A stretch of 64,000 bases of DNA, from IMG/VR virus record IMGVR_UViG_3300033182_001497, positions 3,213 through 67,212 of that record; one strand, 5' to 3'. Within the stretch, counting starts at the first letter, position 1. Each line of letters begins with the position of its first letter. The position numbers and the translations under genes were made by a program. Source of the DNA: a virus. Positions 1 through 64,000 of this stretch are shown piece by piece. The notes under the pieces were generated by a model, which searched no databases, was not told where the DNA came from, and was given only the letters and a program-made list of their open reading frames with translations.

Positions 1-2350
1 AGACAATATTGGATCCAACTGTTACGGTTGTGCCTATTGCTGCAAGTCCAGCTCCGATACTAGTTGGAGAACAATCGATTGTTCTTGCAGTAAAACCTTC
101 TAGGGTATAAGTTGGTCCGCTTAAGATTGTGGTTGTTTCTATTCCTGCTAAATTAAATGCGCTAACTTGCCAGGCAAATGTTCCCTTCGTATCTGAATCT
201 TCAACTGTAATTCTGTAGGCATTACTAAGTTTACCAACTCCAGATGCAGTTTGTGACAGTGATGATGGGTTGGTTTGCGAGGGATCTATTGATAAAGTTG
301 GAGCATTTAACATTAATTGGCTTGTTGTTAAATTAAAATTATCACTAGTAGGAGAAGTCGATGTTTTTAATTTTGCGGCTAAATTGTTGATGCTTATTGT
401 TAGTGGGGCATTGGCAATATTTACCACTGCAAAGTCTTCTGTAACCGCTCCATTTGCGGTTCTTGTAGCTTGTATTTTGAAGTTATTTTGTCCTCCGTCA
501 ATATCTATATTGTAATCTCCGCTAGAATACCTTGATGTTTTTAGGCCTTCGAATGTATTTGAGTTGTCAATAGAGAGTTGATTGTTTGGAGAAGTGTATT
601 CAACTTCATCGAAATTATTAATTAAATTTTCAACTTCTGCAAATTCAGTGCTTTTGATTGCATCTTGATTGGTTGGATAAGATATTGTTGGTATGTTTAT
701 GGAGGGAAATGTTTGATTGTGTACTTCTGCTGTATCTGTGGTTGTGATAGGGTCGCTTAATGTACCAAAATTATTTCTAAGAGTAAATGTAGCAGGTTGG
801 TTTCCGTCTCTAGTATTAAGACCAAGAGGTCCGAAAACTTTCAATGGAACATCAAATTGAAAATTTCCATTTGGCAATGTAGTTTTAGAATAGTTTGATG
901 AAAATGATGTTTGTGATCCGTCGCTTATTCCATTGCTACTGACGGATATTTGTATATCGTTTAAACCCACACCGTTTCCGTCTATTTCTATTGTTGAGTT
1001 TACAATGTCTCCATCTTTAACTTGAGTTGTTCCAATGATGTGTGGCGCAGTTGCGCTACTTGCAAGACTATCCATTTGTGTTGAAACAATAACTGGGCCG
1101 TTCGCTACTTTTACAGTTACTCGATCAAGATCGGTCGCTCCATTGCCTGTTCGCACTGCATATATTTCTATATTGTCTGTATCGCTGAATATACCGGTTT
1201 CGTAATTTACAGTTTTTACGCTTTCAAAATCGCCGCTATTATTGATTGATATATTGCTACTCAAACTAGTATAACTAACATAATCTACCCCATTTACCCA
1301 ATTTGATATGTTATTGTTGAATGTTGTGCTTTCTCCTTCGCGTAGCCCGTCTGTTCTTCCGTTGTATGATGTCGGGTCGTTTGCTACAATATTTGGGTAT
1401 TGCTGATCAAGTAGTCTGGTACCACTTGTGTGTGTAAAATCTGTTGATTCGCGGATTTCTCCGGTTGTTCCAAAACTATCAATTGCTTGCACTGCTACTG
1501 ATTGTGCGCCTTCGCGATTCGAAACGAATACTGGAATTGTTGCACGATAAATGCCACCGAGATCTTCAAGCGTATAACTTGCGAAATTTACTTCTTGAGC
1601 AAGTCCATGATCGTGAACCTTGATTGATTGAATATCATCGCGGTTGAATTCGGCGTAGATATTTATTAGATCTCCCTGTTTTAGGTGAGTTGTTCCGAGT
1701 AGTTCTCCAGCTTTCGGGGTAGCTGTAGATATTTCATCGATGTATACATTAGTCGGAATTGGACCTGCACCAAGTTCGGTGAGTGGAAGTATAACCTCTC
1801 GACCATTTGCTTCGCCAGTAATTTCTGTTAACCCTTCGACATTTAAATTATCGATATACCCTTCGAATCTACGAGTGTCTGTTCCGAGTTCGATGATATT
1901 ATTGAATGGGATTTCTTGTCCATTTATTTTTGCGATGCCAATATATTCATCATTTGGGCCATCCCATTGAAGGGTAAAACGCATGTCTTCTGCGACCGCT
2001 ACAGTAACTCCAGAAAGCTGGGTGTTGGGCGTGGGTGTTGTATAGAAATCTTTTTGAGTGACCCCAAGATTATCAACTGCATCTGAAAAGAAGAGAAATG
2101 GAGAGGCTTCTTCAAGTGTTTGTTGTATGGTTTCTACGGTAGTTGCTACATCAATACCGCTTATGGTTAAACCTTCAGTAAAATCACCACTTGCGAAAAC
2201 AACATTGTCTGTTGTTCTTACATTTTGATCCATCGAGATTGACAATCCGCTAATGTAGAGATTATCGAATACACCAGTCGCCCAAGCTTTTGTGGGTCTA
2301 CCTACTCCGCCTTCGCCGCTGTTCCTTGGTACTAAATTCCTTGTGGCCAT
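1..2350 (-). CDS. Large beta-rich virion-associated protein (C-terminus runs off the window), with a tandemly repeated ~210-aa module
   Basis: Not in the ORF track. ATG at 2350 gives MATRNLVPRNSGEGGVGRPTKAW...; the same frame reads ...AIGTTVTVGSNIV at base 2. T/S/N-rich. GTGTAAT motif 7 nt upstream. Confidence 0.75.
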   Translation of the reverse strand, partial: MATRNLVPRNSGEGGVGRPTKAWATGVFDNLYISGLSISMDQNVRTTDNVVFASGDFTEGLTISGIDVATTVETIQQTLEEASPFLFFSDAVDNLGVTQKDFYTTPTPNTQLSGVTVAVAEDMRFTLQWDGPNDEYIGIAKINGQEIPFNNIIELGTDTRRFEGYIDNLNVEGLTEITGEANGREVILPLTELGAGPIPTNVYIDEISTATPKAGELLGTTHLKQGDLINIYAEFNRDDIQSIKVHDHGLAQEVNFASYTLEDLGGIYRATIPVFVSNREGAQSVAVQAIDSFGTTGEIRESTDFTHTSGTRLLDQQYPNIVANDPTSYNGRTDGLREGESTTFNNNISNWVNGVDYVSYTSLSSNISINNSGDFESVKTVNYETGIFSDTDNIEIYAVRTGNGATDLDRVTVKVANGPVIVSTQMDSLASSATAPHIIGTTQVKDGDIVNSTIEIDGNGVGLNDIQISVSSNGISDGSQTSFSSNYSKTTLPNGNFQFDVPLKVFGPLGLNTRDGNQPATFTLRNNFGTLSDPITTTDTAEVHNQTFPSINIPTISYPTNQDAIKSTEFAEVENLINNFDEVEYTSPNNQLSIDNSNTFEGLKTSRYSSGDYNIDIDGGQNNFKIQATRTANGAVTEDFAVVNIANAPLTISINNLAAKLKTSTSPTSDNFNLTTSQLMLNAPTLSIDPSQTNPSSLSQTASGVGKLSNAYRITVEDSDTKGTFAWQVSAFNLAGIETTTILSGPTYTLEGFTARTIDCSPTSIGAGLAAIGTTVTVGSNIV

Positions 2351-2357
2351 CTTATTT

Positions 2358-2364
2358 ATTACAC
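2358..2364 (-). promoter_or_regulatory. GTGTAAT putative late-promoter motif, 7 nt before ATG 2350
   Basis: Minus strand GTGTAAT-AAATAAG-ATG. Confidence 0.6.
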
Positions 2365-2373
2365 AGAATATGT

Positions 2374-2763
2374 TTAAAATGATATTTCGTCAGTGAATGC
2401 TTCGGGGCCGCTGTTATATCTCCAATGATTACTTCTGAGTTCAAGGTCATTTTCATTTCTTAGTATCCACATTGGGTCTGCTATATGTTTTGCGTTACTT
2501 GGGACTATATCGCCTTCCGAGTCAAGTTCAAATGCTTCTTCTAATGTATATCTTTGCTGTGTGTAGGTATCTTGTATTAAGTTTAGTATGTCTGGGTTAC
2601 CGGTAAAATAATCCAAGAAGTTGATGCCGCTAATTGTTAGAGTTGTTGGTACATGAACTGAATCTCCATCCAGTTCCAATTGCGGTTGTAATGGATTGTC
2701 TCCAATAACATACCTACTAGGACCAACTTTTTGAATTGGCTCTCTTAATCTACTAAATTCCAT
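2374..2763 (-). CDS. Hypothetical protein
   Basis: 129-aa ORF coupled by a 1-nt overlap to the upstream ORF. Confidence 0.6.
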   Translation of the reverse strand: MEFSRLREPIQKVGPSRYVIGDNPLQPQLELDGDSVHVPTTLTISGINFLDYFTGNPDILNLIQDTYTQQRYTLEEAFELDSEGDIVPSNAKHIADPMWILRNENDLELRSNHWRYNSGPEAFTDEISF

Positions 2764-3698
2764 TATTCAATGATTACATCAGATGTTCCAGTTTGTTTGT
2801 ATGTGATAGTATATTTCATTGTAAAGCCTGATATTGTGTGTGGTCTTTTTACATATATTTTTCTTGCTTCATCACTATCAATACGGACAGATGTATCTGG
2901 ATTGAGATACATTATATTATTGTTTTCTGGATCTTCTGTTCGATTCGCATCGTAACTTTCATCGATTGTATGAAATTGTATAGGATACGGCGACTCATTA
3001 AACAATAAAACACTTTCTGCTAATCCAAGATCATATAATGTAGTAAAATCTTTTAATTCATATGAATTTATTAAACTAGCTCTTTCATTGTCAAAGCGCA
3101 AGGCGTATGCTGTATCAGTATGAAATGTTCCATCTTGTTGTACGCCGCGATTTGGATCTGCGTCTTCTGCTAATATAAAATAATTTGGATGCCCTGTTTC
3201 TGGAACACTTGGGTTGGTGCGACCATTGGCGTAATGAGTATTGTAGATGTCATCCATAATGAATCGATCTACGCCGTATGTGTTTCCTGAGTATGTACCA
3301 AAGCGTTCTTCGTCTGGAATGTTTTCCATTAAGATAAAATCTTCCTCTATCTTTTGGTTTACAGTTTTTGTGATGAGTTTCCATGGTTGTATGTCAACTC
3401 GATCAATGTTTATTACTGCGCCGCTTTGATTAGCTATACCAGAGGATATGCTTGAAAGTAGCCCTGATACTTCTACTCCCCCAAATCCTCCACTTATAAC
3501 TCCACTAAGCCCAGAGATAAGGTCATTTAAGTTTCCTATATCTACCGATCCGCCGCCACCAACTCCGCCACCAGCAGAAGGTTCCCAGCGACCATCACCA
3601 CTATTCCAGTTGTAAGTAAAGACCGGACTAGGTGATAAGTGGTCTAACTTGGTTATATCCGTATACAACGGATTGTTTTTAAATCCTGGATTTGACAT
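2763..3698 (-). CDS. Hypothetical, probably virion-associated protein with Gly-rich linker
   Basis: 311-aa ORF, GGGVGGGG linker, preceded by the GTGTAAT motif. Confidence 0.6.
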   Translation of the reverse strand: MSNPGFKNNPLYTDITKLDHLSPSPVFTYNWNSGDGRWEPSAGGGVGGGGSVDIGNLNDLISGLSGVISGGFGGVEVSGLLSSISSGIANQSGAVINIDRVDIQPWKLITKTVNQKIEEDFILMENIPDEERFGTYSGNTYGVDRFIMDDIYNTHYANGRTNPSVPETGHPNYFILAEDADPNRGVQQDGTFHTDTAYALRFDNERASLINSYELKDFTTLYDLGLAESVLLFNESPYPIQFHTIDESYDANRTEDPENNNIMYLNPDTSVRIDSDEARKIYVKRPHTISGFTMKYTITYKQTGTSDVIIE

Positions 3699-3708
3699 CG
3701 CAGGAATT

Positions 3709-3715
3709 ATTACAC
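3709..3715 (-). promoter_or_regulatory. GTGTAAT putative late-promoter motif, 10 nt before ATG 3698
   Basis: Minus strand GTGTAAT-AATTCCTGCG-ATG. Confidence 0.55.
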
Positions 3716-3721
3716 TTTTTT

Positions 3722-4066
3722 TTAGCCTCTATCCTGCGGATGTTTTAATCCGCGGCGTTTTTTACTGTATTCTTGAAAGTATTTCTTTTGAACAGGGTCG
3801 TAGCCAAGTTTGTCTTTGCGTTTTTGGCTCATTTCTTTGCTGTGATCCATGATATCACCGTATGTGCCTTTTTTGTTCCCAGTGTTGTTTACAAAAGCTT
3901 TGTTATCAAATGGGTCTGTTTGTGAATCGATGCTTGCCTGAGGGCTATAGAACACACGCTTCCATTGCACACCTTTCTCATCAACATATACATGTTCTTC
4001 TTTCATTGATTGAACCACATCTATTGTTTCAGATGTTACTGGATGTTCGTATGTATAAAGCGGCAT
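3722..4066 (-). CDS. FmdB-like small protein lacking the Zn-ribbon cysteines
   Basis: MPLYTYEHP...MKE...WKRVF..P matches the FmdB N-terminal pattern, but without CxxC. Confidence 0.55.
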   Translation of the reverse strand: MPLYTYEHPVTSETIDVVQSMKEEHVYVDEKGVQWKRVFYSPQASIDSQTDPFDNKAFVNNTGNKKGTYGDIMDHSKEMSQKRKDKLGYDPVQKKYFQEYSKKRRGLKHPQDRG

Positions 4067-5124
4067 TAGTTTAATATTTTATTTAATGTATTTACATAAG
4101 TGAATTTTTCTTTTAATTTTTCACCTTCTGTATTGTTTATCTTACATTTTGTTTCTGCTTTTTCCATAGCATCAATCAATTGTTCTTCTGAGAATGTATA
4201 TATATTGCCTTGATTAAAGTCTGTATTTTCGTGAAAGAAAATATTGTCGTATACAGGTTCAGTTCCTTCTGGCTCGACAAGTATACTATTTTCGTTTGTT
4301 GCCCAGTCTTTGTGACTTGTTGCGTTTAAAACGATACTCCATTTGCCAAGACACGTGGCGTTGAACGAGGGAAGGTTCCATCCTTCTGCGCCACTCATGC
4401 CACCGAGATCGATGTCGATTGAATTTAAAAAATCATTTACTTGACTATTTTGCGGCAAGAACGGAAGGAAATTAATGTTTCCATATTTTTGTCCGCCAAG
4501 CATGTTTCCAATGACGGATTCCATTTGTTCTTTTTTAAAGAATGGATTGGTGATGCAACATGTTAGTTGGTAATCATAGTTGTTGCCATATTTTTTGATC
4601 CATGCTTTTACTATTTTTTCTGTGTGTTTACGCTTTTCGAATTTGCCCATCAATCCAAAATGAATTTTATTGGGCATGTATGCCTTTCCTGTTTTGTGGA
4701 ATGTTTCGTCGAATCCAAGGGGAGCGGAGTGTCCGTTTTCGAATTTATCGGCGGCATAACTACTGCTAAAGACAACTCTATCTTGAAGCGCGGCGAGCTT
4801 TTGCTCTGCTTCGGTTGGTTGATCAAGTTCGTAGAATGTATATAGTGTTTGATTTGCGGTGACTCGATGTTCAGATCCATTGAGATGCCACATCTGAAGA
4901 GTTGGGATATCTCTATCAAGTTTTGAATATCTTTGCTTCGCTGATTCTTCAAGCCAATTCTTGAAGTCTTGATCCGTCAAGTCAAAGCTGCTGACATCTA
5001 TTTTTCCAATCGGAAAGATTGCAACATCATAGCCTTCACCGTACATCGCTTTGAGTAGATTGTAGGATACATTGCCAAACGACAATGAATTGAGCGGGCC
5101 TTTATAAATTAGTTTTTTCATCAA
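4066..5124 (-). CDS. Glycosyltransferase, GT-B / GT4-like
   Basis: GKFEKRK and AEGWNLPSFNA (E-x7 donor-binding motif). Confidence 0.8.
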   Translation of the reverse strand: MMKKLIYKGPLNSLSFGNVSYNLLKAMYGEGYDVAIFPIGKIDVSSFDLTDQDFKNWLEESAKQRYSKLDRDIPTLQMWHLNGSEHRVTANQTLYTFYELDQPTEAEQKLAALQDRVVFSSSYAADKFENGHSAPLGFDETFHKTGKAYMPNKIHFGLMGKFEKRKHTEKIVKAWIKKYGNNYDYQLTCCITNPFFKKEQMESVIGNMLGGQKYGNINFLPFLPQNSQVNDFLNSIDIDLGGMSGAEGWNLPSFNATCLGKWSIVLNATSHKDWATNENSILVEPEGTEPVYDNIFFHENTDFNQGNIYTFSEEQLIDAMEKAETKCKINNTEGEKLKEKFTYVNTLNKILN

Positions 5125-5492
5125 AATGGTACATCAGTGAATTCATCTTCAACTTCTTCTGCTTTTGGTTCGCCAGAATTTTCTTGTTCTTCTGTTTTAT
5201 CTAAAAATGTAACTGTGTCTGCACGACAGAAAATGCGCGTTCTATTTTCACCACTCTTGGTTTGCCAGGAACTCATGTTCAGTTTACCTTCGACAAGAAC
5301 CTTGCGGCCCTTACTTAAGAAGCGATTGCAGTTTTCAGCCACCTTATTCCATGTTTCTATGTCAATATAGAAGACGCTGTTTGCTGCTTTGTTATTGATG
5401 GCGATTGCGAAGTCGCATACTTTGTTGTCACCTTTGATTTCGCGAAACTTTGGGTCGCGAGTTAAATTTCCTAGTCCTATAAATTTGTTCAT
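5121..5492 (-). CDS. ssb: Single-stranded DNA-binding protein
   Basis: NKFIGLGNLTRDP, AENCNRFLSKGRKVLVEGKL, acidic tail ending DVPF. Confidence 0.95.
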   Translation of the reverse strand: MNKFIGLGNLTRDPKFREIKGDNKVCDFAIAINNKAANSVFYIDIETWNKVAENCNRFLSKGRKVLVEGKLNMSSWQTKSGENRTRIFCRADTVTFLDKTEEQENSGEPKAEEVEDEFTDVPF

Positions 5493-6085
5493 ATTTCTTG
5501 TTTTAGTTCGTGTTGTACATGTTCTAGTGCTGAATTATGTATGTTAATACAGCCTTGTATGCTTAAATTCATTTCGTCTCCTATGTGTTTCCATGGCATA
5601 ACTTTATTTTTACTACCAGTAATATATCGCATTTTGAATATTTTTTCAACTCTTTTATCAGGATGATCTTTTATGATTGTTAAAACTTTGTTGAATAAAT
5701 CGTTTTTAATACTTTCGGATATTGAGTCTACTTCGATCTCTTCTGCGCTTGATAGATTTTCGAGAAACTCGCTTTGAAATGCGGGCTTGCGTTTGTTTCT
5801 GTTGTAAAGATTTAGACACATCCATTTGGTTTCATTTCCGAGATAAGTGCTGAACTTTGCTCCTTTCTCTGGATCGTAATTTTTTGCGGCCTGATAAATC
5901 TTGAAATCTTTATCTTTTATAAGATCTTCATAATCAATAAATGGACTACTTGGGCTAGCATATACATTTACCATATCAAGATATATTCCGCTGTGACGAT
6001 TGATTAATTGTATTAAACTATCTTGTACATTTACATCTGATTGTACATTTTCTATCAGCTCGAGATCAGATAATTCTTGTGTCAT
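5489..6085 (-). CDS. Phage-encoded sigma70-family sigma factor (regions 2 and 4)
   Basis: YDPEKGAKFSTY region-2 motif; C-terminal HTH (WKHIGDEMNLSIQGCINIH). Confidence 0.85.
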   Translation of the reverse strand: MTQELSDLELIENVQSDVNVQDSLIQLINRHSGIYLDMVNVYASPSSPFIDYEDLIKDKDFKIYQAAKNYDPEKGAKFSTYLGNETKWMCLNLYNRNKRKPAFQSEFLENLSSAEEIEVDSISESIKNDLFNKVLTIIKDHPDKRVEKIFKMRYITGSKNKVMPWKHIGDEMNLSIQGCINIHNSALEHVQHELKQEI

Positions 6086-6630
6086 GAGATTGATTGTAGA
6101 ATTTGGTTTACTGTATTATTGATTTTGTTCATATCTTCGTCCTGGAAGTCTTTCCAGGATACATGGTGATCTGCTTTACTTTTTAGTATTGGATCATTTT
6201 CTAACTCTTCTGCGTTTGGAGCTATATTACCTTCTCGATGAATATGTATTGCTTTGCCACCGAGACTATGTATCCAGTCTATTTCATTTTCATACCTAAC
6301 ATCAGTTACGAATACCCAAGATCCATTTTTTATTTCAGATTCCACTCGATCGTGAATTTTTTCGATCCAGCAGTTTTTGTTTAATTTTCTGCGCACATGA
6401 GTTCCGTATGTTACTAGGAAGGGTCTGATGATTTCTTTTTCTGAAGTTTTCTCGGTAAACGCAGAGATCCCTACATATTTACTTAGAAGTTCATCAGATT
6501 CTTCTTTAAGAGCGTCCGCAAACGCATATCTATTATGATTGTCTTGATTTGATTCAAGAATAGGTTTTGAAAGGTTATAGAAACTATCTTTACCTGCTCG
6601 CGCTAATCCTGTTATTCCTATTAATTTCAT
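6082..6630 (-). CDS. Deoxynucleoside monophosphate kinase
   Basis: IGITGLARAGKD P-loop, AFADALK, VTDVRYENE. Confidence 0.9.
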   Translation of the reverse strand: MKLIGITGLARAGKDSFYNLSKPILESNQDNHNRYAFADALKEESDELLSKYVGISAFTEKTSEKEIIRPFLVTYGTHVRRKLNKNCWIEKIHDRVESEIKNGSWVFVTDVRYENEIDWIHSLGGKAIHIHREGNIAPNAEELENDPILKSKADHHVSWKDFQDEDMNKINNTVNQILQSIS

Positions 6631-6632
6631 AT

Positions 6633-6929
6633 TTATGCTCCAAATACTAATTTGACATTACTTGATAGATCATGAAGTCCGGCATTAGCGAGCATTCTGG
6701 ATACACTATGATAGTAGATTAGATCATCATAATCTTCCTCGATTGCATCAGGCTCCAGATGATGGGATATCATAACCGATGATAACTTTAAATGTTTACC
6801 GTACTTCTCTAGCATTTTCGTTAAAGCTTCGGTACAAGCCTCAGTTTCATCTTCTGCCTCGATGATAACCGACCAATCAGAGCATCGTATCATGTAATAC
6901 TTACTTTCACTTAGATCTATAAATTTCAT
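6633..6929 (-). CDS. Hypothetical protein
   Basis: 98-aa ORF, first gene after a sigma70-type promoter. Confidence 0.6.
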   Translation of the reverse strand: MKFIDLSESKYYMIRCSDWSVIIEAEDETEACTEALTKMLEKYGKHLKLSSVMISHHLEPDAIEEDYDDLIYYHSVSRMLANAGLHDLSSNVKLVFGA

Positions 6930-6935
6930 GAAACC

Positions 6936-6964
6936 ATCATATCAACATTCCAGCAATTTGTCAA
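6936..6964 (-). promoter_or_regulatory. Sigma70-type promoter for the leftward kinase-sigma-ssb operon
   Basis: TTGACA-N17-TATGAT on the minus strand, 6 nt before ATG 6929. Confidence 0.75.
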
Positions 6965-7022
6965 TTCTTATATTTATATTAATTATAAAATAATATTCAA
7001 TGTATACGTATTGATTAACATC

Positions 7023-7060
7023 GTACGATTTTTCGAATGTCGAAGGTACGATTTTTTGAA
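7023..7060. repeat. Two 15-nt direct repeats GTACGATTTTTYGAA (period 23) in an AT-rich divergent intergenic region
   Basis: 7023-7037 gtacgatttttcgaa; 7046-7060 gtacgattttttgaa. Confidence 0.7.
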
Positions 7061-7066
7061 TTTTAC

Positions 7067-7095
7067 TTGACAGAAAATGGTTTTTCAATTAATAT
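7067..7095 (+). promoter_or_regulatory. Sigma70-type promoter
   Basis: TTGACA-N17-TAATAT, 7 nt before ATG 7103. Confidence 0.55.
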
Positions 7096-7102
7096 CGTTT
7101 AC

Positions 7103-7411
7103 ATGAAAAAATTCACACAGATTCCAAATGCAATCCAGGAAGATATCGTCAATGGAAAATTGATCGGCAACGACCTTGTGGTTTACAATTATCTTGTATC
7201 AAAAGCCTCACATGGCAGACCGATTTTTTATACCAACGAAAGAATGGGTAAGGAACTAGGAGGCATGTCTTATGGTAAAATCTCAGCTAGTTTATCTCGA
7301 CTTAAAAAAGCAAATCATATCTCAAGGTTCAAAACCTACAATCGTACAGCAACCAAGTTGGAAACTGCTGTATTACAAGGGGGCAAACTAATAGTTCGCG
7401 GCGAATCATGA
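7103..7411 (+). CDS. Winged helix-turn-helix DNA-binding protein (replication-initiator-like HTH)
   Basis: FTQIPN...LVVYNYL...TNERMGKELGGMSYGKISASLSRLKKANHI; start moved from 7037 to ATG 7103. Confidence 0.7.
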   Translation: MKKFTQIPNAIQEDIVNGKLIGNDLVVYNYLVSKASHGRPIFYTNERMGKELGGMSYGKISASLSRLKKANHISRFKTYNRTATKLETAVLQGGKLIVRGES

Positions 7412-8142
7412 AAGTAGCTCTGTGCTTTAGTGGAAAACTTGGAGCTTGGGAACAAACCAAACATTCGATAACGAAACATGTTATCAATCCACTCAAGCCA
7501 GACATCTTTCTTTTTACTTGGGAAGGGGAAGACTATCATAAGTTTTGCAAGTACTACAAGCCAACTCGTTTTTCTATTCTTGATTATTCTCATCATGCAA
7601 GAAAAATGAAAAGCACAACAATTGATATTTGGGCAGGACTTAAACCGATGACATTCGGTATGAAGAAAGTATTTGGAGTACTCGCTGATTACATGCGTCT
7701 TCACAAAAAAGAATACGATCTAGTTATTCGATTACGACCAGATCTTGACGTGCTCGATCCTCTCAAGCTGCACGAACTAAAAGATGCAATCAAGCGAAAG
7801 CATATCAAAATGCCATTCTACGAAGGTCATAAAATTTACGACCACGAAGAAGAACTCAAGAAAGAATTTGCTTTTAGTTTTGTTTACGAAAAAGCTATTC
7901 TACCCGATCAAATTAACGATCAAATCGCGGCAGGCCCAATTGAACCGATGACTCGATACATGAATTGTTTTGACAAAATTGAAGAGCCTGTAGATTTCAT
8001 GTGGGTTGATGGATACCCAGATTATATGTGCCGCATACCTGAATGTATAATCACCATGTTTCTAAAAATGTACAACATAAAATATTCTCCCTTGACAGGC
8101 ACCTCTGAATTTGGTAATCTAAAAACACAGTTAATTAAATGA
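7408..8142 (+). CDS. Glycosyltransferase-like protein of polysaccharide loci
   Basis: KVALCFSG...DIFLFTW...YDLVIRLRPDL pattern. Confidence 0.55.
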   Translation: MKVALCFSGKLGAWEQTKHSITKHVINPLKPDIFLFTWEGEDYHKFCKYYKPTRFSILDYSHHARKMKSTTIDIWAGLKPMTFGMKKVFGVLADYMRLHKKEYDLVIRLRPDLDVLDPLKLHELKDAIKRKHIKMPFYEGHKIYDHEEELKKEFAFSFVYEKAILPDQINDQIAAGPIEPMTRYMNCFDKIEEPVDFMWVDGYPDYMCRIPECIITMFLKMYNIKYSPLTGTSEFGNLKTQLIK

Positions 8143-9515
8143 TAAAATTGATTATATTCGATCTTGATGGCGTGCTTGTTGAATCGCGCGAGCTGCATTA
8201 CATCGCACTAAACAAAGCGCTTGCAGAGTTTGGACAACAATATGTTATCTCAAGAGAAGAGCATCTGTGCAAGTATGATGCGTTAACAACCACGATGAAA
8301 CTTGATCGCCTCACAAAAGAAAAAGGCTTGCCTAAAGAATATCATCACAAAGTTTGGCAACTCAAGCAAAAGAAGACGCTTGAAGAGATTGATAATTTTG
8401 AAATCGACCACCGCATACAAAACATTCTCAAATCATTCAAAGATCAAGACTACATCATTGCATGCGCAACCAATTCAATTCGCGCAACATCAAAACTGAT
8501 GCTTATACGAAAAGGATTCATGGAGTATATTGATTTTCTTTACTCAAATGAAGATGTAAAAAATGCAAAACCAAACTCAGAAATGTATTTGAGATGCATG
8601 ATCAAGGCTGGAGTCAATCCAGATCAAACAGTAATCATTGAAGATTCTCATATTGGAAGAAAAGCCGCGATCAGCAGCGGTGCTCATCTTTGCGCAGTAA
8701 AAGATTCGCACGACTTGACATATGACAAAATACAAGATACTATCTTGCGTGCACAAAAACAATCATCAATTAAACCAAAGTGGCAAGGAGGTAAAATGAA
8801 CGTACTTATTCCAATGGCAGGCGCAGGCTCTCGATTCGAGCAAGCAGGATATACATTCCCAAAACCATTGATCGATGTAAATGGTAAGCCAATGATTCAG
8901 AGAGTTGTTGATAATTTGAATATTGATGCTCGACATATTTTTATTGTTCAAAAATCACACTACGAAAAGTATGCACTTAAACACATGCTCAACCTTATCG
9001 CACCAAACTGCGAGATCGTTCAGGTCGAAGGAATGACGGAAGGCGCCGCATGTACCACATTGCTAGCTAAAGAATTCATCGATAACGACGAACCGCTTGT
9101 TCTTGCAAACTCAGATCAATATGTAGAATGGGATAGCAATCAATTTATGTATTCGGCAATGGCAGATGATATCGATGGATCGATATTGACATTTGAAGCA
9201 ACCCACCCGAAGTGGAGTTATGCGCGACTCAATGACGACGGATTTGTAGTTGAAGTAGCAGAGAAAAAACCAATCAGTAAACATGCAACAGTTGGTGTTT
9301 ATTTTTGGCGTCGAGGTAGTGACTACGTAAGATCTGCCGAATCAATGATCAATAAAAACATTCGAGTAAACAATGAATTTTATGTTTGTCCAGTTTACAA
9401 CGAAGCATTATTAGATGGTGCGCGAGTAAAAACCTTTCATATTGATAAAATGTGGGGACTTGGCACGCCAGAAGATCTCGATGTCTTCTTGAAACATGAA
9501 ATTAATTTCTCATAG
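8139..9515 (+). CDS. HAD phosphatase fused to a sugar-phosphate nucleotidyltransferase-like (GT-A) domain
   Basis: FDLDGVL and KPNSEMY/IEDS HAD motifs; C-terminal half IPMAGAGSRF...PKPLIDV. Confidence 0.9.
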   Translation: MIKLIIFDLDGVLVESRELHYIALNKALAEFGQQYVISREEHLCKYDALTTTMKLDRLTKEKGLPKEYHHKVWQLKQKKTLEEIDNFEIDHRIQNILKSFKDQDYIIACATNSIRATSKLMLIRKGFMEYIDFLYSNEDVKNAKPNSEMYLRCMIKAGVNPDQTVIIEDSHIGRKAAISSGAHLCAVKDSHDLTYDKIQDTILRAQKQSSIKPKWQGGKMNVLIPMAGAGSRFEQAGYTFPKPLIDVNGKPMIQRVVDNLNIDARHIFIVQKSHYEKYALKHMLNLIAPNCEIVQVEGMTEGAACTTLLAKEFIDNDEPLVLANSDQYVEWDSNQFMYSAMADDIDGSILTFEATHPKWSYARLNDDGFVVEVAEKKPISKHATVGVYFWRRGSDYVRSAESMINKNIRVNNEFYVCPVYNEALLDGARVKTFHIDKMWGLGTPEDLDVFLKHEINFS

Positions 9516-9921
9516 AGGCAATACAAATGGATCATTTCCCGGAATGGAAAACGACCCCGACTACATCGTCGCGGCCATACAAAATGGATACGATGTAGAA
9601 GTTGACGTCTGGGCTCACAAACAAATTTGGTTGGGTCACGATGGACCAGAATATCCTTGTCCATTAAAATTTTTATTCGAACACAAAGACAAACTTTGGA
9701 TACATTGCAAAAATCTAGACGCACTTCATATCCTATCAGACTTTAAAGATCTTAATATTTTTTGGCACCAAGAAGACGACTACACATTAACATCGCATGG
9801 ATATATATGGACATATCCACGAAAAATTACTTGCACAAAAAGCGTATTGGTTGTGGATAATGCAACCGAGTATCGCGGTACAGAATGCTTCGGACTTTGT
9901 TCTGATTATTTAGAGTCATGA
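9496..9921 (+). CDS. GDPD/PI-PLC-like phosphodiesterase domain protein
   Basis: ISHRGN...EN...YDVEVDVW...LGHD...WIHCKN. Confidence 0.75.
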   Translation: MKLISHRGNTNGSFPGMENDPDYIVAAIQNGYDVEVDVWAHKQIWLGHDGPEYPCPLKFLFEHKDKLWIHCKNLDALHILSDFKDLNIFWHQEDDYTLTSHGYIWTYPRKITCTKSVLVVDNATEYRGTECFGLCSDYLES

Positions 9922-9924
9922 GCT

Positions 9925-10776
9925 ATGGGTATCACTCCTCATGTCAGCAAGTGGGATAAGTTCCGACTAGAATTTCTTAAAAATTTACTGCCTCGAATCG
10001 AGGCTCATGAGAATACAGTATCTATAATAATTCAAGGGCCATTAAATGATCGATCAATCAATACAATACCTGCATATTTAACATATGGTCAAGTGATCGT
10101 CAGTTGTTGGGACAACGATGACTTATCTAAACTAGATCCATATTTAAACCAAATTGATATAGTAGTAAACAAATACTCTGACGCCCTACCTCGAGCGCGC
10201 AAAACAAATCAGCGCAATCCAATTATATTGCAAAATTTCACAACACATAATGCACTAAAAAAGGCAACAGGATATTTTTCCATCAAAACAAGATCCGATG
10301 AAAGCTGGCCAGTACTCGATCCGCTATTGAATATGCTTCGAAACAATCGAGACACAAAAGATCCAAACACAAACATATACAATGATTACAAAATTATAAC
10401 ATCTAATATTTATTTTAGATATGACAGTCAATGCAAATTTCATCCATCAGATCATTTGATAGCAGGAAGAACATATAGAATGAAAGATGTATTTTATAAA
10501 ACATATATTGATTGTATGTATAGAAGTATCGCTGGAGTTGGTCCAGAAGAATTGATTGGTAAAAGCGTCATCTCTACCTACCGCGACCCAACAACCAAAT
10601 CTTTCGACGTTCCATTCGCCAATCGATCTGTAGAATTAATGAAAAAACATTTTGACATAATTAGAATCTCTGCATTACCTCGACACATATGGACATCAAG
10701 CTACAGAAAATACGATGCACTATACAGTGAAGAAGATTGGTGCCATCATATAAATGATATAGACAAAAGAGGTTGA
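9925..10776 (+). CDS. WavE-like LPS/glycan synthesis protein
   Basis: SIIIQGP, VIVSCW, IKTRSDE, FHPSDH resemble WavE motifs. Confidence 0.6.
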   Translation: MGITPHVSKWDKFRLEFLKNLLPRIEAHENTVSIIIQGPLNDRSINTIPAYLTYGQVIVSCWDNDDLSKLDPYLNQIDIVVNKYSDALPRARKTNQRNPIILQNFTTHNALKKATGYFSIKTRSDESWPVLDPLLNMLRNNRDTKDPNTNIYNDYKIITSNIYFRYDSQCKFHPSDHLIAGRTYRMKDVFYKTYIDCMYRSIAGVGPEELIGKSVISTYRDPTTKSFDVPFANRSVELMKKHFDIIRISALPRHIWTSSYRKYDALYSEEDWCHHINDIDKRG

Positions 10777-10800
10777 ATAAAAAGAATAATGGCATATAAT
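10773..10800 (+). promoter_or_regulatory. Probable sigma70-type promoter
   Basis: TTGAAT-N16-TATAAT. Confidence 0.45.
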
Positions 10801-10821
10801 CATTAAACAATTATTTATACT

Positions 10822-11403
10822 ATGAGTCTATCATTATACAAACCAAACAGTAAAAACACAGGTTGCGCATTTAATTTTAAAATCGGCGCAAACAAAAACA
10901 AAGAGCCCGTCGTTTACGTAACAGCAATTCAACAGTACTCTTGGGACGACAAGAAAAAGACAGCAAACTTTTCTGGCAACTCTAGCGACGAAGAAAAGAA
11001 GATCAATTTAAAATTCACTGAATTCGAAATTGGTGGTATAATGAGCGCGTTCAAACATCGCAATGAATTTTCATCTTATCATTCGTACGATCAAAGCAAG
11101 ACAGCAATCAAGTTTGTGCCGTGGGACAAGAAAACCAAGATCAAGAATGGCGACAAAGAAGAATGGGTAACGCTTCCTGCGTTTGGTATTACTTTCACAA
11201 GAAATGGCAATCAAAGTTTTCGTATTCCAGTGGAAGCTGGTGAGGTCGAGAACTTGCTTGAGTTTTTCAGATATTTCCTTTTATTACTCAATGAACATCG
11301 ATACGAAGAATCACTCAAGAATCTAGAAAAGTATCGCGCCAAACGAGAACAAAAACAAGAACCCAAGGAACAATCAAGCGACTCAGAAGATGCGCCGTTT
11401 TGA
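10822..11403 (+). CDS. Putative Whirly/PC4-like ssDNA-binding protein with an SSB-type acidic tail
   Basis: LYK..., YSWDDKK, FTEFEIGGI recall the Whirly YDW..KQ.F.LSVTEIG motif; ends DSEDAPF. Confidence 0.45.
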   Translation: MSLSLYKPNSKNTGCAFNFKIGANKNKEPVVYVTAIQQYSWDDKKKTANFSGNSSDEEKKINLKFTEFEIGGIMSAFKHRNEFSSYHSYDQSKTAIKFVPWDKKTKIKNGDKEEWVTLPAFGITFTRNGNQSFRIPVEAGEVENLLEFFRYFLLLLNEHRYEESLKNLEKYRAKREQKQEPKEQSSDSEDAPF

Positions 11404-13313
11404 TGAAAAGAAAAAAAGTTCTAATACATAGCAATCATTGCAAGGCGTTTACTGGATTTGGTAAACACACCAAGAACATACTTATTCATCTACAAAAAAC
11501 AGGCAAGTATGATATTGTAGAATTTTCGAATGGTATTCGCTGGGGCGACCCAAAATTAAAAAACCTTCCATGGACCGCCGAAGGTTCGCTTCCTAGCGAT
11601 CCAAATCTTCTCAAGAAACTCAATCAAGATCCACAGCTTGCAAGAAGCGCAGGTTATGGATCTGAAATGATTGATAAAATCATCGAGCGCGAAAAACCAG
11701 ATGTATACATGGGTATCGAAGACATCTGGGCATTCTCTGGGTATACAGAGAAAACATGGTGGAACAAGATTAACTGCATGATCTGGACCACGCTCGATAG
11801 TTTGCCTATTTTGCCTGACGCAATCAAAGCTGCGCCAAAAATCAAGAACTACTATACATGGGCGAGCTTCGCGCAAAAATCTCTGAATAGTATCGGCCAA
11901 GAACATGTGAAGACTCTTCGCGGCAGTTTAGACACTTCTCATTTTTATCGTTTTGAAGATGAGCAACGATTGGAATTGCGACAACGTTATAATATTTCAC
12001 CCGACGACTTTATTATTGGTTTTGTATTTCGCAACCAATTGCGCAAGAGTGTTCCGAATCTTCTTGAAGGTTTTAAAATATTCTGTCAACAAAATCCCAC
12101 ATGTAATGCAAAATTATTATTACATACTCATTGGGGCGAAGGATGGGACATACCAAGACTATTAAAAGAAAAAGAAATAGATCCAACAAAAATATTAACA
12201 ACATATTATTGTAAAGAATGCAAAGAATATGAAATCAAAAACTTTGCAGGAGAAAATTTAGATTGCCGATTTTGTGGTGGCAAGAAAACTCAGATTACAA
12301 CCAAAACAACCGCCGGAGTTGACGAAGGTCAGTTGAATGAAATTTATAATCTTATGGATGTATATTGTCATCCATTCACTAGTGGCGGTCAAGAGATACC
12401 AATCCAAGAAGCCAAGCTTACTGAACTCGTAACATTGGTCACCAATTATAGTTGCGGTGAAGATTGCTGTGTAGACGAGGCTGCAAGCCTTCCATTGAGC
12501 TGGACAGAGTATCGCGAACCAGGCACGCAATTCATCAAAGCAAGTACCGACCCAAAGAGTATTGCATATCAACTTCGCAAGGTATTTGAAATGAAGCCAG
12601 AGAAGCTCGCAAAAATGGGCAAGCAGGCTCGACGATTCGTTGAAGACAACTATAGCGTAGAAGTTATAGGAAAACAATTAGAAGAGATTTTAGACGCTAT
12701 GCCAGACATCGAATGGGACTTTGACTTCAAGATAGAGGAGCGCGATGCAAATTATGAACCTCCAGAGATTGAAAGCGACGCAGAATGGATATCTGACCTT
12801 TACAAAAACATACTTAAAGTAGAAACAAACCCAACAGAAGATGGTCACAAACACTGGATGCAACGACTTGGAGACGATCTTTCTCGTGCGGATGTTTTAA
12901 AATATTTTCGAAGCGTCGCAGAAAAAGAAAATCGCGAAAACAAAAAAGTGGATCTTGCAGACCTACTAGATGAAGACGATGAAGGAAAACGGCTGCTTGT
13001 TGTGATGCCCGAGCGTATAGGAGATGTCTATCTCTCCACCGCGCTATTACCAAACATTCGCAAACAATATCCAGATCTTAATATTTATTATGCTACACGA
13101 CCACAATACTTTGAAGTATTAGACGGAAATCCATATATTCACAAATGCATACCTTACCATGATTCACTAGCAAACCTACCACTCATGGAAGGACAAGGAG
13201 AAAATAGTGGATATTTTGAGATTGCATTCATACCATTTCTTGGCACACAACGAATAATCAATTTCACACACAACGCTAAAGATAAAATACAATTCGATTT
13301 ATGCACCTCGTAG
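11403..13313 (+). CDS. Multidomain glycosyltransferase: GT4 with Zn-ribbon insert, DUF4214-like helical domain, N-terminal half of GT9
   Basis: FVFRNQLRKS, SGGQEIPIQEA; CKEC/CRFC; LYKNIL...GHKHW...SRADVLKYF; MPERIGDVYLSTALLPNIRKQYP. Confidence 0.8.
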   Translation: MKRKKVLIHSNHCKAFTGFGKHTKNILIHLQKTGKYDIVEFSNGIRWGDPKLKNLPWTAEGSLPSDPNLLKKLNQDPQLARSAGYGSEMIDKIIEREKPDVYMGIEDIWAFSGYTEKTWWNKINCMIWTTLDSLPILPDAIKAAPKIKNYYTWASFAQKSLNSIGQEHVKTLRGSLDTSHFYRFEDEQRLELRQRYNISPDDFIIGFVFRNQLRKSVPNLLEGFKIFCQQNPTCNAKLLLHTHWGEGWDIPRLLKEKEIDPTKILTTYYCKECKEYEIKNFAGENLDCRFCGGKKTQITTKTTAGVDEGQLNEIYNLMDVYCHPFTSGGQEIPIQEAKLTELVTLVTNYSCGEDCCVDEAASLPLSWTEYREPGTQFIKASTDPKSIAYQLRKVFEMKPEKLAKMGKQARRFVEDNYSVEVIGKQLEEILDAMPDIEWDFDFKIEERDANYEPPEIESDAEWISDLYKNILKVETNPTEDGHKHWMQRLGDDLSRADVLKYFRSVAEKENRENKKVDLADLLDEDDEGKRLLVVMPERIGDVYLSTALLPNIRKQYPDLNIYYATRPQYFEVLDGNPYIHKCIPYHDSLANLPLMEGQGENSGYFEIAFIPFLGTQRIINFTHNAKDKIQFDLCTS

Positions 13314-14470
13314 AACAATACGCATTATCATGTGGAGTAAAGATAGACACCCCACACATTGAAACATCATATTTTCCTATTGCATCAAAAAAGTATATCA
13401 CATTACATGCGAGCAATCGCATACAGTCCAAAACATACGACTATTATAATGACGTGATGGATCTTGTGCATCCATATCTAAAAGAAAATGATATTAATGT
13501 TATACAAATTGGCAGCAAAGACGAACAAAAAGTTGGACGCTGTATACATCATCAAGGACAAACCACAATCAAACAGGCTGCATATATTATACAAAACAGT
13601 TTATTACATTTTGGCACCGATTCATTTAGTACTCATGTTGCAAGTGGATTCAATAAAAAAATAATTAGTTTATATTCTACATTATACAAAGAATGTTGTG
13701 GTCCATATTGGGGAGATACAAATGATCATGTATTACTTGAACCAGACCGAAGCAAAAAGAAAGCAAGTTTTTCTGACAACGAGTATCCAAAAACAATCAA
13801 CACAATCATGCCTGAAACGATTGCTTGCGCGATCCTCGATCAGCTTGGAATCGAGCATACCATCAATGGGATAGAAACACTTCATATCGGTGCGGCATAC
13901 CATGCAGGATCGCTTGCAATTGTACCAAACCACATCATGCCCAATAGCTTTGCCCCAGGCCAACCTGCAAACATTCTCGGCGACGAACACTTTGACGAAG
14001 AAAATATTGCTCGCTGGGCAAACACACGCAAGGTAAATATCTTTCTCAAGCAACCTATGCAAATCAACTATCTACAAGCGGTAAAGAAAAACATCCATCA
14101 AATCAATTATTTTGTACAGCCAGATGATGACGAAACATTTTTCAAAGCTGTCAAAAAATTAGGCATAAACCTCAAACTAATATGCAAAGATCCAAACACT
14201 ATAAATGATCTACGTTTAAAATTTTTCGATTGGGATGTTAGCTTTATAGAAAATAAAACAAAAAAAGACATTGACAACTGGGAAAAAATATGCAATAATA
14301 GTCGTTATAAAAGCGCTCAAATTATATCATCAAATAATCAACTATATGCAAGCAAGACTGCTTGGCGTCACGACATTCCTGGCGCACACAATGAGATTAT
14401 TGACTGTGATGAATTTTGGGAAGACGCAATCAATCTAAAAATTTATAATGACAACAATGGCACCACGTAA
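13301..14470 (+). CDS. C-terminal half of a GT9 (heptosyltransferase-like) enzyme plus an unknown domain
   Basis: ITLHAS...KTY...VIQIG...TTIKQAAYII...GTDSFSTHVASG. Confidence 0.7.
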   Translation: MHLVEQYALSCGVKIDTPHIETSYFPIASKKYITLHASNRIQSKTYDYYNDVMDLVHPYLKENDINVIQIGSKDEQKVGRCIHHQGQTTIKQAAYIIQNSLLHFGTDSFSTHVASGFNKKIISLYSTLYKECCGPYWGDTNDHVLLEPDRSKKKASFSDNEYPKTINTIMPETIACAILDQLGIEHTINGIETLHIGAAYHAGSLAIVPNHIMPNSFAPGQPANILGDEHFDEENIARWANTRKVNIFLKQPMQINYLQAVKKNIHQINYFVQPDDDETFFKAVKKLGINLKLICKDPNTINDLRLKFFDWDVSFIENKTKKDIDNWEKICNNSRYKSAQIISSNNQLYASKTAWRHDIPGAHNEIIDCDEFWEDAINLKIYNDNNGTT

Positions 14471-15284
14471 ATCACAATCTTCAACAGAACAATCTGTAAC
14501 CTACGAATCAGAAGTAGTAGTAAAAAAAGAAAAAATAACATATCCTAAAAATTATGCTGATGGACCAGGACGTTTCAAAAGAAATAGTTTTGGATTATTA
14601 GATAATGTAGATTATACATTCGCAGATGATGGATCTGTTAATTGGAGAAGTATGATCAAAGATGAGCATTTATTCCCCAACAAGTCATGGTTTGATATGC
14701 GTCGAAAAGATGTGCCTCGAACAATCGACGGTCTAGGAGATCACCAACTACTTATCAAGCTGAGTGGAATCAAAGAGCTAGCAAAGCTTCGTGGATTTAG
14801 TGATGTAGCATATGAAGTTGTCAAGTGCGAACCCGATCATGTAGCGGTAATCTGTAGAGTAACATTTTTGCCAAACTACGAAACTGGCGGTAAATCTGTG
14901 GTGTTTCAAGATATGGCCAATGCGACACTCAATAACACAAGCAATTTCGCGACTAAATTTTTAGAAACAATTGCTTGTAATCGAGCATTCGTTCGTGCGG
15001 TTCGTAATTTTCTTAATGTACATATTGTGGGTGACGACGAGATTGATAAATCCACAGCGCCCGCTCCAACAGCTAACACAAACATGGGTCTCACTCCATC
15101 CTCTATGGTTGAGGGTTTAGCCAAAGAAAAACTTAGCTGTGCAAACTTTGAAGAATTCAGAACTGTACTTCGCGATTGGTGGCAATCCGGAAAATATAAA
15201 AACAATGATGTAAAAGACTGGAACGATTACGACGATATTCCTGCAGCTCAAGCGAGAATATTAATGAAGTTGATTAACAGTTAA
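14448..15284 (+). CDS. Rad52/Sak-like single-strand annealing protein
   Basis: LETIACNRAFVRAVRNFLNV...GDDEI resembles the A.TRA..RA.R..L core. Confidence 0.5.
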   Translation: MTTMAPRKSQSSTEQSVTYESEVVVKKEKITYPKNYADGPGRFKRNSFGLLDNVDYTFADDGSVNWRSMIKDEHLFPNKSWFDMRRKDVPRTIDGLGDHQLLIKLSGIKELAKLRGFSDVAYEVVKCEPDHVAVICRVTFLPNYETGGKSVVFQDMANATLNNTSNFATKFLETIACNRAFVRAVRNFLNVHIVGDDEIDKSTAPAPTANTNMGLTPSSMVEGLAKEKLSCANFEEFRTVLRDWWQSGKYKNNDVKDWNDYDDIPAAQARILMKLINS

Positions 15285-15894
15285 TTTTATTTTTTATTTC
15301 GTCTAGTTCGGCGCGCATTTCTTCAATAATTTTTTGTTGATCTTGTATTGCGCCGACTAATATAGGAACCATTTTTTCATACTTGACAGCAAGATAACCG
15401 TTACTTCTCTCGGTTACAATTTCAGGAGCAATTCCTTGTATTTGTTGAGCGATTAAACCGATATCGTGACCACTGTATGTTTGTTGGTTCTGATTCCAAT
15501 TAAACTCGACAGCATCTATTGTATTTATTTTCTCTAAACATCCAGAGATTGGAATTATATCATCTTTCAACCTTTGGTCGGATGCAGCAAAAGCAACAAC
15601 ATCACCATAACTAAATAATCCATTCAAACATCCAATATAAAAAGCATTATCAGTAGAAGCAGTAACATGATCTCCTATAATATGAGTGTTATATTTGGAG
15701 CTTATTGTGTTGTCAACTCCTTGTATTATTGAACATCTTCTTGAGTTTGATATGGTATTGTGTCTTCCTGCTATAATTACATTTGTTTCATGATATCCAC
15801 TATAGTTACTGGTCCAGTCGTCAGAAGGACTCAAGCTAGGATCTGTACTACTCGGAGGATTAGTTGGATTTGATATGTTTGGAGGTGTTGGCAT
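15274..15894 (-). CDS. Small fibre protein with a peptidase S74 intramolecular chaperone domain
   Basis: SDQRLKDDI, GLIAQQI..I.PEIV, YEKMVPILVGAIQDQQ and a coiled coil; start 15894 or 15947. Confidence 0.9.
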   Translation of the reverse strand: MPTPPNISNPTNPPSSTDPSLSPSDDWTSNYSGYHETNVIIAGRHNTISNSRRCSIIQGVDNTISSKYNTHIIGDHVTASTDNAFYIGCLNGLFSYGDVVAFAASDQRLKDDIIPISGCLEKINTIDAVEFNWNQNQQTYSGHDIGLIAQQIQGIAPEIVTERSNGYLAVKYEKMVPILVGAIQDQQKIIEEMRAELDEIKNKINC

Positions 15895-15907
15895 TTTACG
15901 AATTAAT

Positions 15908-18900
15908 TTAGTCAAACTGTGAAAGAGTAAAGTTTGTTTGCGTGTCATCTCGATATACAGTATTACTATTTGGGTAAAAATACAACCAATCCGATATACC
16001 ATGATTCCACACCCACGGCCCCTGCAATACTACATCGTAATTCAACCACGACCAGCTGCCTCCGAATAAATTTTCAGCGTAAAACCATGCGGTACTGGGT
16101 GCTCTTTTAGTTGGGTATATTTCATTAAAACTTAAAAATATCCATCCGAGAACATTTGAATTTAAAAAATCAACGACAGCCACAAAATCCTCTGTTTTCA
16201 TAGAGTCTCCATCAAACTGATGATCTCCATACACATCAGAAACGAAAACAGCCTCTGCAAACCAAGAACTATACCATGATGGTACAATTAAAGAAGCATC
16301 ATTTATTCCGTCTCCTAATCTAAATTTATCTTTAAAATGCAGAGCGGGATTATAGACCAAAGAGCTATTATTTGATATTGAATTATATTCCCCGCCTGGA
16401 ATTGATTGGTATGATCCACCATTGATAGTATTTGATTGTCCGCCACCTATAAAATTAGCTCCCTCATTTTCAGATCCTGCCTGAGGCATACCATTTCCCC
16501 AGCCTCCAGCAATAACACTAAAATTATCTTTGCATTCATTATTGTAACCTCCACCAATTATCGAAAATCTTCCCTCAATATTATTCTCTCCTCCTGCAAC
16601 AATACTGGAAGCTAATGATTTAAAATTGTTCTGAAAACTTGGAATAGTAATGGTATTATTGTATCCACCACCAATGAATACTGCTTTTGGATCTTGATTC
16701 TGATAATTGTTAAAATCAAAAATTGTCCCAAGGTCACTAGTTACATTAATACCTCCAGATATAAAAGCAGAATGCATCTCTATTTTTCCATCATCCGTAT
16801 TTAATCTAAAATACGAATCGAAATTTCCAACTGATTGCCCTCCCATATCAAAAAATGATATATTTTTTGATTTTGATGAATCATAATATGATCCCATTGA
16901 AAAACCGGCTGTAGTATAATTATTTGAATTTAAAACGGTGTTATTATTTACATCAAATATTCCTCCAACAAATCCTGGGCTTGTTATTATTCCATTGCCT
17001 ACAGATGTCAATGAAAATGGTTGTGTTCCCCCTCCTAATGTACCAAGCTCTAATTTTTCAGTTATTATCGCTTCCTCTGCTAAAAGTAAATTTGTAGCTA
17101 CGCTTGTAAATTGACCACCAAATGCTTCCCATTTTCCAGCATTTAAATCAGCAGAAAAACTAGACGAAGACGGTGAAGATGGCTCTCTACCAATATAAAA
17201 TTCATTATCAGGAGCGTAATAAACTATATCACCCCTAATAGCGCTGCCCGAATAGTATTCGCCCGCACTCCATTCTCCCCGAAAATGAGTTGCAGGTCCC
17301 CCTGGCCCAGCTTTTCCATCAATTATTCTACCTATTGTTGTAGAAGTTTCATTGTCTGAATTCGCTCCAGATACATACAAAATCACAGCATCTCCAGTTG
17401 TTGAATTTGATGTGATGATATCATGAAAACCAAAAACATTACCCTCAAAACCCGCCGCTAATCTTGCCACTGCAGTAATAGATTGATTATCTATAATAAA
17501 ATCATTTGAAGATGGATTCACATCATATGAAAACCCACTAATATCATATTTACCCGCAGACTTGCTTGCTATAAAATCATCATAAGAAAATACATCATTA
17601 ATAACACCATCATTAAAGACTTGCATTCTAAATCTAACGTCATCAGCTGAAGATATTGATGTATTTCTAAATCTTGCAGTAATTACTAAATCATTATTAT
17701 TTTCAATTTCATATCCATTATTTGTCTCAACATAATTAACATATGCAGGCATAGAACTAAAATCAACAAAATCATAATCTTTACCATTTGACTGACGAAG
17801 CCTACCTTCAAGAGATAGAGTTCCATCATTATCTAAAGTTAATTTTCCCTGATCGCCTCTAAATTCAAAAGTTCCATCCCCACTTAAAACAAAACCATTA
17901 TTCGCCGGTGGATACGAAACTCCATCCACTGGATTAGTATATCCAGTAAAACCTGGCGTAACAATAGATCCATACTGATTTGCCCTAGATCCCACAACTA
18001 TTTCGTGACCTTTTATTTCTCCAGCTGTAATTTTATCAGCCTTCAGGCTATTGATTTTAGCATCTACAATTGCAGCTTCAGCTATATTTGCCGTACCAAT
18101 CAATGCGTTCGCAAACGCATGGTAAACCGGAGTTGCCGCAGCATTACTTGGAAAACCAGCTAATCGAGCTACGATAAAATCTCCTTCTCCAAAATCAGGA
18201 TCTGGACTAACATAGTCTTGATTATTAGAATCTTGATCCCTGGAACCCGCTGGATGAGAGCTTGATATTTTGTAATTTATATTTTTGTAATAAATATTCC
18301 TTAATCCTACATCAACATATTCTTGATCTGGATCAGCCGAATCTGCTTGACCATTATTATCCCACCATATATAAGAAGCTTTTTGCGTATCATAATTAGG
18401 TCCAATTCCAGATCCATTTATAAGATATCCAGTTCCTTGATAATACAATACATGTTCAGGCCAACTAATATAACTTCCATCTCCATCAAAAGGATCCGGC
18501 TGTGGAGCCAATGCAATTGTATTTCCGAAAATCTCGGTCATATTCAACTCAAAATCATCAATATCAGTAGCAGACGCTTGCCCTAAAGTCAACTCAACCC
18601 CTTCGATCTCCGGACCACTCAAGTTCGCAGCTCCAGTAAACGGCCCTTTATTTCCAGCGAAATCCACAGGTCTAACCCAAAAGTATTTTGTTTCGTTTGT
18701 TTTTCCAAGGTATGATGTTTCAATTTCTGCTCCATTAGCAGGAACATTGAATATTCTTTTTGCATTTGTTATTCCTGACGCAGGATCTTGTTTTTCAATT
18801 GGTATTGGTCCGGTGCTAGCAATATCAGTTTCTATTCTTCTGTAGCCGCTATTGTTCGAAAAGTCTATATCCTCTAAAGGATCGGCTTCATCTTTTAGAA

Positions 18901-21900
18901 ATACATTCAAGCTACCAAGCTCAAGCTTGTCATCTGTATCCGAATTACCCATCCATACCTCGTAGTGGCTAAGATCATTGGGTATTTGATCTCTGTTTTG
19001 GATATTGCCACTTGGATGAACCCAACTGAGAAAATAATTTTCAAATGCAGTATCTCCACTTAGATCAATAACGGGGCCAGGTATATCATCTGCAGACGTT
19101 CTAAAAACTGGCCCTGGTATACCGTTTGGATTTTTATTACTATAATTCTTTGGGTAAACCAAGCATTGCTCTAGATCGCCTGCATTATCATTTACTCCAT
19201 ACAAATCACCACTACCAAAATCATCGAACGGTAATATTTTATAATAGTAACCTGTTATTTGATCTACCCCATTTATTGATGGTATTGGAGGCTCATCAAT
19301 AATTTGAGTAATGTTTTGGCCAAATGTTGCATCTCCTGCGCCAATAACAGTTTTTACAAATGTAGTACCTTCTCCAGTTAAAGGAAACCCATTTTCATCA
19401 ACCACATCAAATACAGGATCACTAGAGCGATACAAGTTTACTTTGGTGGTTTTTTCTTGAAAAGCAAGTGCGTAATTAAAATTAAATTTTACCTTTGTTG
19501 CTTCGCTAAGACTATCAATATTAAAACCCTCGCTAAGTATATATGGTGGAGGATTATCTGCAGAAAGTTTTTGCAAGTCAAAGACATCGCCCTCTCGGTC
19601 TACAATTGCCAATTCAATACCAACGCTTCTTTTGCCACTCTGAGGAATTCCTGCGTGTCCAAAAATAATGTCCTGATACTGAGTTTCTTCCTGCCAATAA
19701 GGAATCCATTGAGTGCCTAAATAATCAGATAAAGATTCATTTCCTGCTTGATCAAAAGCAATGATTGGAGCGCCAACAGGATTGTCAGCATTTGCTTTAT
19801 AAATAGATCCATTAGCGCAAACTTTTTCTCCAGAACTGTATGAAAAAATTATATCTTGACCAGAATATTCATTTTGCCAGAATGAAGCGTTGGTACCTGG
19901 TTCAATAATGCCTGACTCAGAATTTGGCCCGCTATCCTGAATTCCGCTCCAAATATCATTAGAATAGACAACCAAATCTCCACTAATAAAATCGACACCA
20001 GTCTCCCACTCGGAAACAAAACCGGAATAATTTTCTATATAAAGACTGGCTCGATCAGAATTTAAGGGGTTGTATATTTCCCACTTATCTACAAGCACTC
20101 CATTTTCAAGAACACTTTGATTAATCGGAATTAATCCAGAAGAAGAACTGAGTGCCTTATATGTATCACAATCTATTTCAGAAAAAAGAGATGCAACTCT
20201 CCATTTAGAGGAATCGGTGCCTGGAGTCACAGCGGTTCCTGTTTCCTGAAGAGCTAAACATTTATACAAAGTATCATTATATACAACAATATCATTCAAC
20301 TCATATCTGTTAACTGCATTAAAATTTTCGTAATATTGATTTGGAGAAACAACCAAATCTCCAGAAGCATAAGTTCTAGAAAAATCAAACAAGCCATCGG
20401 TATATTCTGGACCAAAATCTTGATAAACCTTATAAATACCATCATTATAAGAAAATGATTCTCCGCTTGTATAGTTTTGACTTTTTTGCCAAAAATCATA
20501 AATTGGTTTTATTTTTGGATCACTGTTATCTGAATCAAGTATAGCTTTATAAACAATCTGATCATCAACAATTACATGATCGCCGGATTCGTAAACTGAC
20601 TGATAATTAAAATCATCATATATTTCAGGAAATCCTCCGGTTCCGTATATTTGATTATTTATTTCGCGAGTATATTCGTATGTATCAAATATTTTTGATG
20701 TTTGTAATCCATATACAACCTCGGTATCGCCGTCTTCATTTTTGGTTAAAGATATAGAATTATTTCCTTCAGTTAATCCTGTTATAGTTTGATTTGTATG
20801 AACATCGTAAAGCGATCCGCTAAGCCCCAGCACCGAAGGCAATCCTCCTTCCTTGAATGCAGCTCGGTATTGAACCAAGTCTACTGCATTGTCGTCTTGA
20901 TCAACAATTTCCCAATTAAAAACTAAATCGTCCTCTCTTTCGTAGAACCTTAAGTTCGCAATTTTTATTTGCGTTTGATACGGAAACAGCAACGAATCCT
21001 CTTCTCCTTGAATTAAGAGTGAACCATCTTCTCCAAGCAAAAACAAATCGCCGCCACCAAAATCATCAAATACTTGAAATGTATAGTAATATTTGTATCC
21101 AAAAAACTGTTCTTGTTCAAAAGTAAAAACATCTACTGTCTCATTTGTATAAACGTAATCAATTGACGATCCATAATTGGTCCATGTCACATCATCATTT
21201 TTTGGTCTATTGTTATAAGAACTAGTATGATCTGTATTCGATCGATAAACATCTCCATTTTCCAAAATCAAATCACCAGAACTATAGTTGGCATGATTAT
21301 CCCATGTTAAATCGTTGGAAATTGTACTATTTAAGTTGTCTATGAAATTTTTACTAGCAAGTAAATCACCGCTATCAAAAAGCTCGCGATTTTCTGGTAT
21401 GCCAATCACATTAACATTCATACCACTATAATCAACAGTGTCTGTCGCCCAGGAAAACGACATCTCCGAACCGTTAAGTGTCTGAGTTAGACTATTTAAA
21501 TATGGCTCAGGATTATGACCACTGATTGTTCCAGTACAAGTTCTACCAAATTTATCAACAGCAACTAAATCCACAGTTACATCCCTTGGAAGATTCAATC
21601 CATTGAATACATCCTCATCTAACAATAAAGAGAACGACCGATAGTTTTGCAAATCATCCGCAACATTAGTAGGCTCTGTATTTAAAAATGCCGATAAAGA
21701 TTGAATCGCATCATTACTTGTATCTACAGTGGATATATCTATGATCTGATCGCCAGTTTTAATATTTACAACAATACCCGAAAAGAAAGAGTCGGACAAT
21801 AATTCGGTAGATAAAGAAAGTCCCTCAAGAGCATGACTAGAAGGGGCAATCAATTCCCAATTTAATTCTATATTTTTTCCCGCAAATTGTTGATCCACAA

Positions 21901-22273
21901 TTAATTTATCGCCCTCTCCAGTCGGAACATGTTGATTAAAGAGACTTTCTTCTATTCCTCCTTGTAAGCTAGATATTCTTAAATTATTAAAAGTAAATGT
22001 TGCATCAAAAGAGGGCGGACTAACCTCAACTTCACCAAGCAAAAACTGAGATCGTATACCTATATCGCTTACAGCAAAAATTTTAACCTCAAAAGTTCCA
22101 TAATTTCCCTTTAAAGGAATAATCTTGGACGCGGTTTGCCCAAGCAGGTCAACCAGATCACTACCTTTTCCAAGGTTATACTGAAACGAATAATTATCAG
22201 ATGTACCAATCACCTCATAATTAGCATCTAAATCATTAACTGTAAACTGTACTGATAGTGATGAAGACTTCAT
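15908..22273 (-). CDS. 2121-aa tail fibre / gpJ C-terminal-like protein: FN3 domains, CBM5/12-like repeats, GG-N beta-roll repeats, Trp-rich C-terminus
   Basis: YFWVRPVDFAGNKG (FN3), YxxGDxVxY repeats, IGGGYNN repeats, AIVDAKINSLKADKITAG. Confidence 0.85.
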   Translation of the reverse strand: MKSSSLSVQFTVNDLDANYEVIGTSDNYSFQYNLGKGSDLVDLLGQTASKIIPLKGNYGTFEVKIFAVSDIGIRSQFLLGEVEVSPPSFDATFTFNNLRISSLQGGIEESLFNQHVPTGEGDKLIVDQQFAGKNIELNWELIAPSSHALEGLSLSTELLSDSFFSGIVVNIKTGDQIIDISTVDTSNDAIQSLSAFLNTEPTNVADDLQNYRSFSLLLDEDVFNGLNLPRDVTVDLVAVDKFGRTCTGTISGHNPEPYLNSLTQTLNGSEMSFSWATDTVDYSGMNVNVIGIPENRELFDSGDLLASKNFIDNLNSTISNDLTWDNHANYSSGDLILENGDVYRSNTDHTSSYNNRPKNDDVTWTNYGSSIDYVYTNETVDVFTFEQEQFFGYKYYYTFQVFDDFGGGDLFLLGEDGSLLIQGEEDSLLFPYQTQIKIANLRFYEREDDLVFNWEIVDQDDNAVDLVQYRAAFKEGGLPSVLGLSGSLYDVHTNQTITGLTEGNNSISLTKNEDGDTEVVYGLQTSKIFDTYEYTREINNQIYGTGGFPEIYDDFNYQSVYESGDHVIVDDQIVYKAILDSDNSDPKIKPIYDFWQKSQNYTSGESFSYNDGIYKVYQDFGPEYTDGLFDFSRTYASGDLVVSPNQYYENFNAVNRYELNDIVVYNDTLYKCLALQETGTAVTPGTDSSKWRVASLFSEIDCDTYKALSSSSGLIPINQSVLENGVLVDKWEIYNPLNSDRASLYIENYSGFVSEWETGVDFISGDLVVYSNDIWSGIQDSGPNSESGIIEPGTNASFWQNEYSGQDIIFSYSSGEKVCANGSIYKANADNPVGAPIIAFDQAGNESLSDYLGTQWIPYWQEETQYQDIIFGHAGIPQSGKRSVGIELAIVDREGDVFDLQKLSADNPPPYILSEGFNIDSLSEATKVKFNFNYALAFQEKTTKVNLYRSSDPVFDVVDENGFPLTGEGTTFVKTVIGAGDATFGQNITQIIDEPPIPSINGVDQITGYYYKILPFDDFGSGDLYGVNDNAGDLEQCLVYPKNYSNKNPNGIPGPVFRTSADDIPGPVIDLSGDTAFENYFLSWVHPSGNIQNRDQIPNDLSHYEVWMGNSDTDDKLELGSLNVFLKDEADPLEDIDFSNNSGYRRIETDIASTGPIPIEKQDPASGITNAKRIFNVPANGAEIETSYLGKTNETKYFWVRPVDFAGNKGPFTGAANLSGPEIEGVELTLGQASATDIDDFELNMTEIFGNTIALAPQPDPFDGDGSYISWPEHVLYYQGTGYLINGSGIGPNYDTQKASYIWWDNNGQADSADPDQEYVDVGLRNIYYKNINYKISSSHPAGSRDQDSNNQDYVSPDPDFGEGDFIVARLAGFPSNAAATPVYHAFANALIGTANIAEAAIVDAKINSLKADKITAGEIKGHEIVVGSRANQYGSIVTPGFTGYTNPVDGVSYPPANNGFVLSGDGTFEFRGDQGKLTLDNDGTLSLEGRLRQSNGKDYDFVDFSSMPAYVNYVETNNGYEIENNNDLVITARFRNTSISSADDVRFRMQVFNDGVINDVFSYDDFIASKSAGKYDISGFSYDVNPSSNDFIIDNQSITAVARLAAGFEGNVFGFHDIITSNSTTGDAVILYVSGANSDNETSTTIGRIIDGKAGPGGPATHFRGEWSAGEYYSGSAIRGDIVYYAPDNEFYIGREPSSPSSSSFSADLNAGKWEAFGGQFTSVATNLLLAEEAIITEKLELGTLGGGTQPFSLTSVGNGIITSPGFVGGIFDVNNNTVLNSNNYTTAGFSMGSYYDSSKSKNISFFDMGGQSVGNFDSYFRLNTDDGKIEMHSAFISGGINVTSDLGTIFDFNNYQNQDPKAVFIGGGYNNTITIPSFQNNFKSLASSIVAGGENNIEGRFSIIGGGYNNECKDNFSVIAGGWGNGMPQAGSENEGANFIGGGQSNTINGGSYQSIPGGEYNSISNNSSLVYNPALHFKDKFRLGDGINDASLIVPSWYSSWFAEAVFVSDVYGDHQFDGDSMKTEDFVAVVDFLNSNVLGWIFLSFNEIYPTKRAPSTAWFYAENLFGGSWSWLNYDVVLQGPWVWNHGISDWLYFYPNSNTVYRDDTQTNFTLSQFD

Positions 22274-25200
22274 TTATTGAGTAAGATCATTTAAAATTAA
22301 ATTGGTTGGCGCATCAGGAATAGACATATCTGCTTGCGGAGGAATAGGTAAATGCGGTCTTTTTATTACACCTTTTTTGTCTACAGCATTAAACTTGGAT
22401 TTATTATATTCCAAACCAACAACTTCGTAATTATTTTCAGAAGTTTCTTTGACACTGAGCAATCTAAACAGCTGCCCCTCCAGGTATCTTTCTACTTGAC
22501 TTCTCGCAGACTCAATATAACTAATCGACCCACGAAAAGTTATTTGAGCAGAATCAATCAATTGAGCCGCAGATTCAGAATCAATCAATTCAACAGTATT
22601 AGAATTAATAAAAACAGTAAACCAATTATCTCGATTAATCAATGTATTCAATTGAGAATTATCGCTAACAAAACCAGATATAGAAATTTTGTTTTGCTTT
22701 GAAATATTTAATCCATGAGATTCCTGCAAAGATATTCTTACGCTTTGTTTTCCTTGTGTTGAATTATCTACATCTATCGACACAGCATCTAGTATTTCAC
22801 CAGTTCTCAATCCAGGCGCATCTGACCCAATCGTACCACTTGGCGTTACCCCTGGAGCAGTAGTTTCGAAAGCGTTTGAATTCCCTATAAAGGAAAAATA
22901 ATAACCATTTCCAGATATTACATTTTTAACATAAAAAACTTTATTTGATATCGTGCCAAGAGCTCCTTGGGACACAGAAGCAGTAAAGCTTTGATATTTG
23001 TAAAAATATTCCGCATTTTGTTTTGCGAACACAGACTCCTGTTCACTACTAATATACCAAAAGTAATCATCACCAGTTTCGCTCACATAAACCCAGCCCA
23101 ATGATTTTGAATAAAACCAACCACGCTCACCAAGACCATATACAATTATATCTTTAGCATAAATCCATTCGTTTAATTGAACAGAAAATATCCATCCATC
23201 GTTTTTACCAATAAACACCAACCCAAACACTGACGACATACTCCAACCTTGTGGGTTACTGGAATCTATTTTTAAATTATCCTTCAATAAAGATGATGAC
23301 ATTTCTATATCAGATCTAACACCAATCAATCCCTTCATTGAATATGTTGCGCCGGGAGACAATTGATCCAGCGCTTCTTGAGTTTTTCCGTCAACACCTC
23401 CTAGCTCAACATATGGACAATAATAATGCTCGCCTCCAGGATTAGCAAGATCATCTTTTCCTATATCAATGATATTCACTGGAGCAGCAAGACCAGCACC
23501 CGGATCGCCCAAAGAAACTTGAAATGTATGTTTTGAAGTACTCGTTACATAATATATATTATATTCATTCAGTCCGCCAGGCAATACACCTTCGCTTTTA
23601 AAAATTATTCTATCTCCGTTTTCTAAATTGTGCTCGAATTTTTTTATTCTGTTGTCTTTTAAATCTAAATCAAATTGCGTTTTTAGCAGTAAATTATATG
23701 CAATTGTTTTTTGTCCTTGTGGGCCAGATACTTGATTTCCATACGCTACTCCAAGAGTTGCATCGAATCTATATATCTGCGGAGTAATCATAGACTCTAT
23801 TTCGTGATCTTGGTCATCTTCAGATATTTCCGAAGAAGCGCGCTGTTCTAAATTTTCTACAGTAGAATTTGATATTCCTGCACATACAGCAATCTCTACA
23901 TTAGCAACAACAGGATCATTTTCAATAGATTTATCAAGCAGCAAGTATGGACTATTAATTTCAAAAGCTTGATTATTTAAACTTAATTTTTTTGTTTGTT
24001 GAATGTCTAAAATTCTTCCGCTTTTACTTTTCCCAACCCTGGTTTCATCAGATACCTCAAAGACACAACCAGGAAACAAATAAGAAGCCTCCTGACCTGT
24101 AGTGAATTTTACAGTTTCGGTTTCTAACTGAGAGGTTAATAGAATCCATTTTGCTAATCTTCGCGCCTGACTTTCGGATGTTATACCCAAACCCATTGTT
24201 TCATTCTCAAGATATCCGAATTTTTGAATTGCATCTGCATCTTCTTCATAAACCAAATCTGGTCGATAATGTTTCGATTCGTTATTGAACCTAACCATTG
24301 ATGCGGTTGTTCTTTTGTTTTTATTTACCCCTGAATAACTAAATCCTTCTTTAGAGACATTAGAATTATTGAACATTTGAACAGAATTTTTTATTCCATC
24401 CTGAACAGCCAATATCTTTCCAGCAGAATAAGCACTCATTCCTCTAAAAATGGAAGCTAAATTTTTAATCACTTCAAATGCTTCGGCTCGATCTGTGAGA
24501 TATAAATTTGCCGAGAATCTTGGTTCAACAATTGGATGATTAATTTGTGTTGCACAAGCACCAATAGTTGTTGAGTATGTATTTTCCAAAGCTGGCCCAG
24601 AAACAATCAGAGATAAAGAAGTTGGATCAGAACTAATAATTACTCGTTCTTCGATTTGAATTTCTCCTTCTCTCGCCGCAGATCGATAAGCGATCTCATC
24701 ATTACTCATGTCGCCATTTGCTTGATGAATAAAGAAAGCTATTTTTTTACCCTTAAAAGATTCTCCAGTTCCGAATTCCTGCCCAAACAAATCATACTCG
24801 CTTTGAGTCAATTTATTGATAAAATAACTTGTTCCAATTTCTTCTCCTAAATATTCGCGCGGGTCAATTTTAATTTCTATACTATCTGGATCGGTACTTT
24901 GATTAATTATATTTCTGCAACTAAATCTTCTTGGATTACCACTTACAGTTTCAATAGAATAATCTGTCTCTACCAATTCATCGCAGTATTTTGCGATTTT
25001 ATACAGCTGCCATTTATCTATATTTTCCTCCTCGAGTCCATATTTACCAACCCCATATCTTGGATTATACAATAGATCAAAAAACACCCAAGCAGGATTA
25101 TCTGTCCAATATTTATTGTCATCAGATATCGAATGAATTGATTCAGTCGACCCAGATTGCCCTTTAAATAATCCATCCCATGGTCCATCATATTTTCTTG

Positions 25201-26899
25201 AAAGCGGATCATAATTACTAGGAATCAATACTTTTTTTAACTTCACATGATACGATCGATCAGGAACATTCGAAAAGTTTTTACTGTCAACCAAAATTCT
25301 TGTCATTGCGCTGTGTGGATACAATAGATTTTCATTTATTTTTTCTTCAACATGCGCCAGCTGTAATCGTCTTGTTTTTGTTATTCCTCCAAAACTACCT
25401 CCTTTTACAGAAGGATCATATTCAGGACTAAGTTTTAGTATTTTTATTGTCACTCCATCGCTTGAATCATTGAATGGATATTCTCTATCGATCTGTAAAG
25501 TAATATCAAATTGATATGCGCTTGTAGCAATGCCGCTCAACTCAAAATGTGCTTGATCTACATCAGAGTATTTTCCAGCTAGTTCTTGAGCAATTTCTCT
25601 CTTTTTTATGTCTCGAGACGCATTAACAAAAAACTTGTTAGGTGCCATATCGAGGTCAGGCTCTCCAGTATAATCTGGATGCTCTGTGATGGCTTGATTT
25701 AATTGACTAAAATTAGTTACTTTTTTTACTCCATCTCCAATTTTCGTAATCTTACAACCACTGGATTTTGGTTCGAGTATATTAAAGTCTTGATTATCTC
25801 TTGTTATTAAAATTGCAAATGCTACATTATTTGCATTTACCTGTCCATCATCTGCTTGACTGGATATTTCTACGCGAAATGATATCGTTACCTCATTTAC
25901 TGCAGGATTTGAAATGAAATGAGACATAACTTTAGCATCATTTTCAATTGCTCCTTGAATACCATATCTCAATTCACCATATGGAGGTGGGCCATAAATT
26001 AAATTATCATATTCCTTGATATAAAATACTCCCTCAGACAAAACAGTTGAATCAGAATCGTTACCAAGTTTATATACAGGCTTTCCGCTGCGAGTATCCA
26101 TGTTTTCATTTAACACATAATTGAAAGTACCAGAATCGTTGCTAGACTTGGGGGTATTTTTTACTTGAACATCATTCAAATATATTGCCTCAAGAATGTC
26201 ATCAGAATGTAAAGTTGCGCCGTATTTGTTTACAAATCCATGTATAGGACCTTCAGAAATTAAATCCACAAACTCCATTTCTGTATAACTTTCTAGAGTA
26301 CCAGCTTTTGTTGAGTCGCTTAATTTTTTACTGGTTTTTCGTGTGGCTATATTTGTAGCTCCGACTTTTAGTCGACCATACCCAACAGGCACTGCAATAC
26401 CTTGTGCTTGTCTAGTTGACGCGCCTGCCAACAAAAAAGATTTTGTAGAAATTGGATCTTTGCGCTTGGGAGGCTCTGGTGTTTTCATCATTGCTTGAGT
26501 TACAGCAGCTATAGCCGCAATCGCAAGAACAGTTTTTAATGTTACTCCGTAAATTGCGCCACCACCCATAAAAGAAGCGATCGCATAGTAAACAACTTGT
26601 AGTGGCCCAGAACCAGCTGCAGGATTCAATACATGCATCTCTTTATTTTTATTTTTTAGACTTACATCCTTTAAATCAATTATATTTTCGCGCAAATCAT
26701 TTTCATTTTTTATATGCTTAGGATCTTTTGTTAATGCAATGTATTCGGTACCATTTTTTGAGGAGTTGAAAATGTATTCAAAAAAGCCTTCGGTATTGGC
26801 TTCAATTGCGCAGTATGCTTCTTGCGCACTATCCACATCGAGCTTCCACTTTTTACCAAAGCGCTTGCCCAGCTTTCCATGTAGATATACCGTTTTCAC
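22274..26899 (-). CDS. Fusion of lambda gpI-like (ubiquitin-like) tail assembly protein and gpJ-like tip/hub protein
   Basis: VYLHGKLGKRFG, VPVGYGRL, DLISEGPI, YPHSA, WTDNPAW, PRFSAN, RRLAKWILLT. Confidence 0.92.
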   Translation of the reverse strand: MKTVYLHGKLGKRFGKKWKLDVDSAQEAYCAIEANTEGFFEYIFNSSKNGTEYIALTKDPKHIKNENDLRENIIDLKDVSLKNKNKEMHVLNPAAGSGPLQVVYYAIASFMGGGAIYGVTLKTVLAIAAIAAVTQAMMKTPEPPKRKDPISTKSFLLAGASTRQAQGIAVPVGYGRLKVGATNIATRKTSKKLSDSTKAGTLESYTEMEFVDLISEGPIHGFVNKYGATLHSDDILEAIYLNDVQVKNTPKSSNDSGTFNYVLNENMDTRSGKPVYKLGNDSDSTVLSEGVFYIKEYDNLIYGPPPYGELRYGIQGAIENDAKVMSHFISNPAVNEVTISFRVEISSQADDGQVNANNVAFAILITRDNQDFNILEPKSSGCKITKIGDGVKKVTNFSQLNQAITEHPDYTGEPDLDMAPNKFFVNASRDIKKREIAQELAGKYSDVDQAHFELSGIATSAYQFDITLQIDREYPFNDSSDGVTIKILKLSPEYDPSVKGGSFGGITKTRRLQLAHVEEKINENLLYPHSAMTRILVDSKNFSNVPDRSYHVKLKKVLIPSNYDPLSRKYDGPWDGLFKGQSGSTESIHSISDDNKYWTDNPAWVFFDLLYNPRYGVGKYGLEEENIDKWQLYKIAKYCDELVETDYSIETVSGNPRRFSCRNIINQSTDPDSIEIKIDPREYLGEEIGTSYFINKLTQSEYDLFGQEFGTGESFKGKKIAFFIHQANGDMSNDEIAYRSAAREGEIQIEERVIISSDPTSLSLIVSGPALENTYSTTIGACATQINHPIVEPRFSANLYLTDRAEAFEVIKNLASIFRGMSAYSAGKILAVQDGIKNSVQMFNNSNVSKEGFSYSGVNKNKRTTASMVRFNNESKHYRPDLVYEEDADAIQKFGYLENETMGLGITSESQARRLAKWILLTSQLETETVKFTTGQEASYLFPGCVFEVSDETRVGKSKSGRILDIQQTKKLSLNNQAFEINSPYLLLDKSIENDPVVANVEIAVCAGISNSTVENLEQRASSEISEDDQDHEIESMITPQIYRFDATLGVAYGNQVSGPQGQKTIAYNLLLKTQFDLDLKDNRIKKFEHNLENGDRIIFKSEGVLPGGLNEYNIYYVTSTSKHTFQVSLGDPGAGLAAPVNIIDIGKDDLANPGGEHYYCPYVELGGVDGKTQEALDQLSPGATYSMKGLIGVRSDIEMSSSLLKDNLKIDSSNPQGWSMSSVFGLVFIGKNDGWIFSVQLNEWIYAKDIIVYGLGERGWFYSKSLGWVYVSETGDDYFWYISSEQESVFAKQNAEYFYKYQSFTASVSQGALGTISNKVFYVKNVISGNGYYFSFIGNSNAFETTAPGVTPSGTIGSDAPGLRTGEILDAVSIDVDNSTQGKQSVRISLQESHGLNISKQNKISISGFVSDNSQLNTLINRDNWFTVFINSNTVELIDSESAAQLIDSAQITFRGSISYIESARSQVERYLEGQLFRLLSVKETSENNYEVVGLEYNKSKFNAVDKKGVIKRPHLPIPPQADMSIPDAPTNLILNDLTQ

Positions 26900-26920
26900 T
26901 TTTCCTTAAACCTTGTATAT

Positions 26921-27286
26921 TTATACACTTACATTTTCATATAAGTAAAAGTCATCATCTCTTAAACTATATATAAGATACGGTATGCACAATTCATCTG
27001 AATTGTTTTTATCATTTTCGCTTGGTCGCGACGATCCTATTGTATGAGAATGCACAACATATTGTACATCATAATCTATTAAAATTACAGGATCTATACA
27101 AAAATAATGAGTAGGATTTGAGCTTATATTTTCGCAAGCCTTGAATGATATTTTACCTTCCTCAGAATATATTATTCCGCAAGATTCTTGTTTTGGATTT
27201 TGCTTGCAATGTTTTTTGATTTGATCAAGAATATATTTAGGTATATTATTCAATTGGAAACTTTTCTGTACCAGGAAATCCTCCAA
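26921..27286 (-). CDS. JAB/MPN metalloprotease (lambda gpK N-terminal domain only)
   Basis: ESCG...HSH...PS..D JAMM motif; true start may be downstream of 27286. Confidence 0.85.
   Translation of the reverse strand: MEDFLVQKSFQLNNIPKYILDQIKKHCKQNPKQESCGIIYSEEGKISFKACENISSNPTHYFCIDPVILIDYDVQYVVHSHTIGSSRPSENDKNNSDELCIPYLIYSLRDDDFYLYENVSV
26922..26928 (-). promoter_or_regulatory. GTGTATA putative late promoter with AAGGTTTAAGG leader for gpI-J
   Basis: GTGTATA-AATATAC-AAGGTTTAAGGAAAA-GTG. Confidence 0.6.
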
Positions 27287-28349
27287 ATCGCAAACCCTTA
27301 GAATTTAAACTTTCATTGTGTCCAGATAAGTCTATTCCAGTTTCTTTATCTACTTTACTTGAGAATCTTTTTTTACACCCTTCAATTGTTTTAGAACACT
27401 CATCCTTCAACCAATGCTCTTTGTCGAAAAATGGATGATGTTTTGATGGATCAGCATGAGATTTAACACACACAAAAACATGAGGAGTAGCTTTGTAAGG
27501 ATTTCCAGAATTTCTGGGAACTATTTTGACCACATCTCCAAGATTGTATCCAGATATATTCTCTGAATTTTTGTTTGGCCCATATTTATTCCAGTGGTCT
27601 ACATTATTAATTCGCCCACCATATATTGCAGCATTTACAAGTCCCGCATCATATACTCCGCTAGAATTTTTTTGTTTGTTTGTTGCAAATCCCTTAACCA
27701 AGCTTTGTCCGCCGGAAGTTTCTATAGGCAATCCTTTGTAACCACATCCAACGCTACAGCGATATGTAAAATTGCAATATCCAGACAATACAACACGAGC
27801 AGGAACAAATGAATCCTCCAATTCCAGCGCAGAAACTAATTCAAATTGAACGAATTGTTTATTTTCTTCTTGTTTTCGATTAACAAAATATACATCATCA
27901 ACCAAATGAGAATTCGGATCAGGATCTCCAAATGGATTTTCTCCGCCTGGAAAATTTTCTGCATCTAGAAATCTCGCATATGTTCTTTTTCTAGTGATCT
28001 TACAATTAGCAAAGTCTTGGTTTGAGTGAATAATTTTAGAAAACAATCCATCTGGATTAGCCAATGAAAATGTTGGTCGCGGCAATCTTCCATCAGATTT
28101 TTGCTCGAATCCTTCCATTTTAATTGGTAGCGGTTGATACGACTTGCCCTGCCAGACAACTGGATTTGTTCCATTGATCATTGGACAAAAACGATATGTA
28201 GTATCTGCGCCAATATTTATTCCATATAAATCATTTAACTCTTCAAAGTTGGGCTGTAAATTACTAAAATCAATTTCATACAAATCTATCAAAGTATCAG
28301 GAGTCAAAGATACCAATTGTCTATTTGTGTTTGTGCTCGACTTGCTCAT
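27246..28349 (-). CDS. Minor tail protein L (lambda gpL-like)
   Basis: WQGKSYQPLPI, LPRP, RKRTYARFLDAENF, C..YR...C, C.K...GCKKRF, FGGFPG. Confidence 0.95.
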   Translation of the reverse strand: MSKSSTNTNRQLVSLTPDTLIDLYEIDFSNLQPNFEELNDLYGINIGADTTYRFCPMINGTNPVVWQGKSYQPLPIKMEGFEQKSDGRLPRPTFSLANPDGLFSKIIHSNQDFANCKITRKRTYARFLDAENFPGGENPFGDPDPNSHLVDDVYFVNRKQEENKQFVQFELVSALELEDSFVPARVVLSGYCNFTYRCSVGCGYKGLPIETSGGQSLVKGFATNKQKNSSGVYDAGLVNAAIYGGRINNVDHWNKYGPNKNSENISGYNLGDVVKIVPRNSGNPYKATPHVFVCVKSHADPSKHHPFFDKEHWLKDECSKTIEGCKKRFSSKVDKETGIDLSGHNESLNSKGLRFGGFPGTEKFPIE

Positions 28350-28350
28350 A

Positions 28351-31347
28351 TCAATCTACATTTACATATACTTTAACCAAGCCATCCTTTGTTCCATATT
28401 TTGATGAACTACTAATCGACAAGTTTGCATTGTAATATTTATTTTCAGCGAACAATACAATATCTCCTTGGGATCCTCCAGGATCTACATTTTGAATTCG
28501 ATTTCCATTTTCATCAATAAGATTATACAATAAATCACTTCGATTTACACCCTCAAATACAATTTCTATATACGCTTCTTCGCCACCACCAAGAATGTTT
28601 GTTTTGTTGTTTTGTATAAAAATTTCGTTGATAAAATAATTTGTTTCAATTTTTTCGTTTGGATTGTCCAGAGACCGAATAACTCCATTATTATATTGTA
28701 CAAATGTTCCACCTGGAGAATCAAGCAAATCAAACATATATCCTCCTTCCAATCCGCCAGTAAAATTTTTACGTAGTTTTATTCTTTTATTGTTTAAATC
28801 TATTGTGCCGCCCCTCAAATCTACTGATGCAGAATACGGCGGCAAAACATATTCATAATCAGAAGAAATTAATTGTTTTTTTAGAATCGGAACATCACCC
28901 CCAGATTGTCCAAGAATTTTAAATGTTACTTGTTCCTCTGGAGTAATTGTAGCACTGTATAATGTTACAGCTTTATCGCCCACATTCCTCAAAACCACTC
29001 TTCCTCGAATTGATGTATCTAAACTCAGTTCTTCACCAATATCTTTTCCTTTTATAATCGCTGGAGAAGTGAATAGCAATTCGCCATCTGATTCAATCGG
29101 CGGACCAACTGCATTATCGTAAGCTTGATCGCTTAAATTAAACGGATACTGCTCGAATCGCGCAGATATACTATGATTATTTTTATAATTGTATGTGTGA
29201 CTCCATTCTTGACAAACAAAATTCTGTTTTTTATCGTAAGGAGCTGGCGGCGAAAATGAAAACGGCAAACATCCTAATCGTTGTTCAAGAAAATGTAATA
29301 TTGCATATGCTTCAGTATCACTGCGGTTATTGAATTGCAAATCTAATGTCAACAAACTTTCATTTATTCCATCATCATATATTTGAGTATATCCTTGACC
29401 CATTCCGATTTCATTGAGTCTCGGTTTTTGATTAACATTCAATCCAACAGAAGGTTTCCAGAAAAATTCTCGAGTCCAGTATTCTGTGTTCGTATCTTTA
29501 TGATAACCATCTGCTCGAGTCCAATTTGCTTGCGATTGTGTTGGAGCTTTTCCAGCCGCCGATGAATCGCCGCTCCAATAATAAAAACGCTTGTTATCAA
29601 CATTATAAACAACATCATTTTTTTCGTAATATTCTGTATCTGAATATTCATCTGCAGGAGCAACAAACAATCCGTTTTGCTTTTGAAGAATTGATGAATC
29701 AAGATTTCTTAATTTTACAGCGACATCATTACTATTTTCAAAATTTAAACTATGATTAAAATCACTGCAATAAAATTTCTTTGTTTGTATTTCTGTATTA
29801 TCGTATGGATGAAATGTTGAAGCGCCATCCCATCGAAAACCAGAGATTCCTTGACTATATTTTAAATTTGCAGATGGTCGATCTTGTTCATGTTGACCTT
29901 GATGGTTCTCGAGAAAGTGAATCATAGCATTTGCTTCTCGATTGGTTCTATTTTTAAATTTTAAATCTGCTTCTAATGTTAAACTATTTATATTTTTTGG
30001 CTGAAGAATATAATATCCATTCCCATACTCGTGCTTATGGTTATTAGCGCGAAAACTAACAGTGCTTCCATAATCTGCATCAAAGAAAAATAAATTTTGT
30101 GACCAAGAATCAATGTTGTCGGTGATATTTTTACTATAAGTAGAAAGAGTAATCGTATTATCTCCATATGGCTCATATTGTTTTACAGAATCGATTGAGT
30201 CTTCTCCCTTAATTTGAATTCTAGTTTTCTTGTTCAAGGAAGTTCGGTCTGGCGCAACTTGATTTGGTGGGTTATTTACAATTATTGATGGATCCGCAAT
30301 TTGCTCGAATGTAAAATCGTCATTCATAGCATAGAAATTTCCGTCGGTATTATTTTTTATTATAGCTTTATAATTTTTGAGAAACGCATCTTGCCCCAAC
30401 ACAATCCATTTTACAGAACCTCTTCTTCTAAAGTAGGTAAATTCTGGCAGCGAATCATATGTTGATTGATCTACTTCCAATGTGCTATTATTCCATTCCA
30501 CTGTAACTATATTAGCATCCAACTTTTCTCCAAGATACACAATTGCGCTTGAATAACCGTCTAAATCAAATGGATAATATTGACTATCAGTATTGACTCT
30601 ATAGTCCTCCAATCCAAACCACTCGGTCCAACCTTCTGGCCCCAACGTAGAGTTTTCGGAATCGCCAAGATATACAAATGAATTTTCATTAATGTTTGAT
30701 GATCCAAGACTTGAGTTTGCAGCCCAAAACCACATTCCAATTTCCTGCGGGTAAAACCAAAGCTCTTTTTCTTGATTACCTAATAAAGAAACGAAAGTCC
30801 AACCCCAGAATGCATGATATATTAGATTCTCTCTGTTTTTATAAAATTGACCAACATTTATTTCTTTAGTTTCCCCAAGGTTAGGTTTGAAAAACCAATC
30901 AGATTCATACCAACCATCTCCTAGACTAGTTGCGCTCATAACTGAAAGGAGATTGTTTTCTGCTCCCAAAATGATCTCAACCTCAAAATCTTTTTCGATA
31001 TTGATTATCTGATAATCTCCATCTGATCCTTCTATTGATCCAGATATCGAAATGTTTTGTCCAACAAAAAATTCCTGTCCTTGCGGTGAATTTAAATTAT
31101 CATATATATAATAAGTATCGATGCCATCTTCTACTGGCCCTCCTGGATCGAGCGTAAATCTATTTGCTGCAGATACCTCAACTATTCCAGCAACAGCCAT
31201 ATCTTCTCTGGCATAGTAGAACATCCCGTCTCCAGTATTGTATACAAAGTCAAACTTTTGATAACTTGCTTGCGGATCGTATACTCCGCTATAATTCGAA
31301 ACATTTGTAAGATGCTCGGATTCAAATATATCTAGCAACTCACTCAT
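28351..31347 (-). CDS. Distal tail protein with two tandem gpM-like domains plus inserted and Ig-like domains
   Basis: Two copies of G.GY.Q..P.GIN.L.L.L.F.NR...EA.A..HFLE; FVCQEWSHTY. Confidence 0.8.
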   Translation of the reverse strand: MSELLDIFESEHLTNVSNYSGVYDPQASYQKFDFVYNTGDGMFYYAREDMAVAGIVEVSAANRFTLDPGGPVEDGIDTYYIYDNLNSPQGQEFFVGQNISISGSIEGSDGDYQIINIEKDFEVEIILGAENNLLSVMSATSLGDGWYESDWFFKPNLGETKEINVGQFYKNRENLIYHAFWGWTFVSLLGNQEKELWFYPQEIGMWFWAANSSLGSSNINENSFVYLGDSENSTLGPEGWTEWFGLEDYRVNTDSQYYPFDLDGYSSAIVYLGEKLDANIVTVEWNNSTLEVDQSTYDSLPEFTYFRRRGSVKWIVLGQDAFLKNYKAIIKNNTDGNFYAMNDDFTFEQIADPSIIVNNPPNQVAPDRTSLNKKTRIQIKGEDSIDSVKQYEPYGDNTITLSTYSKNITDNIDSWSQNLFFFDADYGSTVSFRANNHKHEYGNGYYILQPKNINSLTLEADLKFKNRTNREANAMIHFLENHQGQHEQDRPSANLKYSQGISGFRWDGASTFHPYDNTEIQTKKFYCSDFNHSLNFENSNDVAVKLRNLDSSILQKQNGLFVAPADEYSDTEYYEKNDVVYNVDNKRFYYWSGDSSAAGKAPTQSQANWTRADGYHKDTNTEYWTREFFWKPSVGLNVNQKPRLNEIGMGQGYTQIYDDGINESLLTLDLQFNNRSDTEAYAILHFLEQRLGCLPFSFSPPAPYDKKQNFVCQEWSHTYNYKNNHSISARFEQYPFNLSDQAYDNAVGPPIESDGELLFTSPAIIKGKDIGEELSLDTSIRGRVVLRNVGDKAVTLYSATITPEEQVTFKILGQSGGDVPILKKQLISSDYEYVLPPYSASVDLRGGTIDLNNKRIKLRKNFTGGLEGGYMFDLLDSPGGTFVQYNNGVIRSLDNPNEKIETNYFINEIFIQNNKTNILGGGEEAYIEIVFEGVNRSDLLYNLIDENGNRIQNVDPGGSQGDIVLFAENKYYNANLSISSSSKYGTKDGLVKVYVNVD

Positions 31348-32249
31348 TATTTAACGATTTCTTTTATGGTTATAGAACTCGTGGCATGCTGCCCTTCTTG
31401 TATACTCAAAGATTGAGCTTGTATTTTTCCAGATGCAGAAAATCGCGCGATCCTTTCGCCTTCCATCGACATCAAGAAAGCATCTATTCTTGAATCACTC
31501 AACCCAAAAGGAGAATTTACAAGCTGTTGATCGCCGTATGAATTAATTTTTTCGATCATTTCGTTGGATTGAATCTGCATCTCTTTTTCAATATTCTCTA
31601 TCGTTACTCGCACAGGAGAAACTCCGCCAGGAGAAGCGTCAACAGCTGTATTCTCAGCAGAACGTATATGATTATGAGCTTTTCTTCCCACCATTATATT
31701 ATATTTCAAGCTGGCAATCTCAAATTCATCTGCAGATCCTCCACTAGCCACAATACTACCAAATGATTTTAGTCCATGAGCGAAATCAACTTTATTTTTT
31801 TCGAATCTTCTGTCAATGACTTTGGTTATTGATCCATATATATCATAACTTGCAGTAGCTTTTATTATTTGAAATGGACTCAAATCAAACCCAAATGACT
31901 TAAGATACATATTATCAAAACTATATCGTCCAACAATATTTTGATTGATCGGCAACTCACTCATTCCGTCTCTTATTTCAAACATACGATCTACTGTATT
32001 GGGAACACCATCTATAGCAAATGTATCAGCAGAAATATAAAATGATATGTCCAATTGTCCTTTTAAATTTGATGTTGGTGAAAAGTTTATGAATTGTGTT
32101 TTTGCTCCTGCAATTGCAGGATCGTAATCGCCGTATACTCGCTCAACCTCGAGCGATGGCGCGATCGATAAATTTGCGCTATGCACAAGCAGATCTTTTC
32201 CGCCAAGCGCGATCTTACCATCTTCAAATCTTAAAAGTGGACCGCTCAT
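31347..32249 (-). CDS. Tail tube-fold minor tail protein (paralog 3)
   Basis: Two repeated beta-rich halves; lies between tape measure and gpM. Confidence 0.6.
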   Translation of the reverse strand: MSGPLLRFEDGKIALGGKDLLVHSANLSIAPSLEVERVYGDYDPAIAGAKTQFINFSPTSNLKGQLDISFYISADTFAIDGVPNTVDRMFEIRDGMSELPINQNIVGRYSFDNMYLKSFGFDLSPFQIIKATASYDIYGSITKVIDRRFEKNKVDFAHGLKSFGSIVASGGSADEFEIASLKYNIMVGRKAHNHIRSAENTAVDASPGGVSPVRVTIENIEKEMQIQSNEMIEKINSYGDQQLVNSPFGLSDSRIDAFLMSMEGERIARFSASGKIQAQSLSIQEGQHATSSITIKEIVK

Positions 32250-33127
32250 GATACAGGATTATGTAGTGTTTCATATCCCTTGTATGTCAACGATATGGTC
32301 ATTTCACCCTCAACAGTACTACCAATACTCTCGCTAATCAAACGAACATTTTGTCCAACATAACTGTTGATAATTTCAGTTGGCGCTTGTGCATCAAATA
32401 TATCAATACGTACATCACTTTTCGGTGCAGCTTGTATACGATCTTTTATTTCGCGAATTTCATAACTATCAGCAATGATAGTAAAATTAATATCAACTTC
32501 TATAGGATATTGTGTGTCTATTTGTATTGGATCTAAATTTTTTGTACCTGCTGTGCCTGCGTTCCAATCGGCAAGATCGCCTTTTGGCAGAGCATATACT
32601 GGTGTTGTATTTATTGCGCGGCTGTAACTAAAGTCGCTGATTGCGTCAATTGTAAAATCGCTTACTGTGACGCGCATGCTTGATTGATCAGGAAACTTTA
32701 TGGGTGGAGGGTCAACGGTTGTTTGATTCTTGGCCACATCCTTGCCGAGACTTCCATACACAGTGATTTCTGTCTGTATCTCAGGAATATCGCCAACACT
32801 ACAACTCACACTATATCTTGAAACGCGTCCTTTTGTGAATCCAAATCCTTTGGTATCGTTGTTGTAAAGTATAACTCCCTCGATTTGCGCTTCGTCGTAA
32901 ATATATTTTCCCTGAGAATTTTTCTCGATCAATGGATCTGCGCCGACCATTCTGCGTGAGATGCTAAAATTGCCCTGCAGAGGACTTTCAATCAGTGCGT
33001 CGATAAATCCGACACCTGCGACACGAACAGGTTTTTCGCTTATTCCATAATTGCCATCAACACTTTGAACACCTAGCAATCGATGACCATTGATTATTAC
33101 TGTTTGTTCGTAGTTGGAATAGCTCAT
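32246..33127 (-). CDS. Tail tube-fold minor tail protein (paralog 4)
   Basis: GVQSVDGNY and SRYSVSCSVGDIP resemble RVQSANY and SNYSIEAAVGGMP of the major tube protein. Confidence 0.65.
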   Translation of the reverse strand: MSYSNYEQTVIINGHRLLGVQSVDGNYGISEKPVRVAGVGFIDALIESPLQGNFSISRRMVGADPLIEKNSQGKYIYDEAQIEGVILYNNDTKGFGFTKGRVSRYSVSCSVGDIPEIQTEITVYGSLGKDVAKNQTTVDPPPIKFPDQSSMRVTVSDFTIDAISDFSYSRAINTTPVYALPKGDLADWNAGTAGTKNLDPIQIDTQYPIEVDINFTIIADSYEIREIKDRIQAAPKSDVRIDIFDAQAPTEIINSYVGQNVRLISESIGSTVEGEMTISLTYKGYETLHNPVS

Positions 33128-33129
33128 GA

Positions 33130-36100
33130 TTATTCACTCAATAATCCTCCTGGGCGTTGTTCTTCTACAATCACTGCGACAACTTGTTGCTTGATTCGCT
33201 CGGCCAATTGAGCATTATTTTGTTCATCGCTTGAACGATCTGCAGGATTTTGGCCTGAGTTGTCTTGTGATTGGTTTTCTTTTTTGGAACCGCTGCCGCG
33301 TTCCATGTTGATTGAAATGTTTATGTTGTTTGTGTTACCACCAGAAGATGCAGTTTCACTGCTTCCCATGAGTTCGCTTACTGCGCCGCCAGCATTGAAC
33401 TTTCCTGCGTTGATACGATCAAGCATCGGCTTGCCGAGCTGACGAGCACTGCTTGCACGAATAACATATTCTCCCTCGCTGAGCATTGCAGGAATTTGGT
33501 CGATTCCAGATTTTCCCGAGATGTATCCGCCGCTAGCGTATTTACGGATTGGACCGCCCCTGCTTTGACCCTTATATAAATCTTCTACAAAATTATTAAC
33601 AAGAACATTCTCTTGTATATTTCTTCCCAGAAACCCCTTTTCTCCCAAAAAATTAAAACCTTTAGATATGCCCGCTCCAGCAACAATTCCAACTAGAGAT
33701 CCTATCAATTGTCTACGCTTTGCTTTTTTAGCTTGTCGACGTGCCTCTGCTTCTTGACGCTTGCGTTCTTCTTCTTGAAGAATACCCATGATTGTACTAG
33801 TGTCTTCACTCAATCCAACATTACCAGATTGACTGTAAAAGAATCCGCTCATTGCTCGGCTTTGATATGCTCTCCCAGATTCATATCCTCGACCGCCACC
33901 AAAGTTTGCGGCGAGTGCAGATCCAGGCGCGCCGCCATTGCTATAACCAGGTATTTTTCCTCCTGCATTCAAGCCGTGCATGAATGCGCCACCGTATTTA
34001 GCAACCGCATCGCGACCCATCACATACTCTCCATTACTCACCATCGCAGGCACTCCTCCGCCACGAGAATAGTTACGTACATTTCCGCCTCGCGAAAATC
34101 CCATCGCGCCAACAATGCTGTACGCCGCTTTTTGCATCATCGCTTTTTGTATCATGCCAAGGAAACTAATCGCGGCATCTGTTAATGCGTCTTTTATATT
34201 TTTTGTACCATTTAATGCTTCGGTCATTGCGTTGGCCATGCCATCTGCGAAAGCGTAGGGGATTTGTTGACCGAGTTGATAGTCCATTCTCGCAACTTGC
34301 TTATTCATATCAGCAAAACCTTTTTCCATACCTCTACCAAAAGCACCCGGGCCAGTTTGTTGACGATACAATTCTTTTGCTATCTCCTCTTGAGTTTTTG
34401 CGCGATCTTCTTCTATATCTAAAACAGACTGAGCCTTTTCTTTTAATATTCTATACGCTTCGTTTTGATTGTCAAGAAATTCAATCATTTGATATCTTTT
34501 TGAATTCTCAGAAGTATTTCCTTCACTTAAATTATCTGCAATTTCTTGAGCTATAGACTCCTGCTCTTCTCTCGAGTAAGATTGAAAATCTTTTATTGAT
34601 TTACCTTTTCCCTGCATTACTTGCATAAATTCACCCTTATATTCTTGGCCAGACAGCATATCAAATAAAGCCTTAGATCTATCAAACCCTCCTCTACTTA
34701 TAGATTCGTTATATACTTTAGTTGCGTTCAATAAGGCTTTTTCATATTGCATACTAGCTTTTTCAATGTCGCTCATTAGGTGCCCTTGAGTAGCAGTATA
34801 ATAATCCATTTCGTTAGATATTCTTGAATAAGTTTCAGATGCGGACATCATTTTTTTATTAAAAGCGTCTTGAGCAGAGAGCATAGCCTGCTCTTTCTTC
34901 AATCTAAGTATAACGGCTTTATTATAATTATTTTGATTATTTGCCTGTTGCTGAAGGCTTGCATATAAAGTGTCCCATAAAGCTTTTATTTTATCTTGAT
35001 CTTCACTCTCAAATATTTTTAATTGATCTAATATTTCTTTACCGGAAATATTCGTTTTACCAAATACCTCTTTAAAATCGGGACTTGCAAACATTTCTGT
35101 CTCGGAGCCTCCAAACATACTTCTTATAACTTTGGCTTTTCCGCTAATTCCCACGTTCTTCTTCCCTGTCTCCAGGTCGCTAATCGCTTGATTTATTTGA
35201 TCTCTTGTAAGCCCGGCATCTTCAGCTCGTTTAGTTTGTTGGTTTGAATCAAACCTCGCCTCGTCTTGAGATGACTGTAATAAATACCTCTGTTTATCAA
35301 TTTGTTCGTCATAAACTGCGGACACTTCTTTCTCTAATTTTGACATTTCATCAAATGCATCCAAATATGTTGTTCCATACCTTGAGAATCTAAATTCTTT
35401 ACCAGGATCCGATGCAGAGGCTAGCATACTAGCCGCAATCGTATCGGCATCTATTTTTCCACCTAAAGCCCCCAATGGACTTGCAGCAGTTTTACCTGTA
35501 AAAGCCTGAGCTAAACCTGCAGCCAAAGCCATATCTTTAGCTCGTGTAGCAGCTTCGGCAGCAGCTCGATCTGCTTTTGCTTTTTCTAATGCAGCTTCTT
35601 TTGCGTCATTGAAACCAGACACCATGCCATATATTCCCCCAGCTACTGCACCTATTACAGTGCCTATTCCAGGCAATATCATACCCAAACTAGCTCCTGT
35701 AGATGCTCCCATTAAACCGCCGCTCAGAGTACCACCAACCCTACTGGTTGGGTCATCACCCCCAACATATCCAGCTATCATAGGAAGGCCCATCATTAAA
35801 GCCATGCTTCCCATTCCCTCCATGCGTCCACCTCTGGCCGCAGCAGCTCCTCTTGCTTGTGCAGAAGTATTTGCGTTAGTTGCTAAGGTATTCTTTTGTT
35901 TTGAGACCGTATTAGCTTGCTTTGTTGTGGTATTTTTTTGTATTTCTTGGGTGTTTCTTTTTGAAATTTTATTCGCCTTATCCTGCCCAGCCTTACTCAA
36001 TTCAATAGATTTGCCATTCTTCTTTTGTTTTTTAATGATTTTATCTATTTCTTTCCTGTAGTCTTCCTCTGAATAAATTGAAGCATCAATACTTTGAATT

Positions 36101-39100
36101 TGTTCGTTGATTTTTTTTGCGAGAGCTTGTCGTTCTTTGCGAATTCCGGCATCTTTATGTATATCTCCAGCTGTAAATTCTTGTGCATAATTCGGCACAA
36201 ATCCATTTGCGCCAAACACATCGCGTAAGCCGTTTGGTTCATCATATGTATTGGTTACGCCGAGGCCGAGGGGATTGCCCTTACTCACGAGTGCATTGTG
36301 AGATCCTACGCGAATTTGAGATACAGGAACACCTGCAGCTTTTTCTCGACCTATTGCATCTGATAATGGATCGGCGAAGTTGGGAACAAATCCTTTTGCC
36401 GCAGCATTTAAAACTTTTTTTGGAATATCTCCCAGTCTTGCGGCATTAAGATCTTTTTTGGCCTCAATAAATCGTCTTTTACCTATTCCCATAAAATTTT
36501 CTGAAAGACGTTGTGCATTGTCTCCCATAAAATCAAATGCTCTTTGTTGTTCGGCTCCAGTCAAGGCTTTATTATTCAAAGCTCCTCTTACTCCAGCTTC
36601 GAATAAAGCGCCTAATGCCGACCCGTCAGGAAGAACATGTTTTTCCAATACGTTAGTTCCTTTGCTTTTAGAACCGAATAATTTTTGACCAATTTTTGAA
36701 GAAAATTTATCAAATCCAGAACCAATAGATCTTTTTAAAGCTGCTTTTAAAGTGTCCGCGCCAACTGCTTTTTCCATTCGCTCCGCATCGTCTTCTGAAA
36801 CTGCATATACAGCTTTTGTTGGTAGAGTTGCTGTTACTTTTCGCTTCCAATGATCGGAATTTTTATCTGGCATTTTATCTAAACCATATTTTCTACCTCT
36901 TATAGATTTCATATAAGGAAGTAACTTCTTTCTAACCTCTTGGGGTAAAGACCCAAAGGATTGACTATAAGTTATTGGCTCTGTTGGGCCTTCTTTTCCA
37001 TAACCCAAAAGAACCCCCATATCTTTGATTTTTTGCTTGGTTAAGGGTATTTGATTTAAATTTAGGGGTATGCTCGCTAAATCGCTTGTAAACGACAATG
37101 TTGTTTTCTTTATATTTCCGCTTGCAATCAATTTATCGACCTCGCTTGACTTCCATCTCGACAAATCCACCTCTTCTCCTACCCCAGTTAATAAACCTTT
37201 GTCTCTGCTGTTTTTCAACACTGTATATCTCGAAAAATTAGGTATATATCCTCCCGCAGCATATGGATCGAATCCATGTATACTACCAAATGCTTGTTGA
37301 TAGTTTTTTCCAGCTTTGCTGGATTGAGGTGGCATGATCGCGGGCTGCTTAAAGCCTGCGAAATTTTTGACTGTTTCTGCGCTGTTATATACAATCGAAC
37401 CTTCGCCGGGCATATTCATTGTGCGAATACTTCCTGCCGCATAACCGCCTTTCGCTGCTTGAGCTCGCTCTGGATCTGCAAAGTTTGGAATATGTCCGTA
37501 TGCACGACGCTTACCTTGAGTTAAGCCTGGGCCATATCCTCGAGTATATAAAGTAGCCGCTAATTTTTGACTTACAGCATTTAATCTTTCTGCTTCTGCG
37601 GTTTGCATTTTGAGCAAGCCAAGCAGTATTTTTTCTTTTTCAGTTCTTGAAATGTCAGTGCGCAACATTTCTTTTCCAAGAGCAGCATTTTGACCTATCA
37701 GTGCAACTAAACTGGTTTGGATAGCTTTCTGTTTTTGAGCTTCAGTGGTAACACCAATCAGCGAGCTTAAACTTTCTTTTGTAAACTTGGCAGCAGTCAT
37801 GAATAATTTAACAAAGACAGTTGTTAAAATCACCAACCCTGGACCAGTTATGATATTACCTATACCTTTTAAAAATCCTGTTGCAAATTTATTTCCCACC
37901 CCTTCTCCATCACCCAATACTCCACTTAATCCCTCAGCTAAACTTTTTACTGTGTTTAATATTTTTTCCATTCCAGGAGCAAGAGCAATTTCTCCAATTT
38001 GAGTACTTACTTGCTTGATGGCCAAACCTGTCTCTGTGGCCATAGCACTCATTGTTTCTCTTAATTGTTGATTTTTTTGTACAGCTTCATCTGTGGCGCT
38101 AGAAGATATTTCTGTAGCTCTAGCAAGGATGCCGTTTTGTTTTGCTGCGTCACTCAATACGGCTTTCAAAATATTGATATGAAACAATCCGCCCATAGTT
38201 TGAGTGATCTGCGCTTTTTGTGCTTCACTGAGAGTATCAAATGTATTGGCTAGATCAGAAAGTATTCGTTTTGCTCCGATTGTATTTCCCTCGAGGTCTC
38301 TAACGGCAATACCCAAATCTTCTAATTGATTTAGCGTGTCGGTGCGACCTGTTTTTGTGAAAATGGTTTTTAAGGCATTACCAATAACGGCACCACCACG
38401 AGCGGTTTGTTGTTGTGCCGAGGTTACAATACCAATCAGTTCATCGATATCAACACCTGCACTTTTTGCAGCCTGACCAGTACGAGAAATAGCTGCGGCA
38501 AAATCTTCTGCACTTACCGCAAATTGAACGTCGACTGCAGCAAACTTACTAACAAGCTGAGTAGTATCTTTGATTTGATTACCGTAAGTATTCATTGCAG
38601 CAGTTAAAGATTTTACTGCTTCGGCAGAATCCATACCAGTCAATCGAGTAAGAATCAATGCGTCTCTCGTTCTCTTTAAAGATTCCTCCATACTCAAACC
38701 TTGACGAGCATATTCGGTGGCAGCATCTGCAGCAACTCTAAAAGCTGCCCCAGTTTCTTTCGCTACCTTAAATAATCCATCACCAAACTTGTCAAGGTTC
38801 TGAGCGCTGAGTCCCATCACCACATTGATGTCTGCCATGGATTTTTCAACCTCCACCATGTTACGCACCATTCCCTTGAATGCATCTGCAACACCATTGA
38901 TGATCGCCATACTAGCACCGAACGCCAAGATACGAGCATTCGCAGCTTCCATTGATTTGCTGAACTCGTCAGCGGCGCGCTTCATGTTGCCCAGAGGTTG
39001 GGTAGCACCCTTATCATCAACTGTAATTTTGATGGGTTGTCGGCGAATTCTATTTATAGCCGCTTGTACCGCCGCTTCTAGCGGCTTGGTATTACCATGT

Positions 39101-39120
39101 ACGTCAAGATCTATCGCCAT
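33130..39120 (-). CDS. Tail tape measure protein
   Basis: TP901-type core (VEKSMADINVV...AEAVKSLTAAMNTY), Gly-zipper segment, C-terminal PAMLSEGEYVI. Confidence 0.95.
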   Translation of the reverse strand: MAIDLDVHGNTKPLEAAVQAAINRIRRQPIKITVDDKGATQPLGNMKRAADEFSKSMEAANARILAFGASMAIINGVADAFKGMVRNMVEVEKSMADINVVMGLSAQNLDKFGDGLFKVAKETGAAFRVAADAATEYARQGLSMEESLKRTRDALILTRLTGMDSAEAVKSLTAAMNTYGNQIKDTTQLVSKFAAVDVQFAVSAEDFAAAISRTGQAAKSAGVDIDELIGIVTSAQQQTARGGAVIGNALKTIFTKTGRTDTLNQLEDLGIAVRDLEGNTIGAKRILSDLANTFDTLSEAQKAQITQTMGGLFHINILKAVLSDAAKQNGILARATEISSSATDEAVQKNQQLRETMSAMATETGLAIKQVSTQIGEIALAPGMEKILNTVKSLAEGLSGVLGDGEGVGNKFATGFLKGIGNIITGPGLVILTTVFVKLFMTAAKFTKESLSSLIGVTTEAQKQKAIQTSLVALIGQNAALGKEMLRTDISRTEKEKILLGLLKMQTAEAERLNAVSQKLAATLYTRGYGPGLTQGKRRAYGHIPNFADPERAQAAKGGYAAGSIRTMNMPGEGSIVYNSAETVKNFAGFKQPAIMPPQSSKAGKNYQQAFGSIHGFDPYAAGGYIPNFSRYTVLKNSRDKGLLTGVGEEVDLSRWKSSEVDKLIASGNIKKTTLSFTSDLASIPLNLNQIPLTKQKIKDMGVLLGYGKEGPTEPITYSQSFGSLPQEVRKKLLPYMKSIRGRKYGLDKMPDKNSDHWKRKVTATLPTKAVYAVSEDDAERMEKAVGADTLKAALKRSIGSGFDKFSSKIGQKLFGSKSKGTNVLEKHVLPDGSALGALFEAGVRGALNNKALTGAEQQRAFDFMGDNAQRLSENFMGIGKRRFIEAKKDLNAARLGDIPKKVLNAAAKGFVPNFADPLSDAIGREKAAGVPVSQIRVGSHNALVSKGNPLGLGVTNTYDEPNGLRDVFGANGFVPNYAQEFTAGDIHKDAGIRKERQALAKKINEQIQSIDASIYSEEDYRKEIDKIIKKQKKNGKSIELSKAGQDKANKISKRNTQEIQKNTTTKQANTVSKQKNTLATNANTSAQARGAAAARGGRMEGMGSMALMMGLPMIAGYVGGDDPTSRVGGTLSGGLMGASTGASLGMILPGIGTVIGAVAGGIYGMVSGFNDAKEAALEKAKADRAAAEAATRAKDMALAAGLAQAFTGKTAASPLGALGGKIDADTIAASMLASASDPGKEFRFSRYGTTYLDAFDEMSKLEKEVSAVYDEQIDKQRYLLQSSQDEARFDSNQQTKRAEDAGLTRDQINQAISDLETGKKNVGISGKAKVIRSMFGGSETEMFASPDFKEVFGKTNISGKEILDQLKIFESEDQDKIKALWDTLYASLQQQANNQNNYNKAVILRLKKEQAMLSAQDAFNKKMMSASETYSRISNEMDYYTATQGHLMSDIEKASMQYEKALLNATKVYNESISRGGFDRSKALFDMLSGQEYKGEFMQVMQGKGKSIKDFQSYSREEQESIAQEIADNLSEGNTSENSKRYQMIEFLDNQNEAYRILKEKAQSVLDIEEDRAKTQEEIAKELYRQQTGPGAFGRGMEKGFADMNKQVARMDYQLGQQIPYAFADGMANAMTEALNGTKNIKDALTDAAISFLGMIQKAMMQKAAYSIVGAMGFSRGGNVRNYSRGGGVPAMVSNGEYVMGRDAVAKYGGAFMHGLNAGGKIPGYSNGGAPGSALAANFGGGRGYESGRAYQSRAMSGFFYSQSGNVGLSEDTSTIMGILQEEERKRQEAEARRQAKKAKRRQLIGSLVGIVAGAGISKGFNFLGEKGFLGRNIQENVLVNNFVEDLYKGQSRGGPIRKYASGGYISGKSGIDQIPAMLSEGEYVIRASSARQLGKPMLDRINAGKFNAGGAVSELMGSSETASSGGNTNNINISINMERGSGSKKENQSQDNSGQNPADRSSDEQNNAQLAERIKQQVVAVIVEEQRPGGLLSE

Positions 39121-39148
39121 ATTACCTTATTCCTTGTTCAAGGTAATA
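39120..39148 (-). promoter_or_regulatory. 9-bp stem-loop sequestering the SD-like AAGGU and the A of the tape-measure AUG
   Basis: mRNA UAUUACCUU-gaacaaggaau-AAGGUAAUA(UG). Confidence 0.7.
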
Positions 39149-39154
39149 ATACAC
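39148..39154 (-). promoter_or_regulatory. GTGTATT putative late promoter for the tape measure gene
   Basis: Motif in the 40-nt intergenic gap; +1 predicted at ~39140. Confidence 0.55.
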
Positions 39155-39160
39155 TAAATT

Positions 39161-40147
39161 TTAAGTCACACCATGCAATTTCATCAAATCTTCCATATTT
39201 AATGTTCCGCCTTTTTTCTTTGCTTCTTCATGTAGACTGATTGTACCAGATGGTTTTTTGACTCCGAGACGCTCGTAATCTTCTTTTTTGGCACCTACGA
39301 TTGTGCCGCCATCTCCTTTGTCCAGCTTGTCTTTTGCTTTGTCGCGCTCTTCTTTTGAACTGCTACCAAACTCAATCAATTTCGCGGGATCTTTGCGTAT
39401 CGATTCTGGAATATTTTCATTATTATCAAATATATTTTTAAATACTCTAGTATATACAATTAATCTAATTTGATTGTATGTCAATTCACAAAATGGTTTT
39501 CCATAAAATTGCATGCTATCCTCGGCGAATCCAAGATATGGATGATAAAAATCTTCGAGTATTGTATATTGTATACCTTCTTCGCTGAAACTTTCGAATA
39601 GTTCGTTGTATTTTAATACTACTTTTTTTATGTCGTGGCTTTCGAGCTCGTCGTATTCGTCTTGCGTAAACAATTGCTCGGTCAGCTCTTGGTTTTTATA
39701 AAAAGACTTGATGATATAAAAATCATTGAGACGATCTTTTGCGTATCGTTCGCATGTGTTACCAACAAGTTGTATTTTTTGTGCGGTTTTTTCGTTGAGT
39801 AGTTTCGTTTCTTTGGCAATGATACTTTTTTGTCGTTCGACATCTGCTTTGAGTATCAGTTTATTTAATGTTGTTTTTAAATTTTCAAGATAAAGAGTTT
39901 TCTCAGTGATGACTTTTTCGTCAGCATCTGTCCATTGACCCTCTTCTTTTAGATACGCAAGCATTTCTGCCTCGGTGGGCACACCTCTACGTTGCGCGTT
40001 TTGATAATACTTTTCCTCGATCTCTTCGAGTTCCACCTGATCATGCGGGGTCAGGTGCTTGATGTATACAAATTCGCCGTCTAGAAGCGTTGTGGTATAG
40101 CCGCGAACAACGTCTCTAAAGATTCGTCTGCGCCTCGTGGTTTCCAC
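39161..40147 (-). CDS. Probable tail assembly chaperone (second)
   Basis: Helical protein immediately upstream of the tape measure gene. Confidence 0.55.
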   Translation of the reverse strand: METTRRRRIFRDVVRGYTTTLLDGEFVYIKHLTPHDQVELEEIEEKYYQNAQRRGVPTEAEMLAYLKEEGQWTDADEKVITEKTLYLENLKTTLNKLILKADVERQKSIIAKETKLLNEKTAQKIQLVGNTCERYAKDRLNDFYIIKSFYKNQELTEQLFTQDEYDELESHDIKKVVLKYNELFESFSEEGIQYTILEDFYHPYLGFAEDSMQFYGKPFCELTYNQIRLIVYTRVFKNIFDNNENIPESIRKDPAKLIEFGSSSKEERDKAKDKLDKGDGGTIVGAKKEDYERLGVKKPSGTISLHEEAKKKGGTLNMEDLMKLHGVT

Positions 40148-40150
40148 GCA

Positions 40151-40972
40151 TTATACTTTTCCTTCTTCGATGTCGCGGTCAAGCTTTTCGAAGTCGTCGG
40201 GCAGAACTGCTCCACTACTATAGTACCAAAAACTATACAGCGCCGCAATCTTTCCACCAACAATATCATACAATTCATCACCTTCTTCTTCCATCTCATA
40301 ATAAACCTGCAACTTTTGCTCGAAATCATTTCCTTCAAACATAGGAGTTGTTTTTTCTTCATCTCCTTTTTGCAGATATGTAAGATTAAGAATATACCAT
40401 TGTATCACTTTATTTTCAGCTCGTACATCAGCAGTATGATTGAATAAATTAGAATAGGATGTTTCGACATTGATGATATCTTTACGAAGCTCGGCGATTT
40501 CGCCAGTAATTTCTTTGAGTCGTGCAAGATCTTCTTCGGTTTGATCGCTCTTTAAATTTTTGCGCTCGCTTTCTTGAGATAGTTCGCCATACTTGACATA
40601 CATTTTGGTGAGAGCTTTTGCGTCTTCTTCGGCGAGCAGCCCACCAGTGTCGCTATACTTTTTAGCAAGCATTGCTTTGGTGAGAATACCTTTCTTGATG
40701 CACTGACTCATCTCAACACTAAACTCAAGCTCGGCTTCTTCGATCTGACGACGAGTCGGTTGCTTCATGATCACACGATACGGTGTCTTTTCGCTCACCT
40801 CTTTGGTGACTGACACTTCTTCCTGTTCTCCAGTCTCTTGATTGGTAACAGTATTTGTTTCGGTGCGTTTTACTTTTTCTTCTTTTTCAAAGATAAAGCT
40901 GTAAATTTCACGCATTTTTTTGCGCGTATCATCCATTGTTGGAAGCGGTTGTTCTAATGTTGTTTCTGCCAT
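40151..40972 (-). CDS. Probable tail assembly chaperone (first)
   Basis: Acidic helical protein two genes upstream of the tape measure gene. Confidence 0.55.
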   Translation of the reverse strand: MAETTLEQPLPTMDDTRKKMREIYSFIFEKEEKVKRTETNTVTNQETGEQEEVSVTKEVSEKTPYRVIMKQPTRRQIEEAELEFSVEMSQCIKKGILTKAMLAKKYSDTGGLLAEEDAKALTKMYVKYGELSQESERKNLKSDQTEEDLARLKEITGEIAELRKDIINVETSYSNLFNHTADVRAENKVIQWYILNLTYLQKGDEEKTTPMFEGNDFEQKLQVYYEMEEEGDELYDIVGGKIAALYSFWYYSSGAVLPDDFEKLDRDIEEGKV

Positions 40973-40974
40973 GA

Positions 40975-41262
40975 CTATTTAAATGTAAAACCTATAATAT
41001 AATTATCTATTTCTCCTTCGATATTTCTAATTGTTTCATTACCAATATCGAGAGTACGCTTGCGAAGATGCTGTAACTTGTCTTCGTCAAAGTAGTCGGC
41101 TTGATCGATCAGAGGCACACATCCCTCGGGTAAATTTTGCCTCAGCTTGTTGAAATGAATTTGATGCTCCTTGTGGAGATCTTCCAACATCATAAGAAAT
41201 CCCTTAAAAAGGGACACCGTGTTCCGTTGGCAGCATTTTTTAAAAATGTCCTCTGCGTTCAT
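40975..41262 (-). CDS. Hypothetical protein
   Basis: Start reassigned to ATG 41262; the track's GTG at 41292 is the promoter motif itself. Confidence 0.6.
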   Translation of the reverse strand: MNAEDIFKKCCQRNTVSLFKGFLMMLEDLHKEHQIHFNKLRQNLPEGCVPLIDQADYFDEDKLQHLRKRTLDIGNETIRNIEGEIDNYIIGFTFK

Positions 41263-41285
41263 ATATACCTTATACCTTACAATCA

Positions 41286-41314
41286 TATACACAAAAAAAA
41301 ATCTTTAGTGTAAA
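41286..41314. promoter_or_regulatory. Back-to-back pair of GTGTAWW motifs (divergent putative late promoters)
   Basis: tatacac 41286-41292 (minus); gtgtaaa 41308-41314 (plus, 7 nt before ATG 41322). Confidence 0.65.
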
Positions 41315-41321
41315 ACTATAT

Positions 41322-41801
41322 ATGGCTGAATTTTTATCATCTTCTCAACGCGCCAGCATTGCTGCTAATCTACTTGATCTTCATGATACATTTGGACGAG
41401 AAATAATTGTATACAAAGAAGCACAAAAAGTAATCATCAGCACCGATCCAAACTATAACTATTTATATAAAAACGCAGGAGCACAAAATCAAAGCGTACA
41501 AAATGTGCCTGTTAAAAAAGTATTCAAAGCAAGAATTCGATACGATACCGATCGCAGTCTAGAATATTTTGGAGAAACAGACACACAAGTAAAAGTCAAT
41601 CGAGTTGATCCAAACAGTATGGTGCGCGTCAAATTAAAAATAGAAGATTATGAATATATAAAAGACGCAAAGCGCGTCGAACTTGATGGCAGAATGTTTC
41701 ATGTTGAGTCGGATCCACGACCACACGGACTGTTTGATGTAATTCAATTTGTTACTCTATTTTTACGTCCAATCGAAGCAAATGCCCAATCCACTAAATA
41801 G
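41322..41801 (+). CDS. Head-closure / head-tail adaptor-like protein
   Basis: Size, beta-rich pattern and position in the neck cluster. Confidence 0.5.
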   Translation: MAEFLSSSQRASIAANLLDLHDTFGREIIVYKEAQKVIISTDPNYNYLYKNAGAQNQSVQNVPVKKVFKARIRYDTDRSLEYFGETDTQVKVNRVDPNSMVRVKLKIEDYEYIKDAKRVELDGRMFHVESDPRPHGLFDVIQFVTLFLRPIEANAQSTK

Positions 41802-42405
41802 ATCCGTTAAAACCGCGATTCATAAACAACTGATCGGAAATAAGCAACTGATCAATCAAACGCGACTGCTAATAGAAAAACAATTTAAAACTATTCACAC
41901 AAAATTTATGGCCGACTTTGAGTCGCATCCTGTAACCCGCGAGCTTCGCGGCGGACCCGACGCATCCAATCACTCAAATTCACTTCCTCAAGGAAATCTA
42001 TTCGGTTTCATTGGTTTTAACGCAGGCACAGATCCGATCTCTGATATTGAAGTTATGCTGCGACGAACAGATATCATGATAAAAAACAGAAAAATGGGAC
42101 AATTTGGATTTGTATGGACATATGTAGTAACTAGTCCATCATTACAAGATTTATATTCTGTCACCCCGATGCCGTGGGCGAGCGGAGCAAGCTGGTTGCG
42201 CGAGCTTGAAGGCCGCGGTATACCCAACCTCGGACAATACATGTACAAGCGCTCCTCGTCGAGCAGATCGGGTGCTGGCGTACAAAATCAAAACAGAAGT
42301 GGCGGAGGACGTGTAAGAGTATCATACGTCAAACAATTATTAAAAGAATTCGAAGAAAATTTAAACGCAATCCAAGCATCACGAGTATCACGAGCATATT
42401 TCTAA
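41782..42405 (+). CDS. Neck / tail-completion-like protein
   Basis: Basic protein between the putative closure and terminator genes; start ATG 41782. Confidence 0.45.
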   Translation: MPNPLNRSVKTAIHKQLIGNKQLINQTRLLIEKQFKTIHTKFMADFESHPVTRELRGGPDASNHSNSLPQGNLFGFIGFNAGTDPISDIEVMLRRTDIMIKNRKMGQFGFVWTYVVTSPSLQDLYSVTPMPWASGASWLRELEGRGIPNLGQYMYKRSSSSRSGAGVQNQNRSGGGRVRVSYVKQLLKEFEENLNAIQASRVSRAYF

Positions 42406-42406
42406 A

Positions 42407-43258
42407 ATGAAACCCCAGTTCCAACACGAATTAACAACAAGCTTTATGTTATGGGCAGACAATTTCATCTGCAACAAAGCAGAAGCTTTTCAAAATTATG
42501 TGTCGCCGCTTTACCCAATGGGCACCGACGACCAACTCGGCTCAGGATTTGTTACATACAGCAGTCCTCATAAACAATGGGTGTTCGATGACAGTGTTGA
42601 TGGCGCGCAAGTTCCTAGCGGTATTTATAATAATGGAACATTTATGAATCGCGGAGATGATGGACTGATCATTGATTTTGATGATGGGCGAGTTATACTC
42701 GACGCATCTTTTGGCGACAGCAACACCACCTTGAGCGGCGAATACTCGGTCAAAGAATTCAATTGGTATATCACAAACCAAACCGAAGAGCAGCTGATCG
42801 TGGACAGCAAATTCGATTCTAATGGAAGGTTTAAACAGGAGCTTTCTGGGATTGCTCCTCATGCGCAGGTTGTACCTGCTATATTCGTCAACCCAGAAGT
42901 TGTTGAGAACGAGCCATTTGCGTTTGGCGGAGAAGACAAAACCACAACCAACATTCGATGCGTAGTTTTCGCAGAAAATAGTTATCAACTTGATGGCGCA
43001 CTATCAGTTTTCGCGGATTCTAAAAATGAAGTATTTGGTAAATTAAAATATTCAGATTATCCGCTCACCGAATACGGCGACATTACAGGATCATACAATT
43101 ATATGGAATTTGTAGCAAGCGAACCACGCTCGCTTTTTCACGTCGAAGAAGTGCGCGTATCCAAGCTCAGCGACCGTGTAAGCAAAAACATCGATCCATC
43201 ACTTTTCGTTGGATTCGTAGACTTTGAAATAACCAATCTACGATTTCCCAGAACATAA
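42407..43258 (+). CDS. Tail terminator-like protein
   Basis: VPAIFV, EPFAFGGED, IRCVVFAE, FVDFEI; directly upstream of the major tube gene. Confidence 0.55.
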   Translation: MKPQFQHELTTSFMLWADNFICNKAEAFQNYVSPLYPMGTDDQLGSGFVTYSSPHKQWVFDDSVDGAQVPSGIYNNGTFMNRGDDGLIIDFDDGRVILDASFGDSNTTLSGEYSVKEFNWYITNQTEEQLIVDSKFDSNGRFKQELSGIAPHAQVVPAIFVNPEVVENEPFAFGGEDKTTTNIRCVVFAENSYQLDGALSVFADSKNEVFGKLKYSDYPLTEYGDITGSYNYMEFVASEPRSLFHVEEVRVSKLSDRVSKNIDPSLFVGFVDFEITNLRFPRT

Positions 43259-43321
43259 ACTTCCCTTTAAACAATAAAAAATGTAAATACAATAGAAATT
43301 TAAATTCACCTTTTATATATT

Positions 43322-44623
43322 ATGGCAAATAGAGCAAGAGTAATTTATCAGAGCGAGGCGTTGTATGCTGGTACAGTTGACGCCACGGGACATCACTATA
43401 CAGTCAACGGCACAGGTTATGCAACACAAGCCGCCGCAGCTGCAGCAGGGGATGTTAAAACAGGAATCATGCAGCTTCGTCGAGTACAAAGCGCAAACTA
43501 CAGCTTTAGTGTTAATCGTCAAGATGTAAATCAATTCGGTCAACTTGCTCGTATCGATAGTGTTAGCATCGAGCCGCCAACAGTTACTCTCGACATGTCA
43601 TACTATCTCACCAACGGAGTAAACGAAAAATTACTTGGTTTTAATGTTGACGGTCAAACAAGCGCACTCAGTGATGAGCTTCTTCTTGGTAAAACTGCCA
43701 ACTCGGATACCCCAGGTGGTAAAAACTTTTTTATTCTTACAACTCCAGAAAGTAGCGATGCAGTAGGAAACAGCGACGCAGAATCCGAAAAGAGTGTTAT
43801 TGCTCTTGGTAATGGATTTGTATCCAACTATTCTATTGAAGCAGCTGTTGGAGGCATGCCAAGCGCAAGTGTTACTGTTGATGGATTGAATCTTCGCAGT
43901 TACACAGGCACAGCAAATCTTGATATTCCTGCAATTGATACTAAATATGGTACTCCAATCGACGGAATCGAATTTAGTCTTCCTCCAGCAATCAGTGGAA
44001 AAGGTGAAGCCACAATTGGAGCAGACAACGTTTGGGGTAGCTCAGATGACGGATGGCAAGGAAATGACGAAGGTTTTGGCGTAGAAGGTGTTTCTTGTTT
44101 GCGCCCTGGAGATATCTCCATGAGCCTTGGAACAAATGGTCGCGCAGGATTGTTTGAAAATCTTCCGCATTCTGACCCACATCAAGATTACGATGCTGGT
44201 TCCGCACATATTCAAAGTTTCAGTATTGATGTTCCAGTTAGCCGAAGTACAATTCAACGCCTTGGAAATCCATACGGATATGCAAGAGTAACAGACTTTC
44301 CAGTCAATATTTCTGTTAGTGTTAGTGCAATTCTTTCGGATCTTAAAGAAGGTAATGTTTCAGACTTGCTTTTCAATCAAGAATCTCACGATCTTGTATT
44401 CACAATGAGAGAGCCAACACAAAGCGGTAATGGAAACATTGCAATGCAATATACTATCAAAGGTGCTCGCCTCGAAGGAGAGTCTTTCAGTTCTTCAATT
44501 GGAGACAACAAAAGTGTTGACCTTACTTTCACTGCTCAAGTTGGTGGCCCAGAAGACCAAGAAAACGGAATCTTTATTTCGGGATCAAGAAACGCTACTG
44601 GTATTCACCAATACTTCGCTTAA
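43322..44623 (+). CDS. Major tail tube protein with two tandem tube-fold halves
   Basis: RVQSANYSFSVNRQDVNQFG in the first half; HIQSFSIDVPVSRSTIQRLG in the second half. Confidence 0.75.
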   Translation: MANRARVIYQSEALYAGTVDATGHHYTVNGTGYATQAAAAAAGDVKTGIMQLRRVQSANYSFSVNRQDVNQFGQLARIDSVSIEPPTVTLDMSYYLTNGVNEKLLGFNVDGQTSALSDELLLGKTANSDTPGGKNFFILTTPESSDAVGNSDAESEKSVIALGNGFVSNYSIEAAVGGMPSASVTVDGLNLRSYTGTANLDIPAIDTKYGTPIDGIEFSLPPAISGKGEATIGADNVWGSSDDGWQGNDEGFGVEGVSCLRPGDISMSLGTNGRAGLFENLPHSDPHQDYDAGSAHIQSFSIDVPVSRSTIQRLGNPYGYARVTDFPVNISVSVSAILSDLKEGNVSDLLFNQESHDLVFTMREPTQSGNGNIAMQYTIKGARLEGESFSSSIGDNKSVDLTFTAQVGGPEDQENGIFISGSRNATGIHQYFA

Positions 44624-44649
44624 TACTCTATAATTAAATATATTATATA

Positions 44650-44686
44650 AAGACCCTTGGTTGTTAATTCGGCCAAGGGTTTTTTA
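44650..44686. terminator. Intrinsic (likely bidirectional) terminator between convergent tube genes
   Basis: acccttgg-N12-ccaagggt followed by a T-run; A-rich on the other side. Confidence 0.8.
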
Positions 44687-46168
44687 TTGAAAGTACATTC
44701 TTAGTCCATCAGTTTTTGTTACATCAAATGTTAGCGAACTGCTAACCATAACTTCTGAACCGATAGAGTGTGTGTAATTTTGTTGCTTTAACTGCGCGCG
44801 ATTGATTTCAAACGCTATACTTTGAGCAGTATCAAAACTTTCTTCAAGCGTCATAATTTCAAACGGTAACTCTGAGACAGGAAACTTCATCCATACTCCA
44901 TTGTTATTGACATGAACAAAAGTATAACTATATATAACATCTTCAGATGAAACCATACTCGAAGAAGTTAAAGGTATCATGCCCCACTGAAATCCGTCAA
45001 TACACACGTAATAAAAATTACCATCGGCACTAAATGCGGTGTCTCCAGTATTTCCAAATACAGAATGAGTGAATTCTACAAACGCAATTCTGCGCCACTC
45101 ATTTTTCTCTATCGCTAAATAGTAGTAACCATTAGAAATATAAAATGACCCTTGGTCGCCAAGTATCCTTGCAGCAACAGGATGAGAAACAACAAGTTCG
45201 TATACATCTGCTTTGGTTAAAAATGAATCAACTTCATCAGGCTCGTATCCACGAACAACCATATCCAAAGATAGTTGTCCAATGATTGGTAGTTTTAATT
45301 TTCTATTAAAAACATAATTACTACCCATTCCAAAAATATCTTGACGCTCGATAGGTAGCTGAATAGATACATTTTGCACCGCCGCTTCAATTTTATCAAG
45401 TTTCGCGCCACCTCTACCACCGCTTTTTTTGGTGATTGTGACTTGAATATCTCCAGGTTTCGTGGTAGAAACTTCGGGCATATAATGTTCATCAAACACA
45501 TGACCATCTCCTTCTCGGTCATGACTTGCATCACGCATTTGGCTAGAGTGAAGATACACTTCTTCACTAGATTCAACATTATTTACGCCAGGCTTGATTG
45601 CTGGCAGTGTTGGTCGATCAGAAGCGCTATAAATATCGTACTTCATATTACTACCAGCATACGAAAGTGAACTTGTTGGAAATTGACCAACAGCAGCTTC
45701 GTACGAATAGTTCGTTAAATATGCATTACCAATACCAATAACATTATAATTTTCAAAATCAGACTCGCTTGTTAAAAAATTTAAATCTCTATGATTATCT
45801 TCACTTGACGCAACAACAAGAACATTGATATCATCTGTTGTAGTTGATTCAAAAAAGTTTTTCAATACACTTCCTGTTTTACCAACAAACAATCCGGCAC
45901 CTATTTCATTTTGGCCTTCAGCAAATAAATATTGTATACTGCAATTTACATCAGGAGCTCTAACCACAGGACTTTGACCGTCTCGAGTAACCAACTTGTC
46001 ACTGCCAATTGCTTTGATATCTAAAGCTTGATGAGAAAAGCCGTAATCCATGCTTTGCACACGAATTAAATCTGTATATTTCGTGCCGCTTTCCTTGTAT
46101 GCAGGCGCATCTGTAAGTAAAATACCTAGCCTTTCATAAGTTAAACGAGTCAATGTTCCTTGTGCCAC
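44684..46168 (-). CDS. Tail tube-fold paralog 2 with an inserted triple-repeat module
   Basis: RVQSMDYGF, GIGNAYLTNYSYEAAVG, IERQDIFGMG parallel the major tube protein. Confidence 0.75.
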   Translation of the reverse strand: MAQGTLTRLTYERLGILLTDAPAYKESGTKYTDLIRVQSMDYGFSHQALDIKAIGSDKLVTRDGQSPVVRAPDVNCSIQYLFAEGQNEIGAGLFVGKTGSVLKNFFESTTTDDINVLVVASSEDNHRDLNFLTSESDFENYNVIGIGNAYLTNYSYEAAVGQFPTSSLSYAGSNMKYDIYSASDRPTLPAIKPGVNNVESSEEVYLHSSQMRDASHDREGDGHVFDEHYMPEVSTTKPGDIQVTITKKSGGRGGAKLDKIEAAVQNVSIQLPIERQDIFGMGSNYVFNRKLKLPIIGQLSLDMVVRGYEPDEVDSFLTKADVYELVVSHPVAARILGDQGSFYISNGYYYLAIEKNEWRRIAFVEFTHSVFGNTGDTAFSADGNFYYVCIDGFQWGMIPLTSSSMVSSEDVIYSYTFVHVNNNGVWMKFPVSELPFEIMTLEESFDTAQSIAFEINRAQLKQQNYTHSIGSEVMVSSSLTFDVTKTDGLRMYFQ

Positions 46169-46175
46169 GAATCAT

Positions 46176-46205
46176 ATTACACTATTTCTTGTGTTTTAGT
46201 GTAAT
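46176..46205. promoter_or_regulatory. Back-to-back pair of GTGTAAT motifs
   Basis: attacac 46176-46182 (7 nt before GTG 46168); gtgtaat 46199-46205. Confidence 0.65.
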
Positions 46206-46219
46206 AAACATTGCTTGCC

Positions 46220-47623
46220 ATGCCTAATCAAAGAATATCAGAATTACCCGAAAGTGGACCGCTTTATTGTAGCGATGTGTCTTTTAATACATTTTACACC
46301 GACTCAGCAAACGAAGGGCCTTCAGACGACTGGTATCTACTAACAGCAAAACCAAAAGTAAGCAATGAAAAAATATCTTTCACCAATTTCCACAAGTCGG
46401 TCGCAACCGATTCGGTTTACTTAAATAGCAACCAAACAATTAGCGGCCAAAAAACATTCACGGATAAATGCTATATAACCAAGCGCGCAAATGTAACCAG
46501 CATACAAGATCCAACTGTAGATGGAAATCTTAGCGGAGTAGGTTTCGTTGGAAATACGGGTCTTTTTTATAATGCGATTGCAGGAACAGGATTGGTTCCA
46601 TCAACAGGTTGCGATGTTATGGTTTTTGAGGATGCAGCTTTTGAAGGAAAATTAAACATACAAGGAACTTTATCTTTTTCGGGGCAAGTTGACAACGAGT
46701 CAGATTTTGCCTCGCTCGATATTGAAGTTCAGGGCAGTAGCGAAATAGAGCAAGATATTTTCTCAACAGGAAATCATATATTTTCCGAAAATTTAAATGT
46801 ATCTGGTGATGCATATTTTGATGGATCAATTTCTAGTTCCGATACATTATATGTTCACGAGAATATTAAATCAAATAACAACCAGCAAGCAACATTCACA
46901 ACAGACCATATACAAATAACAAGTGGTTCAAATAATTTCATAGATATAACAACAGGAAATATAAAATATAAAGAAATTATAAATGTCAATCAACCAAATG
47001 TTGTAAATCTTTCAAGCTCAACACCTTCTGGAATGTTGCATATTGATGGAGCAGGTTATGTACAAAATATAAATGCATTGACTGATGGAACATATCGACA
47101 ATTTTTTGGTGGAGATGATGAGTCGATGGTTTTCAAAAGTGTACTACAATCTGGATTTAGAGATTTTACAATCGATCTACCAAAAACGTTTCTAGATACT
47201 CCAGTTATCTCTCCAAACCTTCAGCATGTGAGCGGTGGATATGTCATTCCTTATCTTATCTCTGATGTAACAACAAAAGATTATAAAATAAAATTCGGCG
47301 AAAATATATTCGACAATGATTTTGTGTTGCACACCACAGCAATGGCACCATCTTCAGGAAAATATAGCTCAAATAAAAATGGCATACAACGCTTTCGAAC
47401 AATCATAGCAAGCGGAACAAGTTCACAGCAGATTGACTTTCCTCAACCCCACAACATCAAGCCAACAATATCCATCGCGCTTGAAGGAGAAAATGAGATT
47501 GTCCCGCACACAATATCTGGTGTAAATACAAACAATTATACTTTTATTTTAGCCGCAGAATCCACAGAAGAATATATTTTACATACAATTTCCACAGAAT
47601 ACGACAATCAAAGAATAAGTTAA
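46220..47623 (+). CDS. Short fibre-like virion protein with two H-type-lectin/gp53-like C-terminal domains
   Basis: RISELP N-terminus, NQTISGQKTF, two IDxPxxFxxxPxI repeats; start 46211 or 46220. Confidence 0.65.
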   Translation: MPNQRISELPESGPLYCSDVSFNTFYTDSANEGPSDDWYLLTAKPKVSNEKISFTNFHKSVATDSVYLNSNQTISGQKTFTDKCYITKRANVTSIQDPTVDGNLSGVGFVGNTGLFYNAIAGTGLVPSTGCDVMVFEDAAFEGKLNIQGTLSFSGQVDNESDFASLDIEVQGSSEIEQDIFSTGNHIFSENLNVSGDAYFDGSISSSDTLYVHENIKSNNNQQATFTTDHIQITSGSNNFIDITTGNIKYKEIINVNQPNVVNLSSSTPSGMLHIDGAGYVQNINALTDGTYRQFFGGDDESMVFKSVLQSGFRDFTIDLPKTFLDTPVISPNLQHVSGGYVIPYLISDVTTKDYKIKFGENIFDNDFVLHTTAMAPSSGKYSSNKNGIQRFRTIIASGTSSQQIDFPQPHNIKPTISIALEGENEIVPHTISGVNTNNYTFILAAESTEEYILHTISTEYDNQRIS

Positions 47624-47624
47624 A

Positions 47625-49367
47625 ATGCCAACCGACAACAGAATATCTACGCTTCCAGAAATCAATATATTATACTCTGATATTGATCTGCTTGATACAA
47701 CTTCTCCAGTTGATCCGAATGCAGATGCAGATGTATTATTCTTGATTACCAAATCGGGAGTTAAAAATGAAAAAATAACATTCAAAAATTTAAAAAGCTC
47801 GCTACTTGGAAATACAGTTGCACTAACAGGCAATCAGATCATCAGCGGAGAAAAAACATTTACAGATATTTGTACATTCGAGGACACAGTATTTCTAAAT
47901 GAAGTAGTAGATACAACCATAGAAGGTGATATTAGTGGATACAATTTTATTGCACATACCGGACGCTTCGAAAAACTTGGAGTTGGAAGCGGTTTTGCAA
48001 ATAAAACACGCACACCTGAATACGACCTTCATGTTGAAGGAGATGTATGCATTGAAGGAGAGTTTAATGTTCTTGGAGAAATTGAGTTTGGCGGCACTCT
48101 TGGATTAAATGATGTTGCAGTCTCTGGCAATCTTTATGCAGGTGGATCTGGTATTTTTAATCAAGGATTAAATGTTAATGGGTTGGTTGATATTTCTGGA
48201 GATTTATCTACTCAAGGGACTGGAAATTTTGGCGGCGATTTGAATGTATCAGGGGATATATTTGTAGAAAACAAAATTGCGCATGTGGGAGATACAGATA
48301 CATTTATTGAATTTTCTGATAATTCAATCAATCTTCAGGCTGCAACCTCAAAAATTTCAATCAGCGATGAAAAGCTAGAAATGATTGTCGGCGGCGAAAA
48401 AAAGTTTTTTATAGACGAACAAGGTAGACTAGCAATCAATAGCGATGAAGCTATCGGAGATCTCTCGATGAGCGGATCGGCATATGTCAACGAGCTTTAT
48501 GTTACAGGTCAACATGGAGCGTGGGAGCTTTTGACCCCCAAAGGATATGATGAAACAGTACATTTTTCAACCAATTTACTTTCTGGAGAATCGAATTATA
48601 CAATTGATTTCCCAAAAACTTTTGGATCGGTTCCAACGGTTCATGCGACACTAAACAATGAAGGTGGTGGAGACGTTCTATTTTTTAATATCTCGAATAT
48701 TACAAACAATTCATACTCTGTTACATTCAATTCTGTAGTGCCCAATAATAATTACTATATTGAGACAAAAGCGGCAACAACAGGAGATTATTCGCTACAT
48801 CAAACAACAACGCAATCATTTCGCGAACAAATAATAGAAGGAAGCACAGAATATACAATCAATTATCCAAATTCATTTTCCGCAAAACCTGTTGTTTCAG
48901 CTACACTAGAAAGAAAAACGTCATACAGTGTATCTGATCCTGGTGTTGCAGGAGATACTTTTATTGATGGCTGGGAATATTATATTGCTACCGACACAGA
49001 CACGTGGCGCAGAGTCACCATGGCAGAAGTTATTCGCCCTGCAGGATCCCCAGGTGATACATCATTTGATACAGACTTTTATTATATATGCATTGACGGA
49101 ACGCTTTGGGGAAAAATACCGCTTGTAATCTCTTCAAAAACAATCATCGGATCAGAAACTGAAGGTGATGTAGAATACAGTAATGATTACATTTATGTAT
49201 TTACAGACTCACAATGGAAAGAGTCTCCAATCGCTACTTGGATTTCTGAAAGCACTGCAACAATAATTCCATATATGATCTCCGATATTACAGAAACATC
49301 ATTTAAAATTAATTTTTCCGCACCGCTTGGTTCTCAATATTTTGTACACACAATTGCTTCTCGATAA
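47625..49367 (+). CDS. Paralogous fibre-like protein; second lectin-like domain interrupted by a triple-repeat module
   Basis: RISTLP, NQIISGEKTF, IDFPKTFGSVPTV, INYPNSFSAKPVV. Confidence 0.65.
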   Translation: MPTDNRISTLPEINILYSDIDLLDTTSPVDPNADADVLFLITKSGVKNEKITFKNLKSSLLGNTVALTGNQIISGEKTFTDICTFEDTVFLNEVVDTTIEGDISGYNFIAHTGRFEKLGVGSGFANKTRTPEYDLHVEGDVCIEGEFNVLGEIEFGGTLGLNDVAVSGNLYAGGSGIFNQGLNVNGLVDISGDLSTQGTGNFGGDLNVSGDIFVENKIAHVGDTDTFIEFSDNSINLQAATSKISISDEKLEMIVGGEKKFFIDEQGRLAINSDEAIGDLSMSGSAYVNELYVTGQHGAWELLTPKGYDETVHFSTNLLSGESNYTIDFPKTFGSVPTVHATLNNEGGGDVLFFNISNITNNSYSVTFNSVVPNNNYYIETKAATTGDYSLHQTTTQSFREQIIEGSTEYTINYPNSFSAKPVVSATLERKTSYSVSDPGVAGDTFIDGWEYYIATDTDTWRRVTMAEVIRPAGSPGDTSFDTDFYYICIDGTLWGKIPLVISSKTIIGSETEGDVEYSNDYIYVFTDSQWKESPIATWISESTATIIPYMISDITETSFKINFSAPLGSQYFVHTIASR

Positions 49368-49373
49368 TTAAGC

Positions 49374-49402
49374 TTGACAAAGGTTTGGCTATATGGTATA
49401 GT
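49374..49402 (+). promoter_or_regulatory. Sigma70-type promoter
   Basis: TTGACA-N17-TATAGT, 6 nt before ATG 49409. Confidence 0.8.
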
Positions 49403-49408
49403 CTAAGT

Positions 49409-49948
49409 ATGACAAATCTATTGTACAGAACCAAATGTTATTTAGTTGGCCACATGCAGTATGTGAGTGGCAGAAATTGGCGCGAGCATGTTACCGAAAA
49501 ACTTGCGCCGTTGAGCATCACATGCTTTGACCCATACAAGAAACCATTCATCAAAGATGTAGAAGAAGACGAAGCATCTCGACAAGAAATGGAAACTTGG
49601 ATGAAAACAAAACAATATGATCGAGTAACCGAACGCATGAAAACTGTTCGCGCTTATGACTTAAATTTGGTTGATCGTAGTGATTTTATTATTGCACACC
49701 TTGTGCCTGAAGTAGCAAGCTGGGGAAGCGCTGAAGAAATAACTCTTGCAGTACGCGAGAAGAAACCTGTTTTTATCAGCATGGAAGGCGGCAAAGCTAA
49801 AACACCACTATGGATGCTTGGCATGCTTCCGCATAAGTACATATATAACAGTGTTGATGAAATACTAGACATGCTGTACGCAATTGATGGTGGTAGCAAA
49901 CCAATCGATTCGGACCGCTGGAGATTACTGAGAAAAGAATACAGATAA
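49409..49948 (+). CDS. Nucleoside 2-deoxyribosyltransferase-like / nucleotide hydrolase
   Basis: YLVGHM, FDP, DLNLVDRSDFII, SWGSAEE. Confidence 0.75.
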   Translation: MTNLLYRTKCYLVGHMQYVSGRNWREHVTEKLAPLSITCFDPYKKPFIKDVEEDEASRQEMETWMKTKQYDRVTERMKTVRAYDLNLVDRSDFIIAHLVPEVASWGSAEEITLAVREKKPVFISMEGGKAKTPLWMLGMLPHKYIYNSVDEILDMLYAIDGGSKPIDSDRWRLLRKEYR

Positions 49949-50070
49949 TGCTTATTTTAGCAGCTTCATATTTTCAATTTTTTACTGGTGACTTTTTAGC
50001 ATTCGGTATACTTGCTGCAATTGTTTGGGGTATACAAAAAAACAAAGACGAAGAATTTTATAAAAAATAA
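49948..50070 (+). CDS. Small membrane protein (40 aa)
   Basis: MLILAASYFQFFTGDFLAFGILAAIVWGIQK...; fills the gap exactly. Confidence 0.5.
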   Translation: MLILAASYFQFFTGDFLAFGILAAIVWGIQKNKDEEFYKK

Positions 50071-50595
50071 ATGATAAAAGAAGTCGAATCGATGCATCAC
50101 TTTGATGATCTTGCAAAAAAATGGAATAATCAAAACAATAATTTTTTCTGGACACATCAATCCTGCAGGCAAGGCAGGCACTTTGATCCTAATTCAATAG
50201 AATTACATTTACGGCAGATGCTTTCTCAGTCTCTATCCAATCCAGATATAATTCCTTGCACCAAAATATGGTCATACGAAGAAAACGAAAAAGCTTTGGC
50301 GGGTTGCGTATTCATTGGTAATAAAAATTTCATGATGAATGAAAATATTTTTGAAGAAGTCTTATGGCAAACAAATGGGCAATACGCAAAATCAATAAAA
50401 CAAAGAAAAATAATGATTAAATTATTAAAATGCGCAGAAAACTATGCTCGCAAATCTGGATACAAAGTAATTTCTGTATCTCGCGATCCACGTCTCCACA
50501 ATTTTACAATCGAAAAAAACTCAGGCATAAATAATTACTATACAAGAAACAATTACGAAGCCGCAGCAATACAATATTTTAAAACTTTAAATTAA
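50071..50595 (+). CDS. GNAT-fold acetyltransferase-like protein
   Basis: Motif A-like QRKIMIKLLKCAENYARKSGYKVI; final YYTRNNY. Confidence 0.5.
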   Translation: MIKEVESMHHFDDLAKKWNNQNNNFFWTHQSCRQGRHFDPNSIELHLRQMLSQSLSNPDIIPCTKIWSYEENEKALAGCVFIGNKNFMMNENIFEEVLWQTNGQYAKSIKQRKIMIKLLKCAENYARKSGYKVISVSRDPRLHNFTIEKNSGINNYYTRNNYEAAAIQYFKTLN

Positions 50596-50598
50596 CAC

Positions 50599-50627
50599 TT
50601 GACAACTTGAATTTTATTTTGTATAAT
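50599..50627 (+). promoter_or_regulatory. Sigma70-type promoter (perfect consensus, extended TG)
   Basis: TTGACA-N17-TATAAT, 7 nt before ATG 50635. Confidence 0.85.
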
Positions 50628-50634
50628 CAACGGC

Positions 50635-50811
50635 ATGAACAAAACAACAGCAAAAGAAATTCGCAAAATATTAAACTACGATCCGAATCTTTCAGATGCA
50701 ACAAGCAAGCGAGTATATTCTCGCGCCAAAAAACAATACAATAAACTTAGCAAAGGTGCAAGGCCTTTATTTTTACAACAACTTAAAAATTTATATAATA
50801 ACGAAAATTAA
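50635..50811 (+). CDS. Small basic hypothetical protein (58 aa)
   Basis: MNKTTAKEIRKILNYDP...; first gene after the promoter. Confidence 0.6.
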   Translation: MNKTTAKEIRKILNYDPNLSDATSKRVYSRAKKQYNKLSKGARPLFLQQLKNLYNNEN

Positions 50812-50813
50812 TT

Positions 50814-51152
50814 ATGAGTAATAACGTACAAGACAGTAAGACTGACAACAGTCAAGAATCAAAGTGGCGCAGCCGTGAGCTTGGAGCTCTCTGGGTAAAA
50901 AACGGAAAGAATCAAAAGTATCTTTCTGGAAGCGTAAACATCGAAACCATGCCAGGAGTCACAGAAACTCTCAAGGTTGTTGTTTTCACAAACAAGAATC
51001 GCGAGAAAAATGAGCGTGCGCCTGACTATGTTGTTTACCGCTCGGAAGATCCAGTGGAAAAGGTTGCGCAAGAAGCCGCACAAGAAGTATCTTCTGCTAG
51101 CACCAGCGAGAAGCAAGAGTCTTCAGAAGAAATTCCTGAAGAATTGTTCTGA
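50814..51152 (+). CDS. DUF736-like putative ssDNA-binding protein with an acidic tail
   Basis: LGALW...YLSGSV...F.N...ERAPDY; ends EEIPEELF. Confidence 0.55.
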   Translation: MSNNVQDSKTDNSQESKWRSRELGALWVKNGKNQKYLSGSVNIETMPGVTETLKVVVFTNKNREKNERAPDYVVYRSEDPVEKVAQEAAQEVSSASTSEKQESSEEIPEELF

Positions 51153-51172
51153 TTCTGTGTAGATAAAACATC

Positions 51173-51358
51173 ATGGAAAAACAATTTTGGCACAGTAAAA
51201 AGTTTTGGGCAGCTGCAGTTGCGACTGCAGTACCCATCATTAACCATGTATGGGGTATCGGTCTTACTCAAGACGCAATGATGCAGATTGTTACTCCAAT
51301 TGTAGCGTACATTCTTGGTCAAGGTTTAGCCGATCTTGGCAAGAACAAGTCGCAATAG
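51173..51358 (+). CDS. Holin-like two-TM protein
   Basis: SKKFWAA...YILGQGLAD. Confidence 0.5.
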   Translation: MEKQFWHSKKFWAAAVATAVPIINHVWGIGLTQDAMMQIVTPIVAYILGQGLADLGKNKSQ

Positions 51359-51374
51359 CTCTTTAACAGTTTAA

Positions 51375-51743
51375 GGGCGCGTACTGGATTTGATTTAAAT
51401 TGGATCGAGTATGTTGCAAGTCGAAGAGATGCCGGGCTTCGTAAAAAGGCATAACTTCTTACATGGCAAAAATAAAAGTCGTGTTGAGGCATTCGCTCCT
51501 CGTAGCGAGAGCCTCGCATTAGCAGCCTAAACACCTGCTACCCCTCCCTATCAGACGCAGATACGATAGGAGAGGGGTCACCAATCTGCAAAACAGAAAA
51601 AGTTTACTTGTACCACAAACTGTAAATAATTGAAACAAGTAGTTGGATGTTGATATCATAACTATAAAAAAAATCAACTAAACTTGTAGACGCATATTTG
51701 TTAAGATTTAAAGACGCGAGTTCAACTCTCGCCGCGTCCACCA
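51375..51743 (+). ncRNA. ssrA: tmRNA; tag peptide (A)GKNKSRVEAFAPRSESLALAA*
   Basis: Acceptor stem GGGCGCG/CGCGTCC with G3:U70, T-arm GCGAGTTCAACTCTCGC, ACCA end, internal ORF ending LALAA-TAA; exact resume codon inferred. Confidence 0.95.
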
Positions 51744-51748
51744 CTTTC

Positions 51749-52171
51749 ATGCTTCTACTTCCTACAAAAAAATATATATTCGAATATTCTGCGGCGGTTC
51801 ATTATTATGATCTGCTCAAAAATTTTCATGAATATTTTGTTGATGATCTATTGATGACGGGAGTGGGCGTGTGTGGATATACTATGAGTGAAATTGATTT
51901 TGAAACGAGTGACAAATACGATCACATGTTTCACGAGATCATACGCAAGGGCGTTGACTATGGAGTGCCCAGCGCGAAAGCGCAACTCTATAAAGATGAT
52001 ATATTAGAATCAGAATGTTTATTTTATGACTTCGGAAAAGATGACGGCGTAAAATACATTTACATGGTACAAAACACAATGAATTGGACACATCAATTTG
52101 ATTTCAATTCTAGTGTATTTAGTTTAATAGAGCCAGACATCAATACAATAGACAACTACTGGAGATCATGA
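51749..52171 (+). CDS. Hypothetical protein
   Basis: Start moved to ATG 51749, after the tmRNA. Confidence 0.55.
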   Translation: MLLLPTKKYIFEYSAAVHYYDLLKNFHEYFVDDLLMTGVGVCGYTMSEIDFETSDKYDHMFHEIIRKGVDYGVPSAKAQLYKDDILESECLFYDFGKDDGVKYIYMVQNTMNWTHQFDFNSSVFSLIEPDINTIDNYWRS

Positions 52172-52470
52172 AAATATTAAACGCAATCAAAAAATTAGTA
52201 CCCGCAAAATTATTAAACAAACAAAAAAAATCATATCAAGATGCATGTGATTTGATTATGCAATTGGTTGCGCAAGAAAAAAGAACACACTCAAACAAGC
52301 CGCAAGATCTCAGCATTGAAGAGTGGGAGCGTATTTTGAATGATATAGCATTTGCCTTTAAAGTAAAAAAACAAAACTCATTTCTTAAATCGCCGACTCG
52401 ACGAGCCGAGCGAGCACAACGAGTCAAACGTGCATTCGAGTTATTTCAAGTGTATATAAAACACTTATGA
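52168..52470 (+). CDS. Hypothetical protein
   Basis: ATGA overlap with the upstream gene. Confidence 0.55.
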   Translation: MKILNAIKKLVPAKLLNKQKKSYQDACDLIMQLVAQEKRTHSNKPQDLSIEEWERILNDIAFAFKVKKQNSFLKSPTRRAERAQRVKRAFELFQVYIKHL

Positions 52471-52685
52471 ATGAAGAAAATGAAGAAGAATTATATATCA
52501 GCGGACCGCTAGATTACGACGAGCAAACCGACTCGTTTCGCATGGATTTAGAAAATCTTATTTACCGCTATATTGACGAATACGACATCAATACAATCAC
52601 AATTATTGGTGCGTTACAAGAAAAAGTAGTAGAGCTTTCTAACGAAGGCAACATAGAATTTGAATCAGACATAGATTTTGATTAA
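52467..52685 (+). CDS. Acidic hypothetical protein
   Basis: ATGA overlap with the upstream gene. Confidence 0.55.
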   Translation: MNEENEEELYISGPLDYDEQTDSFRMDLENLIYRYIDEYDINTITIIGALQEKVVELSNEGNIEFESDIDFD

Positions 52686-52691
52686 TTTTTC

Positions 52692-52720
52692 TTGACTTAC
52701 CATCAATTATATGATATAAT
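52692..52720 (+). promoter_or_regulatory. Sigma70-type promoter
   Basis: TTGACT-N17-TATAAT, 8 nt before ATG 52729. Confidence 0.8.
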
Positions 52721-52728
52721 ACTCTCAT

Positions 52729-52998
52729 ATGAAAAAAATGTCACTAAACAAAGATGGTACTCCCCGCAGACGCCGCAACAGTGGTAAAGGCGGTTCCGCT
52801 ATTGTTTCCTTGTCGGTTGACGAGATTCTTGATCTCGTATCGCAAGATGTTGTTTCTATTCCTGTCAGTGAAGATTGGGTAAAAGGTAGGCTTTATGCAA
52901 ACTACCTTTCAAACAAAAAAGTTTCCCAAGATTTCTCTGAGCTTCAGTCAGTAGAAGACAAAATCGAATTCGCGATCACCGACTTTGACGATGAATGA
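52729..52998 (+). CDS. Hypothetical protein
   Basis: 89-aa ORF after the promoter. Confidence 0.55.
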   Translation: MKKMSLNKDGTPRRRRNSGKGGSAIVSLSVDEILDLVSQDVVSIPVSEDWVKGRLYANYLSNKKVSQDFSELQSVEDKIEFAITDFDDE

Positions 52999-53917
52999 TT
53001 ATTTTTCACATTTAATTGGCCAAGATAACGTAAAGAAAAAGTTAAACTTTTATCTTAAAGCTTATCAAGCCACTAGCGTTTGTCCATTTCTTAATCTTGT
53101 TGGCGCAAAAGGTTTGGGTAAAACATTGTTCGCAAAAGAGTTTGCCAAGAATCTTAAAAACAAAGATGGCAGCAAGCGTCCATTTCTTGAGCTTAATTGT
53201 TCGACCATCAAGAACAATGCGCAATTCTTTGAGCAAATTTTTATTCCATTGATCATGAACAATGAGATCACCATTCTTTTTGACGAAGCGCATGCTCTTC
53301 CAAAAGACTTAACAATGGCATTTCTCACCATTTTCAATACCGAAAAAACAAACAAGAAAGAATTTGTATACGACGAACAAACATTTGAGTTTGATTTCAC
53401 CAAGCAAACATTTATTTTTGCAACCACCGAGAGCGATAAGTTGTTTCCGCCACTCAAGGATCGTCTTAGCACAGTTGACTTTGAGCCTTACAACACCAAC
53501 AATCTCGGCGAAATTATCAAGCTGAATTGTGATGGCATTAATTTTAGCGATCAAGCGCTACAAAAGTTATCGCTGACTGTTCGCGGAAATGCTCGTAATG
53601 CAGTGATGCGCTCGAAAGAGATTGTGCTTTATTGTGAAAGTGAAAATCAAAACACATTCGAAACTTCAGATTATCTACAGCTTACAGATTTGCTTGGCAT
53701 TTTACCACACGGTATTACATGTACCGAGAAACAAATTCTAGAAATTTTATCTGATCGCGGAAGTTGCAAGTTGCAAACTTTATCCGCAATCACAGGGCTC
53801 AGCCCAACAAGTCTCAGGCGTGATCATGAAGTGTACCTTCTTAGGAAAAACTTTATGCAGATCGACGGAGAAAGAAAGATTACTAATTTTGGTAAATCTT
53901 TAATCGAATCAATATAA
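52991..53917 (+). CDS. ruvB: RuvB-like Holliday junction branch-migration AAA+ ATPase
   Basis: IGQDNVK, GAKGLGKT (Walker A), LFDEAH (Walker B), ATTE, PLKDR, RGNARNA, C-terminal wHTH. Confidence 0.88.
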   Translation: MNDYFSHLIGQDNVKKKLNFYLKAYQATSVCPFLNLVGAKGLGKTLFAKEFAKNLKNKDGSKRPFLELNCSTIKNNAQFFEQIFIPLIMNNEITILFDEAHALPKDLTMAFLTIFNTEKTNKKEFVYDEQTFEFDFTKQTFIFATTESDKLFPPLKDRLSTVDFEPYNTNNLGEIIKLNCDGINFSDQALQKLSLTVRGNARNAVMRSKEIVLYCESENQNTFETSDYLQLTDLLGILPHGITCTEKQILEILSDRGSCKLQTLSAITGLSPTSLRRDHEVYLLRKNFMQIDGERKITNFGKSLIESI

Positions 53918-53923
53918 TATATA

Positions 53924-54127
53924 ATGACAGACACACAAGAAAAACAAGAAAAGAAAGTATATGTTGTTACGCGCAACTCTCGCCGCATTGAAGATAAAAA
54001 TTATGCAACGCGAGAAGATGCAGAAATTCGCGCTCAAACATTGGTCAACATGCTCAAGAAGTGGAAAGATCCGGATCTAAAGAAAGTCAAAGTCGTAGAG
54101 ACTGCTAAACCTTCCAAGATACGATAG
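53924..54127 (+). CDS. Hypothetical protein
   Basis: 67-aa ORF in the operon. Confidence 0.55.
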   Translation: MTDTQEKQEKKVYVVTRNSRRIEDKNYATREDAEIRAQTLVNMLKKWKDPDLKKVKVVETAKPSKIR

Positions 54128-54627
54128 TGGACGAGTTACCGAGTCAGGAGAAGTTGATTTCTTTCGACGATCTTGCTACTCAGCGGGGCTACAGTCCTAA
54201 GCGAGCAAGGTGCAAAGAATACAATAATGTCACGCATTTGCTCAAAGCAAAAGGAAAAGGTGGTAAACCTATAGAAATTCGTTTTGATGTAAAGAAAATG
54301 AAAAACAAAAAACAGAGCCAAGAATGGTTATGGGTTGAGTTTAAAAATTCTTTAGGTGAAGACGGATGGATACATGGTGATGCACATTTTGTAGCTTTCG
54401 AAAGAAAGTATGACTTTGTTGTTGTTAATCGCAAAGAACTTGTGAAAATGTTAAACAATAATACCGTGAGATACGATCTTCCTTTTGTTAAACTTGCGAA
54501 GCGAGCCAAGTATAGAATCTATAAACGCGATGGCAAAAAAGAAGAGATTACGCAAATCAACATCAAGGATCTACAAAAGCTAGAATCTTACCAGCTTTGG
54601 GAAAAGCGAGATGCCGCATCAGACTGA
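54127..54627 (+). CDS. PD-(D/E)XK-like nuclease
   Basis: FDVK...WVEFKN..G..GWIHGDAHFVAFE pattern. Confidence 0.55.
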   Translation: MDELPSQEKLISFDDLATQRGYSPKRARCKEYNNVTHLLKAKGKGGKPIEIRFDVKKMKNKKQSQEWLWVEFKNSLGEDGWIHGDAHFVAFERKYDFVVVNRKELVKMLNNNTVRYDLPFVKLAKRAKYRIYKRDGKKEEITQINIKDLQKLESYQLWEKRDAASD

Positions 54628-55063
54628 GCTAGACGCTACATACATTCAAATGGCTCATGCTTGGTCGCAGCTTTCCAAGGCTCGGCGCAACAAAGTTGGC
54701 TGTCTTATTGTTAAAGACGGAAGCATCATTTCTGATGGTTATAACGGCACGCCACGAGGTTTTAATAATAATTGCGAGGTTGAGGTTGAAGAGTACAGTA
54801 TGCTCGCCTCACAAGCCTATAAGCTTGTTACTCGACCTGAAGTTTTGCACGCCGAAAGCAATGCCATAACCAAACTAGCAAAGAGTACACAATCAAGCAG
54901 TGGATCTACATTATATACCACAGCATCACCTTGCATTGAATGTTCAAAATTAATCATACAATCTAATATAACTAGAGTAGTATATGATGAATTGTATAAA
55001 AATGATGATGGCATATGTTTATTAAAAAAAGCAGGAATTGTTGTTGAACAGTTGATGTTATAA
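54611..55063 (+). CDS. dCMP deaminase
   Basis: VGCLIVKD, GYNG, HAESNAI, SPCIECSK. Confidence 0.95.
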   Translation: MPHQTELDATYIQMAHAWSQLSKARRNKVGCLIVKDGSIISDGYNGTPRGFNNNCEVEVEEYSMLASQAYKLVTRPEVLHAESNAITKLAKSTQSSSGSTLYTTASPCIECSKLIIQSNITRVVYDELYKNDDGICLLKKAGIVVEQLML

Positions 55064-55076
55064 TTTACTATCATAC

Positions 55077-55661
55077 ATGTTTGAAACGATATGTATTTTA
55101 GTGATTGGAGTTTTATGTTATGTTGCGTTCAATCGACCCAAGCAGGACGACAATTTACTGGATGAATTGCGTAGCGACAATGAGTTTTTGCGTCTTCGTC
55201 TAAACGAGCACGATTCGCTTCACAAGGAGCGTGAAGAGACACTCAACGAAACAATAAAAAATTTACAATCCTCCCTACATAAACATCAAAACAATGTACA
55301 AGCTAGTAGCACAGAACACAAACAAAGAGAACAAGACCTAAACAAAAAAATTGTACAATTAGAAAAAGACCTGCAAGATGAAACAGATAAAAGAAAAAAA
55401 GTTTTATCGCAAAAGAAAAGTGGTGAAGTTAGACTCGGACATATTGCAGAAACACTCGCACCATTTTTAGATCAGTTCGAATTTGAACCAGAACGCTGTT
55501 CATTTTTAGGACAGCCTATAGATTATATTTCATTTGGAGATGACGAAATTACATTCATTGAAGTCAAGAGTGGAAACAGTCAGCTCAGTCAAAAACAAAG
55601 ACACATCAGAGACTTAGTAAAACAAAAAGCAGTATCATGGAAGGAAATCAGAATTCAGTAA
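55077..55661 (+). CDS. Membrane-anchored coiled-coil protein with a Holliday-junction-resolvase-like nuclease domain
   Basis: N-terminal TM, coiled coil, G.IAE.LAPF...FLG.PIDY...FIEVKSG...LS..Q. Confidence 0.8.
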   Translation: MFETICILVIGVLCYVAFNRPKQDDNLLDELRSDNEFLRLRLNEHDSLHKEREETLNETIKNLQSSLHKHQNNVQASSTEHKQREQDLNKKIVQLEKDLQDETDKRKKVLSQKKSGEVRLGHIAETLAPFLDQFEFEPERCSFLGQPIDYISFGDDEITFIEVKSGNSQLSQKQRHIRDLVKQKAVSWKEIRIQ

Positions 55662-56077
55662 ACGTAAAAGTAAAAAAAATTTTTTCGGAGGCATCGGTTC
55701 CAGCCTACACCAAAAAAGGTGATGCGGGAATGGATTTGGTCGCAATTTCTTTAAAAAAATCAGCAGGATTTTATGAGTACGGAACAGGGCTCGCAATGGA
55801 GATACCCGAAGGTTATGTGGGATTGATATTTCCACGCTCTAGTATATCCAAGACAGATCACTATCTACGCAACTCGGTTGGAGTTGTGGATAGCGGCTAT
55901 CGAGGTGAGATTAAAATTAGGATGAGCACCCCTCTTCTTGGAGGCGTAGAATATAAAGAGGGAGACAGAGTAGCCCAACTTATTATCATGAAACTACCAT
56001 GGGTCAATTTGCAAGAAGTAGAAGAGCTGTCTGACACGGATCGTGGAGAAGGTGGGTTCGGTAGTACAGGAAAGTAA
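55637..56077 (+). CDS. dut: Trimeric dUTPase
   Basis: GDAGMDL, PRSS, GVVDSGYRGEI, RGEGGFGSTG. Confidence 0.97.
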   Translation: MEGNQNSVNVKVKKIFSEASVPAYTKKGDAGMDLVAISLKKSAGFYEYGTGLAMEIPEGYVGLIFPRSSISKTDHYLRNSVGVVDSGYRGEIKIRMSTPLLGGVEYKEGDRVAQLIIMKLPWVNLQEVEELSDTDRGEGGFGSTGK

Positions 56078-56128
56078 ATTTTAGGGTTGACAATGATCTC
56101 CATCTATGAGATAGCCGCAACTGCAATC

Positions 56129-56659
56129 ATGCCCGTGGGTGGAGTGTTACCATATGCTGGAGCGACAAGCCCAGCGGGGTGGTTACTATGTTCGGGTCAG
56201 ACGATTGGTGATGTGGGTTCGGGTGCAGACCTTACATCTGCCGACTACGAAACTTTGTTTGATCTAATCAAGTCACACTACGGCAACGCTGGTACAGAGG
56301 ATTGGGCGAGTGGTGACACCGTCTTACTGCCCGACTTAAGAGGTCGTGTTGTTGCTGGTCTAGACAATATGGGAGGTACTTCCGCTGATCGTCTGACGAA
56401 TCCAACTAGTACGACTAATTCAATAGATGGAGACGGACTAGGTAATTTTGGTGGTCACGAAACACACACTCTTACCATATCTGAAATGCCTAGTCACAGT
56501 CATACCTACAATGACAACGAAAACCCAGGTGAGCAAGCGAAAGGTGGTGATGGAGCTAGAACAGGTAATCGATCTGTTAGCACAGGTTCGACAGGTGGAG
56601 ATTCAGCACACAACAATGTTCAGCCAACAATCATCCTGAACTATATAATCAAATACTGA
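56129..56659 (+). CDS. Isolated phage tail-collar domain (apparent C-terminal fragment of a fibre gene)
   Basis: MPVGGVLPYAG...GWLLCSGQ...LPDLRGRV...GHETHTLT..EMPSHSH...HNNVQP. Confidence 0.9.
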   Translation: MPVGGVLPYAGATSPAGWLLCSGQTIGDVGSGADLTSADYETLFDLIKSHYGNAGTEDWASGDTVLLPDLRGRVVAGLDNMGGTSADRLTNPTSTTNSIDGDGLGNFGGHETHTLTISEMPSHSHTYNDNENPGEQAKGGDGARTGNRSVSTGSTGGDSAHNNVQPTIILNYIIKY

Positions 56660-56672
56660 TGGGGCAGTTAAA

Positions 56673-56861
56673 GACAGCGGTTATCGCGGCGAAATCAAAG
56701 TGCGTATGAGCACACCTTTACTTGGCGGCGTGGAATATAAAGAAGGCGACAGAATCGCGCAACTAGTTATAATGAAGTTGCCATGGGTTAATCTACAAGA
56801 GGTTGACGAGCTGTCCGACACAGATCGAGGAGAAGGTGGATTCGGAAGCACAGGAAAGTAA
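56673..56861 (+). pseudogene. dut: dUTPase 3' fragment (DSGYRGEI...GFGSTGK*) with no start
   Basis: 62 codons, 58 identical in amino acid to the intact dut. Confidence 0.92.
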
Positions 56862-56870
56862 ATTTTAGGG

Positions 56871-56899
56871 TTGACAATGATCTCGATTTATGAGATAAT
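56871..56899 (+). promoter_or_regulatory. Sigma70-type promoter (intact copy)
   Basis: TTGACA-N17-GATAAT with extended TG, 6 nt before ATG 56906; the copy at 56087 ends in GATAGC. Confidence 0.75.
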
Positions 56900-56905
56900 A
56901 CTTGT

Positions 56906-57154
56906 ATGTTCAATATTAAATCAAAGTTAAAAAAAGCAGTTATGAAAAATTCAGATCAAAAATACTTCGTTGTTTACCGCAATGCCGATAATCAAGTCAA
57001 GACCTACGAAATTGGTCGCCCCGACCTTAGTGAATCTTTTGGCAATCGTGGTGAAGAACGTAACAATGTTGGATTCCGTGCATATTGTTTTGGTCGCAAA
57101 GAGTATCGCTCTTTTCGTCACGACCGCATCGTTTCCTTGACCCGCGCTTCTTGA
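56906..57154 (+). CDS. Stand-alone WYL-like domain protein
   Basis: AYCFGRKEYRSFRHDRIVSL. Confidence 0.6.
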   Translation: MFNIKSKLKKAVMKNSDQKYFVVYRNADNQVKTYEIGRPDLSESFGNRGEERNNVGFRAYCFGRKEYRSFRHDRIVSLTRAS

Positions 57155-57366
57155 GCTCGGAGATTATAGATTACGCTCTCAACAAGTTTCTACCATTCGG
57201 AATTATAGGGTTTTTATTGCTCTATAATTTCGGGTATGAAACCTGGGAGCCATTTGTTATTTTTGGACTAACAATGTTCATTGATCGATTCAGCTTTAAA
57301 ACAGGATACGCAGTTTGTTTCTGCGAGCAAAATGGAATAGAAATAGACTTCGATGAACGAAAATGA
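57151..57366 (+). CDS. Two-TM membrane protein
   Basis: Hydrophobic segments; TTG start overlapping the upstream stop. Confidence 0.5.
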   Translation: MSSEIIDYALNKFLPFGIIGFLLLYNFGYETWEPFVIFGLTMFIDRFSFKTGYAVCFCEQNGIEIDFDERK

Positions 57367-57523
57367 ATTAGCATGTCTTCGCTCGGACACCTACGTAAAA
57401 CTAGCCAATGCCCGATCCGAAGAAGATAAAAAATATTACAAAAAAATTCTACATGTTATTGATTCGCTAAAAAAATTAGCATACGACTTAAAAGAAATCT
57501 CACAAATTGGAAACTCAGTTTAA
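57353..57523 (+). CDS. Small hypothetical protein (56 aa)
   Basis: MNENELACLRSDTY...; fills the gap. Confidence 0.5.
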   Translation: MNENELACLRSDTYVKLANARSEEDKKYYKKILHVIDSLKKLAYDLKEISQIGNSV

Positions 57524-57706
57524 ATGAAAGAAAGAAACAACAATATTTTATATACTTATACTTTGGTACATTATGATCGACCAAAACCAATACTTCCTGA
57601 AAAACAGATACAAATGACAGAAAAAGAAGCTCATGCACGCAATCAAGGATTTGCATTAAATTTCACAAAACAAAGATACGTTAAAATTGAAGAGTCTGTA
57701 TCGTAA
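57524..57706 (+). CDS. Hypothetical protein
   Basis: 60-aa ORF in the operon. Confidence 0.5.
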   Translation: MKERNNNILYTYTLVHYDRPKPILPEKQIQMTEKEAHARNQGFALNFTKQRYVKIEESVS

Positions 57707-58286
57707 ATTCGTTAATTGGGTGATGAGCACCCGATTCTACAAGTATCTATTAAAACGTGTCATTCCGTATATTCGCTTTACTACATATTATACTAGCCTT
57801 CGCGGCAAAAAGTATCACGCATTATACAAAGAGTTGCAGCCGGGCGATGTATTATTAACAATCGACCGCAAAAAGTTGACAACCTTATTGATTCCCGGCG
57901 ACTTTTCGCATGCCGCAATGTGCATATCTAAAGATGGGCGCTGGGAAACAAGTGAGATGACGCACGATGATTATACCAAAAGCACATTCTTTGATATTTG
58001 CAAAGAGAGTGATCGAGTGGTTATCATGCGACCCGATTTATCGCAACAAGAAATTGACGAAGCAATCTACAAATGCAAGAGCTTCCAAGGCGCAGAATAT
58101 GACGCAAGCTTTGATCTTGGTGTGAAAAGTTTATATTGCAGCGAACTAATCTATCAATCTTATCAAGGCAATTCGCTTGGTGCAAATCTCGAAGATTTTG
58201 TTGGCCTCGGACGACCATACATCAGTCCAACAGGATTATATCACGCAAAAAATTTAGAAGTCATCACGGACAGTGACGAATTATAA
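57687..58286 (+). CDS. Permuted papain-like (YiiX/YebB, permuted NlpC/P60) enzyme
   Basis: LQPGDVLL, FSHAAM, YDASF, LYCSELIY. Confidence 0.85.
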   Translation: MKSLYRKFVNWVMSTRFYKYLLKRVIPYIRFTTYYTSLRGKKYHALYKELQPGDVLLTIDRKKLTTLLIPGDFSHAAMCISKDGRWETSEMTHDDYTKSTFFDICKESDRVVIMRPDLSQQEIDEAIYKCKSFQGAEYDASFDLGVKSLYCSELIYQSYQGNSLGANLEDFVGLGRPYISPTGLYHAKNLEVITDSDEL

Positions 58287-58287
58287 T

Positions 58288-59226
58288 TTACTTTGCCAAA
58301 AACGTCAACAAACCCATAACGCCAAATCCAAGTATAGCCATCAACAAGCTTTTCTTTTTCTTTTGCTTGTCTTTTTCTTCTTGTTTTTTGCGTTCTTCAG
58401 CTTCTTTGCGCTTGCGCTCTAATTCTTCTGCATTTGCTTCTGTTTTTGTGTGAAGATAGATTGGGCCGTTATTGTTCATGATTATTTGTTCGTACAACGA
58501 GCTTTCAAGATAGAAAAATCCATTGTCGCCAAATCGTGTGCCCCAACTATTTTGAAATTCCCAATATAAATTGCCGTCGATAATTTTCCATCCTGTCATG
58601 GCAACCGCATGTCCGCCCGCGGATCTTGAAGCAAGATATTTTTCACTATCAACAATTCCACTTTTTGGAGTATAATAAAATTGCATGTTCACCTTGAATG
58701 ATGTCCACAGCGTCTCTTGTAGTAGCGTTTTCTTGATCAAATCGTGGTTTTGTTTGGGTATCACATAGTAACTGTCGATTTTGTGTTGTGCGGCGTTTTC
58801 GGCGGCTCCTTCGAGCATCGGCGCATCTTCATCATCTTTATATGGCCAAAATTTTTCTTCGCAGCAACCTTCTTGAACCAAGCCACGACATGCACCCTTG
58901 ATGGTTGTGCCTGAATAATCTTCGCCAGGAAATGGATCATGAATTTTTCCTTTTTTGTAGATCCACATGGCGCTTGGCTCTTTGCCATCAAAATCTAGAG
59001 TATCGCCATATACCACTCGTCCGCTGTGACCAACACACGAACCAATGCGACCTTGATTTTTTACAGGCGGCGTAAGATATCTGCGGCTAAATTCTTGTGC
59101 ATTCGCATCCCCACTATTCGCAATCATCTCTTCTTTTAATTCCCAATCGCGTTCATCAATCGGCGTTTCGGGTACATCCAAGACTTTATTCTTGTACAAA
59201 ATTTTATTAATTAATCGATCTATCAT
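58288..59226 (-). CDS. C1 papain-family cysteine protease with a C-terminal charged stalk and TM anchor
   Basis: NQGRIGSC, GGHAV, QNSWG..FGDNGFF; ends KKKKSLLMAILGFGVMGLLTFLAK. Confidence 0.92.
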   Translation of the reverse strand: MIDRLINKILYKNKVLDVPETPIDERDWELKEEMIANSGDANAQEFSRRYLTPPVKNQGRIGSCVGHSGRVVYGDTLDFDGKEPSAMWIYKKGKIHDPFPGEDYSGTTIKGACRGLVQEGCCEEKFWPYKDDEDAPMLEGAAENAAQHKIDSYYVIPKQNHDLIKKTLLQETLWTSFKVNMQFYYTPKSGIVDSEKYLASRSAGGHAVAMTGWKIIDGNLYWEFQNSWGTRFGDNGFFYLESSLYEQIIMNNNGPIYLHTKTEANAEELERKRKEAEERKKQEEKDKQKKKKSLLMAILGFGVMGLLTFLAK

Positions 59227-59233
59227 ATACATG

Positions 59234-59252
59234 TATACACTTGTTGTGTAAT
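59234..59252. promoter_or_regulatory. Back-to-back GTGTAWW motifs, each 7 nt before a start codon
   Basis: tatacac 59234-59240 (ATG 59226); gtgtaat 59246-59252 (GTG 59260). Confidence 0.7.
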
Positions 59253-59259
59253 ATAATTT

Positions 59260-59529
59260 GTGAGGTTGCTTTGTTTGATATGTATATTATTAATGACATC
59301 GTGTGTTTCTCAGCAGCCAAAATTACAGCCCAAGGATACTCGCTTCAAGGAATCTCAAAGAAACTGGGAATATTTGTATGCCGCCGAGCTTGATGCGGCA
59401 CTTGAAAATGAAGATGTTGCTGCATACTATTTCTTTTGGCCTCTTTATATGCAAGCGCGATACGAAAACAAATGTCAAAAGTACAATATCAACCACACAA
59501 TATCTTGTGATTGTATTTATTTAAAATAG
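59260..59529 (+). CDS. Putative lipoprotein
   Basis: Signal-like N-terminus with lipobox-like LMTS-C. Confidence 0.6.
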   Translation: MRLLCLICILLMTSCVSQQPKLQPKDTRFKESQRNWEYLYAAELDAALENEDVAAYYFFWPLYMQARYENKCQKYNINHTISCDCIYLK

Positions 59530-59533
59530 AAAA

Positions 59534-59902
59534 TTAATTCTTTAGATATCTATATCCTAATTTTGCAGCAATAGCTATACGTTGATTTATATGCATAACT
59601 TCGTAAGCGTATCGTGCGTATTCTTCGATTCTTGCTTCTCTTTTTTCTGGAGTTCCGTTGACCCAATATATAGCCCCTGATTTTCCAACATCTTTTTCTA
59701 TATATTTTATAATCTTTTGTTTGATAAAATTATAATATATTTCTAATTTTTCTTGATCAGAAATATTTTTATATTCTAATTCGGACTGCTCTTTTGCGAT
59801 TCTCGAGGATCGTGTTGCAAAACCAGAGTTTCTCATTTGAGCACTATACATTTCTTGATACAAACAATCAAGCACGATTTGTCGTTCTTTTTGTTTAAGC
59901 AT
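59534..59902 (-). CDS. Hypothetical protein
   Basis: Start reassigned to ATG 59902; GTGTATA motif at 59922-59928. Confidence 0.55.
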   Translation of the reverse strand: MLKQKERQIVLDCLYQEMYSAQMRNSGFATRSSRIAKEQSELEYKNISDQEKLEIYYNFIKQKIIKYIEKDVGKSGAIYWVNGTPEKREARIEEYARYAYEVMHINQRIAIAAKLGYRYLKN

Positions 59903-59957
59903 TACTTTTCTTTTAACTGTATATACACTCACGCCCTGATTTTATCTAGGTTTTTGA

Positions 59958-59986
59958 TTGACATTGAATTTTTTTTATAGTATAAT
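59958..59986 (+). promoter_or_regulatory. Sigma70-type promoter
   Basis: TTGACA-N17-TATAAT, 9 nt before ATG 59996. Confidence 0.8.
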
Positions 59987-59995
59987 ACATATTAC

Positions 59996-60244
59996 ATGCC
60001 AAAAATATCTAAACAATTAAAAAATGCAAACTTTGAATACGATGAAGAGTCAAAAGAATTCACAATCGAAGATGCACAAGGAAATTGTGTTGTGTTGAAT
60101 AAAATTTATGCTTTCGCATTGATGCGTTTTGTGATTCGCATGGCTCAACGAAATTGGCTGCGAAGCAACAAAACAATCGAAGAGATCATTGAAGAAGATG
60201 GCGAGCTTGAGGAGCATAATCCTTCACAACTAGAATTATTCTAA
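59996..60244 (+). CDS. Hypothetical protein
   Basis: ORF after the promoter. Confidence 0.6.
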   Translation: MPKISKQLKNANFEYDEESKEFTIEDAQGNCVVLNKIYAFALMRFVIRMAQRNWLRSNKTIEEIIEEDGELEEHNPSQLELF

Positions 60245-60513
60245 TGTTTGACGACGGAATAGCAAACGAATTTGAAGCGGCGCACAACAAAGGTCTTCGC
60301 CGAGGTTTTGATCTTGGATGGACATACAAAGGACAATTCGACCGCTCAATCATTCGCGGACACATCGAACAAATAGACAAACGAGAAAAAAAACTTTCTG
60401 ACCCAGAAATCAAACTTCGCCTTCTATCTCAAAAAGATTTACTTCGAAACATTTTAGACGACATGAAAAATCATCCCTGCAACAACGAAAACATTACAAA
60501 ACATTTTAAATGA
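60244..60513 (+). CDS. Hypothetical protein
   Basis: TAATG coupling with the upstream gene. Confidence 0.6.
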   Translation: MFDDGIANEFEAAHNKGLRRGFDLGWTYKGQFDRSIIRGHIEQIDKREKKLSDPEIKLRLLSQKDLLRNILDDMKNHPCNNENITKHFK

Positions 60514-60665
60514 GTAAGTATACAGTAGATTATTCTAAAGAAGAAATTATTGAAGCATTAGTCCAAGAATGGGTTTTAAAATGGTGCAAGGAACATAATC
60601 CTGAAGTCTTCGATCGAGCAAGAGGCTATATATCCCGAGTTTTAGAAAAAGAAGATGAAAATTAA
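60510..60665 (+). CDS. Small hypothetical protein (51 aa)
   Basis: MSKYTVDYSKEEII...; ATGA coupling. Confidence 0.55.
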   Translation: MSKYTVDYSKEEIIEALVQEWVLKWCKEHNPEVFDRARGYISRVLEKEDEN

Positions 60666-60894
60666 ATCAAGTGATATAATATATTCTGAACATGGATACG
60701 ATGAATGTTTTGAATATGTTGATGGAAGCGGTCGCGTGCCCGAAGGAACGGCAGTAGGATACATTCAAGCAAATCCTATTATGCAAAGCGGAGCACTTAC
60801 TTTATTCGAAGATATTAAATACAGCCAATACGACCACGACTATTGGGACAACTATGAACTTGAACATGATGTTGATAGAATTGTGATTGGATAG
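60655..60894 (+). CDS. Hypothetical protein
   Basis: 79-aa acidic ORF. Confidence 0.55.
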   Translation: MKIKSSDIIYSEHGYDECFEYVDGSGRVPEGTAVGYIQANPIMQSGALTLFEDIKYSQYDHDYWDNYELEHDVDRIVIG

Positions 60895-60900
60895 TATAAT
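60872..60900 (+). promoter_or_regulatory. Sigma70-type promoter for the tRNA pair
   Basis: TTGATA-N17-TATAAT, 7 nt before tRNA-Thr G1. Confidence 0.65.
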
Positions 60901-60907
60901 ATTTACA

Positions 60908-60982
60908 GGCTCCATAGTTTAGTCGGCAAAACACGTAACTTGTAATTATGAATCATCGGTTCGATTCCGATTGGAGCCTCCA
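60908..60982 (+). tRNA. trnT: tRNA-Thr(UGU)
   Basis: GGCTCCA/TGGAGCC stem, anticodon loop CT-TGT-AA, GGTTCGATTCC T-arm, encoded CCA. Confidence 0.95.
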
Positions 60983-60987
60983 TTTCA

Positions 60988-61081
<94 letters not shown>

Positions 61082-61765
61082 TTATTTGCGTCTCCTGCAG
61101 CTATCCTTGTTTAAACTCCTGAAGTTCTCAGTTAAAGCGTGACAGTTAGGACATAAAACTTCTAAATTAGATTCTTTTGAGTTTTGGGGATTTCCATCGA
61201 TGTGATTTATTTCTAATGGAACTTTATTTGTTTTTTGATTAATTTTACTCCATCCGCATTTTGAACACTTACAGTTTGATTTTTTTATTAAATAATTTCT
61301 TATAAACTGTTTTATTTGATAAGTCTTACCGCTGTAACCCACAAGCTCGCCATTCTTCCACTTTTGAATATTTTGTTGTTTCTTGTATTCTGAACTGCAT
61401 TTATTGCAACAGAATTTATTTTTAGAATTCCTTTTTTTATTGAAGTGTTTAGAACAATTCAAGCATATCACTTGCTCTTGTATCTTATTTTTATTATTAT
61501 ATTTTGCAGAACATGATTTAGAGCAGAAATGGTTTTTTGATTTTTTAATATCACATTCTCTTTTCTCGATTGTTTTTTCGCACTCCTCACACTTCAACTT
61601 TTTTCTTTTGCGTTTATTTTGATACAAACACTCCCTTGAGCAATATTTTGCGGACTTGGTGCCTTTCTTTACTCTGCTTGCTAAGCTTTTCGATATAAAA
61701 AACTGTTCTTGGCAGTTTTCACAAATTCTTGGGATATTTTTTGTACTTGTTTTCTCATTTCTCAT
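61082..61765 (-). CDS. Free-standing HNH endonuclease with repeated CxxC...CxxxC zinc-finger modules
   Basis: CSKCGW...LEINHIDGNP.N...NLEVLCPNCH; three N-terminal Cys-repeat units. Confidence 0.9.
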   Translation of the reverse strand: MRNEKTSTKNIPRICENCQEQFFISKSLASRVKKGTKSAKYCSRECLYQNKRKRKKLKCEECEKTIEKRECDIKKSKNHFCSKSCSAKYNNKNKIQEQVICLNCSKHFNKKRNSKNKFCCNKCSSEYKKQQNIQKWKNGELVGYSGKTYQIKQFIRNYLIKKSNCKCSKCGWSKINQKTNKVPLEINHIDGNPQNSKESNLEVLCPNCHALTENFRSLNKDSCRRRK

Positions 61766-61772
61766 ATATTAT

Positions 61773-61779
61773 ATTACAC
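61773..61779 (-). promoter_or_regulatory. GTGTAAT motif 7 nt before the HNH ATG
   Basis: GTGTAAT-AATATAT-ATG. Confidence 0.6.
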
Positions 61780-61851
61780 GCAAACCTTGGCTGGCTCCAC
61801 TTTTTTCTTGATTAATTATTTAAAAAGACATATATTATACATAAGATTTTT

Positions 61852-61926
61852 ATGACTACATTTATTTTATATTTTCTCGCAAGTTTAGTTCTTTATCTTT
61901 ATTTGCAATCACTTGACAACAGATGA
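61852..61926 (+). CDS. Possible 24-aa membrane peptide
   Basis: MTTFILYFLASLVLYLYLQSLDNR; ATGA-coupled to the next ORF. Confidence 0.4.
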   Translation: MTTFILYFLASLVLYLYLQSLDNR

Positions 61927-62114
61927 ATTTTCAATATAGTATAACACATACAAACGAATCGAATGAAATCGAATCATTCAAAAATTTTAACAACAAAAAA
62001 AATTTAATACAATTCCTTAACGCAAACAAAGAGCAATTATCTTCGCTCAAGGGCGTTCGCATAAACTTCAAATCAATTTCATTATCATTACGCGATACAG
62101 TTTGGAAAAGTTGA
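61923..62114 (+). CDS. Hypothetical protein
   Basis: 63-aa ORF. Confidence 0.5.
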   Translation: MNFQYSITHTNESNEIESFKNFNNKKNLIQFLNANKEQLSSLKGVRINFKSISLSLRDTVWKS

Positions 62115-62117
62115 TGC

Positions 62118-62146
62118 TTGACTTTTTTGTGTTTATATAGTATTCT
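62118..62146 (+). promoter_or_regulatory. Sigma70-type promoter
   Basis: TTGACT-N17-TATTCT, 6 nt before ATG 62153. Confidence 0.65.
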
Positions 62147-62152
62147 GTTTGT

Positions 62153-62680
62153 ATGGCAAAACGTCACAATGCAAACACACTATTTCGCGGACACAGTATA
62201 TTAAATGGACTCATCAAAGATTTATTGTCTTATTTTCAAAGCGTGAATTGGACAGATGCAGATGAATCAAAAAAACAAGAAATATTCGCGAACATAATTA
62301 AAGACAAAAAATGCTGGTATTGTGGAGTCGGCGAGTTTCGTGATATGGATCATTTTGTGCCAACCAATGGACGACTCTTTGATCCACCCATGTTTGGATT
62401 AGAACACGACGGCAACCTTATTCCGAGCTGCAAGACCTGCAACGCAAACAAAAGCAATAAACACCCATTAGAGTGGCTTAAACGAGGTCGTGTGACCAAA
62501 GGTAAGGAATTTGTTTTTCCTGCCGAGCGAATCGCGGCATTTCAAACATTTTTCGATACATTCCGCGACAAATTGATAGCCGATTCTCAATTAACCGATA
62601 TCATAGTAAATCAAGCAATACCAAAGTGTGAAGAATCAACACAACAACTCGCAGATTTTGAAAATTGGATAAAATTATAA
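62153..62680 (+). CDS. HNH endonuclease
   Basis: CWYC...DHFVP...NLIPSCKTCNANK. Confidence 0.9.
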   Translation: MAKRHNANTLFRGHSILNGLIKDLLSYFQSVNWTDADESKKQEIFANIIKDKKCWYCGVGEFRDMDHFVPTNGRLFDPPMFGLEHDGNLIPSCKTCNANKSNKHPLEWLKRGRVTKGKEFVFPAERIAAFQTFFDTFRDKLIADSQLTDIIVNQAIPKCEESTQQLADFENWIKL

Positions 62681-62693
62681 CATAATATAAATC

Positions 62694-63341
62694 ATGCCTC
62701 AATTTAAATTACAACCCTATAACGCAACAGATGATTTTGAGTCTGCCCTTGCAGAATATACTGGATCCAATTATGCAGTTTGCTTAGATAACATGAGCAA
62801 TGCATTATTTTTGTCCCTGTATTATGAAAACCATATTAAAAATTCTTGCGGTAATTATATTACTATCCCATCGAGAACATACCCTTCCGTACCTTGCGAA
62901 ATCATACATGCAGGACTAAAAGTAAAATTTAAAAAGGTAAACGGAGAAACATTAACTGGAGCTTATTTACTTGAGGGAAGTAATGTCTGGGATTCGGCTT
63001 TAAGATTTACTGCAGACATGTACATACCTCAGTCCCATATGTGCATATCGTTCACTGGTCCTTATAAACATTTTAAACTTAGCAAGGGAGGTGCGATTCT
63101 TACAGACTCAGAAGAGGCAAATGCTTGGTTTAGACGAGCAAGATACAGCGGGAGAAACGAATGCTCCTATCATGAAGATAATTTTGATATGCTTGGTTGG
63201 AATTTTTATATGATGCCAGAACTTGCAACTAGAGGCTTACTATTAATGAATCAATTTTATTCTCAAGGAAAAAAAATACATAACAAAGACCTGACTTTAC
63301 CTTATCCAGATCTGAGTAGGTTTAGTATTTACGAATCATGA
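62694..63341 (+). CDS. Short DegT/DnrJ/EryC1/StrS-like PLP aminotransferase
   Basis: FESALAEYTG..YAV, SFTGPYKH...GGAILTD, GWNFYM. Confidence 0.8.
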   Translation: MPQFKLQPYNATDDFESALAEYTGSNYAVCLDNMSNALFLSLYYENHIKNSCGNYITIPSRTYPSVPCEIIHAGLKVKFKKVNGETLTGAYLLEGSNVWDSALRFTADMYIPQSHMCISFTGPYKHFKLSKGGAILTDSEEANAWFRRARYSGRNECSYHEDNFDMLGWNFYMMPELATRGLLLMNQFYSQGKKIHNKDLTLPYPDLSRFSIYES

Positions 63342-64000
63342 AAAACGTAAAAGAAAAATTACAGGAAATTAATCAAAACTCAAGTTCCTTAAGTATCTTG
63401 AGAGAAATCAACAGAAGTATAACTGAAAGAAATTTTCACGAGCATACGCATATTCTTTATGATTTAAGAACCTTTCTAGGAGAATCAAAGAAAAATTATG
63501 TTGAAATAGGAAGCTACGTAGGAGCCTCTGCATCTTTAATTTTAAAACACTATTTTAAAACAAATGTAACATGCATTGACCCTTGTGCATTACAAAAATC
63601 TCATTACAATGGTACAGATAGTCAATATAATACTATTTATAAAAATTTACAAAAAAATAACCCACACAACATGGAGATTAAAATATTTAAAAATTTTTCT
63701 CATGATATATTACCTGTAGAAAGTATTGATAATATCGACATATTGCACATTGACGGTGACCACTCTTATAATGCAGTAATAAAAGATTATAATTTATATA
63801 AAGATAAAGTTAATACTGGAGGCTTTATTGTTTTTGATGATTATCATGACTATAAGTCATCTCCAGAAGTTAAACCTGCAGTAGATAAAATAGTCTCTGA
63901 AATTGAAAGTAAAAAATACGAAGTTATAGGGTCTTTGAATAAATTTCATAATATAAAATCTCAAAACCCATCCGTATATTCAAATTTTATTATTCAGAAA
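63338..64000 (+). CDS. Class I SAM-dependent methyltransferase (partial, runs off the window)
   Basis: VEIGSYVGAS, IDILHIDGDHSY, GGFIVFDDY. Confidence 0.88.
   Translation, partial: MKNVKEKLQEINQNSSSLSILREINRSITERNFHEHTHILYDLRTFLGESKKNYVEIGSYVGASASLILKHYFKTNVTCIDPCALQKSHYNGTDSQYNTIYKNLQKNNPHNMEIKIFKNFSHDILPVESIDNIDILHIDGDHSYNAVIKDYNLYKDKVNTGGFIVFDDYHDYKSSPEVKPAVDKIVSEIESKKYEVIGSLNKFHNIKSQNPSVYSNFIIQK

Follow-up and report, generated by a model that had tools for sequence, protein, structure and literature searches.

Genes at the tape-measure locus

The window, that is, the whole 64,000-nt stretch of viral DNA analysed here, carries on its minus strand the gene of a 1996-aa tape measure protein (33130–39120), as identified by matches to the PHROG tape-measure families (E-values down to 4e-53) and to PF10145 (95.7 bits). 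Upstream of it, across an intergenic gap of 40 nt, lies the gene of a 328-aa protein from an unannotated viral family (39161–40147, minus strand), whose stop codon TAA occupies 39163–39161 and whose C-terminus contains the conserved sequence GGxLxMxDLMKLHG. This gene belongs to a unit encoding proteins of 93, 273 and 328 aa, which is headed by a GTGTATA motif (41286–41292, minus strand). No credible terminator was found on the minus strand between 41292 and 39120, so that, judging by sequence, the unit reads through into the tape-measure gene.

The proteins of the upstream unit had no family match in Pfam or PHROG, and the Atlas assigned them to unnamed viral clusters only. A model of the 328-aa protein was all-helical with a pLDDT of 81; the fold search with this model gave nothing significant, the best match being to "tail assembly chaperones" of Arthrobacter phage (E = 0.05, TM 0.23). 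The 273-aa and 328-aa ORFs are in one frame, separated by a TAA and without a frameshift. A tail assembly chaperone of the gpG/gpGT type is not supported for the upstream genes, since there was neither a family match or significant fold match nor a −1 frameshift; the "chaperone operon" of the earlier note, which had been made from this DNA alone, was a guess from gene position. It was also noticed that the two ORFs are separated only by TAA-TGC-GTG (40145–40153, minus strand), as they are in the related locus L003, an arrangement that could have arisen by chance (1 in 3) or represent a fusion by stop read-through. In addition, the C-terminal tail of the 328-aa protein, KKGGxLxMxDLMKLHG (window about 39164–39210, minus strand), is conserved into clades in which the tape measure is about 50% identical. 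Identity falls to 30% in the remainder of the sequence, and the tail is disordered in the model; it may be a docking peptide.

The phage belongs to an uncultured marine family, of which IMG/VR contains more than 546 loci. Searches of cultured phages, by megablast with the region and by tblastn with the 328-aa protein, gave no match, the matches of the tape measure all had less than 30% identity, and our search found no cultured relative and no literature on a GTGTAWW motif. At one end of the window (2–2350, minus strand), an open-ended 783-aa protein matches the PHROG family "tail sheath" (E = 6e-47), which is an odd combination with the lambda-like gpJ, the minor-tail genes and the 1996-aa tape measure of this phage. 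Family members (L175, L191 and other genome_contigs loci) occur in MAG bins of mixed label, with Flavobacteriaceae the most frequent, and one 90%-identical contig was binned as Coraliomargarita (Opitutales). The host-type TTGACA/TATAAT promoters argue against a host from the Bacteroidota.

The GTGTAWW motif and the predicted transcription start

In the gap before the tape-measure gene, a GTGTATT motif was located at 39154–39148 (minus strand). Its GTGTA part was invariant upstream of the tape-measure ATG in 64 distinct leaders, from genomes whose tape measures share 42–93% protein identity. The bare 7-mer GTGTATT was not enriched in the window (7 copies found, 9.1 expected); the degenerate form GTGTAWW was strongly biased in position: of its 26 copies in the window, about 12 precede a start codon on the coding strand by 35 nt or less. 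At five to six of these sites the distance to the start codon is exactly 7 nt, too short to accommodate a leader. At the divergent plus-strand gene at 41322, motif and ATG are separated by exactly 7 nt in each of 25 relatives, and the sequence of this spacer varies freely (more than 20 different sequences among the 25). Such a fixed spacing is the prediction for a leaderless mRNA that starts 8 nt after the motif. Furthermore, AAGG begins exactly at motif+8 in three other leaders, and in two clades the tape-measure motif directly follows a strong intrinsic terminator, so that no room remains for a −35 element. GTGTAWW can be described as a G followed by a −10-like hexamer (TGTAWW) and a 7-nt discriminator, and we infer, with good support from these regularities, that it acts as a promoter. 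In the TGTAWW found 7 nt before the leaderless starts, position 2 is G, whereas the canonical base is A. The 7-nt spacing had already been pointed out in the earlier note and was borne out at the window sites and in the relatives; by this rule the predicted +1 of the tape-measure transcript falls at about 39140. Transcript-like contig ends near the predicted +1 were sought in the metagenome contigs, and none was found.

A candidate for the factor that reads the motif is encoded at 5489–6085 (minus strand). This 198-aa protein matched PF04542 (Sigma70_r2) with 26–28 bits against a cut-off of 24 bits, and its match to phrog_351 ("RNA polymerase sigma factor") spans residues 10–195.

Almost no gene in the window has an SD-like tract. 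Tandem AAGGnnnAAGG was found in only three leaders (39120, 26899 and 41253, all on the minus strand), each behind a GTGTAWW motif, and in five relatives (L025, L032, L036, L039 and L050) about 20 nt separate the tandem of the 93-aa gene's leader from its ATG. Since most genes lack an SD, the SD-like AAGGU before the tape-measure AUG may not act as a classical SD; considered together with the distance of about 20 nt, this suggests that the AAGG tandem may be an element of the mRNA 5′ end. A divergent pair of GTGTAWW motifs at 41292 (minus strand) and 41308 (plus strand) is present in the window (41254–41321) and in relatives (e.g. L003:730–865), and opposite the gene with the leaderless start, the other transcript of this pair would begin exactly at AAGGTAYAAGG.

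The leader hairpin and its occurrence among relatives

Read in the mRNA sense, the leader between the upstream stop codon and the tape-measure gene is TAA-aattta-GTGTATT(39154–39148)-ATTACCTT-gaacaaggaat-AAGGTAATA-TG, in which a 5′ arm TATTACCTT (39148–39140) is followed by the 3′ arm AAGGTAATA (39128–39120). On the minus strand, UAUUACCUU pairs with AAGGUAAUA across an 11-nt loop, exactly as the earlier note had it. RNAfold adds one G.U pair with G39139, giving 10 bp and a 9-nt loop; with this pair the 5′ arm extends over 39139–39148 and the loop over 39129–39138. The final T of GTGTATT is the opening base of the 5′ arm, which also covers the 7-nt spacer of the promoter, and the predicted +1 would be the last base of this arm. 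The 3′ arm contains the proximal AAGG, the short spacer that follows this AAGG and, as its final base (39120), the A of the AUG. By prediction, the stem sequesters the proximal AAGG and this A, while a second SD-like AAGGA (39135–39131) is left exposed in the loop. The burial of AAGGU and of the A of AUG claimed in the earlier note agrees with this fold, whereas an SD role for the buried AAGGU is uncertain. The argument for gating is independent of the role of AAGG because the stem covers the AUG region as well. The stem starts 12–15 nt past the upstream stop codon and is not followed by a U-run, and thus is not a terminator.

A 38-nt piece containing the hairpin had a predicted folding energy of −9.7 kcal/mol at 37°C (z = −3.45 relative to dinucleotide shuffles), and one of 200 dinucleotide shuffles was as stable. 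At lower temperatures the values were −15.3 (20°C), −16.9 (15°C) and −18.6 kcal/mol (10°C). The close clade has 23 distinct leaders, and in each of them a hairpin of −6 to −12 kcal/mol formed in the read-through RNA, whereas transcripts beginning at the predicted +1 were unstructured (0 to −0.3 kcal/mol), in agreement with the difference between long and short leaders that the earlier note had anticipated. In this clade the ACCT of the spacer is nearly invariant between variable flanks. The one member with a decayed arm (CCTT changed to CCAT) is L051, and in the same locus a tRNA-Gln gene (anticodon TTG; L051:2861–2934) has been inserted downstream of the 328-aa gene, ahead of the tape-measure promoter.

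Over the whole set of 64 distinct leaders, which are not phylogenetically independent of one another, composition-keeping shuffles of the 9 nt after GTGTA were beaten at p < 0.05 in 23 leaders, where about 3 would be expected. Different lineages use different pairing registers (CCTTAT/ATAAGG, CCTTGT/ACAAGG, ACCTTGT/ATAAGGT, ATCTTAC/GTAAGGT and CTTATTC/GAATAAG), and in one further register, TTATCC/GGATAA, the partner is inside the coding region. In a sister group with 62–66% identity, the TAATAC of the motif pairs with codons 2–4 (GTATTA), and in L095 of this group both sides have changed, to TAATAG/CTATTA. The 5′ arm is placed between motif and +1 in all of these registers. As a control, the leader of the 93-aa gene was used, which belongs to the same promoter class, has the same AAGG-tandem leader and is operon-initial. 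Here the complementarity of the spacer was no better than that of shuffles (1 of 26 leaders at p < 0.05), and in genome-matched pairs the tape-measure leader beat the control leader in 22 of 26 cases (Wilcoxon p = 1.6e-4). These comparisons show, at the level of sequence, that complementarity between the spacer and the start region is under selection at the tape-measure leader.

Conservation of the helix itself is less uniform. The earlier note had named covariation of the stem as a check, and the outcome was negative: in two alignments, double changes were no commoner at the tape-measure stem than in shuffles, which is due to the 3′ arm (AATAAGGTAAT) being almost invariant, and RNAalifold predicted no consensus helix once the sister group with 62–66% identity was included. 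About 82% of cells pair at the stem, compared with 23–55% in slid controls. In the 32-row clade to which the window belongs (support of 100 in the tape-measure tree), the hairpin is kept in 31 rows (ddG ≤ −4.5). Conservation of the stem, which the note had also raised, holds within this clade, whereas in the clade of about 50% identity hairpins appear and disappear from one close relative to the next, and loss is frequent; at least 13 changes of hairpin state were counted on the tape-measure tree. All 15 leaders with a terminator upstream have no hairpin; as they come from no more than 2 independent clades, they are too few to support a rule that a terminator upstream means no hairpin.

A second hairpin was found at the minus-strand site 3715, where GTGTAAT (3709–3715) is nested in a structure (3684–3715) that encloses the ATG of a 311-aa gene (2763–3698). 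The 5′ arm (3705–3699) is again in the spacer, the 3′ arm (3690–3684) is formed by codons 4–5, and the ATG at 3698 is in the loop. Significant structure in the read-through RNA only was obtained for 7 of 7 distinct relatives (p = 0.005–0.04), and RNAalifold predicted the helix unaided, with compensatory change in two pairs. Upstream, a near-consensus host-type promoter, TTGACA-17-TGnTATGAT (6936–6964, minus strand), ends 6 nt before an ATG at 6929 and heads an early operon from which transcription would run on into the 3715 site, no minus-strand terminator being found between the two. The genes of this operon encode a dNMP kinase, the 198-aa sigma factor, an SSB, a glycosyltransferase and a small regulator, a transcription-regulator-like gene being located at 3722–4066. 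Here the promoter upstream (host-type, early) and the internal one (GTGTAAT) differ in temporal class, and by its sequence the arrangement is the complete logic of T4 gene e, in which early read-through would be silenced and the late promoter would lie within the hairpin. At a third internal site, 26928 (minus strand), no such hairpin was found in 12 distinct leaders from 23 related loci. Hence nesting in a hairpin is not a general feature of internal GTGTAWW promoters, which suggests that the design is used selectively.

A proposed promoter-dependent gate on tape-measure translation

We propose that GTGTATT serves the tape-measure gene as a −10-type promoter of its own, which is probably read by RNA polymerase carrying the phage sigma factor, and that transcription would begin about 8 nt after the motif. 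The 7-nt spacer and the first transcribed base would then make up the 5′ arm of the 9–10 bp hairpin. Read-through RNA from 41292 would hold both arms, fold and, as predicted, initiate poorly at the tape-measure AUG, whereas the local transcript would lack the 5′ arm and have an open 20-nt leader carrying the tandem AAGG. The calculated cost of opening the 31-nt initiation region at 37°C is 11.5 kcal/mol for the read-through RNA and 4.4 for the local RNA (difference of 7.1), and at 15°C the values are 19.2 and 9.4 kcal/mol (difference of 9.8); for two control leaders the corresponding differences at 37°C are 2.2 and 4.6 kcal/mol. From the known dependence of initiation on nearby structure, a gap of this size would correspond to one to two orders of magnitude in translation. 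Coupling through unwinding of the stem by the terminating ribosome is unlikely, since a stem that starts this far past the stop codon should be beyond its reach. We infer from the sequence the promoter activity, the exact +1 and the effect on tape-measure translation, and for the whole, a hairpin gate set by promoter choice, our confidence leans slightly to the positive side. Its weak points include that a rationale for silencing read-through from a promoter of the same class is not obvious and that AAGGA is exposed in the loop.

Four explanations compete with such a gate. Tape measure protein is needed in only a few copies per virion, and the hairpin might be a constitutive attenuator, present on all tape-measure mRNAs and keeping a low-copy protein low, if transcription started further upstream or the motif were no promoter. 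Besides the low copy need, this is consistent with a weak sigma-70-like sequence, TTGATG-18-TAAAAT, which ends at 39158 and would set the +1 just before the arm, and with the upstream stop codon and T-run, which give TAnnnT in many relatives. The number of sigma-70 matches is, however, at chance level (42 found, 37.8 expected), both the strict 7-nt rule and the order of terminator and then motif put the start downstream of the motif, and the 5′ arm stays within the motif-to-+1 spacer whatever the register; we regard the attenuator as unlikely. An operator at the DNA level is much less probable still, at the low end of what we would consider. It would be a 9-bp inverted repeat with an 11-bp spacer, bound over the promoter by a dimeric regulator, and indeed the palindrome is perfect and overlaps both promoter and +1, and the small transcription-regulator-like gene could supply a binding protein. 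Against it, loop lengths range from 4 to 13 nt and registers shift among relatives, and G.U pairs (in the window, L040, L096 and L130) keep the pairing of the RNA while breaking the symmetry of the DNA; G.U pairs and variable loops together favour an RNA structure over an operator.

That the pairing is incidental, between a spacer rich in pyrimidines (CCTT) and an adjacent AAGG leader rich in purines, and has been kept by shared ancestry, would fit the covariation result, the lability of the hairpin in one clade and the occurrence of pyrimidine-rich spacers in the control leader too. It does not explain why the composition-keeping shuffles were beaten so often, why a control leader of similar composition has no excess, why different registers and partners are in use, or the compensatory changes at the 3715 site, and it appears quite unlikely to us. 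Somewhat harder to credit is an intercistronic element of stability or processing, which would protect the 3′ end of the upstream mRNA or a processed 5′ end of the tape-measure mRNA, its overlap with the start being secondary. The position of the stem 12 nt after the upstream stop without a U-run, as well as the decay of the arm in L051 downstream of an inserted tRNA gene, which is a processing site, would agree with such a function. Across lineages, however, the 3′ arm tracks AAGG, the AUG or the first codons and not the distance from the stop; the analogous 3715 hairpin encloses an AUG, and an A/U-rich stem of 10 bp would hold back exonucleases only modestly. We therefore rate this element as improbable.

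The hairpin of promoter pA in phiX174 (T_H, gene A) provides one comparison, being a case of a promoter nested in a hairpin that acts on upstream transcripts and overlaps the initiation region of the next gene. T_H is an intrinsic terminator with a U-run, whereas the tape-measure hairpin has none.

The proposed gate resembles more closely the devices of phage T4. In gene e, and also in soc and 49, transcripts from upstream promoters fold into a hairpin that hides the initiation region (PMC3014915). A −10-only promoter that depends on the phage sigma lies in the DNA of the 5′ strand; RNA made from it is therefore without the arm and is translated, the difference in translation being about 100-fold for gene e (PMC3014915). 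For I-TevI, I-TevII, I-TevIII and segB of T4 and mobE of Aeh1, the late promoter is placed such that late transcripts cannot form the structure sequestering the RBS (PMC2988022). As in gene e, soc and 49, the tape-measure hairpin is predicted to form on read-through RNA, with a putative promoter in the DNA of its 5′ arm, and as in the I-TevI type the local transcript would lack the sequestering structure. The differences from gene e are that the motif is GTGTAWW here and TATAAATA in T4, that the presumed sigma is the 198-aa protein with sigma-70 region 2 instead of gp55, and that the gene thought to be gated codes for a tape measure in an uncultured marine lineage. The I-TevI type gates selfish endonucleases in early and middle units, whereas structural genes are concerned here. 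In T4 genes 38 and 25, a stem between SD and AUG brings the two together and enhances initiation (PMC3014915). The tape-measure leader also has an RNA stem in the translation initiation region, but an enhancing hairpin of this type was rejected on geometry, with the AUG and the proximal AAGG being inside the stem. That the tape-measure hairpin and promoter are a further case of the gene e or I-TevI type of device is partly supported by their sequences. The earlier note was right about the T4 late-promoter systems; the early/late logic of these systems, however, does not carry over to the tape-measure site.

The GTGTATA heading the upstream unit (41292, minus strand) is of the same promoter class as the tape-measure motif, and thus the gate would not be an early/late switch; its likely purpose is to make the output of tape measure depend on the gene's own promoter, and not to time it. 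The suggestion of the earlier note, by which the gate would set the output of the tape measure independently of the upstream proteins, is reasonable. A broader reading is that the family uses a new phage-sigma promoter, GTGTAWW, that promoter-nested hairpins have evolved in it repeatedly at sites inside operons, translation thereby being licensed by which promoter is used, and that the tape-measure gate sets a ratio and not timing; GTGTAWW would start mRNAs that are leaderless or begin with AAGGnnnAAGG, and a ratio-setting gate between two late units would be an undescribed use of the T4-type device. This broader reading, including both of these points, is offered tentatively, as we think it less probable than its failure.

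If the gate is real, the T4 device would have arisen independently in an unrelated and abundant lineage of uncultured marine phages, with a different sigma factor and a different promoter. The combination of motif, fixed 7-nt spacer and arm within the spacer would provide a signature, readable from sequence only, for internal promoters and gates in metagenomic phages, and a defined promoter, +1 rule and set of leaders would improve the annotation of gene starts and operons for the family. For the biology of these phages, it would suggest that the very long, low-copy tape measure is expressed uncoupled from the genes just upstream.
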